64,000 nt of DNA from Candidatus Multivoradales bacterium (GTDB lineage: Bacteria > Acidobacteriota > Thermoanaerobaculia > Multivoradales > J023), in assembly GCA_965248925.1 (NCBI GenBank), contig CBDFLE010000006.1, positions 1,376,001 through 1,440,000 on the forward strand, read 5' to 3'. Made by a program: the position numbers and the translations under genes. Below the pieces are notes generated by a model that saw only the letters and a list, made by a program, of their open reading frames with translations, did not search any database and was not told the DNA's origin. Shown piece by piece: positions 1 to 64,000 of this stretch (positions within the stretch are counted from its first letter, which is position 1; every line of letters starts with the position of its first letter).

Positions 1-2727
1 CACTCCCAGCGACTCGGCCACCGTCACCATCACCGATGTGGTCTCCTCGATCACAGTCACCAAGACCGCCTCGCCAACCACTGTCGCCGAACCGGGTGGC
101 ACCATCACCTTCACCATCCGAGTCGACAACACCAGCACGGTCGACAGTGTGACTATCTCCTCCCTCGCCGACGACATCCACGGCAACCTCGCGGGCCAAG
201 GGGACTGCGCCGTGCCGCAGACCCTCGCCGCGGGCGCCTTCTACCAGTGCAGCTTCACCGCCGCAGTCAACGGCAACGCTGGCGACAGCGAGACCGACAC
301 CGTCACCGCGTCGGGCACTGACGATGATTCCAATCCGGTCTCGGCACAGGACTCGGCGACGGTCACCGTCACCGATGTAATGCCCACCGCATCGGTGACC
401 AAGACCGCCAGCCCGAACACCGTCGACGAGCCCGGCGGCAATGTCACCTTCACCGTCCGCGTCGACAACACCGGCAGCGCGGAGTCGCTGGCACTCAGCG
501 CCCTTGACGACGATATCCACGGCGACCTCAACGGCCAGGGCGATTGTGCCGTGCCGCAGACAGTCGCCGCCGGCGGCTTCTACCAATGCAGCTTCACCGC
601 CGCCGTCAATGGCAACGCGGGCGATAGTGAAACCGACACCGTCACCGCCACGCTCTCCGACGACGACGGCAACTCCATCACTCCCAACGACTCGGCCACC
701 GTCACCATTACCGGCACCGATTGGGGCGATGCCGCCGATCCGAGCTACCCGACCTTGCTGGCCAACGACGGCGCGCGCCACACCATCGTCGCCGGTTTCT
801 TCCTCGGCGCTGGGGTCGACGCCGAGGCCGACGGCCAGCCCGATGCCACCGCCACCGGCGACGACACCGATGGCAATGACGACGAAGACGGCGTCGCCTT
901 CGCGAGTGTTCTGGTACCAGGGATGTCGGTCGGGGTCGATATCACCGCTTCGGCAGCCGGACTGCTCGATGCCTGGGTCGACTTCAACGGCAACGGCTCC
1001 TGGACCGACGCCGGCGAGCAAGTCTTCTCCGGCCAGGCACTCACCAGCGGCCTTAACAGCCTGTCGATCAGCGTGCCGGGCTCCGCGACCACCGGTGCCA
1101 CAGTGGCCCGCTTCCGGCTGAGCTCGGCCGGCACCTCCGACCCGACCGGCCTGGCAGCCGACGGCGAGGTCGAGGACTATCAGGTGGTGATCGAAGCGCC
1201 TTCGATCAGCGTTTCCAAGACCGCTAACCCAACCTCGCTCAACGAGCCCGGCGGCAGCGTCACCTTCACCGTCCGCGTCGACAACACCGGCACCGCCAGC
1301 GTAGCGCTGAGCAGCCTGGTGGACGATGTCCACGGCGATCTCAACGGCCAGGGCGACTGTGCCGTGCCGCAGGCCCTCGCCACCGGTGGCTTCTACCAAT
1401 GCAGCTTCGCCACCACGGTCAACGGCAACGCTGGCTTCTTGGAGACCGACACGGTCACTGCCACGGGCACCTCGGTCGGTCTGGCGGTCTCGGCAGAGAA
1501 CTCGGCAACGGTCACCATCACCGATGTACTGCCTACTGCTTCGGTGACCAAAACCGCCAGCCCGACCTCCGTCGATGAGCCCGGCGGTAACGTCACTTTC
1601 ACTATCCGGGTCGACAACACCGGCAGCGCCGAGTCGCTGGCACTCAGCGCCCTCAACGACGATATCCACGGCGATCTCAACGGCCAGGGCGACTGCGCCG
1701 TGCCGCAGACTCTGGCGGCGGGTGGCTTCTACCAATGCAGCTTCACCGCCGCCGTCAATGGCAATGCCGGTGATACTCAGACCGACACCGTCACCGCGAC
1801 GCTCTCGGACGACGATGGCAACACGATCACTCCCAGCGACTCGGCGACGGTCACCATCACCGACGTGGCCTCCTCGATCAGCGTCACCAAGACCGCCTCA
1901 CCGACCTCCGTTGCCGAACCGGGTGGCACCGTCACTTTCACCATCCGAGTCGACAACACCAGCACCGTCGACAGCGTGGCTATCTCCAGCCTGTCCGACG
2001 ACATCCATGGCAACCTCGCCGGCCAAGGCGACTGCGCCGTGTCGCAGACCCTGGCCGCCGCCGGCTTCTACCAGTGCAGCTTCACCGCCGCCGTCAACGG
2101 CAACGCTGGCGACAGCGAGACCAACACCGTCACCGCGTCGGGCACTGACGATGATTCCAATCCGGTCTCGGCACAGGACTCGGCGACGGTCACCGTCACC
2201 GATGTTCTACCCACCGCATCGGTGACCAAGACCGCCAACCCGACCTCCATCGACGAGCCCGGCGGCAACATCACCTTCACCGTCCGCGTCGACAACACCG
2301 GCAGCGCGGAGTCGCTGGCACTCAGCGCCCTTGACGACGATATCCACGGCGACCTCAACGGCCAGGGCGATTGTGCCGTGCCGCAGACAGTCGCCGCCGG
2401 CGGCTTCTACCAATGCAGCTTCACCGCCGCCGTCAATGGCAACGCGGGCGATAGTGAAACCGACACCGTCACCGCCACGCTCTCCGACGACGACGGCAAC
2501 TCCATCACTCCCAACGACTCGGCCACCGTCACCATTACCGGCACCGATTGGGGCGATGCCGCCGATCCGAGCTACCCGACCTTGCTGGCCAACGACGGCG
2601 CGCGCCACACCATCGTCGCCGGTTTCTTCCTCGGCGCCGGGGTCGACGCCGAGGCCGACGGCCAGCCCGACGCCACCGCCACTGGCGACGACACCGATGG
2701 CAATGACGACGAAGACGGCGTCGCCTT
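1..2727 (+). repeat. Intragenic duplication with 1827-bp offset (1-~900 vs 1828-~2727) plus shorter ~333-bp domain repeats
   Basis: Base 1 'cactcccagcgactcgg' recurs at 1828; ~430-900 is nearly identical to ~2257-2727; shadow ORFs 241..531 and 2068..2358 show the same offset. Confidence 0.9.
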
Positions 2728-3997
2728 CACCAGCACTCTAGCGCCCGGAATAACGGCGATGATCGAAGTGACAGCGTCGCAAGCCGGCCTGCTCGACGCT
2801 TGGATCGACTTCGATGGTGATGGCTCGTGGGCCGGTGCGGGGGAGCAGATCTTCGCTAACGAGCCACTGATCGGGGGCCTCAACAACCTGGCGATCAACG
2901 TGCCTGGCACCCTCGCCGCACGAGTGGTCGGCCGCTTCCGCCTGTCGAGTTCTGGCGGACTGAGCTATGACGGCTTGGCCAGCGACGGCGAGGTCGAGGA
3001 CTACGAGATCGTGGTCGACGATGTCCCCCCGCGGGTCGAGCTGATCGGTTCGACGCCTGATACCGGAGACGGCCAGCTGACCTACTGCGAAACCGCGCAG
3101 GTGGTGGTCTCAGAACTCCGCGTCGTCTTCAACGAGGCCATGCGGGCGGGTGGTGGGTCCGCGGCGGCCGACAATCCCGCCAACTATCGACTGATCACCC
3201 CAGGGGCGGACCACACCTTCGATTCCTCGGATTGCCTGGCCCTCAGCGGCGACGACAGTCAGATTCCCATCACCGGCGTCGTCTATCAAGCAGGCTCACC
3301 CAGCGCCGAGCAGGCCACCGCCAGACTTCAGCTGGCGCAGCCGTTGGTCGACAACCACTACCGGTTGCTGGCTTGCGGCACCCTCGCCGACGCCGTGGGC
3401 AACCCGCTGCAGGGCGGCGACTTCAGCCTCGACTTCCGTGCCGATGCGCTCAATCTGTTCCACAATGGGCATTTCGACTGCGATCTGCAAGGGTGGTGGT
3501 TGGATCCACCCGGAACCGCTCTGCTGCAGCACGCTGCGGTCGACGCCGATGACTCGGCAGACTCGGGTTCTATGCAAGTTCTGCAGGACGGCACCGCAGA
3601 GTTGGCCATCAGCCAGTGCATTGGAGTCAGCGGCGGCGCGGAGCTACGCCTCGGCGGCAGATTCCGGGTCGATGCGCCAGCCCAGGTCCAAGTGGGTCTG
3701 ATCCGCGGCTGCGAAATATTCAACCAGGTGAGCTGCAACGGGGCGATTGTTGACTCATTCTTCAGCATCGAGTTGTTCGAGGACACCGCGATGAGCTTCA
3801 CCGCTCGCGAGTCCTCTGTCCAAGTACACGGCAGTGGGGCCTCGGCCTTCTGTGCCTTCACCTTTTCCTCCCCCGACATGGAGCCCGTGGATCTTTACGT
3901 CGACCGCTTATTCGCTCGAGCCACGGCTCAGGGCCCGATTTTCGCGGATGGCTTCGAGACCGGTAATACCGCGGCTTGGACGGCGGTGGCGCCGTGA
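1..3997 (+). CDS. Large repetitive secreted/surface protein (5'-truncated): ~110-aa Ig-like 'VTKTA' repeats, two GEVED-type domains, C-terminal IFADGFE tail
   Basis: Frame is open from base 2 (TPSDSATVTITDV...), so the start lies upstream of the window. Repeats S(I/V)TKTA(S/N)P...TFT(I/V)RVDN...DDIHG(N/D)L.GQGDC; two 'DWGDA...DGEVEDY' domains; ends IFADGFETGNTAAWTAVAP. Confidence 0.85.
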   Translation, partial: TPSDSATVTITDVVSSITVTKTASPTTVAEPGGTITFTIRVDNTSTVDSVTISSLADDIHGNLAGQGDCAVPQTLAAGAFYQCSFTAAVNGNAGDSETDTVTASGTDDDSNPVSAQDSATVTVTDVMPTASVTKTASPNTVDEPGGNVTFTVRVDNTGSAESLALSALDDDIHGDLNGQGDCAVPQTVAAGGFYQCSFTAAVNGNAGDSETDTVTATLSDDDGNSITPNDSATVTITGTDWGDAADPSYPTLLANDGARHTIVAGFFLGAGVDAEADGQPDATATGDDTDGNDDEDGVAFASVLVPGMSVGVDITASAAGLLDAWVDFNGNGSWTDAGEQVFSGQALTSGLNSLSISVPGSATTGATVARFRLSSAGTSDPTGLAADGEVEDYQVVIEAPSISVSKTANPTSLNEPGGSVTFTVRVDNTGTASVALSSLVDDVHGDLNGQGDCAVPQALATGGFYQCSFATTVNGNAGFLETDTVTATGTSVGLAVSAENSATVTITDVLPTASVTKTASPTSVDEPGGNVTFTIRVDNTGSAESLALSALNDDIHGDLNGQGDCAVPQTLAAGGFYQCSFTAAVNGNAGDTQTDTVTATLSDDDGNTITPSDSATVTITDVASSISVTKTASPTSVAEPGGTVTFTIRVDNTSTVDSVAISSLSDDIHGNLAGQGDCAVSQTLAAAGFYQCSFTAAVNGNAGDSETNTVTASGTDDDSNPVSAQDSATVTVTDVLPTASVTKTANPTSIDEPGGNITFTVRVDNTGSAESLALSALDDDIHGDLNGQGDCAVPQTVAAGGFYQCSFTAAVNGNAGDSETDTVTATLSDDDGNSITPNDSATVTITGTDWGDAADPSYPTLLANDGARHTIVAGFFLGAGVDAEADGQPDATATGDDTDGNDDEDGVAFTSTLAPGITAMIEVTASQAGLLDAWIDFDGDGSWAGAGEQIFANEPLIGGLNNLAINVPGTLAARVVGRFRLSSSGGLSYDGLASDGEVEDYEIVVDDVPPRVELIGSTPDTGDGQLTYCETAQVVVSELRVVFNEAMRAGGGSAAADNPANYRLITPGADHTFDSSDCLALSGDDSQIPITGVVYQAGSPSAEQATARLQLAQPLVDNHYRLLACGTLADAVGNPLQGGDFSLDFRADALNLFHNGHFDCDLQGWWLDPPGTALLQHAAVDADDSADSGSMQVLQDGTAELAISQCIGVSGGAELRLGGRFRVDAPAQVQVGLIRGCEIFNQVSCNGAIVDSFFSIELFEDTAMSFTARESSVQVHGSGASAFCAFTFSSPDMEPVDLYVDRLFARATAQGPIFADGFETGNTAAWTAVAP

Positions 3998-4023
3998 TCT
4001 TCCTGCCGGCGCGTGAGATCGAT

Positions 4024-4860
4024 ATGAAAGAGAATCGACCAATGAAACAGCTGCTGCGAACCCCGTGCCGCCCCGCCGCCTTCTTCGGGATGCTCTGCCT
4101 GTTGGCCATGACCGGCGCCTCTGTCTCCGCCGACGAACTTGGTACCAGCTGGCGATTCTCCCCCAGCGCCCAAGTCTTGCCAGCGATTCCAGAGTTGGCG
4201 GCAGCAGGCGGCACTGAAGTTCAGCTGGTGCTGGACGACGGCACCGCCGAAGGCGAATTCGGTGCCGGCGCCAGCACGGCGCGGCAATTCATGTGGTTCA
4301 ACAGCTTCTCTGCTGGCAGCAACCTCTTGCTCGAGGAGATCTGGGTTCTATTCCCTAGTGGCACCAATATTCAAGTCGGAGAGCCGATCGATCTGGTGGT
4401 CTTTGGCGACGCGGACGGCGATCCGAGCAACGGTGCCAATTTGCTGACGGTGGTCCCCGAGGTCATTCAGCAGAACGATGGCGTAACTTTCTCGATCTAC
4501 TCTCTGGCTGCACCACTCACCGTTGGCGAGGGCAACGTCTACCTCGGGGTCATTCCGAGATTCATCGTCTCCGGCGTCACTCCGGCGACCCTGCCAGCGG
4601 CCCTCGACATCGACAGCAGCCAGCAGAGTTCGTGGATCGCGCTGTGGAGCGGCGATCCACCGAGCCAGCCCCTACTGCCGCCCGACGTTCAGCTCAACCT
4701 GGTCGACGATCTGATTCCGGGCAATTGGATGATCCGCGGCTTTGGCCGTTCGCAGCCGGTCCTTGAGGTGCCGGTGCTCGACTGCCGCGGGCTGGCCACG
4801 CTGGTCGTTCTACTACTCGTCGCCGGTCTGCTGGCACTGCGTTCGACTTCGCGCTTCTGA
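4024..4860 (+). CDS. Secreted protein with IPTL-CTERM-like C-terminal sorting/anchor segment
   Basis: Signal-like N-terminus (AFFGMLCLLAMTGASVSA); C-terminus VPVLDCRGLATLVVLLLVAGLLALRSTSRF (motif + TM + basic residues). Start is 4024 or 4042. Confidence 0.75.
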   Translation: MKENRPMKQLLRTPCRPAAFFGMLCLLAMTGASVSADELGTSWRFSPSAQVLPAIPELAAAGGTEVQLVLDDGTAEGEFGAGASTARQFMWFNSFSAGSNLLLEEIWVLFPSGTNIQVGEPIDLVVFGDADGDPSNGANLLTVVPEVIQQNDGVTFSIYSLAAPLTVGEGNVYLGVIPRFIVSGVTPATLPAALDIDSSQQSSWIALWSGDPPSQPLLPPDVQLNLVDDLIPGNWMIRGFGRSQPVLEVPVLDCRGLATLVVLLLVAGLLALRSTSRF

Positions 4861-4966
4861 CCTTGGGCTCAGCCAACGCCACGGTGGCGGGGTCGCTGGC
4901 TCAAAGCGGGTAGCTCAAGCAAAAGAGCTTCTCTCCGGCCCGGCGGTGGTTTTAGAATCGTTGCCT

Positions 4967-7900
4967 ATGAACCCTCGTCTGCTTCCCAGGGTCAACCAAC
5001 CCAATCCTTGGACCCTCCTTGCCCTCTGCTACTGGCTGAGCTTCCTGGCGTGGGCGAGCGCCTTTGGCGAGGCAGCCCAGAGCGAGGAGATCGATCTCGA
5101 TCCGGGCTATGTCCACCGCCACTGGACCACCGACGATGGCCTACCCGTTCATGCCCTGAGCGGGGTGTTGCAAGACTCTGAAGGCTATCTGTGGATCGGC
5201 AGTTATGACGGCCTGATCCGCTTCGACGGCCATCGATTCACCACCTTCATGCCTGATCGAGTGCCGCAGCTCGGCAGCCCCCGAATCCGCGACCTCACCA
5301 GGTCCATGGCCGGTATCTGGATTCTCACCAGCACCGGCAAGCTGACTTTGTATCGCCAAGGAAGATTCTCGGACCCGGTGGGCTGGGAACCTGCCGATGG
5401 GCTGATCCGCTTTCTCAAGCAGCAGGACGACGAGCTCTGGGTGGTGGCCGAGCATGCCCTCTTCCGGGTCGGCGACGACGGCCAGTTGGAGCGCGTTCAA
5501 CGCCTGCCCAACGACCGTGATCTGACCGGCTTCGCTGACGATCTCAGCGGACGGCGTTGGCTGACCACTTCGCAGGGCATTGCCTGGCTCGAAGGAGAGC
5601 AGCTTCGCTGGCACGAAACCTCGAGCCGGGTGCTCGGGGCGGTCCGCCTGGGCGAGGGCATGCTCTTCTTCCGCCAAGACGCGGTCCCCCTCGAATTTCG
5701 CGGCGACCAGTGGCACCCTTGGACCCAGGAGATCGCCCCGGGGATCCAACTGCACGGCACCAGCAGTGTCGCCCAGCTACCTTGGGGCGGTAGCCTGCTG
5801 ATCAACGGCGGTCGCTATTTCCAGGCCGAGAATGGCCGCTTGGAATTCGTCGAAGTACCAGCCAGGCCACTATCGTTGAAGAATTCGTTCGCCAGCCAGG
5901 CCAATGGCGACCACTGGCTGGCCCTGGGCACCAAGCTGTATCGCAATGACCAACTGATCTTTGAGTTGAACAGCGACAGCGGTATTCAGTCCTTGACTAT
6001 CGACCGGGAGGGCACGGTTTGGATGGCGACCTCCAGCGACGGGCTGCACGCGCTGGTGCCAGCAGTCTTCGCGCTGATCGACCAGAGCCGTGGTCTGGCC
6101 ACGGAGAACGCCTATGCGGTGTACCAGGATCGCTCCCGGCAAATCTGGATCGGCACCCACGGAGGCGGCGCCTGGCGGTTAACCGGCAACCACTTGACCG
6201 CCATCGACCAGGCACCGGGAACACTTTTGCGGAACTTTCCCCGCGCTTTCCTGGAGGATGACCAAGGCACCCTGTGGGTGGGCCTGTCGGGAGGACTGTC
6301 GGGGGGCATCTACCAGCTCGCCGATGGCCAGCTCCAACGGGTCACAGATGAGCTAGGAGAAGTGCCCAATTGGTCGGTGAACGCCCTGTTGCAAGACCCA
6401 TCTGGACAGATCTGGGCTGGCACCGAAGCGGGTCTCTACCGTCGCCTGAAAGGCACTGAAGATAGCCCAGCACGGTGGCAGCGAGTCGGTAAGGCCGAAC
6501 TGCCGCAGGCAGAGATTCGCAGCCTCGCCTTCTCACCCAAGGGGCATTTGTGGGTGGCGACGGCTGGCGGAGTGGGCCGCTACGCCGACGGCGAATGGCG
6601 GACCCTAGACACCACCGACGGACTGCCCAACCAGCTGATTCGGGCGCTGCATTTCGACTCTCAGGGGGTGCTCTGGATCGGCACCGAGGGGGGCGGATTG
6701 GCCCGCCTCGGTGCAGCCGAATTCGACCCCACCGAGCGGCCGGCGATCACTGTCTTCAGTACTGCCAACGGGCTCTTCTCCAACGGCATCCACGCCATTC
6801 TGGAAGATGGTCTCGGCTATCTTTGGATGAGTAGCAACCAGGGGATATTTCGAGTCGAGCGCGCCCAGCTCGAAGAAGTAGCGGCAGGGCGGGCGCGACA
6901 GATCGAGTGCTTGGCCTTCGGCGAGAGCGATGGCCTGCGCAATCGAGAAGCCAACGGCGGCACCCTCAATGCCGGTCTGCGCAGCAGCGATGGCCGCCTT
7001 TGGTTCGCTACCCAAGGGGGCGTGGCAATGATCGATCCGGCCAACACCCACTTGTTCGCCACTGGCGAGTTCCCCAGCAAGGTGTTGATCGAGGGGCTGA
7101 GGATCGAAGGGGAAGGAGGGCGCCAGCTCGAGGTGCGCAATGCGGACCTTGTGCTAGCCGCCACCGAACGCTCCTTCTTGATCGACTACACCCTGCCCAC
7201 CTCACGCTATGCCGAGCGAGCCCGCTTTCGCTATCGACTCCAGGGCTACAACCGGGAATGGACTCTCGCCGGGGCCCGGCGCCAGGCGATCTTCACCCAA
7301 GTGCCGGCCGGCACCTATACTTTTCGCGTCGAAGCCCATGGCTTGGGCGGCAGTACCCGCCCGAGCCCAGCCGCTCTGACGTTGACCATCCGCCCCTACT
7401 TCTATGAGACCTTGTGGTTTCGCAGCATAGCCTTGCTCGCTCTACTCGGCGGCGCCAGCGCTCTGCTCGAATTCCGCCACCGACGCCAACATGCTCGCCA
7501 GCGAGCCCAGCGGCGTGAACTCGAGCAGTTGGTGGTCCAACGCACCGCGGTGATCGCCGAGCAAGCTGAGAAATTGCGCGAGCTCGACCGTCTCAAATCC
7601 GAGCTCTTTACCAACGTCTCCCATGAGTTTCGAACGCCGCTAACCCTGGCCATTGGCCCGCTGCAAGATCTGCTCGATGGCGCCCAAGGCCCCCTTGAGC
7701 CAGGTGTCGAGGAAGATGTGGCGCTGGCGCTGCGCAATTCGCGCCGCGTGTTGGGACTGATCAACCAAATCCTCGAAGTTGCCCGACTCGAATCAGGTGA
7801 AGTCCGCCTGCGGGTGCGGCAAACCGAGGTGGTGTCGTTTGTCCAGCAACGGTTCGAGAGCTTCCGGGCTCTCGGCGAACGCAGCGGAATCAGCTCGATC

Positions 7901-9202
7901 TTTGAGTCGCCGGTCGATCAGCTCACCGCCTGGTTCGCCCCCCAACAGCTTGCCAAGGTGCTCGACAACCTGCTCGCCAACGCCTTCAACCTGACCCCTG
8001 GTGGCGGCACGGTCACCCTCGGCTTGACGGTCGATGCGCCCGAGTGGCTACGCATTTGGGTCCGCGACACGGGTCCCGGAGTTCCACCACAAAGCCTGGA
8101 GCGGATCTTCGTCCGCTTCCAGCAAGGAACGGATCGGCAAGCGGGTCCAAGTGGCCAGACCACACCGCGTCGGTGGACCGGAACAGGCATCGGTCTGGCC
8201 CTGGCCAAGGAGCTTGTCGCGCTACACAGAGGGACTCTTGAAGTCGACAGCAGCGAAGGGGAGGGAGCGACCTTCACCGTCTCTCTGAGGCTGGGTCGCG
8301 AGCATTTCCAAGCGGACGAGCTGGCCGCGGAAGGCACCGAGCCCGAGCCCTGCTCGCTGCTCCAAGAAACCTGGTCTACGGCTCCTCGTGCGGCCGACCC
8401 TAGCGATGCCGAAGAGGTCCTGGAAGAAGATTTCCAAGATCGGGCCAAAGTGCTGGTGGTCGACGACGATCCCGAGATCCGCCTCTATGTCCGCCGCAGC
8501 CTGCCAGGCTATCGCGTCATCGAGGCAGCCGAGGGGGGGCAAGCGCTGCGCTGCGCGGCTGCCCAACTGCCCGATCTCATCCTCTCCGACGTGATGATGC
8601 CCGGCATGGATGGTTTCGCCCTCGCCCGAGCGCTGCGGCAGGATCCTGAACTCGACTGCATCCCGATCATCTTGCTCACCGCCAAGGGATCGATGGAAAG
8701 CAAGTTGCAAGGGCTGGAGATCGGCATCGATGACTACCTCACCAAGCCGTTCAACGCCCGGGAGCTGCTCGGCCGCGTTCGCGGCTTGATCGACGGTCGA
8801 CGACGCTTGCTCGAGCACTTCACTGCCATCACCCGGCTGTCGCTGGTACCGCCGCAAATCGAGGTGCAGGCGGCCGACCAGGACTTCGTGCGCCGAGTCG
8901 GCGACCTGATCGAAGAGAACCTCGCCGACCCGGACTTCGGCGTCGAGTCGCTGGCCTCCAGGCTTGGCTGCGATCGCTCCTATCTGTTTCGCAAACTTCG
9001 CGACCTGCTCGGAGAAACTCCTTCAGCGGCCCTCCGCCGACTGCGCTTGGCCAGAGCCGAGCAGCTGATTCTCGGCCAGGCAGGAAGCATTAGCGAAATT
9101 GCCTACCAGGTGGGATTCAAGAGTCTGTCGCACTTCTCTCAGTGTTTCCGCGACCAATACGGCACGTCGCCTTCTGCTTATGGCCGCCCTGACGACGGTT
9201 AG
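4967..9202 (+). CDS. Hybrid two-component sensor-regulator (beta-propeller/Y_Y_Y sensor, TM, HisKA, HATPase, REC, AraC HTH)
   Basis: Propeller repeats (DSEGYLWIGS, DREGTVWMAT), VPAGTYTFRVEA, VSHEFRTPL H-box, GTGIGLAL G2, LSDVMMPGMDG receiver, ISEIAYQVGFKSLSHFSQCFR AraC. Start moved to MNPRLL. Confidence 0.93.
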   Translation: MNPRLLPRVNQPNPWTLLALCYWLSFLAWASAFGEAAQSEEIDLDPGYVHRHWTTDDGLPVHALSGVLQDSEGYLWIGSYDGLIRFDGHRFTTFMPDRVPQLGSPRIRDLTRSMAGIWILTSTGKLTLYRQGRFSDPVGWEPADGLIRFLKQQDDELWVVAEHALFRVGDDGQLERVQRLPNDRDLTGFADDLSGRRWLTTSQGIAWLEGEQLRWHETSSRVLGAVRLGEGMLFFRQDAVPLEFRGDQWHPWTQEIAPGIQLHGTSSVAQLPWGGSLLINGGRYFQAENGRLEFVEVPARPLSLKNSFASQANGDHWLALGTKLYRNDQLIFELNSDSGIQSLTIDREGTVWMATSSDGLHALVPAVFALIDQSRGLATENAYAVYQDRSRQIWIGTHGGGAWRLTGNHLTAIDQAPGTLLRNFPRAFLEDDQGTLWVGLSGGLSGGIYQLADGQLQRVTDELGEVPNWSVNALLQDPSGQIWAGTEAGLYRRLKGTEDSPARWQRVGKAELPQAEIRSLAFSPKGHLWVATAGGVGRYADGEWRTLDTTDGLPNQLIRALHFDSQGVLWIGTEGGGLARLGAAEFDPTERPAITVFSTANGLFSNGIHAILEDGLGYLWMSSNQGIFRVERAQLEEVAAGRARQIECLAFGESDGLRNREANGGTLNAGLRSSDGRLWFATQGGVAMIDPANTHLFATGEFPSKVLIEGLRIEGEGGRQLEVRNADLVLAATERSFLIDYTLPTSRYAERARFRYRLQGYNREWTLAGARRQAIFTQVPAGTYTFRVEAHGLGGSTRPSPAALTLTIRPYFYETLWFRSIALLALLGGASALLEFRHRRQHARQRAQRRELEQLVVQRTAVIAEQAEKLRELDRLKSELFTNVSHEFRTPLTLAIGPLQDLLDGAQGPLEPGVEEDVALALRNSRRVLGLINQILEVARLESGEVRLRVRQTEVVSFVQQRFESFRALGERSGISSIFESPVDQLTAWFAPQQLAKVLDNLLANAFNLTPGGGTVTLGLTVDAPEWLRIWVRDTGPGVPPQSLERIFVRFQQGTDRQAGPSGQTTPRRWTGTGIGLALAKELVALHRGTLEVDSSEGEGATFTVSLRLGREHFQADELAAEGTEPEPCSLLQETWSTAPRAADPSDAEEVLEEDFQDRAKVLVVDDDPEIRLYVRRSLPGYRVIEAAEGGQALRCAAAQLPDLILSDVMMPGMDGFALARALRQDPELDCIPIILLTAKGSMESKLQGLEIGIDDYLTKPFNARELLGRVRGLIDGRRRLLEHFTAITRLSLVPPQIEVQAADQDFVRRVGDLIEENLADPDFGVESLASRLGCDRSYLFRKLRDLLGETPSAALRRLRLARAEQLILGQAGSISEIAYQVGFKSLSHFSQCFRDQYGTSPSAYGRPDDG

Positions 9203-9235
9203 CGAGCCAGCGAAGAAGTCGTTCCCGAGATCTCT

Positions 9236-9298
9236 CGACACTGCCGACACCCCTGACGACAATCTTCGCAACCTCGGCTACAACCTCTGATCGCCGCG
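9236..9298 (+). promoter_or_regulatory. Three C(G/T)ACA direct repeats at 21-bp period; candidate AraC-domain operator
   Basis: cgaca at 9236, cgaca at 9257, ctaca at 9278, lying between the HTCS gene and the next gene. Confidence 0.4.
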
Positions 9299-9408
9299 GT
9301 CGGTAGCCTGCTCAGTAGCAGCCCACCGGCTGCCAGAAAGAACTTTCAAGCAGCGGTAGCCGCCGCTGGGTGAGCTCTGCCCGCTGCACTCTAGAAGGAG
9401 GTGCCACC

Positions 9409-10974
9409 ATGACCTGCACTCGTCCGCTCTCCCGCCCCCAGCCTCTGCACTCGGCGGCTCACAGGAGGCCAGCAAGGTCTTTCCTGCAGCTGACCATCAC
9501 CCTCTTGCTGCTCGTGTTTAGCGGTGAACACCTGTTCGCCGCGGACTCTGAGTTCACCGTCTGCGATGGATCCTACGCGCTGTGTAGCGCCGCTCCCTGC
9601 ACACCGACACCCCTGGCCGACGAACAGGGCCAGAGCATCGCACCGACCGAAGCGGTGTGTGATTGCGTGGTCGCCCAAGGTGCCAATGTTGGGCCGAGCA
9701 GCTGCGCCGACCGGGAAGCGGAAGTGGACCAAGGTCGGCTGGTGTCGACCTATTCTTTCGGCTTGATGGCCACCCAGCCGACGATGATCTGCGATGGCGG
9801 TGCCTACACCGACTGCTTCGGCTACCCTTGCATCGTCGACCTGGACGATCCGACCCGCGCCTCGTGTACGTGCGCGATAGTCGACAATGAATTCGACCAG
9901 CCCTTCGCCACCCAAGGGGGCCAATGCGACCTGGGTAGCTGCCGCGAAACCCTGTGGTCGGCAGCGACCGTCGGCGCCGACCTCGCCGCCAACAAAGTGC
10001 TGGCTTCCAGCATGGGGTTGAGCCAGCCGCCCAGCAACTGGTGTTCAGCCGTGGTGGAGACCGCGGCAGCCGAGAATCTGTGTGCCGACTACTGCTACCA
10101 AGTGATGGGCGAGCCGGGAGTCTGCACCGGCGAGTACCAGCTCTACAGCTCCCTCGGCGAGTGCCTCGACACCTGCGCGAAGTTTCCAGCCGATGGAGTG
10201 GCCGACGCGGTATCAGGCAACAGCGTGCAATGCCGTATCGAGCACGCCAAGTTAGCCCAGGGAGTCGAGGGACCCAAGAAGCACTGTCCCCATGCCTCTC
10301 CGGCCGGCGGTGGAGTCTGCATAGATCGCAGCCCCTGTCAGGCCTACTGCCTGTTCTACTACGACCGGGTGGAGGAAGGCGATTGCCCCCTACTCGAAGA
10401 TCTCTGGGGGTCGAGTATCGGGGAAATGGGTGAGAAAAATGTTTTCCATCCCAATCCTGAGTGCATGCAGACTTGTGCCACTTTCGCCGGTGCCGGCCAG
10501 GCTTGGGAGATGAGTGGCGACAGCGCCAACTGCCGCATGCAGTTCTACTTGATGGCTCACCGAACCAGCGACCCGACCCAGCTTGACAGTCTCTGCGGCA
10601 ACGCCAATCCAGTCTCCTCGACGATGTGTCAGGGCAGCACTTTCGGCGACTACTACAAAACACGCGCCACCGATCCTTGTCAGGAGCTGTGCTACAACGA
10701 CTGGCTTACTTGCGACAGCAGCTACGGCAGCGAACGGCAATGCCTGGCAACCTGTGCCGGTTTCCCCGCCCTGGGCGAGCGTCAGAGCACTCAAGGCGAC
10801 ACCGTGCAATGCCGACTGAGCTGGGCACAATATGCCTTCTTCGTCACCGGTGAACAGCGCCAGATATTCTGCGATTTCGCCCAGGCCGAGAGCCCGGTAT
10901 GTCGTCAGCCAAACGCCGAGGGCGGCCCCGCGACCCTACCCACGGCAGTGCAAGAGGCTTTGATGGGCCACTGA
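9409..10974 (+). CDS. Cysteine-rich secreted protein: N-terminal disulfide domain plus three C..YC...SG(N/D)(S/T)VQCR-type repeats
   Basis: Strong SD AGAAGGAGGT before ATG 9409; hydrophobic signal (LTITLLLLVFSGEHLFA); repeats at 10081-10320, 10336-10629 and 10678-10902. Confidence 0.8.
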   Translation: MTCTRPLSRPQPLHSAAHRRPARSFLQLTITLLLLVFSGEHLFAADSEFTVCDGSYALCSAAPCTPTPLADEQGQSIAPTEAVCDCVVAQGANVGPSSCADREAEVDQGRLVSTYSFGLMATQPTMICDGGAYTDCFGYPCIVDLDDPTRASCTCAIVDNEFDQPFATQGGQCDLGSCRETLWSAATVGADLAANKVLASSMGLSQPPSNWCSAVVETAAAENLCADYCYQVMGEPGVCTGEYQLYSSLGECLDTCAKFPADGVADAVSGNSVQCRIEHAKLAQGVEGPKKHCPHASPAGGGVCIDRSPCQAYCLFYYDRVEEGDCPLLEDLWGSSIGEMGEKNVFHPNPECMQTCATFAGAGQAWEMSGDSANCRMQFYLMAHRTSDPTQLDSLCGNANPVSSTMCQGSTFGDYYKTRATDPCQELCYNDWLTCDSSYGSERQCLATCAGFPALGERQSTQGDTVQCRLSWAQYAFFVTGEQRQIFCDFAQAESPVCRQPNAEGGPATLPTAVQEALMGH

Positions 10975-11053
10975 TTCCGACCCCGCGATCAGGACCCCGC
11001 AGTGCCCAACGACCGTCACCGGGACGACAACTGCCCTGACCGGGGCAAGCCTC

Positions 11054-13249
11054 TTATTTGCCGCGGCGAATCTCGAATCCTGGGTCACGGTCGTCAGGCC
11101 GGCGGAAGTTGCTCTCGAACTCACCCGCCACTCGCGCGGAGATCTCGAAGCTGCTTGAGCGAGCCTTGGAGTCGATCATGCCGACCTCGCGGCCACTGAT
11201 CCCACCACGGCGACAGAGCAGCGCCAGCAGCCGCTTGGCGTTGGCCCCGTTGCTATAGCCCCAATTGATCGAGAAGCTGGTGAAATCACCACTTCGCCGC
11301 CCACCCGGCGCACCGCTTCGCGGCATCCTAGGGCCACCGCGCGGACCCGAAAAACCTCCTCGCGGGCCACCGAAGCCGCCGCGCGGGCCGCCAAAACCAG
11401 AGCGTGGCCGAGGTCCACTGCCACGCGGCCCGCGACCGCGAGGCCCGCCGCCAGAACCGCGACCACGATCTTCCCAACTGGTCGAGCGCATCTCGGGAAC
11501 GCGCAATTCGAAGGGCTCTCGCGGCGGCCCCGGCTGGCGTGACAGCAGCACCGCGACGACCCGCGCGGGATCGTTATCCTCGATCAAGCGTTGGGCATAG
11601 GCCAGGTGTTCCGTAGGGGTTGGTGAATCGTCGATCAGCGCGTGGTACAGCCCGCGACGCGCTCGCTTGATGATCTTCTTGCTGATCTTGGCGGCGCTCG
11701 GTAACTCGCTCCAGCCGGCATCGACCCGTGCTTCGAAGAGTAGCCGGCGGGCGCGCCGCACCTGGTGCACCGGCACCAGCAAGACGCTACGCCCCTTGCT
11801 GCCGGCGCGGCCAGTGCGACCGCTCCGGTGAGTGTAGCTCTCACCGTCGAACGGTAGATCGCCGTGAATCACCATCGCCACGTCGGGGATGTCGAGCCCC
11901 CGCGCCGCCACATCGGTGGCCACCAACACGCTGATCATCCCAGCGCGAAAAGCCGCCAAAGTGCGAGTGCGCTGAGCTTGCTGCAAATCGCCACTGATGG
12001 CCAGCGCCGAGAAACCGTCTTTGGCCAGACGTTCGGCAACCTGGGCTGCGTCGATCCGCGTCTTGACGAACACCAGGGTCCGCTGACTGCCGGTCATCAG
12101 CAGCAGGTTGACCAACGCGGGGTAGCGGTCACGCTCATAGATCACATGCGCGATGTGGGCAATGTCCTCGTGCGCTTCGCCCAGGCGGGTGCCTTCGATG
12201 TGCATCGGATCGCGCTGGTAGCGCTCGGCCAACCGGCGGATGGCGGCGGGGAAGGTCGCCGACACTAGATGCGTGGTGCGTTCCTTGGGAGTTGTCTCAA
12301 GGATCGCCTCGAGCTCCTCGCGGAAGCCCATGTCGAGCATCTGGTCGGCCTCGTCAAGCACTAACTGAGTAATTCCCGAGCCGTCAAGGGCGCCATTCCG
12401 CAAGTGGTCGAGCAACCGGCCAGGGGTACCGACCACCACCTGTGGCGGCCGGTTCAGGCGTCGGAGGTCACGGCGAATATCGGTGCCGCCGGTGAACGAC
12501 TCGACCCGCAAACCACTGACTTTGGAGAATAGCCAAGCGAGCTCTTCGCAGACCTGCACCGCTAGCTCGCGGGTCGGCGCGATGATCATCGCCTGAGTAC
12601 CGCCGTGGTACTCCTCGTCATTGAGCAACACGGGAGCCATCAACATGCCCAACGCCACCGTCTTGCCCGAGCCGGTCTGGGAGGAAATCTGCACATCCCG
12701 GCCTTGGACTTCGCTTTCGAGTACCGCTCTCTGTACCGCCGTCGCCTGGTGATAGCCGCGGCCTTCCAGGGCTCGACGGAGGGGCTTGGCCAGAGTGGCA
12801 AACACATCCGCCGCGGCTGGCTCCGCCGCCACTTCAGCAGCAGCGGGGTCGGTACCAGGCTCTTCCACCGGCTGCTCTTGCACAGGCTCTTTGGCGACGG
12901 TGGCTTGCGCCTCGGCAGGTTCAGCCGCCGGTTCTACTTCAACTTCTGTTTCTGCTTCTGCTTCTACTTCTGTTTCTGCTTCTACTTCTGCTTCAATTGC
13001 GGCTTCCGCTTCAACCTCTGCCGGCTCTGTGCCTTCGGTCTCGGCAGGCTCGGCAGCATTCGCCGCCGCAGACTCGGCTTCGCCCGCGGTCGCGGACGGC
13101 TCTGCCGCTATTTCTTCGGTGGTCGCAGAATCGCCAATCACGGCTGCTTCCTCAACCTCGGTGTTTGTTTCGTTCGACGATTCGGTGGCCCGTTCGGGGT
13201 CGCTTTCGAGGTCCGACTCGCCCTGGGCGTCGCTATCTGGAGCTTTCAT
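11054..13249 (-). CDS. deaD: DEAD-box RNA helicase (DeaD/CsdA-like) with acidic N-terminal extension, RGG-rich linker and DbpA-type C-terminal domain
   Basis: QTGSGKT, APTRELA, GTPGR, LDEAD, SAT, ATDVAARGLD and HRSGRTGRAG motifs; SD GAAGGA upstream. Confidence 0.88.
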   Translation of the reverse strand: MKAPDSDAQGESDLESDPERATESSNETNTEVEEAAVIGDSATTEEIAAEPSATAGEAESAAANAAEPAETEGTEPAEVEAEAAIEAEVEAETEVEAEAETEVEVEPAAEPAEAQATVAKEPVQEQPVEEPGTDPAAAEVAAEPAAADVFATLAKPLRRALEGRGYHQATAVQRAVLESEVQGRDVQISSQTGSGKTVALGMLMAPVLLNDEEYHGGTQAMIIAPTRELAVQVCEELAWLFSKVSGLRVESFTGGTDIRRDLRRLNRPPQVVVGTPGRLLDHLRNGALDGSGITQLVLDEADQMLDMGFREELEAILETTPKERTTHLVSATFPAAIRRLAERYQRDPMHIEGTRLGEAHEDIAHIAHVIYERDRYPALVNLLLMTGSQRTLVFVKTRIDAAQVAERLAKDGFSALAISGDLQQAQRTRTLAAFRAGMISVLVATDVAARGLDIPDVAMVIHGDLPFDGESYTHRSGRTGRAGSKGRSVLLVPVHQVRRARRLLFEARVDAGWSELPSAAKISKKIIKRARRGLYHALIDDSPTPTEHLAYAQRLIEDNDPARVVAVLLSRQPGPPREPFELRVPEMRSTSWEDRGRGSGGGPRGRGPRGSGPRPRSGFGGPRGGFGGPRGGFSGPRGGPRMPRSGAPGGRRSGDFTSFSINWGYSNGANAKRLLALLCRRGGISGREVGMIDSKARSSSFEISARVAGEFESNFRRPDDRDPGFEIRRGK
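12932..12996. repeat. Degenerate 6-bp microsatellite (TTCTRY) encoding EAET/EVEA repeats in the helicase N-terminus
   Basis: ttctacttcaacttctgtttctgcttctgcttctacttctgtttctgcttctacttctgcttc. Confidence 0.75.
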
Positions 13250-13460
13250 GAGTTTCCTTCCATCTCTACGATCGGAGTCTGACCACCCATGCCCGCGGGC
13301 AGGCGTATTCCTGGGTGCCCCGGCGGCACACTCGACGAGCTACGGCGAGATTGGGAATTGAAGTGGCAAACCCTCGACCTGCCAAGGATACCCGAAGAAG
13401 CCGCCGCGGCACAGAGCATTGACACCCAGGAAGGAACGAGCTCGACCTGGGCTGCCGCTC

Positions 13461-15521
13461 TCAGCCGCCGAGCAGCGCTTCGACCTGGCGCCGCTGCGGA
13501 TCGTAGGCCGGCCGCGGCGCCAGTTCGACGAACCGACGCAGGGTATGGACCGCGTCGGCCACTCCGAGTTCGCGCTCGAGCAAGCCTACGTTGAGCAGCA
13601 GCTGCCAATCCCGCGGCGCCAGCTCCAGCGCCCGGCGCCAGGCCTTGAGGGCCGCTTGGGGTTGCTGGCTCTGGTAACGCGCCTGCCCCAAATTGCGCCA
13701 CGCCGCCAGCCGTCCAGGATCGAGGGCCACGGCCCGCTCGGCGTGCTCGGCGGCGAGTTCGCCGCGGCCCACTTCGAGAGCGAGGTAGGAGAGGTTTTCG
13801 AAGGTCAGCGGCTCGTCGGGCGCTTCCTCGGCCAACGCTTCGAGACTCGCCAGCGCTTCGCCCGCACGCCCCAGGTAGGCCAGCGCCAATGCACGGTGAT
13901 TGCGCGCCGCCGAATCCGCCAGGGGTTCGAGCACGCGCAACGCTTCTCCGGGCCGACCGGCAGCGAGCAACGACAGACCGAGCTGGCGCAGCAAAGGCGG
14001 TGTCGCGGCGGCCCGGCGCAATACCTCGACGGCCTCTTCCGGCTTGCCGATGGCGCTGAGAAAGGTGCCGACATGAAGCGCCACAACGGTCATCGTCGGC
14101 CTTTGGGCGAGCACTTCGCGGCCGATGGCGATCGCTTTCTCTGTATGGCCGGCCAGGCGCAGGTCAAGCATTAGCTGCACCCGCCGATCGAGTTCTAGCA
14201 AGTTCTTTGGATCGTCTTCCGGACCGAAAACCCGCGCCGACCCCGCGTCCCCTCCTACATAGCCCAAGCTGCGCAGCCGCGCCGCATTCTCCGGCGCGAT
14301 CGCGGCATCCGCCGGTGGCCAGCCGGTGTCTGGCAAGAGCGCCGCTAGCTCGGCCTTGAGCCGACGGTTATCAAGCGCCAGATTGCTCAACTCACGCGGG
14401 TCGACAGCCAGGTCGTAGAGCTCAGGCAGAGGTAGGTCGAGATACTTGAACCCACCTCGCAACTGCCCCCGCAACGGTGCCCATCCATAGTCGTAGTAAG
14501 CCGAAAGAGCCTCGAAGTAGGAGCTTGGCTGTGCCCCGGCCGGAGCCAGCAGAGAACTACCCGGCAAGCCCGCGGGCAGCTCCAAGTCGAGCCGCTCAAG
14601 AACCGTGGGAAAGACATCGATCAACCGCGCCGGCCGGCGGTCGCGAGCCGGCTCGACACCCACCCCCCACAGCACCAAGGGCACTTTCAAGGTGGCCTCG
14701 TAGGCGAACAAGCCGTGACTCGCCTCGCCATGCTCGCCACGGGCCTCGCCGTGGTCCGAGGTGAAGATCACCAGGGTGTCGCCAGCGCTCTTCTCCAGCT
14801 CGCTGAGGAAAGGTTGCAAGTAGGAGTCCACCGCCGCCACCTCGCCGAGGTAGGGATCCGCGGCATAGCGGGTCGCGAAGGGCTCGGGAGGGTCGTAGGG
14901 GGCGTGCGGTTCGAATAAGTGCAACCACAGAAAGCGGCGCTCGCCAGCCCGCGAACGCCACCAGCGCAAAGCCTCGGTAACCGCCTGATCGCCAGCCCGC
15001 TCAGCGTAGAGCAAGCCTCCCGAAACGGCGCCGAACTCGTCGTCATAGAGTTCGAAACCGCGATCTAGACCAAAGCGCCGATCGAGGGGAAAGGCAGAAA
15101 CAAAGGCTGCTGTGCGAAAACCGGCGGCTGACAGTCGGCTGGCCAACGTCGGCACCGTGGCGTCGAAGGTGGTGGCACCGTTGCGCCGGGCACCATGCTC
15201 GGTCGGATAGAGGCCGGTCAGCAGGCTGGCGTGCGACGGCAGCGTGGTGACGCTGTGCACATGGGCATGCTCAAAGACCCGGCCAGCGGCGGCCAGGCGA
15301 TCCAGGGCAGGGGTCTCTACGGACGGGTTGCCGGCAAAACCCAGGGCATCGGCACGCAAGGTGTCGATGGTGATCAGCACCACCCCTTGTACCGCTAGCG
15401 GTGGCGGCTCAGCTGAGGGCCCGGAACAGCCACCGGTGCCCAGGCTGAGGGCCAGCAGACCCAGGCTGAGAAGCCCACGGCCCGGTGGCCGAATCTTGAG
15501 CGTCAATGCACCTCGTCGCAT
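13461..15521 (-). CDS. Sulfatase-like (alkaline phosphatase superfamily) lipoprotein with C-terminal TPRs
   Basis: LITIDTLRAD, TLPSHASLLTGLYP, HLFEPHAPY, TSDHGE, LRSLGY; TPR helices follow; signal/lipobox LGTGGC. Confidence 0.88.
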   Translation of the reverse strand: MRRGALTLKIRPPGRGLLSLGLLALSLGTGGCSGPSAEPPPLAVQGVVLITIDTLRADALGFAGNPSVETPALDRLAAAGRVFEHAHVHSVTTLPSHASLLTGLYPTEHGARRNGATTFDATVPTLASRLSAAGFRTAAFVSAFPLDRRFGLDRGFELYDDEFGAVSGGLLYAERAGDQAVTEALRWWRSRAGERRFLWLHLFEPHAPYDPPEPFATRYAADPYLGEVAAVDSYLQPFLSELEKSAGDTLVIFTSDHGEARGEHGEASHGLFAYEATLKVPLVLWGVGVEPARDRRPARLIDVFPTVLERLDLELPAGLPGSSLLAPAGAQPSSYFEALSAYYDYGWAPLRGQLRGGFKYLDLPLPELYDLAVDPRELSNLALDNRRLKAELAALLPDTGWPPADAAIAPENAARLRSLGYVGGDAGSARVFGPEDDPKNLLELDRRVQLMLDLRLAGHTEKAIAIGREVLAQRPTMTVVALHVGTFLSAIGKPEEAVEVLRRAAATPPLLRQLGLSLLAAGRPGEALRVLEPLADSAARNHRALALAYLGRAGEALASLEALAEEAPDEPLTFENLSYLALEVGRGELAAEHAERAVALDPGRLAAWRNLGQARYQSQQPQAALKAWRRALELAPRDWQLLLNVGLLERELGVADAVHTLRRFVELAPRPAYDPQRRQVEALLGG

Positions 15522-15597
15522 CTGCCGACTTTATCCCGAGTTGTCGCGGGTTCGACTATCGCTCGCCCGCCGATCGAGCACGGGTTATCCTCAGGCC

Positions 15598-16677
15598 ATG
15601 AACGCAGACTTCTGGAACGGACGCCGGGTTCTGATCACCGGTCACACGGGCTTCAAAGGCAGCTGGCTGACCCTCTGGCTGGCGCGGGCGGGCGCCGAGG
15701 TGACAGGTTTCGCCCTCGCCCCCCCCTCGCAGCCCAGCCTCTTCGAACTCGCTCGCCTCGACCAGCTCTGCCACTCGCTCCACGGCGACGTTCGCGATCC
15801 GTCAGCCCTCGCTCAGGCTTTCGCCAGCAGTCGCCCGGAAATCGTGCTGCACCTCGCCGCCCAGGCCCTGGTGCGGCCGAGCTACGAAGATCCGGTAACT
15901 ACTTTCGACACCAACGTCATGGGCACGGTACAGGTGCTCGACAGGGTACGCCGCGCCACTAGCGTCCGCTCGGTAGTGGTGGTGACCAGTGACAAATGCT
16001 ACGACAATCGGGAGTGGTTGTGGCCTTACCGCGAAGACGAGCCGATGGGCGGTCACGATCCTTATTCCAGCAGCAAGGGTTGCGCCGAATTGGTGACTGC
16101 CGCCTACCGCCGCTCGTTCCTGGCCGGCGCCGACGCCCCGGCGGTGGCCAGCGCCCGCGCCGGCAATGTGATCGGTGGTGGCGATTGGGGCCGCGACCGT
16201 TTGATTCCGGACCTGATGCGAGCCACTGCCGCCGGCCGCAGCACAGAGATTCGCTCCCCCGCCGCCATTCGTCCTTGGCAACATGTGCTGGAACCCCTGG
16301 CTGGCTATCTGCGGCTCGCCGAGCGGCTCGCGGGTGACGACGGAGCAAGCTTTGCCGAAGGCTGGAACTTCGGCCCGGCGCTGCACGACTCGCGCACCGT
16401 CGGCTGGGTATTGCAACGGCTAGCCGATCATTGGGGGCCGGGGCTCACCTGGCAACACCAGGGCGGCGAGCAGCCGCACGAGGCCCACACCTTGAGGCTC
16501 GACGCCAGCAAAGCGCACACCCTACTCGGCTGGCGCCCTCGACTGGCACTCGACGACGCCCTGGCTTGGGTGGCGGAGTGGTACCGCCAACAGACAGCCG
16601 GCGACGACGCGCGCCAGCTTTGTGCAGCCCAAATCGACCGCTACCAAGAACTCGACGATGGAGCACAAGGCAGCTGA
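15598..16677 (+). CDS. rfbG: CDP-glucose 4,6-dehydratase
   Basis: FWNGRRVLITGHTGFKGSWL, HLAAQALVR, TSDKCY, DPYSSSKG, ARAGNVIGGGDW, RPWQHVLEPL. Confidence 0.93.
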   Translation: MNADFWNGRRVLITGHTGFKGSWLTLWLARAGAEVTGFALAPPSQPSLFELARLDQLCHSLHGDVRDPSALAQAFASSRPEIVLHLAAQALVRPSYEDPVTTFDTNVMGTVQVLDRVRRATSVRSVVVVTSDKCYDNREWLWPYREDEPMGGHDPYSSSKGCAELVTAAYRRSFLAGADAPAVASARAGNVIGGGDWGRDRLIPDLMRATAAGRSTEIRSPAAIRPWQHVLEPLAGYLRLAERLAGDDGASFAEGWNFGPALHDSRTVGWVLQRLADHWGPGLTWQHQGGEQPHEAHTLRLDASKAHTLLGWRPRLALDDALAWVAEWYRQQTAGDDARQLCAAQIDRYQELDDGAQGS

Positions 16678-16732
16678 GCCACCGTCTGAAACCGGGTGCT
16701 GGCGACTAGGAGTCTGCTGACGGGGTGTCTGC

Positions 16733-17209
16733 TCACTGCGTTGCTTGAGGAGTCATGTCCCGCAGTCCAACCAGCAGAAAGAGGATTTCTCCCGCGGCGG
16801 CCCGGCGACCGCTGGACTTGAGTTCGAGATCGCAGCGAAACCGAACCATCAAGCCCCGCGACCGTTCTTTGCCCGAGATCAGCCAGACCCGCAGACGCAG
16901 AGCGTCGCCCACCACCACCGGCTGGATGAAACGCAGCCGCTCTAAGCCATAGTTGACCACCATCTCGCAAGGCGGGAATTGAGCCACTTGCGAAAATAAG
17001 TGGGGGATCAACGACACGGTGAGGAACCCGTGAGCGATAGTGCCACCAAAGGGAGTCTGTTTGGCCCGTTCTTGATCGAGGTGAATCCACTGCCGATCCT
17101 CGGTCACCTCGGCAAAACCGTTGACCCTCTCTTGATCGATCGGCAACCAATCGCTGGTACCGATCTCCAGGTTGTCGGCTTGTTGAATCTGGGCACTAGT
17201 GAGCTGCAT
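16733..17209 (-). CDS. MaoC-family (hotdog) dehydratase
   Basis: SDWLPIDQERVNGFAEVTEDRQWIHLDQERAKQTPFGGTIAHGFLT, VNYGLERLRFIQPV. Confidence 0.9.
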   Translation of the reverse strand: MQLTSAQIQQADNLEIGTSDWLPIDQERVNGFAEVTEDRQWIHLDQERAKQTPFGGTIAHGFLTVSLIPHLFSQVAQFPPCEMVVNYGLERLRFIQPVVVGDALRLRVWLISGKERSRGLMVRFRCDLELKSSGRRAAAGEILFLLVGLRDMTPQATQ

Positions 17210-17423
17210 GCCTATCCTCTCGATCGGCGGCCAATCATTGACAAAGAATGCGACTTAGAACGGTGGACTCCAGTCTTGGCAACTAGCCTTCCACCGATCA
17301 CCCGAAGACCTATATACTGAAATGCACATCCGGCTCGCGTGACTTTCTCTCTGTTTCTTGCCCTCGCGCGTGTCCGATCGAGCTATCTACACTCGTATTT
17401 GCGAATTTCCTGGAGGTCTTGTG

Positions 17424-19274
17424 ATGCCTGCTTATTCTATCCGACGCCACCCCCTACTTTTCACCGCCCTCTCCCTGCTCGCTTTGGCCAGTCTGCCTTT
17501 GCAAGCTACCACCTACATGCCGGTGGCCGATGAGCATCTGGCGGTGCAAGCAGACCTGATCGCGCGGGTCGAGATTGGCGACGCCCGAGTCGACCGCTTC
17601 GATGGCCGGGTGATGACCGAATACAACGTCAATATCCTCGACCTGATCAAGGGCCAAACCAACGGCTCACACCTCACTCTGCGGGTGATTGGCGGCAGCT
17701 CTCCGGAACTCGGCATGAGTCTCAAAGTGTTTGGCGCTCCCCAATTCGGTCTGGGCCAAAAGGCGCTCCTATTCCTCGTCGCTCAAGCCGATGGCAGCTA
17801 TCGGTTACAGCACTTTTTGCAGGGAGCGTTCTACGAAGTTCGGCAAGACGGCGAAGCTCTGTTTGCCCGTGACACCAGCGAAGCTCGAGTGCTGAAGATC
17901 ACCCGCGGCGCGACCGACAGCAGCGACCAAGTGTCCACCGAAGCTGCTCCTGATGGCGACGGTTGGCGCCACGCCGATCGTTTTGTCCATTGGCTGCGCG
18001 ACCGGGTGGCCGGCATCGAGCGACAGGCCGATTACCGGCTGCCACGGCCGGCGGATCGTGACCAATTTCGGAGTGAGTTCACCCTGATCGGCGGCCAGTC
18101 GTTCTTCCGCTGGTTCCAGTTCGACGACAATGTTTCAGTGCGCTGGCGGCGCCATGTGGATGGCCAGGACGGTTTGTCCGATGGTGGGCGACTAGCCATC
18201 GTCCGGGCCCTGCGGGCGTGGACTAACGAGCCCAACACTCCGGTGCGTTATCTCAACGCCGGCACCACCGCCAGCGACCTGGGTTTCTCCGCCACGGCCC
18301 CCGTGGGCGAGAACGTGATCCTCTTCGACGACCGTAACGACGACATCAGCTCGAACTTCAGCTGCCGCACCGGCGGCACCCTGGCGGTGGGTGGAATCAC
18401 CTTCGTCGAGGGTGGCAACCGCTCCTTCAAAGGCGAGCAGTGGCGGCCGATCTTCGAGGCTGCGATTGTCATCAACGACGGCGTCTCCTGCATCTTGAGC
18501 AACAACCAGTCAGCGGCGGAAGAACTCTACACCCACGAACTCGGCCACACCCTGGGATTGGGCCACGCCTGTGGTGACGGCGCGAGCCCCGACTGTGGCA
18601 GCAGCAGCCGTTTCGACGACGCCATCCTGGGCGCCTTCATCAGTGACGACGGCCGCGGCGCCACCCTCGGTGGCGACGACGTGGAAGGCTTGCGCTACCT
18701 CTACCAAAGTAACTTCTCAGCCGCCCCCTGCTCGCTGCCTCCCGGCCATGGCAGGTTCTGCTCCTCGTGCAGCCCTTGTGGTGTCGGCCAGGGTGACTGT
18801 GACAACAACGCGCAATGCGGCGCCGGCTTGATCTGCGTCTTCGATGTCGGCGCCCGGCACGGCTTCAACCCCAACATCGACGTCTGCGAACGGCCCGGCG
18901 GCGAACCGCCACCGCCACCGCCACCAACCGGCTGCCCCTTCCCCGATGGCCACGGCCGCTTCTGCACCGACTGCGGTCCATGCATCGCTGGCGAGGGCGA
19001 TTGCGATAACGACGCCGAATGCGCTCCCGGCCTGCGTTGCAGCCAAGATGTCGGCGCCCAATTCGGTTTCAACCCCAATATCGACGTCTGCACCGGCGAC
19101 GCCACCTCCTGCACTCGGCTAGCCGGCCACGGTCGCTTCTGCACCGAATGTGGTCCTTGCACCGCGGGTCAAGGAGACTGCGACAACGATGCCGAGTGCG
19201 CCCCGGGCTTGACCTGCGTCAACAACATCGGCGCCCAATTCGGCTTCCCGCCGGCGGTCGACGTCTGCCAGTGA
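17424..19274 (+). CDS. Secreted metzincin/matrixin-like zinc metalloprotease with three 53-aa 8-Cys repeats
   Basis: SD GGAGG; signal peptide ending LPLQA; [11 protein letters not shown] at 18534-18566; repeats 18729-18887, 18933-19091, 19110-19268; poly-Pro linker. Confidence 0.85.
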
Positions 19275-19280
19275 CAAAGA

Positions 19281-19310
19281 TCCCCGGGTTTGGGAACCCA
19301 AGCTCGGGGA
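19281..19310 (+). terminator. 13-bp hairpin just after the protease stop
   Basis: tccccgggtttgg-gaac-ccaagctcgggga (two G-U pairs); no U-tract. Confidence 0.5.
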
Positions 19311-19434
19311 CGCTGGTCTAAGAGGACATCAGAACAGAGCGAAGGTCCGCACCGTCGTTCGCCGCCCGCCAGCCGCCGTGGCGGGTGCCCAGAAAGCCAA
19401 CCGGCGCGGGGCGTCGCGCCGAGGAGAGCTGCCG

Positions 19435-20196
19435 ATGTCCAAAGAAATCAGAACTTCCGTCCCCCAAGCCACCCCTACCGCGATTCCTCAGCCGGCCTAC
19501 TTCGAGACCCTGGATGCCGAGGACCAGGGCCATTCGCAGCGCACGTCCCTGGTGATCGCCGCCGCCCTCCACCTGCTGGTCTTAGCGGTCACCGTGCCCC
19601 AGCTCTACTCGGAGGATCTGGTCGCCGAAGCACCCGACGACAAGGTCTACATGTTGAATCCGCTGAGATTCCGACCCCCACCACCGCCTACACCGGAACC
19701 GCCCCCCACCCCACAGGCGAGCATTCCGGTACCCGACATCACTCCCGACGACCCCGAGCCGGTGCCCCTTGAGGATCCGTTGCCAGAATTCCAACTCGCT
19801 GCTCTCGATCTGTCCTTCGGCGTGCCGGAGGCTCCCCCAGCGCCCAGCGAAGCGCTCCTGCCGGCCACTCCGCCGCCAGATGTTCCACTGCGGGTCGGGG
19901 TCGACATCGAGGCGCCGGATCGCCTGCATTTCGTAAAACCGAGATACCCTCACCGCGCCATCCGCACTCAGTTGCGCGGCAAGGTCGTCTTGCAATTGAC
20001 GATCGATAAGAAAGGGCTGGTCACCAACTTGGTGGTGCGCAAGAAACTACCTCTGGGCCTCACCGAAGCGGCGGTCACCGCCGTCAAACAGTGGCGGTTT
20101 CGGCCAACACTGGTCAACGGCCGGCCGGTCGAGCTGCTCTACGTCGTTACGGTCAACTTCGAGCTGAATTCCGCGCCACGCTTCGCCGCCAACTAG
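19435..20196 (+). CDS. TonB-family protein (TM anchor, Pro-rich linker, TonB_C)
   Basis: SLVIAAALHLLVLA anchor, PPPPPTPEPPP, PRYPHRA...GKVVLQLTIDKKG...AVKQWRFRP; SD GAGGAG. Confidence 0.88.
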   Translation: MSKEIRTSVPQATPTAIPQPAYFETLDAEDQGHSQRTSLVIAAALHLLVLAVTVPQLYSEDLVAEAPDDKVYMLNPLRFRPPPPPTPEPPPTPQASIPVPDITPDDPEPVPLEDPLPEFQLAALDLSFGVPEAPPAPSEALLPATPPPDVPLRVGVDIEAPDRLHFVKPRYPHRAIRTQLRGKVVLQLTIDKKGLVTNLVVRKKLPLGLTEAAVTAVKQWRFRPTLVNGRPVELLYVVTVNFELNSAPRFAAN

Positions 20197-20204
20197 CGAC
20201 GCGC

Positions 20205-21626
20205 CTAGATCACTTGGGTCTTCCACCGACCGCGGCGGAAGGCCCAGACCGACACCACTGCCACCAAAGCCTCGGCAATGGGTATGGCGGCGAATACCCC
20301 CACCGGGCCATAGCCCCAATGCTGCGCCAGCAAGTAGGCCAGCGGAATCTGCACCAGCCAGTAACAGAACAGGTTGATGTAGGTCGGAGTCACCGTATCG
20401 CCCGCCCCGTTGAAAGCCTGCGGCATGACCATGCCATAGGCATAGAACAGGTAGCCAAAGCTCACCCAGCGCAGACATTGCACCCCCCAACGCAACACCT
20501 CCGGATCGTCGGTAAACAGGTCCACAAGCGGCCGGGCGAAAATCACGAACACCACCCCCACCGAGCCGAGAAAACAGAGGTTGTAGAGCCCGGTCAGCCA
20601 CACCGAGCGTTCCGCCCGCTCAGGTTGGCCAGCACCTAGGTTCTGTCCAACCAGGGTCGCCGCGGCGTTGCACATGCCCCACGACGGCAAGATCGCCATC
20701 AACACCAGCCGGATGGCGATGGCGTAACCGGCTAGAACTTCGCTGCCGTAGGTCGAGAGGATTCTGACCATCCCGACCCAGCTCGAGGTGGATACCAGAA
20801 ACTGCAAGATACCGGTCGAGGAGACCCGAGCGAGGCGGCTGATTATCGGCAGATTGAGACGCAGATGCTGCCAACCGAGGGTGAATCGAGCACGGCCAGA
20901 GCTCAAGATCCAGAGCTGGAATAGCACCCCGCAGCCACGACCGATGGCGGTGGCGATGGCCGCCCCAGTAAGACCCAGCTCAGGGAACGGCCCGAGGCCG
21001 AAAATCAGGCAGGGGTCGAGAACGATATTGATACCGTTGGCCAGCCACAGGGCGCGCATGGCGTAGGCGGCGTCGCCAGCACCGCGAAACACCGCGTTGA
21101 TCAGGAACAAATAGTAGATGACCAAAGAGCTACCGAGCACGATGGTGGTGTAGGCCGAGCCGCCCTCTATTACTTCGGCTTCGGCACCCATCAGCGCCAA
21201 CAACCGAGGCGCCATGAGAATGCCAATCACGGCGGTGATTGACGCCGCCAACAAGCCGAGCAGCAAAGCCTGCGCCGCGGCGGTGCCAGCATCATTGAAG
21301 CGCTTCTCCCCAATCCGCCGCGCCACCATCGCGGTGGTGGCCGCTGACAGGCCGATGGCCACCGAAAAGACAATGGTCATCATGGTCTCGGTCAACGCCA
21401 CCGCCGCCACCGCCGAGGCTCCCAGCCGAGCGACGAAAAAGACGTCCACCAAGCCGAAAACCGACTCCATCAACATCTCCAAGACCATCGGCACCGCCAG
21501 CAACAGCACCGCCCGCGGGATGCTACCCTGGGTGTAGTCTCGTTGTGCGCCGCGAATCGCCGCCCGCACCTCAAACCCCAGGCTGGGGTCTTCAGTTGTC
21601 AAACTAGGGTCCGCGGTGGCGCTCAT
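20205..21626 (-). CDS. MATE-family efflux transporter
   Basis: LLAVPMVLEMLMESVFGLVDVFFV, FRGAGDA, INIVLDPCLIFG, VGQNLGAG; about 12 TM segments. Confidence 0.92.
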   Translation of the reverse strand: MSATADPSLTTEDPSLGFEVRAAIRGAQRDYTQGSIPRAVLLLAVPMVLEMLMESVFGLVDVFFVARLGASAVAAVALTETMMTIVFSVAIGLSAATTAMVARRIGEKRFNDAGTAAAQALLLGLLAASITAVIGILMAPRLLALMGAEAEVIEGGSAYTTIVLGSSLVIYYLFLINAVFRGAGDAAYAMRALWLANGINIVLDPCLIFGLGPFPELGLTGAAIATAIGRGCGVLFQLWILSSGRARFTLGWQHLRLNLPIISRLARVSSTGILQFLVSTSSWVGMVRILSTYGSEVLAGYAIAIRLVLMAILPSWGMCNAAATLVGQNLGAGQPERAERSVWLTGLYNLCFLGSVGVVFVIFARPLVDLFTDDPEVLRWGVQCLRWVSFGYLFYAYGMVMPQAFNGAGDTVTPTYINLFCYWLVQIPLAYLLAQHWGYGPVGVFAAIPIAEALVAVVSVWAFRRGRWKTQVI

Positions 21627-21721
21627 CGCTCACTCTGCGCCAACCCGTGACGATCCGGCCGGTGCCAACTAGCACGGTGCAAGTTGGCGCGGTGTAGGCT
21701 GTAGCACTGGAGAACTAGTGC

Positions 21722-21747
21722 GAAACCTGGCGGCAAGTCCGCACGTA
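21722..21747 (+). promoter_or_regulatory. Candidate ECF-sigma promoter (GAAAC-N17-CGTA)
   Basis: gaaac ctggcggcaagtccgca cgta, about 24 nt upstream of the small membrane-protein start. Confidence 0.4.
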
Positions 21748-21770
21748 GTCGGCGATAGGAGGTATCGAAC

Positions 21771-21971
21771 ATGGTGAAGTTTCTGCTTTGGTGTCTGCTC
21801 TTTGTGATCTCGTGGCCGGTGGCGATCTTAGCGCTGCTGATCTATCCCCTGGTCTGGCTGATATCGATCCCGTTTCGCATCCTCGGGTTCACGGCCCATG
21901 CCCTGCTGGACTTCTTGAAGGCCATTCTGATGCTGCCGTCGCGGCTGCTCGGTGGTCGCAGCGCGGCTTGA
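21771..21971 (+). CDS. Small (66 aa) hydrophobic membrane protein
   Basis: Perfect SD AGGAGGT; MVKFLLWCLLFVISWPVAILALLIYPLVWLISIPFR. Confidence 0.8.
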   Translation: MVKFLLWCLLFVISWPVAILALLIYPLVWLISIPFRILGFTAHALLDFLKAILMLPSRLLGGRSAA

Positions 21972-21999
21972 AGATTCCGCTGCGATTCCCCAGCCTAGT

Positions 22000-23796
22000 T
22001 TACTCATCACCGATGGCGGGCAGGTAACCCGGCTCCCTGGGCAAAGCCAAACGCTGGTTGCGCTCACCAGCCAGCTTGTAGACCTGAAGAAAAGCCTCAT
22101 CTTCAGCGCTCCACCGATCCTTGGCCTGACGCCGAGCAGCACGCTGGGTCTCATGAGCCAGCAAGTAGTGGCCGCCCTCATAAGCCACCCAGGCGATCAA
22201 CCGCTGGCTCTCGAGCGGCTCACCATTCCAATCTGCCAAGCCCAGTGCGCGCTCGAGGTGGCTACGGGCCTGGAAAGGATAGCCCCGGCGGAGAGAGGTT
22301 CGGGTCAGACGCAGTGAGGCGGTGCCGATGTCGGCAGTCTCACCGAGCTGCTCGGCTAGCTCCAGGAGATCTTCCCAGCGCTCTTCGGCCCTATCTAGCT
22401 GGCCCCGTTGGTAAGCCAGAGCCGCCAACCGCCGCAGCAGTATCCGTTGGTGTTGGCGATGACCGAGCCGCAGGCGATAAGCCAGAGCTTGATTCCAGCT
22501 CTTCTCGGCAGCCGCCAGATCACCCCGTTGGCGCTGAACCTCACCCAAGCTGGCCAGGGCGCGGTGCTCGAGTTCGCCATCCTCGAAGCCAACGGCCAGC
22601 TGTCGTGATTCGCCGAATAAGTCAGCCGCGGCGGCCAGGTCTCGCCCCTGCGCCAGGCTACCAAGCTGCAACAGGCTATCCGCCTGGCCGAGCAGGTCGC
22701 CGAGTTGCTGCTCTAGTTGCAGACGCTCGAAATACAGCTCTTCAGCCCGCTCGGTCCGACCCCGCGTCAGCGCCAGGCGCGCTTGCAAATGGAGTAAGGC
22801 CAGTAAACCCCGGCGCTCTGTCGGTCCTGCGAGCAGACCGCGAGCCTGCGTCTGCAAGTCGGCCGCCTGCCGCAGGCGACCTTGAGCGACCGCCAACTCG
22901 GCCAGGCCGACCAAAGCAGCGGCTTGAAGCCGTCGATCACCGCTCTGCTGCCCAGCGAGCAATACTGCCGCCCACAACTCAGCACTCTCGGCCAACTGCC
23001 CAAGAGCGCCGCGAGCGCTAGCCAAGCCGGCCTGCGCAGCAACGAAATCCGCGGTCTCGAGGCAGGTCTCGAAATGGCGTTCCGCGATCGCCGGCTCACC
23101 CTCGACCAATGCCTCTACTCCCATGGAATAGAGGCGCAATAAGAACGGGCTGGCGATAAACAACCCGGCCACCGGCGGCGGCTCGACATTGGTACCCACC
23201 GCCGCGGCTAGCAGCGCCACCAGGCCATCGGCCAACGCCACCAGATCATCACCTTCGAGGCTAGCCCGGCCGACTTCCCCTTGGCTGTCAAACAGCGTCA
23301 ACCCAGCCAACCAGCCACCGTCGCGGCGTGAGACCTCGATTCGAGTAACAAACTCGGCGCCCAAAGCCAGCGCCAGCCGACGCTGACTCTGGTGATTCAT
23401 CTCGGTAGAGCCATCGAGCGCCCGGCGGCGGAGCTCCACGGCCAAACGTTCGGAGTCGATCAGGTCGACCCCGGGAGTCCGCTCTAGGGACTCAGCGACC
23501 ACCCGCAACAAACCGTGTTCGACCCAATCGACGCTGACCGCGCCCTGGGCGTTGACCATCGGCAGCAGCGCCAGCCCCCCCTTTCGCGGCAAGGTGAGGC
23601 GCGAGGCATTGCCACCACCGCTCTGCGAATAGAGCACCAAGACCACCACCAGTAGCGCGGCGACCAAGGCCACCCAAGGCCACCACCCACGGCCGCGACT
23701 CGGGGAGTGGGAGGAGCGCGACCGAGAACCCGCGAAGCCGAAACCGTGGCCAGCCACCGGCGTCGGGTCTTCCTGCTTGCCTGCCACCGAACTCAT
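22000..23796 (-). CDS. Single-pass membrane protein with TolB_N-like region and TPR repeats
   Basis: TM WWPWVALVAALLVVVLVLY, then LALLPMVN...DWVEHGL, then helical TPR-like repeats. Start set at MSSVAG. Confidence 0.75.
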   Translation of the reverse strand: MSSVAGKQEDPTPVAGHGFGFAGSRSRSSHSPSRGRGWWPWVALVAALLVVVLVLYSQSGGGNASRLTLPRKGGLALLPMVNAQGAVSVDWVEHGLLRVVAESLERTPGVDLIDSERLAVELRRRALDGSTEMNHQSQRRLALALGAEFVTRIEVSRRDGGWLAGLTLFDSQGEVGRASLEGDDLVALADGLVALLAAAVGTNVEPPPVAGLFIASPFLLRLYSMGVEALVEGEPAIAERHFETCLETADFVAAQAGLASARGALGQLAESAELWAAVLLAGQQSGDRRLQAAALVGLAELAVAQGRLRQAADLQTQARGLLAGPTERRGLLALLHLQARLALTRGRTERAEELYFERLQLEQQLGDLLGQADSLLQLGSLAQGRDLAAAADLFGESRQLAVGFEDGELEHRALASLGEVQRQRGDLAAAEKSWNQALAYRLRLGHRQHQRILLRRLAALAYQRGQLDRAEERWEDLLELAEQLGETADIGTASLRLTRTSLRRGYPFQARSHLERALGLADWNGEPLESQRLIAWVAYEGGHYLLAHETQRAARRQAKDRWSAEDEAFLQVYKLAGERNQRLALPREPGYLPAIGDE

Positions 23797-23991
23797 AGCG
23801 GCTTTATACCACCGTGCTCGTGCCTCACCCGCGCACCGCTCGGCTCTTACCACCGGCCGACCGGCGCCAATCAGCTACAATGATCCTCTCAAACCTAAAA
23901 GAGTAAGCTTGGATCCTAGCTTGAAGTGGTTTCTGCAACCACCTCGATCCACTACAACAACCCTAGCGAAAATCACTGCGACACCCACACC

Positions 23992-25896
23992 ATGGCTCTT
24001 CCTGTTCAGCAGCTCGAAGGCAAATACGAGATCGTCGCCAAGATCAAAGAGGGCGGCATGGGGGCAATCTATCGGGTGCGCCATCGCTTGCTCGACGAGA
24101 TTCGAGTGGTCAAGGTGCTGCGTCCACAACTCGAGAAGGACAGCAATCTGAAGGCCAGGTTTGCCCACGAGGCAAGAGCCGCGATCCAGCTCAAACATCC
24201 CAACATCGTGCAGATCTTCGACTACAGCGTCGACCCTACGGGGATTGGCTGCATCGTCATGGAGCACATCGACGGGATTGACCTGCGGCAGCTGATTGCC
24301 GTCGCCGAGCCACCTTCGTTGCGGTTGGCTCTGGAGATCGCGCGCCAGGCACTGCGGGCGCTGGCCTATCTCCACAATCGCGGATTTGTGCATCGCGACC
24401 TGTCACCCGACAACCTGATGCTGACTCTCGACGTCGACCACCAGCCGCTGGTCAAGATCATTGATCTGGGCATCGCCAAACGCCGTGACAGCACTAGCCA
24501 ACTGACCGTCAGCGGTAGCTTCCTGGGAAAGTTCCGCTACTCCTCGCCGGAGCACTTCGGCAGCGAAGGACCCGGCGGAGTCAACGCCCAGAGTGATCTC
24601 TACGCTTTCGGCGTGGTGCTCTATGAATTGATCACCGGTTGCTATCCGATTGCTGGTGAAAGTACTTCTCAACTGATCGCCGGGCACCTATTCCAAGAAC
24701 CGATGTCTTTTGCCGACAGCGATCCAGCGGGAAAAATCCCCTCTGAGCTGCGTCAAGCAGTGATGCGGGCACTAGCCAAGCGGCCCGACGATCGATTCGC
24801 CCAGGCAGCGGACTTTGCCCAAGCTATCGCCAAACTGCAACGCCGTTTCCCTCTCGAAGCGGAGCAATCCAGCGAGGCCGGGCGCTTCGCCGCACTCGGT
24901 GCCCGAGTGCTGCCCTCCGCGACCCCAGGATCCACCCAGGCCAAACTCGACCAAGATTTCGGCGCCGGCGCCACGCCGCTACACATTGACTCCGGCAGCG
25001 CTCTCGAAGACATCGAGCGCGAGGTCGGGGAGCTACTGGCTGGAGCCGAGAGTCTAGAGCGTGAACGCCGCTCCGAACAAGCCAGGCTACAGGCCCAAGC
25101 GGCGCTCAGCCTGGCCCCGGAGAACACCGCTGCCAAGCGCCTGGTTGCCCAGCTGAGCGACAAACTACCGACCCTACCGCCCACTTCGAGCGCCCTACCT
25201 TCACCACCAACGCCCACTGCCGAGGCACCCTCCCCCGACAAGCCCGCTTCTAGCTACAACCATCTGGCGGCGGCCCTCGAGGCTACCGAGCGCGGCAACT
25301 TTAGCCGCGCCAGCCAAGCACTTGAACGAGTGTTGGATCAAGGCCCTGGCGACTCCTCGGTCGAGGCCCTGCTTAGCGATAGCCAGAAACGGCTGGCCGC
25401 CGAGCAGGAGACCAGCGCCATCGAGCGTGAGTGCGTTGCTATCCGCAAGCTGATCGAGCACGACGATCTCGAGACTGCCGAGAGCCAGGTGCTGGTGGCG
25501 GAGAGCCGGTTTGGCCGCCGCTCGGACTTTACTCAGCTGAGCGACGAGATAGCCGAGCATCACCGCCGCCGAGTGAGCGACTTGATCGGCGCCGCCGGGC
25601 GCGCTTTCGAGGCCGCCGACTTGCCACGAGCCGCGACCCTGCTGCGTCGTGCGCATCAGTTGGAGCCCGAAGACGACTGGATCCGGGCCCGCTTGCGCCA
25701 AGCCGAGGCTGGTCAAACCAGCCGCTCGCCAGCAGACACCAGCCTGGCGGAGATCAAACGCCTGCGCGCGGCTGGAGAATCGGTGGCCGCCTGGCAGCGG
25801 CTCAAGCAACTGCTCGACACAGGATCCGAGGACCCCCGGCTCGAACAGCTACAACGCCAACTAGCCCGCGAGATCCTCGGCGACGAGCCTCAGTAA
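23992..25896 (+). CDS. Hanks-type Ser/Thr protein kinase with C-terminal TPR/helical region
   Basis: EGGMGAIY, VVKVL, HPNIV, HRDLSPDNL, DLGIAK, YSSPE, SDLYAFGVVLYELITG; no TM segment seen. Confidence 0.92.
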   Translation: MALPVQQLEGKYEIVAKIKEGGMGAIYRVRHRLLDEIRVVKVLRPQLEKDSNLKARFAHEARAAIQLKHPNIVQIFDYSVDPTGIGCIVMEHIDGIDLRQLIAVAEPPSLRLALEIARQALRALAYLHNRGFVHRDLSPDNLMLTLDVDHQPLVKIIDLGIAKRRDSTSQLTVSGSFLGKFRYSSPEHFGSEGPGGVNAQSDLYAFGVVLYELITGCYPIAGESTSQLIAGHLFQEPMSFADSDPAGKIPSELRQAVMRALAKRPDDRFAQAADFAQAIAKLQRRFPLEAEQSSEAGRFAALGARVLPSATPGSTQAKLDQDFGAGATPLHIDSGSALEDIEREVGELLAGAESLERERRSEQARLQAQAALSLAPENTAAKRLVAQLSDKLPTLPPTSSALPSPPTPTAEAPSPDKPASSYNHLAAALEATERGNFSRASQALERVLDQGPGDSSVEALLSDSQKRLAAEQETSAIERECVAIRKLIEHDDLETAESQVLVAESRFGRRSDFTQLSDEIAEHHRRRVSDLIGAAGRAFEAADLPRAATLLRRAHQLEPEDDWIRARLRQAEAGQTSRSPADTSLAEIKRLRAAGESVAAWQRLKQLLDTGSEDPRLEQLQRQLAREILGDEPQ

Positions 25897-26035
25897 CTCC
25901 CCCCAGAAGGAGAAGCACGCCTCTCCACCCGCGTGGGATCTTCTGGTTCGTGATCAAGGAACTGCTGCCGACCCAGCAAAAGTTCGGGTACAATAGAAAA
26001 TTCACCGAAACAAAACTGGATCTTCAGAGAGCTAC

Positions 26036-29027
<2,992 letters not shown>

Positions 29028-29035
<8 letters not shown>

Positions 29036-29540
29036 ATCCACCGCCCACCACCGCGCCGCCGCGGCCGGCCAGGTGGGTGCTTGCGCGGTGCTGTCGGTCA
29101 GTGACACTCGCACCCCCGCAACCGACCAAGGCGGTCGGCTGATCATCGAGCGCCTGGAAAACGCCGGTCACCGCTTGGCCGCTTACCAATTGACCAAAGA
29201 CGAACCGGCGAAGATCGAGGCGCCTCTGCAAGCCTGGATCGAAGACACCGAGATCGACTTGATCCTCACCACAGGCGGCACCGGCATCTCCCGCCGCGAT
29301 ACCACCATCGAAGTTGTCGAGCGGCTACTCGACAAACCCCTACCCGGCTTCGGCGAACTCTTCCGCATGCTCAGCTGGCAAGAAATCCAAGCCGCCGCCA
29401 TGCTCAGCCGCGCCACCGCCGGCCTGGCCAGTCAAACGATGATCTTCGCCATGCCCGGCTCGGTCGCCGCTGTGCGGCTGGCATTGGACCAGCTGATCAT
29501 CCCCGAGCTGCGTCACCTGATCTGGGAACGACGTCGCTGA
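29028..29540 (+). CDS. moaB: Molybdenum cofactor biosynthesis protein MoaB/MogA family
   Basis: SVSDTR, TTGGTGISRRDTT, PGFGELFR, AMLSRA, FAMPGS; overlaps the SNF2 stop by 8 bp. Confidence 0.88.
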
Positions 29541-29778
29541 GCGGCAGCTTTCCGCGAGATCACTGAGTCGTAACTCGGTGAGTCGTGACTCAGCGAAGGC
29601 CTCCCGCTGCATGGAGCCTGGAGGCACTAAAAGAAGAAACCGCAAGTCGTCGGTATCCCGATGGTTTCCACGAGGGTAGACCAGGCTTTATCTGCCCCGC
29701 CAAGCCAGATATCCTCGGCCACAGCGACTCCATTGCAAGCTCACCCAACCCAACCCAATCGATCGTCCTGGAGGTTTC

Positions 29779-32700
29779 ATGCCTGCACGTCTGCTCGTCT
29801 GCCTGCTCGCCCTTCTGCTACCGGGGCTCGCCACGCCCTCGGTCGACGCCCACCCCGATCACGGCGAAACCGCAGCGGCCAACGAGCACGGCACCAGCAC
29901 CAGCAGCCGCTTGCCGGGACGGAAGAAACACGGCCACAAGGGCACCAAGCACGGCGCCGACACAGCTGCTGAGGAGAGCGACGAAAAGCAAGAGAAGTGG
30001 GATGTTGACCATCCCCCTGGCAACGATCCCTACCCGGTAGGAATCGATGTCGACGAAGGCACCTGGATGAGCCTCGACGTCTCACCCGATGGCCAGCAGA
30101 TCGTCTTCGACCTGCTGGGCGACATCTACCGCCTGCCGATCACCGGCGGCGACGCCGAAGCATTGACCGCCGGCATGGCCTGGGACATGCAACCGCGCTA
30201 CAGCCCGGACGGACAGCAGATCGCCTTCACCAGCGACCGGGGCGGCGGCGACAACATCTGGCGCATGGGCGCTGACGGCAGCGATCCCGAAGCGGTGAGC
30301 AGCGAGGACTTCCGGCTGCTCAATTCACCCGCTTGGAGCCCCGACGGAGAGTGGATCGTGGCGCGCAAGCATTTCACCTCACGACGCTCGCTGGGAGCGG
30401 GTGAAATCTGGCTCTACCATCGCTCGGGCGGCCATGGGATGCAGATGACCGAGAAGCCCAACGAGCAGAAGGATCTCGGCGAGCCGGCCTTCTCGGCCGA
30501 CGGCCATTACGTCTATTTCAGCCGCGACACCACCCCCGGCGACACCTTCCAATACTCGAAAGACCCCAACGACGAGATCTACACCATCCGCCGCCTCGAC
30601 CGCGACACCGGCGAGATCGAGCCCTTCATCACCGGTCCCGGCGGCGCGGTGCGCCCCACCCCTTCACCAGATGGCAAATACCTGGCCTTTGTGCGCCGAG
30701 TGCGCTTCCGGACCGTGCTTTTTTTGCACGATCTCGAAAGCGGCCGCAACACACCGCTATACGAGAACCTAGAGCGGGACCTGCAAGAGACCTGGGCGAT
30801 CCACGGGGTCTATCCGACCTTCGCCTGGACTCCCGACAGTCGTTCCATCGTGTTCTACGCCAAGGGCAAGATTCGCCGCATCGAAATCGCCAGCGGCGAA
30901 TCGCAAGTGATTCCCTTCCGGGTACGCCAAACCCACCATCTGCTCACAGCCCTGCGCTTCCCGGTGGAGGTGGCGCCGGACCAATTCAAAGTCAAAATGC
31001 TGCGCTGGGTACAGGTATCGCCAAGCGGCGACCAGGTGATCTTCCAAGCTCTGGGCCGACTGTGGAGCCGCCAGCTTCCCGACGGCGAGCCCCAGAGGCT
31101 GACCGATCAGAACGACCATTTCGAACTCTACCCATCGTTCTCCCGCGATGGCCAGCAGATCGTCTACGTCAGCTGGGATGATCAAAAACTGGGCGCAGTG
31201 CGAATCATCGCGTCGAGCGGCGGCGCCAGCCGCAGCCTGACCGCGGAGCCCGGCCACTACGTAGAGCCGGTGTTCTCCCCCAATGGCAAGACCGTGGTCT
31301 TTCGAAAGATCGGCGGCGGTTTAGTGCGCAGCCCGCTGTATTCTCGCAACCAGGGTCTCTACGCCCTAGCAACCGATGGCGGCGAGCCGCTCAAAGTGAC
31401 TTCGAACGGTGTACGCCCGCACTTCGCGGCCGACTCCCAGCGAGTCTACTTCCAGAGCTTCGACGGCCCCAAAGAGCGCACCTTACGCTCGATCGAGCTC
31501 GATGGCAGCGATGAGCGCAGCCACTTCCAGAACGAGGCCGTCACCGAATACCGGATTTCTCCAGACGGCCTCTGGGTAGCCTTCCGCGAGCATTTCAACG
31601 CCTACGTGGCCCCCTTCGTCGCCACCGGCAAAGCGATCTCACTGGGCCCCAAGACCAAGAACCTGCCGCTGCGCCAAGTGTCGCGTGACGCTGGCGAGTA
31701 CTTGCATTGGTCGGGGGACAGTTCCAAACTCTACTGGGCTCTGGGTCCAGAACTCTACGAACGCCAACTCAGCGACGCCTTCGCCTTCCTCGACGGCGCC
31801 CCTGAGGAACTCCCCGAAGCGGCCGGGAGCGGTCTCGACATCGGCTTCGAGCTGGCCACCGACAAGCCCTCCGGCCGAGTGGCCTTCGTCGGTGCCCGGT
31901 TGATCACCATGCGCGGTGAAGAGATCATCGAAGACGGCACGGTGTTGGTCGAGGGTGACCGCATCGTCGCTGTGGGCAACCGAGAAGAGATCGAAGTGCC
32001 AGCCGATGCCTTCGTCGTCGACGCCGCTGGCAAGACCCTGATCCCCGGCTTGGTAGACGTCCACTGGCACGGCCGCCAAGGCAGCGCCGAGATCACCCCC
32101 GAACAGAATTGGCTGAACTATGCCAGCCTGGCCTTCGGTGTCACCACCGCCCACGATCCTTCGAACGACACTTCGACCTTCTTCGCCGCTGCCGAGCTGG
32201 CCAAAGCCGGCATGATCACCGCCCCGCGGCTATTCTCCACCGGCACCATCCTCTACGGCGCGACAGGTGACTTCAAAGCAGAGATCAACTCCCTCGACGA
32301 CGCCCGCTCACACCTGCGCCGCATGCAGGCGGCCGGCGCCTTCAGCGTCAAGAGCTACAACCAGCCACGCCGCGAGCAGCGCCAGCAAGTGATCACTGCG
32401 GCGCGCGAACTCAACATGATGGTAGTGCCCGAAGGCGGCTCCCTCTTCATGCACAACATGACCATGGTGGTGGACGGCCACACCGGCATCGAGCACGCCC
32501 TGCCCCTGGAGCGCCTTTACGACGACGTGGTGCAATTGTGGTCCGAGAGCGGCACCGGCTACACCCCAACCTTGGTCGTAGGTTACGGCGGCATTTGGGG
32601 AGAGCGCTATTGGTATCACCACACCAAAGTGTGGGAAAACGAGCGTCTGCTGAGCTTCGTGCCACGGGAGATCATCGACGCGGCGTCTCGGCGCCGGGTG

Positions 32701-33105
32701 ATGGCGCCAGAAGAGGAGTACAACCACATCCGCATCGCCGAAGGCTGCAAACAGCTCAGCGACGCCGGGGTTAGCATCCAACTAGGTGCCCACGGCCAAC
32801 GCGAAGGCTTGGCCGCTCATTGGGAGATGTGGATGTTCGTCCAGGGCGGCATGACCCCGCACCAGGCGCTGCGCGCCGCTACCCTCAACGGCGCTCACTA
32901 CCTGGGCCTCGACAACGACCTAGGTTCCATCGAACCCGGCAAGCTCGCCGACCTGGTGCTGCTAGAGAACAACCCCCTGGCCGACATTCGCAGCTCCGAA
33001 AACGTCCTCTACACTATGCTGGGCGGTCGCCTCTACGAAGCCAGCAGCATGAACCAAATCGCCCCCAACAAGGTCAAAAGAGCCCCCTTCTACTGGCAAC
33101 AATAG
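29779..33105 (+). CDS. Secreted amidohydrolase-family protein with N-terminal TolB/PD40 beta-propellers
   Basis: SD GGAGG; signal peptide; His/Lys-rich N-terminal tail; SPDG repeats; IPGLVDVHWH, GHTGIEH, GSIEPGKLADLV. Confidence 0.9.
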   Translation: MPARLLVCLLALLLPGLATPSVDAHPDHGETAAANEHGTSTSSRLPGRKKHGHKGTKHGADTAAEESDEKQEKWDVDHPPGNDPYPVGIDVDEGTWMSLDVSPDGQQIVFDLLGDIYRLPITGGDAEALTAGMAWDMQPRYSPDGQQIAFTSDRGGGDNIWRMGADGSDPEAVSSEDFRLLNSPAWSPDGEWIVARKHFTSRRSLGAGEIWLYHRSGGHGMQMTEKPNEQKDLGEPAFSADGHYVYFSRDTTPGDTFQYSKDPNDEIYTIRRLDRDTGEIEPFITGPGGAVRPTPSPDGKYLAFVRRVRFRTVLFLHDLESGRNTPLYENLERDLQETWAIHGVYPTFAWTPDSRSIVFYAKGKIRRIEIASGESQVIPFRVRQTHHLLTALRFPVEVAPDQFKVKMLRWVQVSPSGDQVIFQALGRLWSRQLPDGEPQRLTDQNDHFELYPSFSRDGQQIVYVSWDDQKLGAVRIIASSGGASRSLTAEPGHYVEPVFSPNGKTVVFRKIGGGLVRSPLYSRNQGLYALATDGGEPLKVTSNGVRPHFAADSQRVYFQSFDGPKERTLRSIELDGSDERSHFQNEAVTEYRISPDGLWVAFREHFNAYVAPFVATGKAISLGPKTKNLPLRQVSRDAGEYLHWSGDSSKLYWALGPELYERQLSDAFAFLDGAPEELPEAAGSGLDIGFELATDKPSGRVAFVGARLITMRGEEIIEDGTVLVEGDRIVAVGNREEIEVPADAFVVDAAGKTLIPGLVDVHWHGRQGSAEITPEQNWLNYASLAFGVTTAHDPSNDTSTFFAAAELAKAGMITAPRLFSTGTILYGATGDFKAEINSLDDARSHLRRMQAAGAFSVKSYNQPRREQRQQVITAARELNMMVVPEGGSLFMHNMTMVVDGHTGIEHALPLERLYDDVVQLWSESGTGYTPTLVVGYGGIWGERYWYHHTKVWENERLLSFVPREIIDAASRRRVMAPEEEYNHIRIAEGCKQLSDAGVSIQLGAHGQREGLAAHWEMWMFVQGGMTPHQALRAATLNGAHYLGLDNDLGSIEPGKLADLVLLENNPLADIRSSENVLYTMLGGRLYEASSMNQIAPNKVKRAPFYWQQ

Positions 33106-33138
33106 AATCCACCCAAGCCCTCCTCTCTAAAGATGAGA

Positions 33139-33260
33139 GGCAGGCGCGGCCATGGTGGTAGGGCGCCGTGAGGTGACCGAGCACGGAGCGCAACGCAGTG
33201 AGCACCGCGCGCAGGTCGACCTCACGGACGCTGCCGACACCCATTCAGCCCGCGCCTGCC
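33139..33260. repeat. 122-bp imperfect palindrome (REP/MITE-like) between convergent genes
   Basis: ggcaggcgcgg (33139-33149) pairs with ccgcgcctgcc (33250-33260); inner ccgtgaggtgacc pairs with ggtcgacctcacgg. Confidence 0.7.
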
Positions 33261-33288
33261 GGCAACAGTGCTCACCGCCGTTGCCCCT

Positions 33289-34062
33289 TCACTCGACGGC
33301 AACTGGCTTCGGCGAGCTGAAGACCTCGTCCGGCAACTGCTCAAAGACGCGGATTTTACTCAGCGTCTGCACCGCCCCATCGCGGTGGCGAATCCGCTGC
33401 GAAGACAGCTGGATCCCACCGTGCTGCTGCCAGGATCCCCACAGCCAAACCGTCGGCTCCTTCTCCGCTTTCCAGTCTTGCAGATGGTAGGCCCACCGGT
33501 CCATCAGACCCGTCGTCGGATTGATGAAAGCCCAGTAGCGGTCCCCCGGAGTCAGACCAACGCTGTCGAAGGAAAGCTCCACCTTGTCGTAGGTCACCTC
33601 GTCCAGAGTCTCCTGGCCAGCATACTTCAGCGTCACCCCAGGATCGAGCAGCTTGTAAGGCATCAGCAGCCAATAGGTGTCATTGATCCAAGCACTGTAG
33701 GCCCGCTTCAACCACTCGGCGCGGTCGTCTCCGCTCAATTTCTCACCCTTCAGCCAGACCTCTCCCTCGCCACTGTTGACGTTGTGCAAGACAACATACT
33801 CGTCGCCGTCGCCGGTCTTGCCCTCGAGGCGATGCTGACCATTGTGGCGATCCACGTGATGCAGCCTGAACCCGAAGAACTCGAAGCGCAGAAAGCGCGT
33901 CGCCGCCAGATTCTGCTCGCCGCCCAACGCCTCGAGCAGGCCCTCGGCAAGGGCTACGGCCCGCTTGTCCGATGTCGGCTCAGCCGCCACCGCGCTCCAG
34001 CTAGCGGCGCCCAACAGAAACGCTAGAGAGAGCAGGACCCAAACTTTGGTGCATTTCAACAT
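33289..34062 (-). CDS. Secreted hypothetical protein (possible LolA-like beta fold)
   Basis: SD GAGGAGG; signal peptide WSAVA|AE; WINDTYWLLMPYKLLDPGV, GLTPGDRYW. Confidence 0.8.
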   Translation of the reverse strand: MLKCTKVWVLLSLAFLLGAASWSAVAAEPTSDKRAVALAEGLLEALGGEQNLAATRFLRFEFFGFRLHHVDRHNGQHRLEGKTGDGDEYVVLHNVNSGEGEVWLKGEKLSGDDRAEWLKRAYSAWINDTYWLLMPYKLLDPGVTLKYAGQETLDEVTYDKVELSFDSVGLTPGDRYWAFINPTTGLMDRWAYHLQDWKAEKEPTVWLWGSWQQHGGIQLSSQRIRHRDGAVQTLSKIRVFEQLPDEVFSSPKPVAVE

Positions 34063-34089
34063 ACCTAGAAAACCTCCTCGATCCGCTCC

Positions 34090-34227
34090 GGCGAACGGCT
34101 CCCGACCGCGGCCAACGCGCATCGGCTCTTGGTCTTCCGCTCACCAGCAACGTGTGGTCTGAGTGATAGGGTCAAGGGTGTCTTGAGACTGGCCGACACA
34201 TCGTAATGCCAGAGCAGCCCGGCGCCA
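34090..34227 (+). ncRNA. Candidate rod-like structured RNA upstream of sspB
   Basis: Arms 34126-34143 and 34160-34178 pair with several G-U pairs on the + strand; cggcca (34109-34114) pairs with tggccg (34190-34195). Family not recognised. Confidence 0.3.
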
Positions 34228-34312
34228 AGGGCCAGGCCAATATTGCCGCCGCCCGGCCGACTACCCTGGCCTCGACAGCGGCCAGTTCCGACCGCGCTCG
34301 GACGAGGTGAGT

Positions 34313-34789
34313 ATGAGCGACCCGCCGCCAAACCAAGATCCGCTCGACTATCAACTACTGATCCGCGAGTCACTGCGGGGGGTGGTGCGACAAGCTATCG
34401 ACATCGTCGCCCGCCACGGCCTACCCAGCGATCACTTCTTCTCGATCAGCTTTCGCACCGACGCCAACGGCGTCGAGCTGCCTCCCAATTTGCTGCAGCA
34501 GTACCCAGAGCAGATGACCATCGTCATCCAGCATCAGTATTGGGACTTGGCCGTTGTTGGCGACTGCTTCACCGTAGCGTTGAGTTTCGGCGGTAGCCAA
34601 CAGAAGCTGACGATACCCTTCGACGCCATCACCACATTTGTCGACCCCGGCGCCGAATTTGCTCTCCAACTAGCCGCCGCCAGCCCCGACCAAAATGCCG
34701 CCGCCGAAGCGCCGCTAGCCATCAAGGACATCAAGGACCAGCCCAGCAGCAGCCAAGTGGTCTCCCTTGAGGCCTATCGCCAACGCTGA
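34313..34789 (+). CDS. sspB: ClpXP adaptor SspB, alphaproteobacterial type
   Basis: LDYQLLIRESLRGVVR, GLPSDHFFSISFRT, YPEQMTIVIQHQYWDL, FVDPGAEFALQ, C-terminal VVSLEAYRQR. Confidence 0.85.
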   Translation: MSDPPPNQDPLDYQLLIRESLRGVVRQAIDIVARHGLPSDHFFSISFRTDANGVELPPNLLQQYPEQMTIVIQHQYWDLAVVGDCFTVALSFGGSQQKLTIPFDAITTFVDPGAEFALQLAAASPDQNAAAEAPLAIKDIKDQPSSSQVVSLEAYRQR

Positions 34790-34865
34790 GAGCCCGAGGA
34801 ATCAGTCGCGCCGCGAGCGGCATCTGATTTTCACCACGGGCTCCTAAGCTGTCGCCAGCCGGGGC

Positions 34866-36197
34866 TCATCCATCGTCCAGCGCGAAACTTTCGACAACAG
34901 ACCGCACTTGTTGATCGACCTCGCCGTCAGCGGCTCCCGATCGACGATAGAGAAAGACATAGAAAGCCACCGCAGTCTGCAAAATGTGAATACCGAGAAA
35001 ATGCCGCTGACCAGCGCCGCCCTGGCGTGAGGGAAGTTCGAACAGCAACTGCCGAGCAGGCTGATCCGCCACCCGGTAACATTGATCGAGTAGCAACTCT
35101 GAGCGGGCCGGCTCGCGCAGAACCTCGGCGATGGTGTGCAAGCGTCGGGCACTGCAAGTCACATGCGTTTCCGCCAGCTGAAAGGCAAACACCGCCGACG
35201 GCTTTGACGACGAGGTCAGCGGCTCGGCCCCCTCCGGCAGGCGTACTCGACAATGGTGACGGGGGTTGACCAGAAACTCACCGTGGCGGTGAAAACTACT
35301 GCCCAAGATCAGCTCCGAGAACTCCTCGCTACCACCAAAACTGCGCCAGCGTTCGATCCAACCGGACAACGCCCGGCGCAGAACTCGCCAAGTCGTCGCC
35401 AACCACGAGACCGGCCGCAAAGCCATCATCACCAACCGTCGGCGCCGATGCGCACGGCGCAACTCGCGCAACAACTCAGGCGGAATCTCCAACTCCGAAC
35501 TCGCCTGTTGACGCTGCCGCGCGGGCGGCTGCCAGCGGGTCAGCGGATGCTGATGGAGGTCAACCTCGACAGTGGTCGCGAAATCGCGGCGAACGAACAA
35601 CAGCCGACGGGTCTGCCAACCCTCGAGGAGGTCGGCGACGCCACACTCCAGGGCATCGAAACTCGCGGCCGCTGGCTCAGCCTCGATCACCCGGCAGAAC
35701 TCGCGGCAGACATCATCCGGATACGTCCGGCGGCGACCCTCCAGGCGCCGCAACTCCGCTGCTAGCTGCGGACGACCCAGAGTCTGCGCCACTTGCTCTG
35801 CCCGTGCCAACGGCCGCCGTTCAGCCGCCAAAGTCTGATCTGGAAACGTCGTGTGAACCCGTGGATCCGAATTGAAAGAGCCAGCGAACTCGCGATCGAC
35901 AAAGAGGTCATAACCCCAGACCTCGCTATCGTAGACCCAGACATAGACCAGCGGCACGCCCAAATCGCCCAACTCGTGGATCAGCCGCCACTCCTCATCG
36001 TAGTGGCTAAAGAAAACCAACACCCAGCGCTCACTTGAGACCAAGAAAGCACTGCGCTCGTGATCACCGTCGAGGTCGAACAGATCCGGCCGCTCACTAG
36101 GCTCGAAACCACGCGCGCCAAGCCACCGCTCAAGCGAACGCTCGACCTCTTCGCGGCTGGAATCCAGCGCGCAAATGCTGTTGTAGAAAGCCCCCAT
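34866..36197 (-). CDS. Hypothetical protein (443 aa)
   Basis: Long ORF filling the gap between neighbours, globular composition; no family recognised with confidence. Confidence 0.75.
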   Translation of the reverse strand: MGAFYNSICALDSSREEVERSLERWLGARGFEPSERPDLFDLDGDHERSAFLVSSERWVLVFFSHYDEEWRLIHELGDLGVPLVYVWVYDSEVWGYDLFVDREFAGSFNSDPRVHTTFPDQTLAAERRPLARAEQVAQTLGRPQLAAELRRLEGRRRTYPDDVCREFCRVIEAEPAAASFDALECGVADLLEGWQTRRLLFVRRDFATTVEVDLHQHPLTRWQPPARQRQQASSELEIPPELLRELRRAHRRRRLVMMALRPVSWLATTWRVLRRALSGWIERWRSFGGSEEFSELILGSSFHRHGEFLVNPRHHCRVRLPEGAEPLTSSSKPSAVFAFQLAETHVTCSARRLHTIAEVLREPARSELLLDQCYRVADQPARQLLFELPSRQGGAGQRHFLGIHILQTAVAFYVFLYRRSGAADGEVDQQVRSVVESFALDDG

Positions 36198-36320
36198 TTC
36201 AAGCCGCTGCCGACGCTTATGGCTTCCAGTGCCTAGGCAATGGAAGTCCGCACCGCGACCGTTTACTCTGCTAACTGGAGCATTCTACTGCCTTCGGCGG
36301 GGCAGCGGATGCCCAGCATT

Positions 36321-36845
36321 TTAGTCAGCGGCGTCGGTCTTGGCAGCAAAGCGTTGGTTGAAGAGGGCTGGGCCAGTAGCTGGAAGAATCTCGATGAATG
36401 GGTGCTCTGTCGCCGTGTGACAGCGGTTGCAGCCAGCGATCAGAGACCTGTAGCTGGCTTCAGTCTGCGGCCAAGAGGCCTCGGGCATTCGTTCCTGCAA
36501 ATCAACCAACAGAGGTCGCATGATTACCGCCGCCGGGTCGCCGATCGGCATTCCGTCGTGCTCCTTGAGGACGAAAACTTCTCCGAAGACCTCCTCCAAC
36601 TCATGCAGATAGAACTGGGATAGCGGCAAATTGCGACCCTCGATCGAGTAACCCAGCTTGGCGCAATGCCGCTGCGCCTCGCCCATCAACCGGGCCAACT
36701 CGACCTCTTCCTCGACCTCCGGCCCGCTGGCAACAAGAGCACTCGGGCTCAGTTGCGAAGCTCTGGATACGCCGCATCCAGAAAGCAACACCGAGCCGCA
36801 AGCGGCCCAACAGACAAAGATCACCACATTCGTGCTTCGCAACAT
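36321..36845 (-). CDS. Monoheme cytochrome c lipoprotein (C-terminal CxxCH, class II-like)
   Basis: SD AGGAG before ATG 36845; lipobox LLSGC; helical body; GCNRCHTA near the C-terminus. Confidence 0.75.
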   Translation of the reverse strand: MLRSTNVVIFVCWAACGSVLLSGCGVSRASQLSPSALVASGPEVEEEVELARLMGEAQRHCAKLGYSIEGRNLPLSQFYLHELEEVFGEVFVLKEHDGMPIGDPAAVIMRPLLVDLQERMPEASWPQTEASYRSLIAGCNRCHTATEHPFIEILPATGPALFNQRFAAKTDAAD

Positions 36846-36956
36846 GGTCAAGCTCCTGAACATTCGGTGGACCCGCACCGAGTAGAAAGACGTTGGCGTA
36901 GCCTCAGCCAGCCGGTGCTGAGGATGAACTGGGGCAGGAGAACGTTTAAATTCTTT

Positions 36957-36975
36957 AATGAGAACAATTCTCGTT
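36957..36975. promoter_or_regulatory. Fur-box-like 19-bp palindrome
   Basis: AATGAGAACAATTCTCGTT (9-1-9, 7/9 symmetric) in an AT-rich patch between the divergent cytochrome c and Fur genes. Confidence 0.7.
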
Positions 36976-37147
36976 AGCTGGTAGTTGATTCTGGACCGCC
37001 TCCGTCTAGTTTGTCAACACCTCTTCACCTGGCAGGCCCGGTACAGCTTGCAGCAGGGTGCAACAGAACTCCCGGCCGAGAAAAAGGAGACCGGATAGGT
37101 TAGAATGGACTTCTGTCCAGGTTGGGGGGACCGATGGGAGACAGCAG

Positions 37148-37615
37148 ATGGCCAAGTTCCCGGAACTGGACCAATTTCTCGAAGCGCTGAGAGAGCACGG
37201 ACATCGAGTCACTTCGGAGCGGCTGCGGCTGTTTCGCGAAGTCTATGCTCAGCACGGTCACATCGACGCCGAAAACTTGCTCAAGTCGATGAAGAGCCAG
37301 GGACTGAAAATCTCACGCGCCACCCTTTACCGCAACCTCGATCTCCTGGCGCGGTTCGGCTTCGTCGAAAAGCGCCGCTTGGGCGGCAACCGCTTCCTTT
37401 ACGAGCATGTCCACGCCGGCCAGCGCCACGACCACCTGGTGTGCGATAGCTGCGGCAAGGTAGCCGAGTTCGTCAGCCTGGGGATCGGTGCACTGCAGCG
37501 CGAGATTTGTCGCGCTCACGGTTACGACCCAGACCAGCACACGCTACAGATCCACAGTCAATGCACGGATTGCGCGGCGGTCCGGCGAAACGGCGAATCC
37601 CCTACCAGTCGCTAA
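37148..37615 (+). CDS. fur: Fur-family transcriptional regulator
   Basis: RVTSERL, ISRATLYRNL, RHDHLVCDSCGK, CTDC. Metal specificity (Fur/Zur/PerR) not determined. Confidence 0.85.
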   Translation: MAKFPELDQFLEALREHGHRVTSERLRLFREVYAQHGHIDAENLLKSMKSQGLKISRATLYRNLDLLARFGFVEKRRLGGNRFLYEHVHAGQRHDHLVCDSCGKVAEFVSLGIGALQREICRAHGYDPDQHTLQIHSQCTDCAAVRRNGESPTSR

Positions 37616-37635
37616 CGACAATCACCGGCGGTGGC

Positions 37636-37766
37636 GGGGGGGGGGGGGGGGGAACCATGGTGGAATGAGATCGCGGTGCACAGACTACAATGCACCGGCG
37701 GCAGGCGCTGGCGGTGCACAGACTACAATGCACCGGCGGCAAGCGCCGGCGGTGCAATGCCGACCG
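37636..37766. repeat. G17 homopolymer followed by two full and one partial 38-bp tandem palindromic units
   Basis: G run 37636-37652; units 37673-37710 and 37711-37748 (gcggtgcacagactacaatgcaccggcggca(g/a)gcgc(t/c)g); partial unit from 37749. Confidence 0.85.
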
Positions 37767-39611
37767 CTACCAGCCGCAGGTACGGCCTTCGTTCTGCTCG
37801 TCGAGCCAGGTGTGCAGCGGCGCGAAATAGTCGAGGATCGCCGAAGCATCCATCTCCCGACTGCCTGCGAGCGCCTCCAGAGCATCCGGCCACGGTTGGC
37901 TCATGCCCATGGCGAGCATCTCCTGCATCGCCTGACCGGCAGCCTCGTTGCCGTAGATCGAGCAGCGGTGCAAGGGTCCTTCGTAACCCGCCTTCTCGCA
38001 CAGGGCGCGCTGGAATTGGAACTGCAGAATGTGGGCCAAGAAATAGCGGGTGTAGGGCACATTCGCCGGCACATGGTACTTGGCGCCGGGATCGAAGTCG
38101 GCCTCACTACGTTCAACCGGCGCCTCAACCCCCTGGTATTTACGACGCAGCTCCCACCAGCCGGCGTTGTAGTCTTGCTCGCTAATCTCGCCTGAGAAAA
38201 CCTGCCAGCGCCACTGATCGACCAACAGACCGAACGGCAGGAAGGCGACCTTGTCGAGCGCCATCTTGAGCAGCAGGCCAAGATCTGCCGAGGGGTCGGG
38301 CTCTGCGTCGAGCAAACCCACGTCGACCAGATACTTGGGGGTGATCGACAGAGCCACCGTGTCACCCACCGCCTCGTGAAAACCGTCGTTAGCACTGTCG
38401 CGGTAGAGGGGATCGAGGTGCGCGTAGGCGCGCTGGTAGAAATTATGCCCGAGCTCGTGGTGGATGGTATTGAAGTCTTCGGCGGTGATCTGAATGCACA
38501 TCTTGATCCGCAGATCCTGCTCGTAGTCGAGATCCCAAGCACTGGCGTGGCAGACCACATCGCGATCTTTGGGCTGGATGAAAAGGGAGCGCTCCCAGAA
38601 AGTCTCGGGCAGCGGCTCGAAGCCCAGCGAGGTGAAGAAGCGCTCGCCGTAGCGCACCATCTCCAACTCGTCGACCCCTTTCTGTGCCAGCAACTCGCTG
38701 AGATCGTAAGCCGGACTCCCCCCCGGCGGTGCCACCAAGTCATAGATATTGGCCCACTGTTGAGCCCACATATTGCCCAGTAGGTGGGCAGGAATCGGCG
38801 CCGTGGGATCGACGACGTCAGAGCCGTAGGTTTCCGCCAGGCGGGCCCGCACATGGCAGTGCAAGGCTTCGTACAGAGGCCGGACCTGCTCCCAAAGCCG
38901 ATCGACCTCGAGGGCGAAATCGTCCGCATCCATGTCGTACTTTGAGCGCCACATAGCACCAAGGTCGGCAAAACCAAGCTCCTGAGCCCCCTTATTGCCC
39001 AGCTCGACATAGCGGTTGAAGGTCTCGCGCATCGGCACCGACACCTGGCGCCAACCCTGCCACAGCTCGAGCAGGCGATCCGCCTCGCGACTCTCGGCCA
39101 AAACCGGAGTCATCGCCGGCAGATCGAGGCAGTCGCCAGCATCGTCACAATACTCGCCGCGGCCGTAGATGCTCTCCATGGCGGCTTTCAGCTGCGGCAA
39201 CTCCTGGGTCTCTGCCGGATTGGCCGGGGCCGGCAACGTGAGATTTAGCTTGACCAACTGCAACCGGCGGCGCAGCTCCGCCGGCAACTCGGCAGCGTCG
39301 AAACGGGTCGCTTGCGCAGCCAGGTCAATGGTCAGGCCGATCGCCGCGGCATTGGCCTCGGCGGTGCGCTGCTCGTTCTCGTCAGTGATGTCGGTGGCGT
39401 GCGCCCAGTCCGCGGTGCCTTCGGTAATCCAGGCATCGAGCAACTGCGTTTCGGCCTGCTGCAAGAATGCGACGGCCTCCTCGGCGGTCGGTACCTTGGC
39501 GGATTCTTCGCCTGAGCCACAAGCGGCGCCCAGCCCGGCCAGCATCGCCAGGGTCAGCACCTGGAGGGTCGAGAGCAATGCCCGGCGGCGATTCAGAGGG
39601 TCGAGAAACAT
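37767..39611 (-). CDS. Peptidase M2 (ACE-like peptidyl-dipeptidase), lipoprotein
   Basis: HHELGH, ANDGFHEAVGD, CHASAWD, HLLGNMWAQ, DPGAKYHV; lipobox LGAAC; SD AAGGAG. Confidence 0.93.
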   Translation of the reverse strand: MFLDPLNRRRALLSTLQVLTLAMLAGLGAACGSGEESAKVPTAEEAVAFLQQAETQLLDAWITEGTADWAHATDITDENEQRTAEANAAAIGLTIDLAAQATRFDAAELPAELRRRLQLVKLNLTLPAPANPAETQELPQLKAAMESIYGRGEYCDDAGDCLDLPAMTPVLAESREADRLLELWQGWRQVSVPMRETFNRYVELGNKGAQELGFADLGAMWRSKYDMDADDFALEVDRLWEQVRPLYEALHCHVRARLAETYGSDVVDPTAPIPAHLLGNMWAQQWANIYDLVAPPGGSPAYDLSELLAQKGVDELEMVRYGERFFTSLGFEPLPETFWERSLFIQPKDRDVVCHASAWDLDYEQDLRIKMCIQITAEDFNTIHHELGHNFYQRAYAHLDPLYRDSANDGFHEAVGDTVALSITPKYLVDVGLLDAEPDPSADLGLLLKMALDKVAFLPFGLLVDQWRWQVFSGEISEQDYNAGWWELRRKYQGVEAPVERSEADFDPGAKYHVPANVPYTRYFLAHILQFQFQRALCEKAGYEGPLHRCSIYGNEAAGQAMQEMLAMGMSQPWPDALEALAGSREMDASAILDYFAPLHTWLDEQNEGRTCGW

Positions 39612-39639
39612 CTTCAATATCTCCTTGAATTCGGTGTTG

Positions 39640-40839
39640 CTACTCAGCCAAAGCGGCTGCTAGGCCCGCGAGCCCCTCCTCGAGCACTTCTGGCGCCGCG
39701 CCGTAGGCAATTCGCAAGTGATGATCTTCGGCGAAAGCCACGCCCGGCACCAATGCCACCCCAGCCCGCAGCAGAATCCGGTCGGCAAGTTCGAGCGAAC
39801 CGGCAAAACCACGGGTGGCGGACACCTGTGGGAAAACATAAAAGGCTCCCGGCGGCACCGAACAGACTACACCAGGCAAGCGACGGAGGTGATCCAGCAC
39901 CAAGTCTCGACGCCGCTCGAGCTCTGCCCGGCGGCTTTCGATCTCCTTCCCGGCACCCACCAGCGCCGCCAGCGCGCCGTGCATGGCGAAACTGGTCGGA
40001 TGAGTGTTCATATGCCCTTGAATCGCGATCAGCTTGGCAATCAGTGGCGCGGCGCCAAGCACGTAGCCCACCCGCCAGCCGGTCATCGCAAAAGTCTTCG
40101 AGAACGAGCCCACCACCACCACGGTGTTGGGATAGTCGCTGGCGAAAGCAGCGGCGCTCTTCGGCCTACGGTGATCGTAGACGAAGCGCTCATAGGTCTC
40201 GTCAACGATCAATACCACCCCGCGTTCGGCACAGCCGGCTGCCAAGCGGCTGAGTTCCTCATCTTCGCAGACCGCGCCGGTGGGATTGCAGGGCGAGCAG
40301 ATGATCACCGCCCGAGTAGCCTCGGTGATGGCCGCTATTAGCGGCGCCGCGCGCAAGGCGAATCCATCTTCCGCCACCCTCGGCACCGCCACCGGTCGAC
40401 CGCTGGCGAAACGCACTTGAGCCCTGAAGGTAACCCAATCAGGGGCCGCCAAGACCACCTCACTAGCGGTGTCCACCAAGGCTTGAGCAAGCATGAAGAG
40501 CGCCGATTTGGCACCGACGGTGATCAAACAGCTGTCGCCTTGCCACGGTGCCCGCCAAAGCCTGCGGTAGCGTTCGGCCAGAGCTTCGCGCAGCGCTGGC
40601 AATCCGGCACTCTCGGAATAGCGGGTGTAGCCGTCCGCCAAAGCCCGTCGCACCGCTTCTAGCGCACACTCAGGCGACTGAAAGTCCGGTTCGCCGGCGC
40701 CAAGATCCACTACCCGGCGCCCTTTTGCTCGCAGCTGAGCTACGCGCGCCGCCACTTGCATGGTGGCGGAGGCACCTAGTTCTTCGGCCCGCTTGGAAAG
40801 ACGCATGGCTGCGGATGGTATCATTGCTGCTGGCGACAT
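39640..40839 (-). CDS. PLP-dependent aminotransferase class I/II (aspartate aminotransferase-like)
   Basis: LGAGEPDF, SPCNPTGA, DETY, SFSKTFAMTGWRVGY. Confidence 0.92.
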   Translation of the reverse strand: MSPAAMIPSAAMRLSKRAEELGASATMQVAARVAQLRAKGRRVVDLGAGEPDFQSPECALEAVRRALADGYTRYSESAGLPALREALAERYRRLWRAPWQGDSCLITVGAKSALFMLAQALVDTASEVVLAAPDWVTFRAQVRFASGRPVAVPRVAEDGFALRAAPLIAAITEATRAVIICSPCNPTGAVCEDEELSRLAAGCAERGVVLIVDETYERFVYDHRRPKSAAAFASDYPNTVVVVGSFSKTFAMTGWRVGYVLGAAPLIAKLIAIQGHMNTHPTSFAMHGALAALVGAGKEIESRRAELERRRDLVLDHLRRLPGVVCSVPPGAFYVFPQVSATRGFAGSLELADRILLRAGVALVPGVAFAEDHHLRIAYGAAPEVLEEGLAGLAAALAE

Positions 40840-40971
40840 CGGCCTGGGTGAGGACCCGACGCGGCAACGGCCCGGATCTTGCTTCTATTTGCCACTGCTA
40901 CCGCTGGTCATGCCCACGCTGCTACTGCCTTTGCCGGCAACACCTCAGAGTCACCGAACCGGAGTCATCCC

Positions 40972-41835
40972 ATGCAGAGACTATCGATCACCCTGTCGGC
41001 GCTGATCCTGCTGCTGGCGGCCACCGCCGCCAAAGCTGCCCCCGCCGGCTGGGAAACCGACATTGAACGCGCTTTCGAACTCGCCGCCGAGAGCGATCGC
41101 TTGTTGCTGGTCGACCTATACGCGGATTGGTGTGGCTGGTGCCGAGTGCTCGAACGCAAGGTCTTCGCCACCCCCGAGTTCAAGGCCTTCGCCAAAGATT
41201 TCGTCTTGCTCTATGTCGATGTCGAAGACGGCGCGGCAGGCACCGAGCTGCAATCCCGTTACGGTGGCAATTCCCTACCCACGGTGCTGATCCTGACTCC
41301 GAAACGCGCCCAAGCTGGCGTCGTCAATGGTTTTCAGCCGACCTCTGAGTTGATCGCCACGGTACGCCGCCAACTGCAACTCTACGATAGGTTCTTGACC
41401 CACTACGAGAGCAATCGCAGCAGCGATGATCTAGGCACCTTGCAGCGCCTGGCCGAGACCCTGCACGGGCAGAGCGACGGACGCCGCGCCGTGGTGGTCT
41501 ACCGGCGGGTCGGCGAGTTGGTGCAAGCGGGCTCGAAAGCCGATGCTTGGGTCCACTACATGCTGGCCGACGCCCACCGCCTGGACCGCTCATGGCAGCA
41601 GGCCACTACCGCCATTGGCCGGGCCCATCAGCTAGCGAGCAAGATCGGCCACAAAGACTTGAGCGAGCGGGTCGAGTTGCTGCACTACCAGATCGCTCGC
41701 GAGGCTGGAGACTGCCTGACCGCCAAGACCACCCTCGAGCGCTTTCTGCTCCAACATCCAGCGAGTAGCCACAGCCGTAGGGCACAGCGAGCACTCAATC
41801 TGATCAAGAGCGGCAACGACTCGCGCTGCACCTGA
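40972..41835 (+). CDS. Exported thioredoxin-fold protein with TPR-like C-terminus
   Basis: SD GGAG; signal peptide; YADWCGWC; cis-Pro motif SLPT. Confidence 0.85.
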   Translation: MQRLSITLSALILLLAATAAKAAPAGWETDIERAFELAAESDRLLLVDLYADWCGWCRVLERKVFATPEFKAFAKDFVLLYVDVEDGAAGTELQSRYGGNSLPTVLILTPKRAQAGVVNGFQPTSELIATVRRQLQLYDRFLTHYESNRSSDDLGTLQRLAETLHGQSDGRRAVVVYRRVGELVQAGSKADAWVHYMLADAHRLDRSWQQATTAIGRAHQLASKIGHKDLSERVELLHYQIAREAGDCLTAKTTLERFLLQHPASSHSRRAQRALNLIKSGNDSRCT

Positions 41836-41891
41836 GACCGCCCAGTTAGCTCTCCAGCACTCCGTCGATACCGACCGCACGAGGCAAAGGA

Positions 41892-43739
41892 ATGAAACCA
41901 GGCTCGCTCCTCAGACGCCGTCCGACCGCGCTATTCCTCATCCTGCTGACCTGGCCTTGCTGGGCCGGGCTATCCGTTGCCAGCGCCCAGGGGTTCCCGA
42001 TTCAGCACAAGGCGGGCCTCGATTTGCAAGCCAACCGCACGGCCTACCTGGCTGGCGAGACAGCGCGCGTCGCGGCGGTGGTGGAGATCGAAGACGGCTG
42101 GCATATCAACAGCTGGCAACCCCTCGACGATTTGGTAGTCGCCACCGAGCTTGACGCCATCGTGCCGGCCGACTGCCAGCCTGCGCAAATCAGCTATCCC
42201 GATCCGCACCAAAAGAAGTTTCCCTACACCGACGGCCCGATCCCGGTCTACGACGGGCGGACGATCTTCTTCGCTGATCTCGAGATACCTGCCGGCACAG
42301 GTTTGGGCAGCGTCACCGTGGACTTCAGTCTGCGCTACCAAAGCTGCGACGACAGCCAATGCCTGCCACCAGCAACCCGCGAGGCGAGCATCGAACTGAT
42401 GATCGGCAGCGGCGGCCAAGCCAACCAGCCAGAGCTCTTCGGCGAAGCCGGCACCGCCACCAGCGGCCCGTCTCTGGAGATCCCCGCGGCGGCACCCGCG
42501 GCAGCGCCAAACCTGCTGTGGATCCTGCTCCTCGGGGTGATCGGCGGCCTGATCTTGAACGCCATGCCCTGCGTGTTGCCGGTGCTGTCACTGAAAGTGT
42601 TCGGCTTGGTCAAGAGCGCCAGCCAAGGCCGCTCCCACCTGGTCGCCGGAGCCTTGGCTTCGAGCGCGGGTATCTTGGTCTCTTTCTGGGCCTTGGCGGG
42701 CGCGGCGGCATTGCTGCAAGCCGGCGGCAAGACGGTGGGCTGGGGCATCCAGTTTCAGCAGCCAGGCTTCGTCACTTTCCTGGCGGTAGTGGTGGTGCTC
42801 TTCTCGCTCAACATGTGGGGCCTGTTCGAGATTCAGCTGCCGGGCAGATTGGCGCAAGTGGGTGGCCAACCGCGCGAAGGCTTGGCCGGCCACTTCGCCT
42901 CGGGTCTATTCGCCACTCTGATGGCTACCCCTTGCTCAGCACCCTTCCTCGGCACCGCGGTGGGTTTTGCCCTCAACCAACCCGTGGGGGTGATTTTCGC
43001 CGTCTTCACCGCCGTCGGTATCGGCTTGGCCTTGCCCTATTTGCTGCTCGCCGCGGTGCCTGGCATCGCCAATTTGCTGCCCAAGCCGGGAGCGTGGATG
43101 AACACCTTACGCGGGGTGATGGGATTCCTGCTCGCAGCCGCGGCGGTGTGGTTGTTCTATATTCTCGCCGGCCAAGTGTCGAGCGAACGCCTGGCCTTCA
43201 TCCAGCTAGCTTTGCTCGCTGTCGCTCTTTGCGTCTGGCTGCAACGCCAGGCCGGTAGCAGCGGCGGGCGGCGCCTGGCCAGTGTTGCAGTAGCGGTAGC
43301 GGCGGTGCTCACCGTCGTGCTGGCTGCCGGCGCCACGGCCGACAGCAGAAGCTCGGCCACCCAGGCTTCGAAACTGATCCCCTGGACGGCATTCGACCAA
43401 GCCCAAGCCATCGACTTGGCGGCGGGCGGTCAGCTGGTGTTCGTCGACGTCACCGCCGATTGGTGCCTGACTTGCAAATTCAACGAACGCACCGTGCTCG
43501 AGACCCGCGAGGTCGCCGCAGCCTTCGACCGCCTCGGCGTGGTGCCGATGAAAGCCGACTGGACCAACCGCAGTCAGCAGATCGCTGACTACCTGGCCCA
43601 ATACGGACGGTCATCGATTCCCTTCTATGCCCTCTATCGGCCAGGCAAGGAGCCCCACGTCTTCAGTGAGCTGCTGACCAAGAGCAGAGTGCTCGGAGCC
43701 CTCGACCAAGCCTCCGCGATGGCCTCGGTCGCACCCTAG
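41892..43739 (+). CDS. dsbD: Thiol:disulfide interchange protein DsbD/ScsB family
   Basis: YQSCDDSQCLPP (alpha domain), LNAMPCVLPVL and ATPCSAPFLG (beta), TADWCLTCK (gamma). Confidence 0.9.
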   Translation: MKPGSLLRRRPTALFLILLTWPCWAGLSVASAQGFPIQHKAGLDLQANRTAYLAGETARVAAVVEIEDGWHINSWQPLDDLVVATELDAIVPADCQPAQISYPDPHQKKFPYTDGPIPVYDGRTIFFADLEIPAGTGLGSVTVDFSLRYQSCDDSQCLPPATREASIELMIGSGGQANQPELFGEAGTATSGPSLEIPAAAPAAAPNLLWILLLGVIGGLILNAMPCVLPVLSLKVFGLVKSASQGRSHLVAGALASSAGILVSFWALAGAAALLQAGGKTVGWGIQFQQPGFVTFLAVVVVLFSLNMWGLFEIQLPGRLAQVGGQPREGLAGHFASGLFATLMATPCSAPFLGTAVGFALNQPVGVIFAVFTAVGIGLALPYLLLAAVPGIANLLPKPGAWMNTLRGVMGFLLAAAAVWLFYILAGQVSSERLAFIQLALLAVALCVWLQRQAGSSGGRRLASVAVAVAAVLTVVLAAGATADSRSSATQASKLIPWTAFDQAQAIDLAAGGQLVFVDVTADWCLTCKFNERTVLETREVAAAFDRLGVVPMKADWTNRSQQIADYLAQYGRSSIPFYALYRPGKEPHVFSELLTKSRVLGALDQASAMASVAP

Positions 43740-43813
43740 AGATCGTACGCGAAACGAGCTTCGACTAGCACCGGCGAGAGATCTTCAACCACCTGATCCG
43801 AAGGGAGTCCAAG

Positions 43814-44470
43814 ATGGGTTTCTGGAGTACCAAAGACACCAGCTTACCGAGTGCCACGGACGCCTTGCCTGGACGAGCCAGCAAGATGCCGGTCCCAGAG
43901 CGCCATTTCGTGCTCGATTCTCCCTTGGCACCGCCCTACCCGTCGGGCTGTGAGCTGGCGATGTTCGGCCTCGGTTGCTTCTGGGGTGCCGAGCGTAAGT
44001 TCTGGGAGGCTGAAGGAGTGTTGACCACCGCCGTTGGCTACGCCGCCGGCCTGACTCCCAATCCCACCTACCAAGAAGTGTGCGCTGGCAGCACCGGCCA
44101 CAACGAGGTAGTCCGAGTGGTTTTCGATCCCACACTGATCAACTTCGAACAGCTATTACAGATCTTCTGGGAAAGCCACGATCCCACCCAGGGAATGCGC
44201 CAAGGCAACGACGCCGGCACCCAATACCGCTCGGGAGTCTACACTTACGGCGACTCCCAGAAAGCCAGCGCGGAGGCATCGCAAAAGGCTTACCAGGGGC
44301 ACCTGAGCGCCGCCGACCATGGCGAGATCACCACCGAGATCCTGGCCGCCCCCGAATTCTACTTTGCTGAGGAGTACCACCAGCAATATCTGGCCAAGAA
44401 CCCCAGCGGCTATTGCGGCCTCGGCGGCACCGGCGTCAGCTGCCCGGTGGGGGTGGGCCTCAGCACTTGA
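43814..44470 (+). CDS. msrA: Peptide-methionine (S)-sulfoxide reductase
   Basis: [43 protein letters not shown]. Confidence 0.95.
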
Positions 44471-44475
44471 CGGAG

Positions 44476-44993
44476 TCAGTCGCTCTCCTCGGTTTCTTCG
44501 GCCTTCATCCTCTGTAACTGTCGCAGGAAAGGCAGCGCCCGATGATCTTTCGGTCGATCGGCATATTCCTTGGTTTCGATGAGTGCCGGGAGGCCCAGGG
44601 ATCTGATAACCAGTCCCTCCAGCTCGTAGTCATTGCAGCGACTCACCAATTGATCGTATCGAAGCCCATCGCCCACGACTTGGAGAACGTCCAGAGAACC
44701 GAAGCGGGTCTTCAGCAGGCTGACTTTTACCGCCGCCAAACGCTGGGAATCGGGCTTGATCTCGCGCCCAGCTGGATCTCGATACAGAGCGCCAAGCGCC
44801 TCTAGAGCAGAGGACAGACGGTCGATATTCTCTGAGCTTGTCTCGTAGACGATGTCGAGATCGAGGGTAGGTAGAGGGGCTCCCTCCAGCAACGCCGCAA
44901 CGCCGCAACGCCGCCCACGACAACGAAATCGACGCCATGACGATCCAGGACAGCCAAAAGGTCGAGGAAATTATTGTCGACGTTGTCGGCCAT
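44476..44993 (-). pseudogene. Pol-beta-like nucleotidyltransferase, frameshifted by one extra 8-bp repeat unit
   Basis: MADNVDNNFLDLLAVLDRHGVDFVVVGGVAAL lies in one frame and LEGAPLPTLDLDIVY...DRPKDHRALPFL in another. (GCAACGCC)x3 at 44889-44912; two units give a continuous VGGVAALLEGAP. Confidence 0.85.
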
Positions 44994-45156
44994 TGCGCAG
45001 TCGAGCCACCCCGTCCACAAAATCCTGTGCCACTCTCAGACGCTCGACCGGGCTGAACTCCAACATCCAGCGAATCAGGCTGATGTCTCCCTCATCGAGT
45101 TCTTCCACACCGGGTTTCCCAGTTTTCTTCAGATTTTCTGGAACGCATTGCACCAT
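44971..45156 (-). CDS. Small protein (61 aa), putative antitoxin/partner of the nucleotidyltransferase
   Basis: GDISLIRWMLEFSPVERLRVAQDFV; overlaps the NTase start by 23 bp; TGnTAGGAT 6 nt before ATG 45156. Confidence 0.7.
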   Translation of the reverse strand: MVQCVPENLKKTGKPGVEELDEGDISLIRWMLEFSPVERLRVAQDFVDGVARLRNGRQRRQ

Positions 45157-45196
45157 CACTAGATCCTAGCATTCCAACGCTAGGACCCACTAGAAG

Positions 45197-46576
45197 TCAC
45201 TTCCTCGGCTTTAGCCTTGACTCGCCTTCTGCCAGACGGCGAGCCCGGCGGCGGAGTTCTTCCAGCTCTTCCAGGCGGTGGCGGATCTTGTGTTCGGTAC
45301 CGCGATCCGTCGGCCGGTAGAAGGTGGTACCGCGCAGGGCCTCTGGCAGGCAATCGAGACCGCCCACTCCATCCTCTGTATCGTGGGCATAAACATAGCC
45401 CGATCCGTACCCCTGTTCCTTCATCAGTCGAGTGGGAGCGTTGCGAATGACCTTTGGCACCGGATCAGCGGGGCGCTCGGCAACCGTCTTCTTGGCTGCC
45501 TTGTAGGCCGTGTAAACCGCGTTCGATTTCGGTGCCAAGGCGAGGTGAACGGTGGCCTGAGCCAGCGCCAACTCCCCTTCGGGCGAACCCAGACGGTGGT
45601 AGGCATCCCAGGCATCGAGAGTCCGGCCGAGGGCGCCGGGGTCGGCCAGGCCAACATCTTCACTGGCGAAACGCACCAAGCGGCGAGCGATGTAAAGCGG
45701 GTCTTCCCCCGCTTCGAGCATTCGTACCAACCAGTAGAGAGCGGCATCCGGGTGGCTCTCGCGCAACGACTTATGCAGCGCGGACATTAGATTGAAGTGC
45801 TCTTCACCGGCCTTGTCGTAGAGCAGGATCTTGCGCTGCGCCAACCGTTCCACTTGCTCCGAGCCGACTTGCCGATGGCCTGTCGAAGCAGCGTCTTCGA
45901 CCACCAACTCGAGCAAATTGAGCGCCCGCCGAGCGTCCCCAGAAGCCAATTGGGCGATCTGTGCCAAAGCAGCTGGATCGAGTTCCACGGACAGTTGACC
46001 GAGACCACGCTCGCGGTCGCTAAGCGCTCGCTGCATCAGCTCGACCAAGTCTTCCGGCCGCAATGGCTCCAACACCACCACCCGGCAGCGCGACAGCAAG
46101 GCACCGTTGAGCTGGAACGATGGATTCTCGGTGGTAGCACCCACCAAGACGATGTCGCCGCTTTCGACATAGGGCAGAAAAGCATCCTGCTGCGCACGAT
46201 TGAAACGGTGGATCTCGTCGACGAAGAGCAGCGTGCGTCGGCCGTCGGCGCGGCGAAAGCGGGCCGCGTCGGCCATCACCTGCTTGACCTCCTTGATGCC
46301 CGAGGTCACCGCACTGAAAGGCACGAAACGGAGCGAGCTACGCCGCGCCAGAATTCCCGCCAGGGTGGTCTTGCCACAGCCCGGTGGCCCCCACAGGATC
46401 AGCGATGGCAGACGATCTTCATCCAGCGCTCGAGCAAGAAATCCTTGCGACCCAAGCACTGCCCGATGGCCGACCATTTGGTCGAGGGTAAGTGGCCGCG
46501 CGCGCTCCGCCAGCGGCGTCCCGCACGGGTCGCCGCTGGTTTGCCGCGCTGAGTCGGCGATAGGTTCATCGAACAA
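45197..46576 (-). CDS. rarA: Replication-associated recombination protein A (MgsA/RarA AAA+)
   Basis: PLAERARP, WGPPGCGKTT, DEIHRFNRAQQD, GATTENPSF, SEDVGLADP, APKSNAVY. Confidence 0.94.
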   Translation of the reverse strand: MFDEPIADSARQTSGDPCGTPLAERARPLTLDQMVGHRAVLGSQGFLARALDEDRLPSLILWGPPGCGKTTLAGILARRSSLRFVPFSAVTSGIKEVKQVMADAARFRRADGRRTLLFVDEIHRFNRAQQDAFLPYVESGDIVLVGATTENPSFQLNGALLSRCRVVVLEPLRPEDLVELMQRALSDRERGLGQLSVELDPAALAQIAQLASGDARRALNLLELVVEDAASTGHRQVGSEQVERLAQRKILLYDKAGEEHFNLMSALHKSLRESHPDAALYWLVRMLEAGEDPLYIARRLVRFASEDVGLADPGALGRTLDAWDAYHRLGSPEGELALAQATVHLALAPKSNAVYTAYKAAKKTVAERPADPVPKVIRNAPTRLMKEQGYGSGYVYAHDTEDGVGGLDCLPEALRGTTFYRPTDRGTEHKIRHRLEELEELRRRARRLAEGESRLKPRK

Positions 46577-46674
46577 GCCTGGTATGACAGAGACCTCCGA
46601 TAGGTCTCGATTCTATGCGATCAAGGGTACCAAAACAGACACCAGAATCGGCCGAGCCTAACGCTGTCCACCGC

Positions 46675-47682
46675 TTAACCGGCCTCGATCTGCCGCACCA
46701 CCGCTTCGCAAAATTGTTGGGTGCTTGCCTGGCCGCCAATATCACGAGTGGTATCCGTTGCGGCGGCGATGACCTGATAGATCGCTTTCGCCAAACGGTC
46801 GGCGATTTCCATCTCGCCGAGATGTCGCAGCATCATCACCGCCGAGCGCATCAAGGCGGTTGGATTGGCTATGCCCTGGCCAGCGATGTCAGGGGCCGAG
46901 CCGTGGACCGCCTCGAATACGGCTTCGGTTTCGCCTATGTTGCCGCCAGCTACTACACCAAGGCCACCCACCAGCCCGGCACACAGATCGGAAACGATAT
47001 CTCCATATAGGTTTTCAAGCAGCAACATGTCGTATTTCTCAGGCCGCATAACCAACTGCATGCACATATTGTCGATAATCCGGTCGTCGGCCTCAATCTC
47101 GGGGTAGTCCTCGGCGACTTTGCGGAAACAATCGAGAAACAGACCGTCAGCGAGTTTCATGATATTTGCTTTGTGTACCGCGGTAATTCGCTTGCGGCCG
47201 TGCTTGCGGGCGTACTCGAAAGCGTACTTCGACACCCTGGTCGAGGCCACCTCGGTGATCACCTTGAGGCTCTCGACCACGCCTGGGACCACCTCATGCT
47301 CGAGGCCGCGATAGAGCCCCTCGGTATTCTCTCGCACAATGACCAGGTCGACATTGCTGTAGCGACTGGCAATGCCCGGCACGGTGATCGCTGGGCGCAA
47401 GTTGGCGTAGAGCACTAGGGCGCGGCGCAGTTGCACGTTAACCGAACGAAAACCTTTGCCAACCGGAGTGGTCACCGGCCCTTTGAGACAGATCTTGTTA
47501 TGACGGATTGAGTCGAGCAACTCATTGGGCAGCGGCTCCTTGCCTCGGGCAACAGCCTCGGCGCCAGCAATATGACTGTCCCACTCGAAATCAGCTCCAG
47601 CCGCCTGTAGCACTCGCACCGTCGCCGAAGTCACCTCGGGACCAATACCGTCGCCCGGTAGCAGGGTGATGGTTCTCGACAT
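46675..47682 (-). CDS. Isocitrate/isopropylmalate dehydrogenase family (NAD-IDH-like)
   Basis: PGDGIGPEV, GFRSVNVQLR, RENTEG, HKANIMK, NLYGDIVSD, FEAVHGSAPDIAG. Confidence 0.92.
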   Translation of the reverse strand: MSRTITLLPGDGIGPEVTSATVRVLQAAGADFEWDSHIAGAEAVARGKEPLPNELLDSIRHNKICLKGPVTTPVGKGFRSVNVQLRRALVLYANLRPAITVPGIASRYSNVDLVIVRENTEGLYRGLEHEVVPGVVESLKVITEVASTRVSKYAFEYARKHGRKRITAVHKANIMKLADGLFLDCFRKVAEDYPEIEADDRIIDNMCMQLVMRPEKYDMLLLENLYGDIVSDLCAGLVGGLGVVAGGNIGETEAVFEAVHGSAPDIAGQGIANPTALMRSAVMMLRHLGEMEIADRLAKAIYQVIAAATDTTRDIGGQASTQQFCEAVVRQIEAG

Positions 47683-47740
47683 CGCTATCTCCTCGCCAAC
47701 CGCGGCTGGCCCAGGTAGTCAAACATTTCTAGCCTAGCTG

Positions 47741-48814
47741 TCAACCCGGCAAGTGGGCCATCTCTACTGCTTCGCCTTCGCCGCTAAACACCTGCCCCAA
47801 GGGCCGGATGCGGGCGCCATCGACAAAATCAAAACACAGATCCTCGTAGTCGAGCAGGCCAACGCTGCCGAGGTCTCGGTACAGTACGACGATCCGCGCA
47901 CCTACCCGCAGCAAATCGCCAGCGGCTAGCGATGAGTCCCACGAGCTGCTACCTCTCAGATCGACCCAACGCCAGTCGAGTTCGTCGATTCGGCTGCCAG
48001 CTTCCGCTAGCAGGTCTCGCAGCACCGTAGCGCGGTTGAAGGCCAGACCTTGACCGGCCAAGCGCGCTACCGCTCTGAGTTGTTCGGCTGGTGCCCCCAC
48101 CGCGGTCTCGAACTGAGTCAAGCCGAAGACTCGCGACACCTCGCGCAAGCGACCGGGCAGCAGCAAGCGTACGGTCGGGAATCGATCGATCTCGGCGAAA
48201 AGTTTCTCAGCGCCCCACGAAGAGACGATCTGCCCTGGCACCAGCTTGTCCTGCTCGCGCCAAATTTCGACCCTGACTTGGTAGCGCAGGGTGCCAAACT
48301 GCTGCCGATCGGTCAGCGCGCCGGCGATTTCAATCTGGTTGTCGTGGGCAGCGTCGATCTCACCCGGCACACTCCAAGCAGTCGGCCAATCCGCCCGTAA
48401 CAGCTCCTCGACTTCCAGCTCGACTTCGCTGCTGGCAGTGAGCGCGACAAAGGGACGTCGCCCCTCGACAGTGAACCAGCGCACCCGCGCTTCGAGCGGT
48501 CGATCCCACTGCCGCAACTGGGCGGCGGGGATCTCGCGGCCGGCGATGCTCAGCCGTTTGGCCTCGGTGTAGTAAACCGATTCGCCCTGGCGGTCTCGAG
48601 CTTCGAGCACGGCGTGCAAGCGGAAAGCAGTTCCTGCTTGGACTTCAATTGGGCCCACTTCGGCCAACGGGTTGTCCTCGACTGCAATAGCGACCCAGGC
48701 GGCTGTCGGCTGGGGCGCCAAGCGTTGCTCAATGGCCGGCTGCATCCACAGCAGGACCCATGCCAAAACGATCACCGTTCCTGCAGCCAGGAGAATTTTA
48801 GAGCGTGAGTCCAT
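47741..48814 (-). CDS. Hypothetical protein with N-terminal membrane anchor
   Basis: ILLAAGTVIVLAWVLLW; co-oriented within the minus-strand gene run. Confidence 0.75.
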   Translation of the reverse strand: MDSRSKILLAAGTVIVLAWVLLWMQPAIEQRLAPQPTAAWVAIAVEDNPLAEVGPIEVQAGTAFRLHAVLEARDRQGESVYYTEAKRLSIAGREIPAAQLRQWDRPLEARVRWFTVEGRRPFVALTASSEVELEVEELLRADWPTAWSVPGEIDAAHDNQIEIAGALTDRQQFGTLRYQVRVEIWREQDKLVPGQIVSSWGAEKLFAEIDRFPTVRLLLPGRLREVSRVFGLTQFETAVGAPAEQLRAVARLAGQGLAFNRATVLRDLLAEAGSRIDELDWRWVDLRGSSSWDSSLAAGDLLRVGARIVVLYRDLGSVGLLDYEDLCFDFVDGARIRPLGQVFSGEGEAVEMAHLPG

Positions 48815-48853
48815 TGGCTATAAGCCCGCGTCTGGAAATACCAAGATCAGCGA

Positions 48854-51469
48854 TCAGTCAGGCTGATACTGGCGCAGCGCTTCGAGTCGCTCGCTGATAT
48901 CTCGGTAGCTGCTGTTGATGCCGAAAATCTCGACAAAGGTCTTGTAAGCAGACTCACCATCGCCGAGGTTGACGTAGGAATTGCCCATATCGTAGAGCAG
49001 ACCCAAGACCTCGTCCTGGCCAATCGCTGGCGAATCCAACCCCTTGCGGTACCACTTCATCGCCAGATCGGCGAGGCCCTTCTCCAAAAAGCACGAGGCG
49101 AGCAAGGAGCTGCACTCGACCAGGTAGCGCTCGTTCTTGGAGGCTAGTTGAAATTCGCCTATCGCCTCGTCGACCAATCCCATCTCGCGATAAGCAATGC
49201 CAAGGTTGAAGTGGGTGTCGTAGTCCTGCTCGCTCAGGTTCTCCGCCACTCCCCGCTTGAAGCCCTCGATGATCTCTTCCAGCGATTGCTCTTCCGCCTG
49301 CGGCACGCCGCGCCCAGCTTGGACTTGATCTTCGGTGAGCTCGCGTTCGAGTTCGGCAGCCAGGTCGAAGAAATCGTCTTCCTCTTCGAATAGGGATTCT
49401 TCGGAAGCCGTTTGTTGGGCACTTTCGCCGCCGGTGTCGTCTAACCAACTCAAACCAGTTTCGTCGAGCGGATCGACGTGCTCGATCGCTTCCGCGGCAG
49501 CGACCTGCTCGCCCAGGTCGCCTTCAGGCTCGTCATCGAGTTGCTCCAGGTCGAGTTCATCAGCCAACGAGAAGAGCTGCTCTTCGGGCTTCGCCGCGGC
49601 CGCCACCGGCTGGCTGGGCGCGGCTGCGGGCAACACTTCAGGCTCGGCGGACGAGGTTCCACTCGGCGCTACGGGATCGTCCTTCTCCTGCAGATTCAAG
49701 GCTGGCACCACACCGACGGGAATAACTTGGCTATCGTTGACACTCAGCGGCGCCTCGATGTCGAGATCCTCGAGCAGCGCGGCGATCCGATCATCTTCGT
49801 CAACCGCCGGCCCCGGTCCGCCGACCAGCTTTCCGTGGTCGAAACGAAAGCCTGCTGACAGCAATTTCCCTTTCAGTTCGTCCCAGGCCTCTACCTCGCC
49901 TCGTTCAGCCGCTAAGCGGGCAACCTCACCGGCATGCAGCAGCACTCCCTCGTGGGCGCCGGCTTCAAGTTCGACCGTGGCCAACAGGGCGAGGCCACCC
50001 AAGTGGTCGGAAGTGATGTTGAGTAGCTCAGCCAGGCGCCCTTGGGCCTTTTCCATCAGACCGTACTTGGCAAAGACTTGGGCCTCCGCCAGCAGATCCT
50101 CCTGGCGCTGTGCCGGGGAACCACCACCCGAATCACCGACCACCGCGTCCTCGGCCAATTCCGGATCAGAGAGCTCGAATGCCACTGGTGACTCTGCAAC
50201 CACTCCGACATCGGGTACTTCAAGATCTGCAAGCTCTTCTAGAGACCACTCGATCTCGTCGCCGGTGGCCAGCACCTCTTCGCTCGGTGCCGGGGCGAAC
50301 GCTCCTGGCGCCGGCACGGTGGAATCGGACTCGTCCAACATCGGTACGAGATCGAGAGTCAAGGAGGTCTCGTCAGCTGCGGAATCTAAGTCGAACGAGA
50401 CCTCGGGCTCGGGCTCACTGAGGGTGTCATCGAGGTCGAGCAGCTGCGAACTGCCGAAGCTCTCAAGTTCGAGTTCTAGTTCTTCCGCGGTTCCCGGGTC
50501 TGCCGCCGGCAGGAGGTCCGCGGGCGGCTGGACCAGACTGTCGGGAACTTCGTCGTCGTTCAGGTCGAGGACGAAGATGCCGCTCTCATCAGCGTCTTCG
50601 TCCTCCGGTGCTGCCCAGCCCTGGTTGCTGATCGCGGGTTCGGCCTCAAGTGCCGGTAGCGGGAGCGGCTCAACCTGCTGCTCCTCCTCGACTACGACCG
50701 GCTCTTCTTGAACCGGCTCTGGCTTCGCTTTCGCACCGTCGGCCCGCAGCAGGCGACCGATGCTCCCCGCCTCAGGATTGAGTTCTTCGGCTCGCTCCAG
50801 TACTTTCGCCGCGGTATCGAGATGGCCCCCATCGCGCAGCTCAACGACTACATCACGCACCAAAGCCAGATTCTTCGCGTTGATCTCTATCGCCCGAATG
50901 TAGACCTGCCCAGCTTCATCGACCGACTCGTTGTCGATCAGCATCTGGGCCAGCGCGCTGTACTCGCGCACCGCCTTCTCGTGCAGATGCTGACTCTCGT
51001 AGAGTTCGGCTAAACGCAAATGAAGCGCGGGGTTCTGCGCGTCGACTTCGACCATCTTCTGGTAGATGGTGATGGCGGAAGCTGGATTGTCGTGACGATG
51101 GTAGTAGTCGGCAAGGACCTGATACTGGGTGCGGGCCTCATTGAGCAAGCCCTGACGGTGATAGAGCTCGGCAAGCTTTTCGTAGACCGGCAGAGTGGTC
51201 GGATCGAGCTTGATGATCTTCTTGTAGATGGCGATCGCTTTGACCAAGAAGCCATCTCGGGTGTACTGCTCGGCGATCTGCGAGAAGAGCTTGACCGCTT
51301 CGTCATAGCGCTCGATGCGAGCGTAGAGGTCACCGACCCGATTGAGGGTGTTGGCATCAGTGGGGTTCTCCGCCAGCACCTTGCGGTACTCGTTGATCGC
51401 CGCTTCCAGCTTGCCCTTGGAAACATAGCGTTCGGCAGCACGGATGACCTTCTCGCGCTTGATCGCCAT
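48854..51469 (-). CDS. Large TPR protein with acidic linker (SgmX-like architecture)
   Basis: N-terminal TPRs (KAIAIYKKIIKLDP), long D/E-rich linker, C-terminal DYDTHFNLGIAYREMGLVDEAIGEFQ TPRs; start overlaps the rnhB stop. Confidence 0.85.
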   Translation of the reverse strand: MAIKREKVIRAAERYVSKGKLEAAINEYRKVLAENPTDANTLNRVGDLYARIERYDEAVKLFSQIAEQYTRDGFLVKAIAIYKKIIKLDPTTLPVYEKLAELYHRQGLLNEARTQYQVLADYYHRHDNPASAITIYQKMVEVDAQNPALHLRLAELYESQHLHEKAVREYSALAQMLIDNESVDEAGQVYIRAIEINAKNLALVRDVVVELRDGGHLDTAAKVLERAEELNPEAGSIGRLLRADGAKAKPEPVQEEPVVVEEEQQVEPLPLPALEAEPAISNQGWAAPEDEDADESGIFVLDLNDDEVPDSLVQPPADLLPAADPGTAEELELELESFGSSQLLDLDDTLSEPEPEVSFDLDSAADETSLTLDLVPMLDESDSTVPAPGAFAPAPSEEVLATGDEIEWSLEELADLEVPDVGVVAESPVAFELSDPELAEDAVVGDSGGGSPAQRQEDLLAEAQVFAKYGLMEKAQGRLAELLNITSDHLGGLALLATVELEAGAHEGVLLHAGEVARLAAERGEVEAWDELKGKLLSAGFRFDHGKLVGGPGPAVDEDDRIAALLEDLDIEAPLSVNDSQVIPVGVVPALNLQEKDDPVAPSGTSSAEPEVLPAAAPSQPVAAAAKPEEQLFSLADELDLEQLDDEPEGDLGEQVAAAEAIEHVDPLDETGLSWLDDTGGESAQQTASEESLFEEEDDFFDLAAELERELTEDQVQAGRGVPQAEEQSLEEIIEGFKRGVAENLSEQDYDTHFNLGIAYREMGLVDEAIGEFQLASKNERYLVECSSLLASCFLEKGLADLAMKWYRKGLDSPAIGQDEVLGLLYDMGNSYVNLGDGESAYKTFVEIFGINSSYRDISERLEALRQYQPD

Positions 51470-52128
51470 CAGCCACCACCTTCAGCCGTCAGCTGCAGCC
51501 GTGGCAACACCGAACGGAAAGTCAGGCGATGCTCGGCGGTGGGCCCGAATTCGGCCAATGCCTGGCGGTGCGCGGGCGCGCCGTAGCCTTTGTTGGCGGC
51601 AAATCCATATTGCGGAAAGCGTCGTTCAAGCCGCCGCATGGTGTGATCTCGCGCCACTTTGGCGAGGATCGATGCACAGGCGACGGCGTAGCTAATCTGA
51701 TCGCCGCGGATCACTGGCAAGATGGGAAAGGCTGCGGTTCCGGGATGCACGGCGTCGATCAAGGCGATATCTGGGGCTGGTTCGAGCCTGGCAAGCGCAC
51801 CGCGCATGGCCTTGCGTGTCGCTTGCAGGATGTTGATGCGGTCGATCTCCCGCGCTGAAACAAAGCTCACCGCATGAACCGGGTGGGCCTTCTCGATGGC
51901 CGTTGCCAAACGTTCTCGGGCCGTTTCGCTAAGCCGCTTGCTGTCATCCACGCCTGGAACCACGATACCAGGCTCGACGACAACCGCCGCTGCCGCCACT
52001 GGGCCGGCCAGACATCCCCGACCGACCTCATCAACGCCAGCCACTCGGCCGTAGCCACTACTCCGCAGCAGGTCTTCGAGACCTTGCAAGAGGCGGAGGC
52101 GGTACGCCTCTACCAACAGATGGGCCAT
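51469..52128 (-). CDS. rnhB: Ribonuclease HII
   Basis: AGVDEVGRGCLAGPV, DDSKRL, ASILAKVARD, NKGYG, HRLTF. Start set at MAHLL. Confidence 0.93.
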   Translation of the reverse strand: MAHLLVEAYRLRLLQGLEDLLRSSGYGRVAGVDEVGRGCLAGPVAAAAVVVEPGIVVPGVDDSKRLSETARERLATAIEKAHPVHAVSFVSAREIDRINILQATRKAMRGALARLEPAPDIALIDAVHPGTAAFPILPVIRGDQISYAVACASILAKVARDHTMRRLERRFPQYGFAANKGYGAPAHRQALAEFGPTAEHRLTFRSVLPRLQLTAEGGG

Positions 52129-52234
52129 AGTCGTCAAAAGCAGCCAGCTCCCAATCCACCAACTGGTCTGAACCAACGATGGTTTGCGCTCTCTATAGCA
52201 GCAGACTTCGGCGGCGCCGTGCTGCCTCACAGGG

Positions 52235-52582
52235 TCAGATATCCCGCCGCTCTTCGATACGCGCTGCCTTGCCACGCAGCTCCCGCAGGTAGTAGAGCTT
52301 GGCACGGCGCACTTTGCCGCGGCGCACGACCTCTATCTTAGCGAGAGTCGGGGAATGCAGGGGAAAGACCCGTTCCACCCCGATGCTGCCCGAAATCTTA
52401 CGCACAGTAAAGGACTCACGGGTACCACCACCACGGCGGGCGATCACCACGCCTTGGAAAATCTGCACCCGCTCCTTGCTTCCCTCGACCACGCGCACAT
52501 GGACCTTCAGGCTATCTCCAGCCCGGAAGTCCGGCAGACCCTCTTTGAGGTAAGGACGTTCTACGCTCGTCAAATCACTCAT
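52235..52582 (-). CDS. rplS: 50S ribosomal protein L19
   Basis: [44 protein letters not shown]. Confidence 0.97.
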
Positions 52583-52634
52583 GGCAGCTCCTCAAATCCT
52601 TGCTCATGCTGGGGTGTATCCCCTCATTATTGAG

Positions 52635-53414
52635 TCATTCGACTCTTTCTTTCAAGATCTCAGCTACATCATTCTGCAAGCCGGGCTCAAGATCTCCGAC
52701 CAACTGCCGCAGCAGGCGACGATCTCCGTCCCTCAACGCGGCGCCGGCCAACAGATCGGGCCGCTTGATCAGCGTCGCGCGGAGTGCTTCGCCACTACGC
52801 CAACGGTCGATCTCGGCGTGGTTCCCCGACAGCAGCACGGCCGGCACCTGGCGGCCAGCAACTTCCCGTGGCCTGGTGTAGTGGGGGAAGTCGAGGAGCC
52901 CATGTCTGAAACTGTCGTGCTCAACCGATGCATCCAACCCCACAACTCCCGGCACCTGGCGCGACACTGCTTCGATCAACAACATCGCCGGCAGCTCGCC
53001 GCCGGAAACCACAAAGTCACCAATCGAGACCTCTTCATCGACCACCGCATCCAACACCCGCTGGTCAATACCCTCGTAGCGCCCGCAGAGCAGCAGCAAA
53101 TCCTGCCGCGCGGCCAGCTGCCGCACCTTGGCCTCGTCTAAACGAGACCCTTGCGGCGACAACAACACTCGCCACGGCTGGGCGCCTACAGTCAATTGCT
53201 CGACCGCCCGCAGCCAAGGCGCCGCGGTCATCACCATGCCGCCGCCGCCGCCGTAAGGCTCGTCATCGACACTGCGATGGCGATCGTCGGTGTAGTGCCG
53301 AAGATCGCTAACCGCGATCGTCAACAACCCTCGCTCGACCGCTCGACCCACCAGACTGGTCTCCACGAAGGGACCGAACAACTCTGGAAAAATCGTCAGG
53401 ACCTGGAAACGCAT
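52635..53414 (-). CDS. trmD: tRNA (guanine37-N1)-methyltransferase
   Basis: VDDEPYGGGGGM, LSPQG, CGRYEGIDQR, SIGDFVVSGGE, PHYTRP, LLSGNH. Confidence 0.97.
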   Translation of the reverse strand: MRFQVLTIFPELFGPFVETSLVGRAVERGLLTIAVSDLRHYTDDRHRSVDDEPYGGGGGMVMTAAPWLRAVEQLTVGAQPWRVLLSPQGSRLDEAKVRQLAARQDLLLLCGRYEGIDQRVLDAVVDEEVSIGDFVVSGGELPAMLLIEAVSRQVPGVVGLDASVEHDSFRHGLLDFPHYTRPREVAGRQVPAVLLSGNHAEIDRWRSGEALRATLIKRPDLLAGAALRDGDRRLLRQLVGDLEPGLQNDVAEILKERVE

Positions 53415-53417
53415 CTC

Positions 53418-53990
53418 TCAGCTCGAGCAGGTTGCCACCAACCCCGGCGGCAGCCGCAGCGCAATTTCACCGCGCTCGACATCGACTGCCTCCAGGAATT
53501 CCTCGACAAAAGGCACCATCAAGGTGCTGCCGGCGCCCTGGACCCGTAACAGGAGGCCACCACCGTTGTCTTCTACGTCGACCACCGTCCCGAGTTCACC
53601 CGCGACATGATCGCGACAGCGGCAGCCGACCAGCTCGAAGTGATAGAACGAGCCCTTCGGGGCAGGCGGCGCCGCGCACCGCTCAATCTCGAGACTGGCA
53701 CCGCGCAAGCCCTCGGCCGCATCGCGACTGTCGCAATTCTCAAGCTTCAATAGCCGACCGCCGCGAACCTGCCTGCTGGCCTCGATTCGAACCGCGCGCG
53801 GCTGGCCAGCGGGCTCGATCAAGATCAGTTCTCGGCCTTTGGCGAAGCGATCCGCGACATCGCTGTGGACGACTATCTTGAGTTCGCCCCGGATTCCGTG
53901 TGGGCGCACAATCTTGGCGACCAACAAGGTACCCGGGAGATCGCGCGAGGGGTCATGCTTCGCGGATCTCGAGTCCGTAGCGCTGGCCAT
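53418..53990 (-). CDS. rimM: 16S rRNA processing protein RimM
   Basis: KIVRPHGIRGEL, RDAAEGLRG, FYHFELVG, MVPFVEEF; syntenic position. Confidence 0.92.
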   Translation of the reverse strand: MASATDSRSAKHDPSRDLPGTLLVAKIVRPHGIRGELKIVVHSDVADRFAKGRELILIEPAGQPRAVRIEASRQVRGGRLLKLENCDSRDAAEGLRGASLEIERCAAPPAPKGSFYHFELVGCRCRDHVAGELGTVVDVEDNGGGLLLRVQGAGSTLMVPFVEEFLEAVDVERGEIALRLPPGLVATCSS

Positions 53991-54207
53991 TCTGCTCCCC
54001 TCGCGCCGCCAGTAAGGCTCTCAAGGCTCTCGCGGTACGCCCCTGGCGACCGATCACCTTGCCCAGATCGCGACTCGGAAGGCACACATTGAAGCGGGTA
54101 AAGGAACCGTCTTGGCGCTCTTCGACGCGCACTTCGGCAGGCTCCTCCACCATGAGCCGAACCAGTTGGGTCAGCTCGCGGTGTAACGGCGTGACATCCT
54201 GACTCAC
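53953..54207 (-). CDS. khpA: KH-domain RNA-binding protein
   Basis: DLGKVIGRQGRTARALR; lies between rpsP and rimM. Confidence 0.9.
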   Translation of the reverse strand: MSQDVTPLHRELTQLVRLMVEEPAEVRVEERQDGSFTRFNVCLPSRDLGKVIGRQGRTARALRALLAARGEQNGQRYGLEIREA

Positions 54208-54674
54208 TCGGTCTCCTTAGCCGGGCTATCTTCCGCCACCGCCGCAGCTTCGGCCGGAGTTGCCACCTCAGAGGCAGCTTCCTCGGTCGCCGACTCTTCA
54301 GCAGCAGGTGTCTCTTTAGCGGCGGCTTCAGCAGCCGGAGCGGCCTTCTCCGCGACTTTGACTACCGGCTCCGCGGCCGCTTTGTCGGCAACCTTCTTCG
54401 CCGCCGGCTCGGCCGAACCGGAATTGGCAACAGCGACCGGGCGAGCTGCCTGGCGCACCAGGCGACGGACCGTACTCGACAGCTGAGCACCGCGACCCTG
54501 CCAGAATTCCACGCGCTCGGAATCGATCTTGACAACGGCCGGCTTCTTACACGGATCGTAGTATCCGATCTCGTCGAGCGCGGCGGCCGTCGGCACGTTG
54601 CGGGCGTCGGAAACGACGACCCGATAGAACGGGCGATGTCGGCTACCCATACGACGAAGCCGAATCTTGAGCAT
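54204..54674 (-). CDS. rpsP: 30S ribosomal protein S16 with Ala/Glu/Lys-rich C-terminal extension
   Basis: MLKIRLRRMG..RPFYRVVVSD, IGYYDP, GAQLS; SD GGAGG. Confidence 0.96.
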   Translation of the reverse strand: MLKIRLRRMGSRHRPFYRVVVSDARNVPTAAALDEIGYYDPCKKPAVVKIDSERVEFWQGRGAQLSSTVRRLVRQAARPVAVANSGSAEPAAKKVADKAAAEPVVKVAEKAAPAAEAAAKETPAAEESATEEAASEVATPAEAAAVAEDSPAKETE

Positions 54675-54908
54675 CTCTAGAACCTCCAGAATCTCGCGAG
54701 CCGCGCTAACGCGGCCCGACTAAGGCGTCAGGCTTGGGTGTCCTCGATACCATCTCGAGTCCCGTCTTCGCCTGGACTGCTGCGCACTACTGTACGCTGG
54801 GTCGTTACCCACGGCTTCCTCGGCGAGGCTATGTTTTCAGGGCACTTTCGCGAACCGTGCCGCAAAGACAAACCACCACCGGGACTCTTGACCAAGAGCC
54901 GTAGGGAG
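54675..54908 (-). promoter_or_regulatory. Long, multi-stem 5' leader of the rpsP operon with extended -10 (TGnTATATT, 54915-54923)
   Basis: Closing stem 54757-54764/54880-54887 encloses stems 54768-54772/54822-54826, 54782-54797, 54798-54811 and 54841-54861. Confidence 0.5.
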
Positions 54909-54964
54909 CAGCGGAATATAGCAGGTTTCCACCGTCGGTGATACCTGAACTCCGGGGGGAGTTC

Positions 54965-56281
54965 TCAGATGCCCATCGACTGGCGCAAAAACTTGCCGCT
55001 GACCCCCTTCATCATTTTGCGCATCATGCGGTATTGCTTGAGCAGCCGGTTGATGTCCTGCACTCTGGTTCCCGATCCACGGGCGATGCGCTTCTTGCGC
55101 TTGGCGTTGAGCACTGCTGGCTTGCGCCGCTCGACGGGGGTCATTGAGTTGATGATCGCTTCGACCCGAGTGATCTGCTTTTCATCGACCGAGGCACCCG
55201 CCAAGCCCTTGAGCGGCCCTACCTTGGGCAGCATCTCCAACAACTGCGACATCGGCCCCATGCGGCGGATCTGGCGCAGCTGGTCGCGGAGATCTTCGAG
55301 AGAAAACTCATTCTTGGCGATGCGCTTCGCCAAACGCTCGGTCTCGTCGGCGTCGAGCCCTTGCTCGGCCTTCTCGATCAGGGACAGCACGTCGCCCATG
55401 CCGAGAATACGCGACGCCATCCGCTCGGGACGGAAGAGATCTAGATCCTCAAGTTTCTCACCGACTCCCAAATAGCGCAGCGGCACCTCAGCCACCGAGC
55501 GGATCGATAGCGCCGCGCCACCCCGAGCATCGCCATCGAGCTTGGTCAACACCACTCCGGTCAGTGGCATCGCGGCGGCAAAGGCCTGGGCGCTCTTGAC
55601 CGCATCCTGGCCGGTCATCGCATCAGCAACGAAGAGGGTCTCCACCGGCTTCGCCACCTCGGCCATCCGCCGCAGCTCTGCCATCAACTGGTCATCGACA
55701 TGCAGCCGACCGGCGGTGTCGATCAACAGCACATCGTGGCCACGGTCCCGAGCCGCGCCCAGCGCGCGCCGCACGAGACTGACCACGTCCTCTCCGGCCT
55801 GCGGTTCGAGTACCGGCACTTGCGCCAGGGCACCGACCTGCAGCAGCTGTTCCACGGCCGCGGCGCGCTGCAAATCGGCGGCTAGCAACAGCGGTTGGCG
55901 GCCTTTGCTGCGCAGCCGCAGCGCCAGCTTGCCAGCGGTGGTGGTCTTACCCGAACCCTGCAAGCCGCACAGCATGACCACCGCCGGAGAGCCCTTGAGC
56001 TGTAGCTCCTGACCGTCTTCACCGAGCAGCTGAGTGAGTTCATCACGAACGATCTTGATGACCTGCTGCGCCGGCGTCAGGCTGTCCATTACTTCGGCGC
56101 CGCCGGCACGCTCACCGACCCGGGCGATAAACGACTTGACGACCCGGAAATTAACGTCTGCTTCGAGCAAGGCAACGCGGATCTGTCGCAATGCGGCAGC
56201 GAGCGTTGCCGGCGTTACGGTGCCCTCGCCTCGCAACCGACGAAATACATCTTGCAGCTTGTCCTGCAGACCTTCGAACAT
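54965..56281 (-). CDS. ffh: Signal recognition particle protein
   Basis: MFEGLQDKL, ALLEADV, GLQGSGKTTT, DTAGR, TKLDGDARGG, RILGMGD, IINSMT, RIARGSG. Confidence 0.96.
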   Translation of the reverse strand: MFEGLQDKLQDVFRRLRGEGTVTPATLAAALRQIRVALLEADVNFRVVKSFIARVGERAGGAEVMDSLTPAQQVIKIVRDELTQLLGEDGQELQLKGSPAVVMLCGLQGSGKTTTAGKLALRLRSKGRQPLLLAADLQRAAAVEQLLQVGALAQVPVLEPQAGEDVVSLVRRALGAARDRGHDVLLIDTAGRLHVDDQLMAELRRMAEVAKPVETLFVADAMTGQDAVKSAQAFAAAMPLTGVVLTKLDGDARGGAALSIRSVAEVPLRYLGVGEKLEDLDLFRPERMASRILGMGDVLSLIEKAEQGLDADETERLAKRIAKNEFSLEDLRDQLRQIRRMGPMSQLLEMLPKVGPLKGLAGASVDEKQITRVEAIINSMTPVERRKPAVLNAKRKKRIARGSGTRVQDINRLLKQYRMMRKMMKGVSGKFLRQSMGI

Positions 56282-56534
56282 CGAATCACTCCTCGGAATC
56301 GGCGCCGCCAGCGGCGGACGGCTCATGGCATCTAGAGCCCCTGATGCTATCGGGCGCGACGCCATCCTCGCAATCCCATATCGCCCCGGAACCGATCTAG
56401 CACCGAGTCTACAGACTCTTGCTGTATCATCACCGATCTGATCTCCCCGCCGCTCAAGCGGTGGGCTCGCCGGTGACGGCTCTGGTGGAGGGCAAGAAGA
56501 CTTCATGCCCCGTAAATCAAAGGAGAACCCGAGC

Positions 56535-56852
56535 ATGACCAAAGCGTTTTTTGCAACCTGCCTGCTCTTGCTGGCCACCAGTCTGTTGATCGGCTGCAGC
56601 GGCAGCGATGCCACCAGCCAAGAAGCGACCCCGACCACCGCTCCCAGCGACGAGGCCACCGGCGACGCCACCAGCGAGAACGAGGCCGCTGAGCAGCCGG
56701 CCGATGAGCCGGCAGCTGAAGCTGAGGAAGGCGACCCAACAGCGGGCGACTCGACTGCCGGCGACGAGCAAGCCGCGACCGACGAAGAAGAAGACCCGGA
56801 AGCAGCCGATGGCGGCGAAGTGGACGAGGCCGGCGAGAAGCCAGTGTCGTAG
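56535..56852 (+). CDS. Small acidic, low-complexity lipoprotein
   Basis: SD AAGGAG; lipobox LLIGC; mature part is almost all D/E/A/T/P. Confidence 0.75.
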   Translation: MTKAFFATCLLLLATSLLIGCSGSDATSQEATPTTAPSDEATGDATSENEAAEQPADEPAAEAEEGDPTAGDSTAGDEQAATDEEEDPEAADGGEVDEAGEKPVS

Positions 56853-56935
56853 CAAGGCGGCTGGCCCACAGATTGGCTAGCTAATTTTGCGGCGGCCACC
56901 CTGGGGGCCGCCAGCTACCGCTATACTGCTCCGCC

Positions 56936-58483
56936 GTGGAACGTCGAGCCAAAATTGTTGCGACCATCGGCCCCGCCAGCGCTGACGATGCAGTTCTAGC
57001 CAAGCTGATCGCCAGCGGCATGGACGTGGTGCGGCTGAATCTCTCTCATGGCACTCAAGAAGATCATCGGCGGATGATCCACAACGTGCGACGGTTGGCG
57101 GCCGCCGCCAACCGCTTCGTGCCAGTAATCGCCGACCTGATGGGCCCCCGGTTCCGCCTCGGGCAGCTCGACCTGCGACAATTGGAAGAGGGGGAACGAG
57201 TCTCCCTCGGCGAGGGCGAGGTCGACCTACCAGTGGAAGACCCGAGCTTCTTGTCTCACGTCCAGCCGGGGGAGCGTCTGCTGATCGACAATGGCATGGT
57301 CGAGCTGGAGATCCTCGAAAAGCGTCAGGCAAAGGTACTGACCCGGGTGGTCACTGGCGGCGCCGTCACCACCCGCAAGGGCATCAACCTGCCGGATACC
57401 GAGCTACCGTTCACCATCTCGGACAAAGACCACTCGGACATTGCTTTCGCTGTCGCCGAGCGAGCCGATTACTTGGCGGTCAGCTTTGTCGGCGGAGCCG
57501 ACGACCTGATAGCGGTACGACAGGTGGTGAGCGCCGCAGGCGGCGAAATCCCGTTGATCGCCAAGTTGGAGCGCGCCACCGCCATGCGCCGCCTGGAGCA
57601 CACCGTGCTAGAGGCTGACGCGGTGATGGTGGCGCGCGGCGACCTTGGCGTCGAGGTGCCGCTACATCAGGTACCGGTGTACCAGAAGCGCATCATCGCC
57701 ATCGGCCGCCGCCTCGGCACGCCGGTGATCGTCGCCACTCAGATGCTCGAATCGATGATGGAACGACCGCGCCCCACCCGCGCCGAGTCTTCCGATGTCG
57801 CCAATGCGGTGTTCGATGGCGCTGATGCGCTGATGCTCTCGGGCGAAACCGCCGCTGGTGCCTACCCGGTGACCGCGGTGCGCACCATGGCGCGCATCAT
57901 CCTCGAGGCCGAGGCCTACCGCAGTGCCCATCGCGATCACCATTCCGACGGCAAGGCCAGCGAGCCGATTCTCCCCGGCCTGCACGAGCAAGCCCACATC
58001 GAACCCAACAAGGCCCGCGACTTGGAGATCCCTGATGTTGTCTCAGAAGCGGCGGTAGTGGCCGCCGGACGGCTCAACTTGCGCCAGATCATCGCCTTCA
58101 GCCAGAGCGGCTTCACCGCCCGCATGATCGCTCGCTACCGACCTCGAACTCCGCTGACGGTGGTCACCCACGACCTCCAGGTAGCGCGACGCCTGCAACT
58201 GGTCTGGGGTGCTCGGCCGCTGCTCATCGAAGTCGTCGCTGAGCACCACGACCAGCTGGTCGAGATCGTCGACGGCCTGCTCCTCGACGAGGGCCTGGCC
58301 GAAGTCGGCGACGTGGTGATTATGCTGATGGGAGTGCCGGTCAGCGAGCGTCCGCTGACCAATCTGATGCGCGTGCACCGGGTGCGCAAGCACCCTCCCG
58401 CGCCCACTTTGTCAGTGTCCGCGAGGCTGGCTGCTCGCACCGAAGAAGATGCGACCGTAGCGCACCCCATACTCGATCCCTGA
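56936..58483 (+). CDS. pyk: Pyruvate kinase
   Basis: KIVATIGPAS, RLNLSHG, KGINLP, IAKLE, MVARGDLGVE, ATQMLESM, DALMLSGETA. Confidence 0.96.
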   Translation: MERRAKIVATIGPASADDAVLAKLIASGMDVVRLNLSHGTQEDHRRMIHNVRRLAAAANRFVPVIADLMGPRFRLGQLDLRQLEEGERVSLGEGEVDLPVEDPSFLSHVQPGERLLIDNGMVELEILEKRQAKVLTRVVTGGAVTTRKGINLPDTELPFTISDKDHSDIAFAVAERADYLAVSFVGGADDLIAVRQVVSAAGGEIPLIAKLERATAMRRLEHTVLEADAVMVARGDLGVEVPLHQVPVYQKRIIAIGRRLGTPVIVATQMLESMMERPRPTRAESSDVANAVFDGADALMLSGETAAGAYPVTAVRTMARIILEAEAYRSAHRDHHSDGKASEPILPGLHEQAHIEPNKARDLEIPDVVSEAAVVAAGRLNLRQIIAFSQSGFTARMIARYRPRTPLTVVTHDLQVARRLQLVWGARPLLIEVVAEHHDQLVEIVDGLLLDEGLAEVGDVVIMLMGVPVSERPLTNLMRVHRVRKHPPAPTLSVSARLAARTEEDATVAHPILDP

Positions 58484-58966
58484 GTAGACGCTGACCACCA
58501 GAGCCACATAGAGCGCCCAGCTGGCCAGCGGCCGCAGGGGTCCGAGTTGGGTGTCGAAGATCAGCAGCGAGATGGCGATCACCTGCACCGTGGTCTTGAC
58601 CTTGCCCGACCACGAAGCAGCGATCACCAGATTCTCGGCGGCAGCGATCGCCCGCAGGGTCGAGATAGCGAACTCGCGGCAGACGATCACCACCACGATC
58701 CAGGCGGGCGCACTGCCCAGCTCGACCAAGGAGATGAAGGCCGCGGAAGTGAGCATCTTGTCGGCGGCCGGGTCGAGCAACTTGCCCAGCCGGGTCACCA
58801 GTCCCCAGCGCCGGGCCAGAAAGCCGTCCAAAAAATCGGTCAGTGCAGCGAACAGGAAGAGGCCGAGACCAACAAACTCTTTGCCCTCAAACTTGGTCAG
58901 CAGCACCACCACCAAGATCGGCACGATCAAGATGCGGATCGAGGTCAGGATATTGGGCAGATTCAT
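58412..58966 (-). CDS. pgsA: CDP-diacylglycerol--glycerol-3-phosphate 3-phosphatidyltransferase
   Basis: MNLPNILTSIR, TDFLDGFLARR..VTRLGKLLDPAADK, GKVKT. Alternative start at 59062. Confidence 0.92.
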   Translation of the reverse strand: MNLPNILTSIRILIVPILVVVLLTKFEGKEFVGLGLFLFAALTDFLDGFLARRWGLVTRLGKLLDPAADKMLTSAAFISLVELGSAPAWIVVVIVCREFAISTLRAIAAAENLVIAASWSGKVKTTVQVIAISLLIFDTQLGPLRPLASWALYVALVVSVYSGIEYGVRYGRIFFGASSQPRGH

Positions 58967-59116
58967 CGGCCCAGGCGCGGTAGCCGGATCGGAGATGTCA
59001 GTAGAAGTCAATGTCTCAGGTCCAGAGGTTTGCCCACCGCGGGTCGCGACTTGGTGAGTCATTGCGGCAGGCTTCTACCAGGCTGATTAGCCACTAATTC
59101 CCGACTTGGACACCGC

Positions 59117-59869
59117 TCAGCGCGGCGGGTCGGTAGTGACGACAATCCTGTTGTTGGCGTCGCGAGTGATGAAAACCTGCCGCCCGGCGGGTCTCTGGCG
59201 ACGCACCTCGCGCTCTTGCTCCCGCGCTCTGCGCCAAGATTTGTAACGCGCCTCGGCCCGCAGGTCCGCCGATGCCGGCTGGCCGCGATAGAGGCTCAGG
59301 ACCTTGTTGATGTACTGGTGAGTCTCAGGAAACGGCGGGATTCCCGAGTATTGCTCCACCCGATGGGGCCCAGCGTTGTAGGCCGCCAGCGCCAGCTCGA
59401 GACTACCGAAGCGATCGAGCAGGCGACGCAGATAAAGAGTGCCTCCGCGCAGATTCTGATCCACATCATAGGCACTGCTCACCCCAAGTTCGGCGGCGGT
59501 CGGCGGCATCAACTGCATCAATCCCATCGCCCCCTTGACCGAGCGTGCTCGCGGATTGTAGCCCGACTCGACTTGCACCAGCGCCTGCACCAAGCGGGGA
59601 CTAAGGCTCTGGCGCCTGGCGTGGTACTCGATCCGTCGCTGGATCTCAGCGTCCGGCACCGCCACTAGTCGCGCCGACGCCCGGCGCGCGAGCTGCTTAG
59701 GGCTCTCGTTGTAGATCAAGGACTTGCCGTTCGGCAGCTTCTTGACTTTAATCTCGGCAGCGGCTTGCCCAACCCACCCCAACATCACACAGCAAACGGC
59801 CAACAAGCCACCGGCCAGAGGGAGAGGTCGTCTGAGATTTTGATATCGCATCGTTCGAGTCGCTGCCAT
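59117..59869 (-). CDS. Lytic transglycosylase (SLT domain), exported
   Basis: VQVESGYNPRARSVKGAMGLMQLMP, ALAAYNAGP, PPFPETHQY; signal peptide. Confidence 0.92.
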   Translation of the reverse strand: MAATRTMRYQNLRRPLPLAGGLLAVCCVMLGWVGQAAAEIKVKKLPNGKSLIYNESPKQLARRASARLVAVPDAEIQRRIEYHARRQSLSPRLVQALVQVESGYNPRARSVKGAMGLMQLMPPTAAELGVSSAYDVDQNLRGGTLYLRRLLDRFGSLELALAAYNAGPHRVEQYSGIPPFPETHQYINKVLSLYRGQPASADLRAEARYKSWRRAREQEREVRRQRPAGRQVFITRDANNRIVVTTDPPR

Positions 59870-59999
59870 TTTCGGCCAACGGACCCAGCATGTTACACGC
59901 TGGCCACCTCCTTCGCCAACTCCTGACCGATTTTCACTCCTGACTCAGCACTCAGGGTGGCCGGGATTCGACCGTCGCAAGCCGCGGGCCAGGGGCCGG

Positions 60000-60157
60000 T
60001 CAGCCTGCTTCTAGCTGCTCGCCAACCACCCGCGGCACCGCCAACAGTAGCTCGGGCAACTGCTCCGGCTGCTTGCCGCCGGCCTGGGCGAAATCGGCTC
60101 GGCCGCCCCCCCGGCCGCCGACCACAGCCGCCAACTCGGCAACCATCTTGCCGGCGT
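60000..60157 (-). pseudogene. Displaced duplicate of the alaS 3' end (~52 codons)
   Basis: Encodes AGKMVAELAAVVGGRGGGRADFAQAGGKQPEQLPELLLAVPRVVGEQLEAG*; 60028-60157 matches 62920-63049 at 129/130 nt. Confidence 0.9.
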
Positions 60158-63049
60158 AGACGTCTAGACCGAGGGCAAAGACGGCCCTTCGCTGTATGGG
60201 CCGAGAAATCGCTCGCCATCGAAGTGAACCAGATGCTCTGGAGCGTCTGCCACCCAGACTTCCGTTTCCCAAGCTATTTTCGGCAAATACTCCCGCATCG
60301 CGACCCGGTCGAGGAAGGCCGTCACAAAGACCAGACCAGCTGTGGCACCTTCGAATAGGTCCTTGAGTTGAAGGTGCCGCACAAGATTCACTGGGCCATG
60401 AGAGGTGACGGCCTCAATGAGGACAAGCCAATTGCGATCAACGTGATGAATCACCACATCCGGCATCTTGCCATGAGGGTCAATCTCCACCCTTAGGCCT
60501 CGCAGATAGTCGACCTCGTAGAGCAAGTGCTTCTTGCCAGCATCGCCAACGTAGACGACTTTGCCGCCAGGGGTGAACCACGGCGCAAACTGCTCGACGA
60601 TCTCCTTCACCAGCAGGTTCTGGCCACCCGAAGTGAGTTCTAGCGTCCGACCCCCAGGAAGGGACACTGGGATGCGATTCATCTCGCGATCTCTCTGCCG
60701 TAGACGGTTCTTCTCGGCTACCGAGTCGAGATAGGGGGCTAGCTTAGTAGCCCACGCTTCCGTTGCAAAAGAGCGGAAGAATTCAAGCGCCACCGGTTCG
60801 ATCTGGTAGACAGTCTTGGGACTGTTCGTCGGCCGCTCAGGATCGTCCGGATTGAGCAGAACCAGGCCCATCTCGATGAACTGGTGCAGCGTGTAGCGGC
60901 GAATCGTCTCCCGCGTGTTGGGTGCGTACTTCTTGCCGTAATTAGAGGCCATCCAGTCCATGATCTCGGTAACACCGCGCAGCGGTGCCTCAACCGAGAC
61001 CCATTGAGCCCCTGGAACGAGATCGAGTAACCCCAGAAGAGTAAGTGCTGACCGTTCGTTACATTGATCCCTCGGCGCCTCCAGCGCCTTCAGAATGTCC
61101 TCAGCAGCCCGCACCCGTCGTTTCGCCCTAACGGGGTCGTTTCCTCCACTCATCACCGAAACCTCACTCCTCACAAGTCGGTTGATCTCACCTTGGGTCA
61201 ACTTCGACTGCCCCATAGGGCGGCCCAATCGTTCGAGCTCTTCGACATCCGGAAAGCGAAGTGAGCGCAAATCGCTGGCATTGACCTGGGTGTGGCCGCT
61301 GAACTGCCGGAAGTAGGCATCCACCGCGGTGCTGTTCAAGAAGACTGCAATTCCCTTGGCGAGAAGTTCGGGAAGCCCCGCCTGCTTGCGGTGGAGCACG
61401 TTCAACTTGTTGTCGAAGGCGACCTGCTCGGCGTCAACGCGAGAAGGGTCGTACAGCGCGGCGACAACGCGGCGCCTCTCCTCCTTGGCACTGAATCGGT
61501 TGACGAGAACGTACCAGCCCGCTGGAAGAAGCAATTCATCGTCAGGGCCAGTTACGGCCAGAGCATTCGGCTTTGAGTCAGAATTCAGTGGCCAAGCGGC
61601 GAATCCTGTAGCGAGATGCCGAGGGAAAATCAGCGGTGCATCTCCCTCCTGGGGCATGTTGTGCAAGCGTTCCTTGGCACGAAAGCCAACCACACGACCC
61701 GTCGACACCGAAATACCCAACTCGGCAAGCGACCTCGGTAGACACCGCATCTTTTCTGCAATGCATGCATCCAACTCATCAGGAACTACGTGGAAAACGC
61801 AATCTGGGTCGTCGGGCAGGATCAGTTCAGTCGACTCGATAGAGCGCTCGACCGGGCCCTCATCCATGGGCCCGAGCGAGGTGGTGATCTTGACCTCGCC
61901 ACGAGGACCGCCCCGAATTCCATGGAAGATGACGTTCTCTTGCAGAACTTCGTCGCCGGCGAAAGCAACATCGCGGGCTTCATAGACATGAACCCGGCGG
62001 AACGCCAGTTGATGGGATAGCGCTTGGCGAAAACGGCGGAAATAGGGCCCATTCATGAAACTCCGTGGGGTGATGGCCACCAACTCGCCGCCCTCCTCGA
62101 GAAGCTCGAGAGCGAGCCAAACAAACGCCGAGTAGAGGTTGCTAGTCTCAAGTCCAGCGGCACTCAGGCGCGCCCGCTCTACACTGTCGCTTCTAAGCTT
62201 GCGGTATGGCGGATTCAGGATCGCGACGTGAAAGGAACAGCGCTCCTGCGGCGCGAAGAGGTTGCCGCCCATGATTTGCTGGGTAGCACCGAGAATGAAG
62301 TTTTCCTGATGAAGCTCAGCGGTGAACCCAACGCCTGCGGCGCGACAAACGGCATCACAATGCTCGAAAGTTCGGGCCAAATCTCCAGCCAGCAGCTCAT
62401 CGATTTCCCAGACAGTAGTGTGTATGGCTGAGGGTCTATCACTCTTGGGTCTGGCGCAAATCTCGGCGATCGCCGCGGCCGTGAGAATACCGTTCCCCCC
62501 TCCAGCATCGAGAATGCGAAGCTCGCTGGGCGGCTCGGGCAGCCGTAGCATTGCAGCCATGAAGCGGGCCACGCTCTCTGGGGTGAAGAACTGGCCGAGA
62601 TCTGAACGTCGCTTTGGGTCGGCAGCCAGACGATTGGAGATATCTAGCCGCTCAAGATCAAGCCGTTCGGGAAGGTTGGCCGCGGTGACAACCCCAAGGA
62701 CGCCCCTGTTGTGTAGTTTTGCACTAAGAAGAGTCATTTTCGGCCGCCATCTCCGAATCGCACTCAGTGTCTGGTCAAGCTCAACCCGGGTGGATTCGCC
62801 GCGGTAAGTCTATCCGAAGAACGATCGGCAGCGCCCGTCGCAACCAGTTCCCCCTTGTGGGCTTGATTCCGGCCAGTCCAGCCCGCATAAGTCAACTGTC
62901 CGCAAGCTGCCGGCTGAGAACCCGCGGCACCGCCGACAGTAGCTCGGGCAACTGCTCCGGCTGCTTGCCGCCGGCCTGGGCGAAATCGGCTCGGCCGCCC
63001 CCCCGGCCGCCGACCACAGCCGCCAACTCGGCAACCATCTTGCCGGCGT
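60028..63049. mobile_element. Integrase-less insert at the alaS 3' end bounded by 130-bp direct repeats; cargo is one R-M gene
   Basis: Direct repeats 60028-60157 and 62920-63049 with one mismatch (a60043/g62935); single ORF between them; no recombinase. Confidence 0.8.
60164..62737 (-). CDS. Fused N6-adenine DNA methyltransferase (gamma class) and BsuBI/PstI-family restriction endonuclease
   Basis: LGQFFTP, ILDAGGGNGIL, ILNPPY, FSGHTQVNASDL in the MTase half; YAPNTRETIRRYTLHQF, PTNSPK, HGKMPDVV, LIEAVTSHGP, IAWETEVW in the REase half. Confidence 0.92.
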   Translation of the reverse strand: MTLLSAKLHNRGVLGVVTAANLPERLDLERLDISNRLAADPKRRSDLGQFFTPESVARFMAAMLRLPEPPSELRILDAGGGNGILTAAAIAEICARPKSDRPSAIHTTVWEIDELLAGDLARTFEHCDAVCRAAGVGFTAELHQENFILGATQQIMGGNLFAPQERCSFHVAILNPPYRKLRSDSVERARLSAAGLETSNLYSAFVWLALELLEEGGELVAITPRSFMNGPYFRRFRQALSHQLAFRRVHVYEARDVAFAGDEVLQENVIFHGIRGGPRGEVKITTSLGPMDEGPVERSIESTELILPDDPDCVFHVVPDELDACIAEKMRCLPRSLAELGISVSTGRVVGFRAKERLHNMPQEGDAPLIFPRHLATGFAAWPLNSDSKPNALAVTGPDDELLLPAGWYVLVNRFSAKEERRRVVAALYDPSRVDAEQVAFDNKLNVLHRKQAGLPELLAKGIAVFLNSTAVDAYFRQFSGHTQVNASDLRSLRFPDVEELERLGRPMGQSKLTQGEINRLVRSEVSVMSGGNDPVRAKRRVRAAEDILKALEAPRDQCNERSALTLLGLLDLVPGAQWVSVEAPLRGVTEIMDWMASNYGKKYAPNTRETIRRYTLHQFIEMGLVLLNPDDPERPTNSPKTVYQIEPVALEFFRSFATEAWATKLAPYLDSVAEKNRLRQRDREMNRIPVSLPGGRTLELTSGGQNLLVKEIVEQFAPWFTPGGKVVYVGDAGKKHLLYEVDYLRGLRVEIDPHGKMPDVVIHHVDRNWLVLIEAVTSHGPVNLVRHLQLKDLFEGATAGLVFVTAFLDRVAMREYLPKIAWETEVWVADAPEHLVHFDGERFLGPYSEGPSLPSV

Positions 63050-64000
63050 GCACCCGGCCGATCAAGTCTTTGGACACGGTCACCACTACGCCGACCTTGC
63101 CTTCGCCGCGGCTGGCCAACACGACGACTCCGGAGCCCAACTTGTCGCGCATTGAATCGGCCAGGCCGCGGAGTTCTTTGACCGCCGCCCCCGGCACTTC
63201 CCGCGCCACCACCTGGATTCCCTCGACGTCGCTCTGTCCAGCGCTGGAGCTGCCGCCAGAGAGCATCTTGCGCCGCAGCCCGGTGACTTCTGCTTCGAGG
63301 TCCTTGACTTTCTTCTTTAACGCCGCGGCCTCCTGCGGAGCACGCTCGGCCGAAGTCGAAAGGCTGGCCTCGACCTCGCCCAGCAGTGCCTCGCGGCGGC
63401 GTAGCAAAGTCATCGCGCCCTCGCCTGTGACCGCCTCGATGCGCCGTACTCCAGAGGCGACACCGCGTTCGCCGGTGAGCAGCAATAGGCCGATCTCGCC
63501 GCTGTTGCGCACATGACAGCCACCACACAGCTCAAGGCTGAAGCCCGGCACTTCGACCGTGCGCACTCGATCGCCGTACTTCTCGCCAAATAGAGCCATC
63601 GCTCCAGCCTCGCGGGCTTCATCGTAGCCGCGCTCGGTGATCTGGGTGGGGGTGGCGCGGCGAATCTGCTGATTGACCCGGTTTTCGATGCGCCGCAACT
63701 CGTCGGCAGTCACCGGCCGGGGATGGGTGAAATCGAATCGCAGCCGCTCAGCGGCCACCAACGAGCCGGCCTGCCGCGCCGCGCCGCCGAGCACCTCGTG
63801 CAACGCTCCGTGCAGCAGGTGGGTAGCGGTGTGATTGCGCTCGATCGCCAAGCGACGATCGCCATCGACCCGCAAGTCGACAGCCCGCCCGGCGGCCAGC
63901 TGGCCGCGCTCGACTTCGAGGAAGTGGAAGAAGCTGCCGGCGGGATCTTTCTGCGTGTCGATAACCCGCGCCAGGCCACCAGGCCAGGACAGCTCGCCGC
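62892..64000 (-). CDS. alaS: Alanine--tRNA ligase, C-terminal part (5'-truncated by the window)
   Basis: RNHTATHLLH, QAGSLV, LRFDF, AMALFGEKYG, ELCGGCH, GVRRIEA, GGRGGGR..AQAGG; frame is open to the window end. Confidence 0.97.
   Translation of the reverse strand, partial: GELSWPGGLARVIDTQKDPAGSFFHFLEVERGQLAAGRAVDLRVDGDRRLAIERNHTATHLLHGALHEVLGGAARQAGSLVAAERLRFDFTHPRPVTADELRRIENRVNQQIRRATPTQITERGYDEAREAGAMALFGEKYGDRVRTVEVPGFSLELCGGCHVRNSGEIGLLLLTGERGVASGVRRIEAVTGEGAMTLLRRREALLGEVEASLSTSAERAPQEAAALKKKVKDLEAEVTGLRRKMLSGGSSSAGQSDVEGIQVVAREVPGAAVKELRGLADSMRDKLGSGVVVLASRGEGKVGVVVTVSKDLIGRVHAGKMVAELAAVVGGRGGGRADFAQAGGKQPEQLPELLSAVPRVLSRQLADS

Follow-up and report, generated by a model that had tools for sequence, protein, structure and literature searches.

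A fused restriction-modification gene between 130-nt direct repeats of the alaS 3' end, a candidate insertion with long target duplication

We found a single restriction-modification (R-M) gene between two direct repeats of alaS coding sequence in a 64,000-nt stretch of Candidatus Multivoradales DNA (hereafter, the window). The explanation that we favor, with a confidence just above even, is that a single foreign R-M gene was inserted in the last 160 bases of alaS, with duplication of 130 bases of the target and without an element-encoded recombinase. The locus would then be a case of "R-M insertion with long target duplication" (Nobusato et al. 2000, as cited in Furuta, Abe & Kobayashi 2010; PMC2853133) in which the incoming DNA was led by the alaS end of another organism. 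The features of the locus, in their order on the minus strand, are as follows.

62892 to 64000, minus strand: 3' part of alaS (alanyl-tRNA synthetase), which continues past the window (Pfam tRNA_SAD and DHHA1)
62920 to 63049, minus strand: repeat copy R in the intact alaS (codons for ...AGKMVAELAAVVGGRGGGRADFAQAGGKQPEQLPELLSAVPRV), with 129/130 identity to 60028 to 60157
62892 to 62919, minus strand: end of the intact gene (final base of the Val codon, LSRQLADS, and TGA), probably insert-derived (continuous with the insert of lower GC; AlaRS tail score, 10.7 bits)
62738 to 62891, minus strand: spacer of 154 nt from the alaS stop to the R-M start (GC, 0.61)
60164 to 62737, minus strand: fused type II R-M gene, 857 aa (Pfam and PADLOC)
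60158 to 60163, minus strand: 6 nt from the R-M stop codon to the orphan repeat, the putative right (illegitimate) joint
60028 to 60157, minus strand: repeat copy R', an orphan alaS 3' fragment without upstream alaS sequence (from the repeat identity)
60000 to 60027, minus strand: tail of the orphan copy (VGEQLEAG and TGA), probably the native alaS end (13.0 bits as an AlaRS tail; 130 nt before slt)
59117 to 59869, minus strand: slt-type lytic transglycosylase gene, the native downstream neighbor of alaS (Pfam SLT)

The minus-strand order is thus alaS, spacer, 857-aa open reading frame (ORF), 6 nt, orphan alaS 3' piece, 130 nt, and slt, and the insert between the repeats (60158 to 62919) measures 2,762 nt. 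The alaS open frame comprises 893 aa, and the called protein (P0121; 885 aa) carries PF01411, PF07973, and PF02272. The intact gene ends ...AVPRVLSRQLADS, with its stop codon at 62892 to 62894, and the orphan piece ends ...AVPRVVGEQLEAG, with its stop codon at 60000 to 60002. A previous reading of the window (the sequence-only reading) had reported 130-bp direct repeats of alaS around one R-M gene, with neither an integrase nor a transposase between them, and both observations were borne out. The sole mismatch between the copies is 60043 (T)/62935 (C). The two copies are the only ones in the whole 7.98-Mb genome, with no third copy such as an attP on another element, and the edge of the repeat is abrupt (just 5 of the 20 nt past the upstream edge match). 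No recombinase gene lies between the repeats, where the R-M gene is the only ORF with a family match and the other ORFs gave none. The genome holds 37 Phage_integrase matches, the nearest of which is 87 kb from the insert, and four resolvase matches, none of them on this part of the contig.

The alaS genes of relatives are just 71 to 90% identical across parts of the 130-nt repeat. Given this range, and given that the tails following the two copies differ at 12 of 24 nt, a repeat with 129/130 identity arose, or was homogenized, in this lineage. The possibility that the repeat reflects shared ancestry between two diverged alaS genes was ruled out because its copies are far more alike than those of relatives, and a chance repeat or a repeat of conserved sequence was rejected on the basis of the same range and the presence of only two copies in the genome.

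The two tails had been described as reaching the same stop codon and as diverging completely. The stop codon is indeed the same, but 2 of 8 residues and 12 of 24 nt agree; the "RV" that precedes them lies inside the repeat, so that only 8 codons differ. The tails were scored with a position-specific scoring matrix (PSSM) built from 186 distinct homologue tails, with 4,362 8-mers from the six frames of the insert as controls. The intact tail scored 10.7 bits and the orphan tail 13.0 bits (median of real tails, 11.5), none of the 4,362 controls reached the score of either, and the length after the DFAQAGG motif is the usual AlaRS length in both. Both 8-codon tails therefore score as genuine AlaRS C termini, and the insert arrived with its own alaS end, as the sequence-only reading had claimed. 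A simple target duplication with an unrelated insert end was rejected, because the first eight codons of the insert score as an AlaRS tail.

Both tail types are present among the 13 nearest AlaRS proteins, and tail similarity to relatives therefore gives no direction of replacement. The type VP.VVGEQL..G is common among these proteins, and 6 of the 13 have orphan-like tails (5 to 7 of 8 residues); the tails of P0122 (4/8) and P0128 (5/8) are closer to the intact tail than to the orphan tail. Codons with G or C in the third position number 4 of 8 in the orphan tail versus 6 of 8 in the intact tail, which is the opposite of the expectation for a native orphan tail in a tiny sample. The orphan stop lies 130 nt from slt, a spacing like that between alaS and slt in relatives. 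By parsimony, the intact alaS would end in eight insert-derived codons, and its native end would have been orphaned before slt. The earlier claim of an element-derived C terminus thus survives as the most parsimonious reading, and the same direction is seen in G305, another Acidobacteriota genome, in which alaS finishes in foreign 3' sequence and the native end lies orphaned farther downstream, without cargo. The last ~116 codons of the intact alaS in G305 are 46 to 47% identical to those of four congeners, whereas the orphan 3' piece just downstream is 86 to 94% identical to the same four; DNA homology to the congeners ends at L057:3533 and resumes at ~3960. With the congeners as controls, these alignments show the same direction of event at alaS in an independent genome.

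The composition of the insert is foreign. Its GC content is 0.55 to 0.60 (0.58 overall) versus 0.63 to 0.70 in the flanks, and the GC3 of the R-M gene is 0.646 versus 0.70 to 0.79 in five neighboring genes. The neighbors of the insert are alaS, slt, pgsA, and pyk. Across 29 loci from relatives, alaS has an slt homologue no more than 1.5 kb downstream in 14 and is followed by pgsA in 16 and by an R-M gene in none; in distant relatives, slt comes immediately after alaS. Gene content and composition thus support the earlier proposal of a foreign insert in an alaS-slt-pgsA order that is otherwise conserved in relatives. No same-genus genome was present among the 40 relatives searched, and two protein searches with AlaRS, one at the full-length range and one at 202 to 644 aa, returned nothing more than 69% identical among 5.8 billion proteins (nearest, 66 to 69%). 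The insertion, its direction, and the target duplication are therefore read from one genome.

The 857-aa ORF consists of an Eco57I-type N6-adenine methylase, a BsuBI/PstI helix-turn-helix (HTH) domain, and an endonuclease (PF07669, PF02384, PF17728, and PF06616). The methylase-HTH-endonuclease order in one chain is that of a fused BsuBI/PstI-type enzyme, and the single-chain BsuBI/PstI R-M profile of PADLOC (PDLC03359) was matched at full length (positions 15 to 839 of 840; E value, 4.8e-233). Unlike this fused enzyme, the classical PstI and BsuBI systems have M and R in separate genes. An NPPY motif occupies residues 175 to 178, with N175, P176, P177, and Y178 invariant in an alignment with five homologues, and the three-domain architecture is common to 119 of the 120 best homologues listed. 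The gene is single copy in the genome, and its closest relative (P0002; 88% identity) lies on a 5,033-nt contig. Judged by its domains and motif, the gene of the insert is an intact fused PstI/BsuBI-type methylase-endonuclease of putative activity. The 154-nt spacer presumably holds its putative promoter. A promoter scan of the spacer returned no sigma-70-like site (0.6 expected by chance), the spacer showed no similarity to the flanks of 11 related R-M loci, and neither the spacer nor the native intergenic region matched the regions downstream of alaS in relatives beyond chance.

We propose that the incoming DNA began with an alaS end from another organism, so that its left end would have been placed in frame at the homologous position. 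The right end, 6 nt past the R-M stop codon, would have been attached 130 bases upstream of the left joint with no homology to guide it, and the stretch between would thereby have been copied. This may have occurred either by homology-facilitated illegitimate recombination of a linear fragment across sister chromosomes or by a single crossover of a circularized fragment; in both, the orphan tail would be native and the R-M enzyme presumably active. The two edges differ in the manner of such an event: the left one bears an in-frame, foreign-type alaS tail, and the right one, with 2 nt shared at the joint, has 5 of 20 nt alike beyond the edge. That a foreign, homologous alaS end is joined in frame suggests that one joint was anchored by homology and that the opposite joint was illegitimate. 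The layout of the product (target 5' part, repeat, insert DNA, repeat, and target 3' part) is of the Campbell type, and the single-crossover topology put forward in the sequence-only reading is therefore borne out. A linear fragment joined across sister chromosomes also yields a Campbell-type product. Against this explanation, the right joint lies only 6 nt past the R-M stop, as tightly as one would expect for a defined cassette but not for random joining, and the duplication would need two sister copies or a circular intermediate. Interchromatid integration in pneumococcus is a precedent for the sister-copy route, as described in the available part of PMC3784515.

The class of long target duplications has been known from genome comparisons since 2000, and R-M genes of types I to IV have been described as inserted with repeats of >30 bp and without mobile-element genes (Furuta et al. 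2010; PMC2853133); the available part of that paper gives no mechanism. The R-M insertions of Helicobacter pylori that had been named as a parallel are the right comparison, and the class as described there extends well beyond H. pylori. Like its members, the locus has R-M functions alone (R and M in one ORF), an insert of <20 kb (2,762 nt), a repeat of >30 bp (130 nt) at the end of a host gene, a host gene left whole, a composition unlike that of the host, and no mobility genes in or beside the insert. It differs from the members as described in PMC2853133 in two respects. In those members, the repeat usually spans the stop codon, whereas here it ends 8 codons short of the stop, and the homologous tail and stop come from the insert. 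The class also takes its definition from an empty site in a sister genome, whereas this case is read from one genome. The locus fits the known class, with an in-frame, homology-guided left joint as its twist; a foreign, homologous target end joined in frame is a trace that the usual cases of the class do not carry.

Homology-facilitated illegitimate recombination (de Vries & Wackernagel 2002, Prudhomme et al. 2002, and Meier & Wackernagel 2003, as cited in PMC5361080 and PMC3784515) resembles our locus in that one end is anchored by homology (here, with alaS) and the other is joined without it. As described in those sources, it is a process observed in the laboratory in naturally transformable bacteria that usually deletes recipient DNA, whereas here 130 nt were duplicated. 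Displacement of C termini with orphaned 3' ends is described for Rhs, CDI, and T6SS effector loci (Jackson et al. 2009, as cited, and Kirchberger et al. 2017; PMC5361080). There, as here, a 3' end gives way to an incoming piece whose upstream part is conserved, and the old end is orphaned downstream. Those loci, in the account of PMC5361080, encode polymorphic toxins that gain new function under diversifying selection, whereas the gene affected here is a housekeeping synthetase with 8 variable residues exchanged and a defense payload.

A second integrase-free defense islet is present in the same genome (G000:C5:1343108-1347219). Its perfect 60-nt repeat corresponds to the last 56 nt plus the stop of an FtsX/MacB permease gene, and its cargo (4.05 kb; GC, 0.53) comprises a type II methylase, an unknown ORF, and a PD-Lambda-5_A-like ORF, with no recombinase ORF. 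The search for duplicated alaS 3' ends with cargo that the sequence-only reading had suggested found none in 300 other Acidobacteriota genomes. Two alaS 3' matches occurred in 36 other genomes surveyed. The second match was weak, far off, or on another contig in 34 of these (AlaX-like ORFs of ~400 aa), and the duplication in G136 is a 141-nt overlap of two contig ends, which leaves G305 as the only real alaS 3' duplication among the 36.

Whether the arrangement itself is sound was assessed with Logan k-mer contigs from four runs, all on a single sample from which the assembly was probably made. All four junctions are present in independent unitigs from 3 of the 4 runs (X2 to X4), so that the junctions themselves, for which read support had been sought, are recovered in read-derived contigs, whereas the order of the pieces is not, because these contigs break at the repeat and fit more than one order (a circle, an empty site, and the integrated form share all 31-mers). 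The same contigs from one sample would fit an uninterrupted alaS-slt chromosome, with the 2.9-kb unit as a separate circle or part of another strain that was threaded in via the shared 114 to 130 nt. We regard such an artefact as highly improbable, given that the R-M unitig is at about flank depth in three runs (13 versus 16; 25.5 versus 19.5 and 25.7; 22 versus 15 and 28) and that the shared 114-nt unitig has about twice the depth of its neighbors in these runs. A circle without a replication gene is, moreover, unlikely to be held at one copy per chromosome, and the metagenome-assembled genome consists of 6 contigs, of which the one with the insert is 5.2 Mb long, suggesting reads far longer than 130 nt. 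In run X1, no contig over the R-M gene was present in the ~69% of the run that was read, with a record-dropping filter applied. If the arrangement is real, its direction might be reversed, such that the intact alaS including ...RVLSRQLADS is wholly native and the foreign part consists of the spacer, the R-M gene, and a donor alaS 3' fragment in which gene conversion from the native copy later replaced the first 130 nt. The P0122 and P0128 tails and the lower GC3 of the orphan tail agree with this order of events. It needs two events and a conversion tract starting exactly at the start of the fragment, the orphan-like tails in 6 of the 13 nearest AlaRS proteins keep relatives from deciding, the orphan is the native end in G305, where congeners are available, and the distance from the orphan stop to slt is that of relatives; we therefore hold it to be very unlikely.

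Two further explanations assign the event to a dedicated element. In one, which we consider unlikely, a 2.9-kb circle (repeat, foreign tail, spacer, and R-M gene) is a mobile, integrase-free cassette that uses an alaS fragment as an address, enters and leaves by RecA-dependent single crossover, and is kept by postsegregational killing. A near-perfect direct repeat of 130 nt suffices for RecA-dependent exchange, the product is arranged as after a single crossover, the insert carries an alaS end, the unit is very compact (154-nt spacer and 6 nt after the stop), and the identity of the repeats would follow if the circle had been excised in the same species. Against this, the unit does not recur: neither alaS nor slt lies near any of 11 related R-M genes (44 to 72% identity; up to 6 kb of flank), whose flanks are unlike the spacer, and the survey of 300 genomes yielded no cargo between alaS 3' copies. 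The earlier suggestion that alaS is the landing site of a dedicated cassette is not supported by these counts. The second islet differs in both gene and repeat, so that a general process fits better than an address, and single-chain R-M enzymes are not known to kill after loss. The fullest version, a working recombinase-free defense cassette with an essential gene as its "address label," moved in and out as a circle by host RecA through the 130-nt alaS stretch, restoring the gene each time with the tail that it carries, and kept by R-M toxicity on loss, strikes us as quite unlikely. If it were true, the islet at the FtsX-type gene would belong to the same group of "homology-addressed" cassettes, and the long-unexplained R-M insertions with long target duplication would be footprints of such cassettes. 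The other explanation is a decayed site-specific element, i.e., an integrase island once seated in the alaS 3' end with a replacement end, in which deletions left the R-M gene between attL and attR, or an element served by an integrase in trans. Elements in gene 3' ends bring a replacement end and leave direct repeats, as in the 3'-end-restoring integration of e14 and phage 21 at icd in Escherichia coli. In CIMEs, as described in the available part of PMC5704250, integration and transfer genes are lost and attL and attR are kept, and such elements share with our locus the direct repeats at a gene end, the carried replacement end, and an element-derived C terminus in a housekeeping gene. The 37 tyrosine- and 4 serine-recombinase matches in the genome could act in trans. 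The likeness is nevertheless one of form only. These elements use a site-specific recombinase and a short core, whereas neither a cognate recombinase in cis nor a related element with the same att site was found here, and identity over 130 nt exceeds the usual length of a core site. The insert, one intact ORF with 154 nt and 6 nt around it, holds no gene remnants, the genome holds no third repeat copy, the second islet, with a different repeat, likewise lacks an integrase, and a literature search on alaS as an integration site of genomic islands, which covered the sources in part, found no such case. On this evidence, we find a decayed element doubtful.

Under the explanation that we favor, an R-M insertion anchored by a foreign alaS end, the consequence for the host would be small, with eight variable C-terminal residues of AlaRS swapped, and the host would gain a defense gene that the direct repeats could delete again. 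Together with the end replacement in G305, this locus would provide a concrete model that a transformable bacterium could serve to probe. As a minor observation on the sequence CTGCAG, the PstI/BsuBI site, whose avoidance could signal long residence or specificity, the insert has 0 sites versus ~1 expected, and the site is mildly depleted genome-wide, with an observed/expected ratio of 0.60 and rank 7 among 64 palindromic hexamers, which does not make it an outlier.

The 130-nt direct repeat described in the sequence-only reading was recovered independently by two tools (window 60028-60157 and 62920-63049; 129/130 identity). The sole mismatch between the copies lies at 60043/62935, and the upstream repeat edge is sharp, with only 5 matches in the 20 nt beyond it. 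Across the entire 7.98-Mb source genome (G000), just these two copies are present. Read along the minus strand, the locus has the following order.

alaS, minus strand, ending in AVPRVLSRQLADS and a stop codon
Spacer of 154 nt, between the alaS stop codon and the restriction-modification (R-M) ORF
62737..60164, minus strand, R-M ORF of 857 aa
Gap of 6 nt, between the R-M ORF and the orphan alaS piece
Orphan 3' piece of alaS, minus strand, ending in AVPRVVGEQLEAG and a stop codon
Gap of 130 nt, between the orphan alaS piece and slt
slt-type transglycosylase gene, then pgsA

Four sequencing runs from one sample contain the stretch, in the form of k-mer contigs, which stop exactly 30 nt past the mismatch and past the repeat edges. 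A shared 114-nt piece was present at about double depth (26.8, 47.7, and 41.8), and the R-M piece had depths of 13, 25.5, and 22 versus 15 to 28 for the flanks. The depth of these contigs, the order of the pieces aside, fits one integrated copy per chromosome.

In the R-M ORF, an Eco57I-type N6-adenine methylase domain precedes the helix-turn-helix (HTH) and nuclease domains found in BsuBI/PstI-family endonucleases, and the ORF matches the PADLOC profile of the fused form across positions 15 to 839 of 840. A search of a protein collection with this ORF gave 7123 matches at E ≤ 0.001 among 8000 candidates. Since 119 of the best 120 homologues listed have the same methylase, HTH, and nuclease architecture, the enzyme is an ordinary representative of a large family of fused R-M proteins. 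When it was aligned with five homologues, NPPY and many further columns proved invariant; the gene is intact and is single-copy in G000. Among palindromic hexamers in the whole genome, CACGTG shows the strongest depletion (142 seen versus 562 expected; ratio, 0.25), and the ratios for GAGCTC, GTGCAC, and AAGCTT are near 0.46 to 0.49; this depletion may reflect other R-M systems.

The insert is foreign DNA, as had been proposed. Its G+C content is 0.55 to 0.60 versus 0.63 to 0.70 alongside, and at third codon positions (GC3) the R-M gene has 0.646 versus 0.70 to 0.79 in five neighbouring genes. Among 29 alaS loci of relatives from the same family and order, the 1.5 kb downstream of alaS contained a slt homologue at 14, pgsA at 16, and an R-M homologue at none. 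Related R-M genes (44 to 72% identity over the loci found) were located in Vicinamibacterales, Bryobacterales, Tepidisphaeraceae, and Gemmatimonadota assemblies, and at the three loci with annotated neighbours they adjoin other defence genes, transposases, or integrases. An R-M protein with 88% identity (P0002) is encoded on a 5033-nt contig. In a Bryobacterales assembly (L038:2151-9086), the related gene is reduced to a frameshifted remnant (residues 748 to 845) that directly follows a copy of a ~1-kb repeat; this repeat is present three times and has 26-nt terminal inverted repeats.

The R-M gene alone among the ORFs between the repeats had a family match, and none of these ORFs matched a recombinase, in agreement with the description of the insert as integrase-free. 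G000 as a whole has 37 Phage_integrase and 4 resolvase matches, the nearest 87 kb from the alaS locus, and it is possible that a recombinase from elsewhere in the genome acted in trans.

Both alaS frames end at the same codon, as first reported, but the tails do not diverge completely: the residues RV belong to the repeat, and the 8-codon tails beyond it share 12 of their 24 nt and 2 of their 8 residues. We scored the tails with a position-specific matrix built from 186 distinct AlaRS homologue tails and anchored on the DFAQAGG motif. Scores were 10.7 bits for the intact tail and 13.0 bits for the orphan tail (median of real tails, 11.5), and none of the 4362 8-mers in the six frames of the insert scored as high as either. 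Both tails are thus real alaS ends, from different lineages, which excludes simple duplication of the target by an insert whose end is unrelated to alaS. Nor does the repeat reflect conservation between two diverged alaS genes, because such genes could not match so closely over 130 nt: the copies differ at 1 of 130 nt and the adjoining 24 nt at 12, and the alaS genes of relatives are just 71 to 90% identical to parts of the repeat. The repeat was thus copied, or made uniform, inside this lineage.

The simplest one-step event would be a single insertion of a segment composed of the foreign tail, the spacer, and the R-M gene, with the left joint at the homologous position of alaS and the right joint 130 nt upstream of it; the native tail would thereby have been orphaned ahead of slt. 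Homology-facilitated illegitimate recombination, in which one end is anchored by homology and the other is joined illegitimately (summarised in the available text of PMC5361080), would be expected to leave an in-frame foreign tail as its trace. A duplication instead of a deletion could have arisen by joining across two sister copies, which the available text of PMC3784515 reports for transforming DNA in pneumococcus, or alternatively through a circular intermediate. The event may also have run in the reverse direction, with a native intact alaS and a foreign orphan piece overwritten by gene conversion; the 13 nearest AlaRS sequences include tails of both types and GC3 is lower in the orphan tail (8 codons only), but this course needs more steps than the single insertion. 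The sequence-only reading was right in its broad lines: the R-M insert is foreign and has no recombinase, and most likely the synthetase now ends in insert-derived codons.

Furuta et al. (2010; PMC2853133) described R-M insertion with long target duplication, in which, according to the available text, the repeats often lie across a start or stop codon and leave the target gene intact. The alaS locus has the features given there for such insertions, other than an empty-site comparison with a related genome, and differs from those described in its in-frame foreign tail. It is a variant of this kind. Displaced, orphaned 3' ends are described in the available text of PMC5361080 and in the Rhs-gene work cited there, and that of PMC5704250 describes CIMEs as integrase-less elements that keep both att sites. 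A literature search on alaS as a genomic-island integration site brought up no apparent case of integration into alaS. The value of the locus lies in its preserved homologous joint, which hints at the insertion mechanism.

We surveyed 301 Acidobacteriota genomes with the last 100 residues of AlaRS, and 288 had a match. This tally includes three genomes flagged as unpublished (G063, G088, and G189; one match each), on which no other result draws. Two matches were present in 36 genomes besides G000, all of which were inspected. The second match was weak and distant in 34 and was rejected as an alaS 3' duplicate; in G136, it was a 141-nt overlap of contig ends and was likewise rejected. Only G305 had a second alaS 3' piece adjoining alaS (G305:C30:303000-303700, i.e., L057:3533-4195, compared at the DNA level with congeners). 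Over the last ~116 codons, the intact alaS of G305 is 46 to 47% identical to that of four same-genus genomes, and the orphan piece, which starts ~80 nt past the stop codon, is 86 to 94% identical to them. DNA homology to the congeners ends at L057:3533 and resumes at ~3960, with 431 foreign bases in place of ~94 native ones; G+C content falls to 0.57 in the foreign alaS part, and the replaced stretch contains no cargo gene. Because the intact end is unlike the congeners and the orphan is like them, a foreign end has displaced the native one, now orphaned. This direction is the one proposed for G000, and the congeners make G305 informative.

Duplicated alaS 3' ends and their cargo had been suggested as the things to look for in other genomes; G305 supplied the duplicate and no cargo. 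Neither alaS nor slt flanked the R-M gene at any of 11 related R-M loci (two of which look like one contig filed twice), and none of these loci resembled the 154-nt spacer. No support was found for a dedicated, self-stabilising cassette targeted to alaS. Two further fragments came to light. G011 carries an alaS-like fragment (G011:C15:124893-125150; query residues 51 to 136, 51% identical, one TGA inside) 9.7 kb downstream of its alaS. The best AlaRS C-terminal match in G214 (G214:C22:90191-90430) lies in an open frame of just 130 aa with a TGA inside, a possible sign of a broken alaS end or of misassembly.

A genome-wide search of G000 for isolated direct repeats (50 to 400 nt; spacing, 0.5 to 40 kb) gave 22 pairs, and we inspected 11 repeat regions (10 of these pairs and one from an earlier repeat listing). 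One is a second defence islet (G000:C5:1343108-1347219, i.e., L044:2001-6112), flanked by a perfect 60-nt direct repeat with sharp edges that spans the last 56 nt and the stop codon of an FtsX/MacB permease gene. Its 4.05 kb of cargo (G+C content, 0.53) comprise a type II methylase, an unknown 343-aa ORF, and a PD-Lambda-5_A-like ORF, with no recombinase ORF. Since two different genes and two different repeats are involved, both around defence genes, a general insertion process fits better than an addressed element.

Other repeats in G000 have different contents. A perfect 121-nt direct repeat with sharp edges (G000:C6:5004195-5006788; L052:1996-4589) flanks 2.35 kb with a Mutator-family transposase split over two ORFs; the target duplication usual for such elements is far shorter than 121 nt. 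A 111-nt direct repeat (G000:C6:4118297-4119705; L045:1998-3406) surrounds ~1.2 kb (G+C content, ~0.52) without an ORF of ≥100 aa. A 372-aa tyrosine recombinase is present in at least 14 near-identical copies, 7.5 to 12 kb apart in tandem units (G000:C5:923200-976003, C6:3497866-3511691, and C6:1342671-1350400 [L053]). In L053, the 128-nt repeat around one recombinase unit encodes YD/Rhs-type repeat sequence, and these regions resemble Rhs-like gene arrays that include a unit bearing the recombinase. Contig C1 (29,517 nt; two Phage_integrase matches) repeats its first 10.8 kb some 18.74 kb further along, as several exact 31-mer runs that are slightly shifted; it may represent an ~18.7-kb circular element whose assembly ran past the end.
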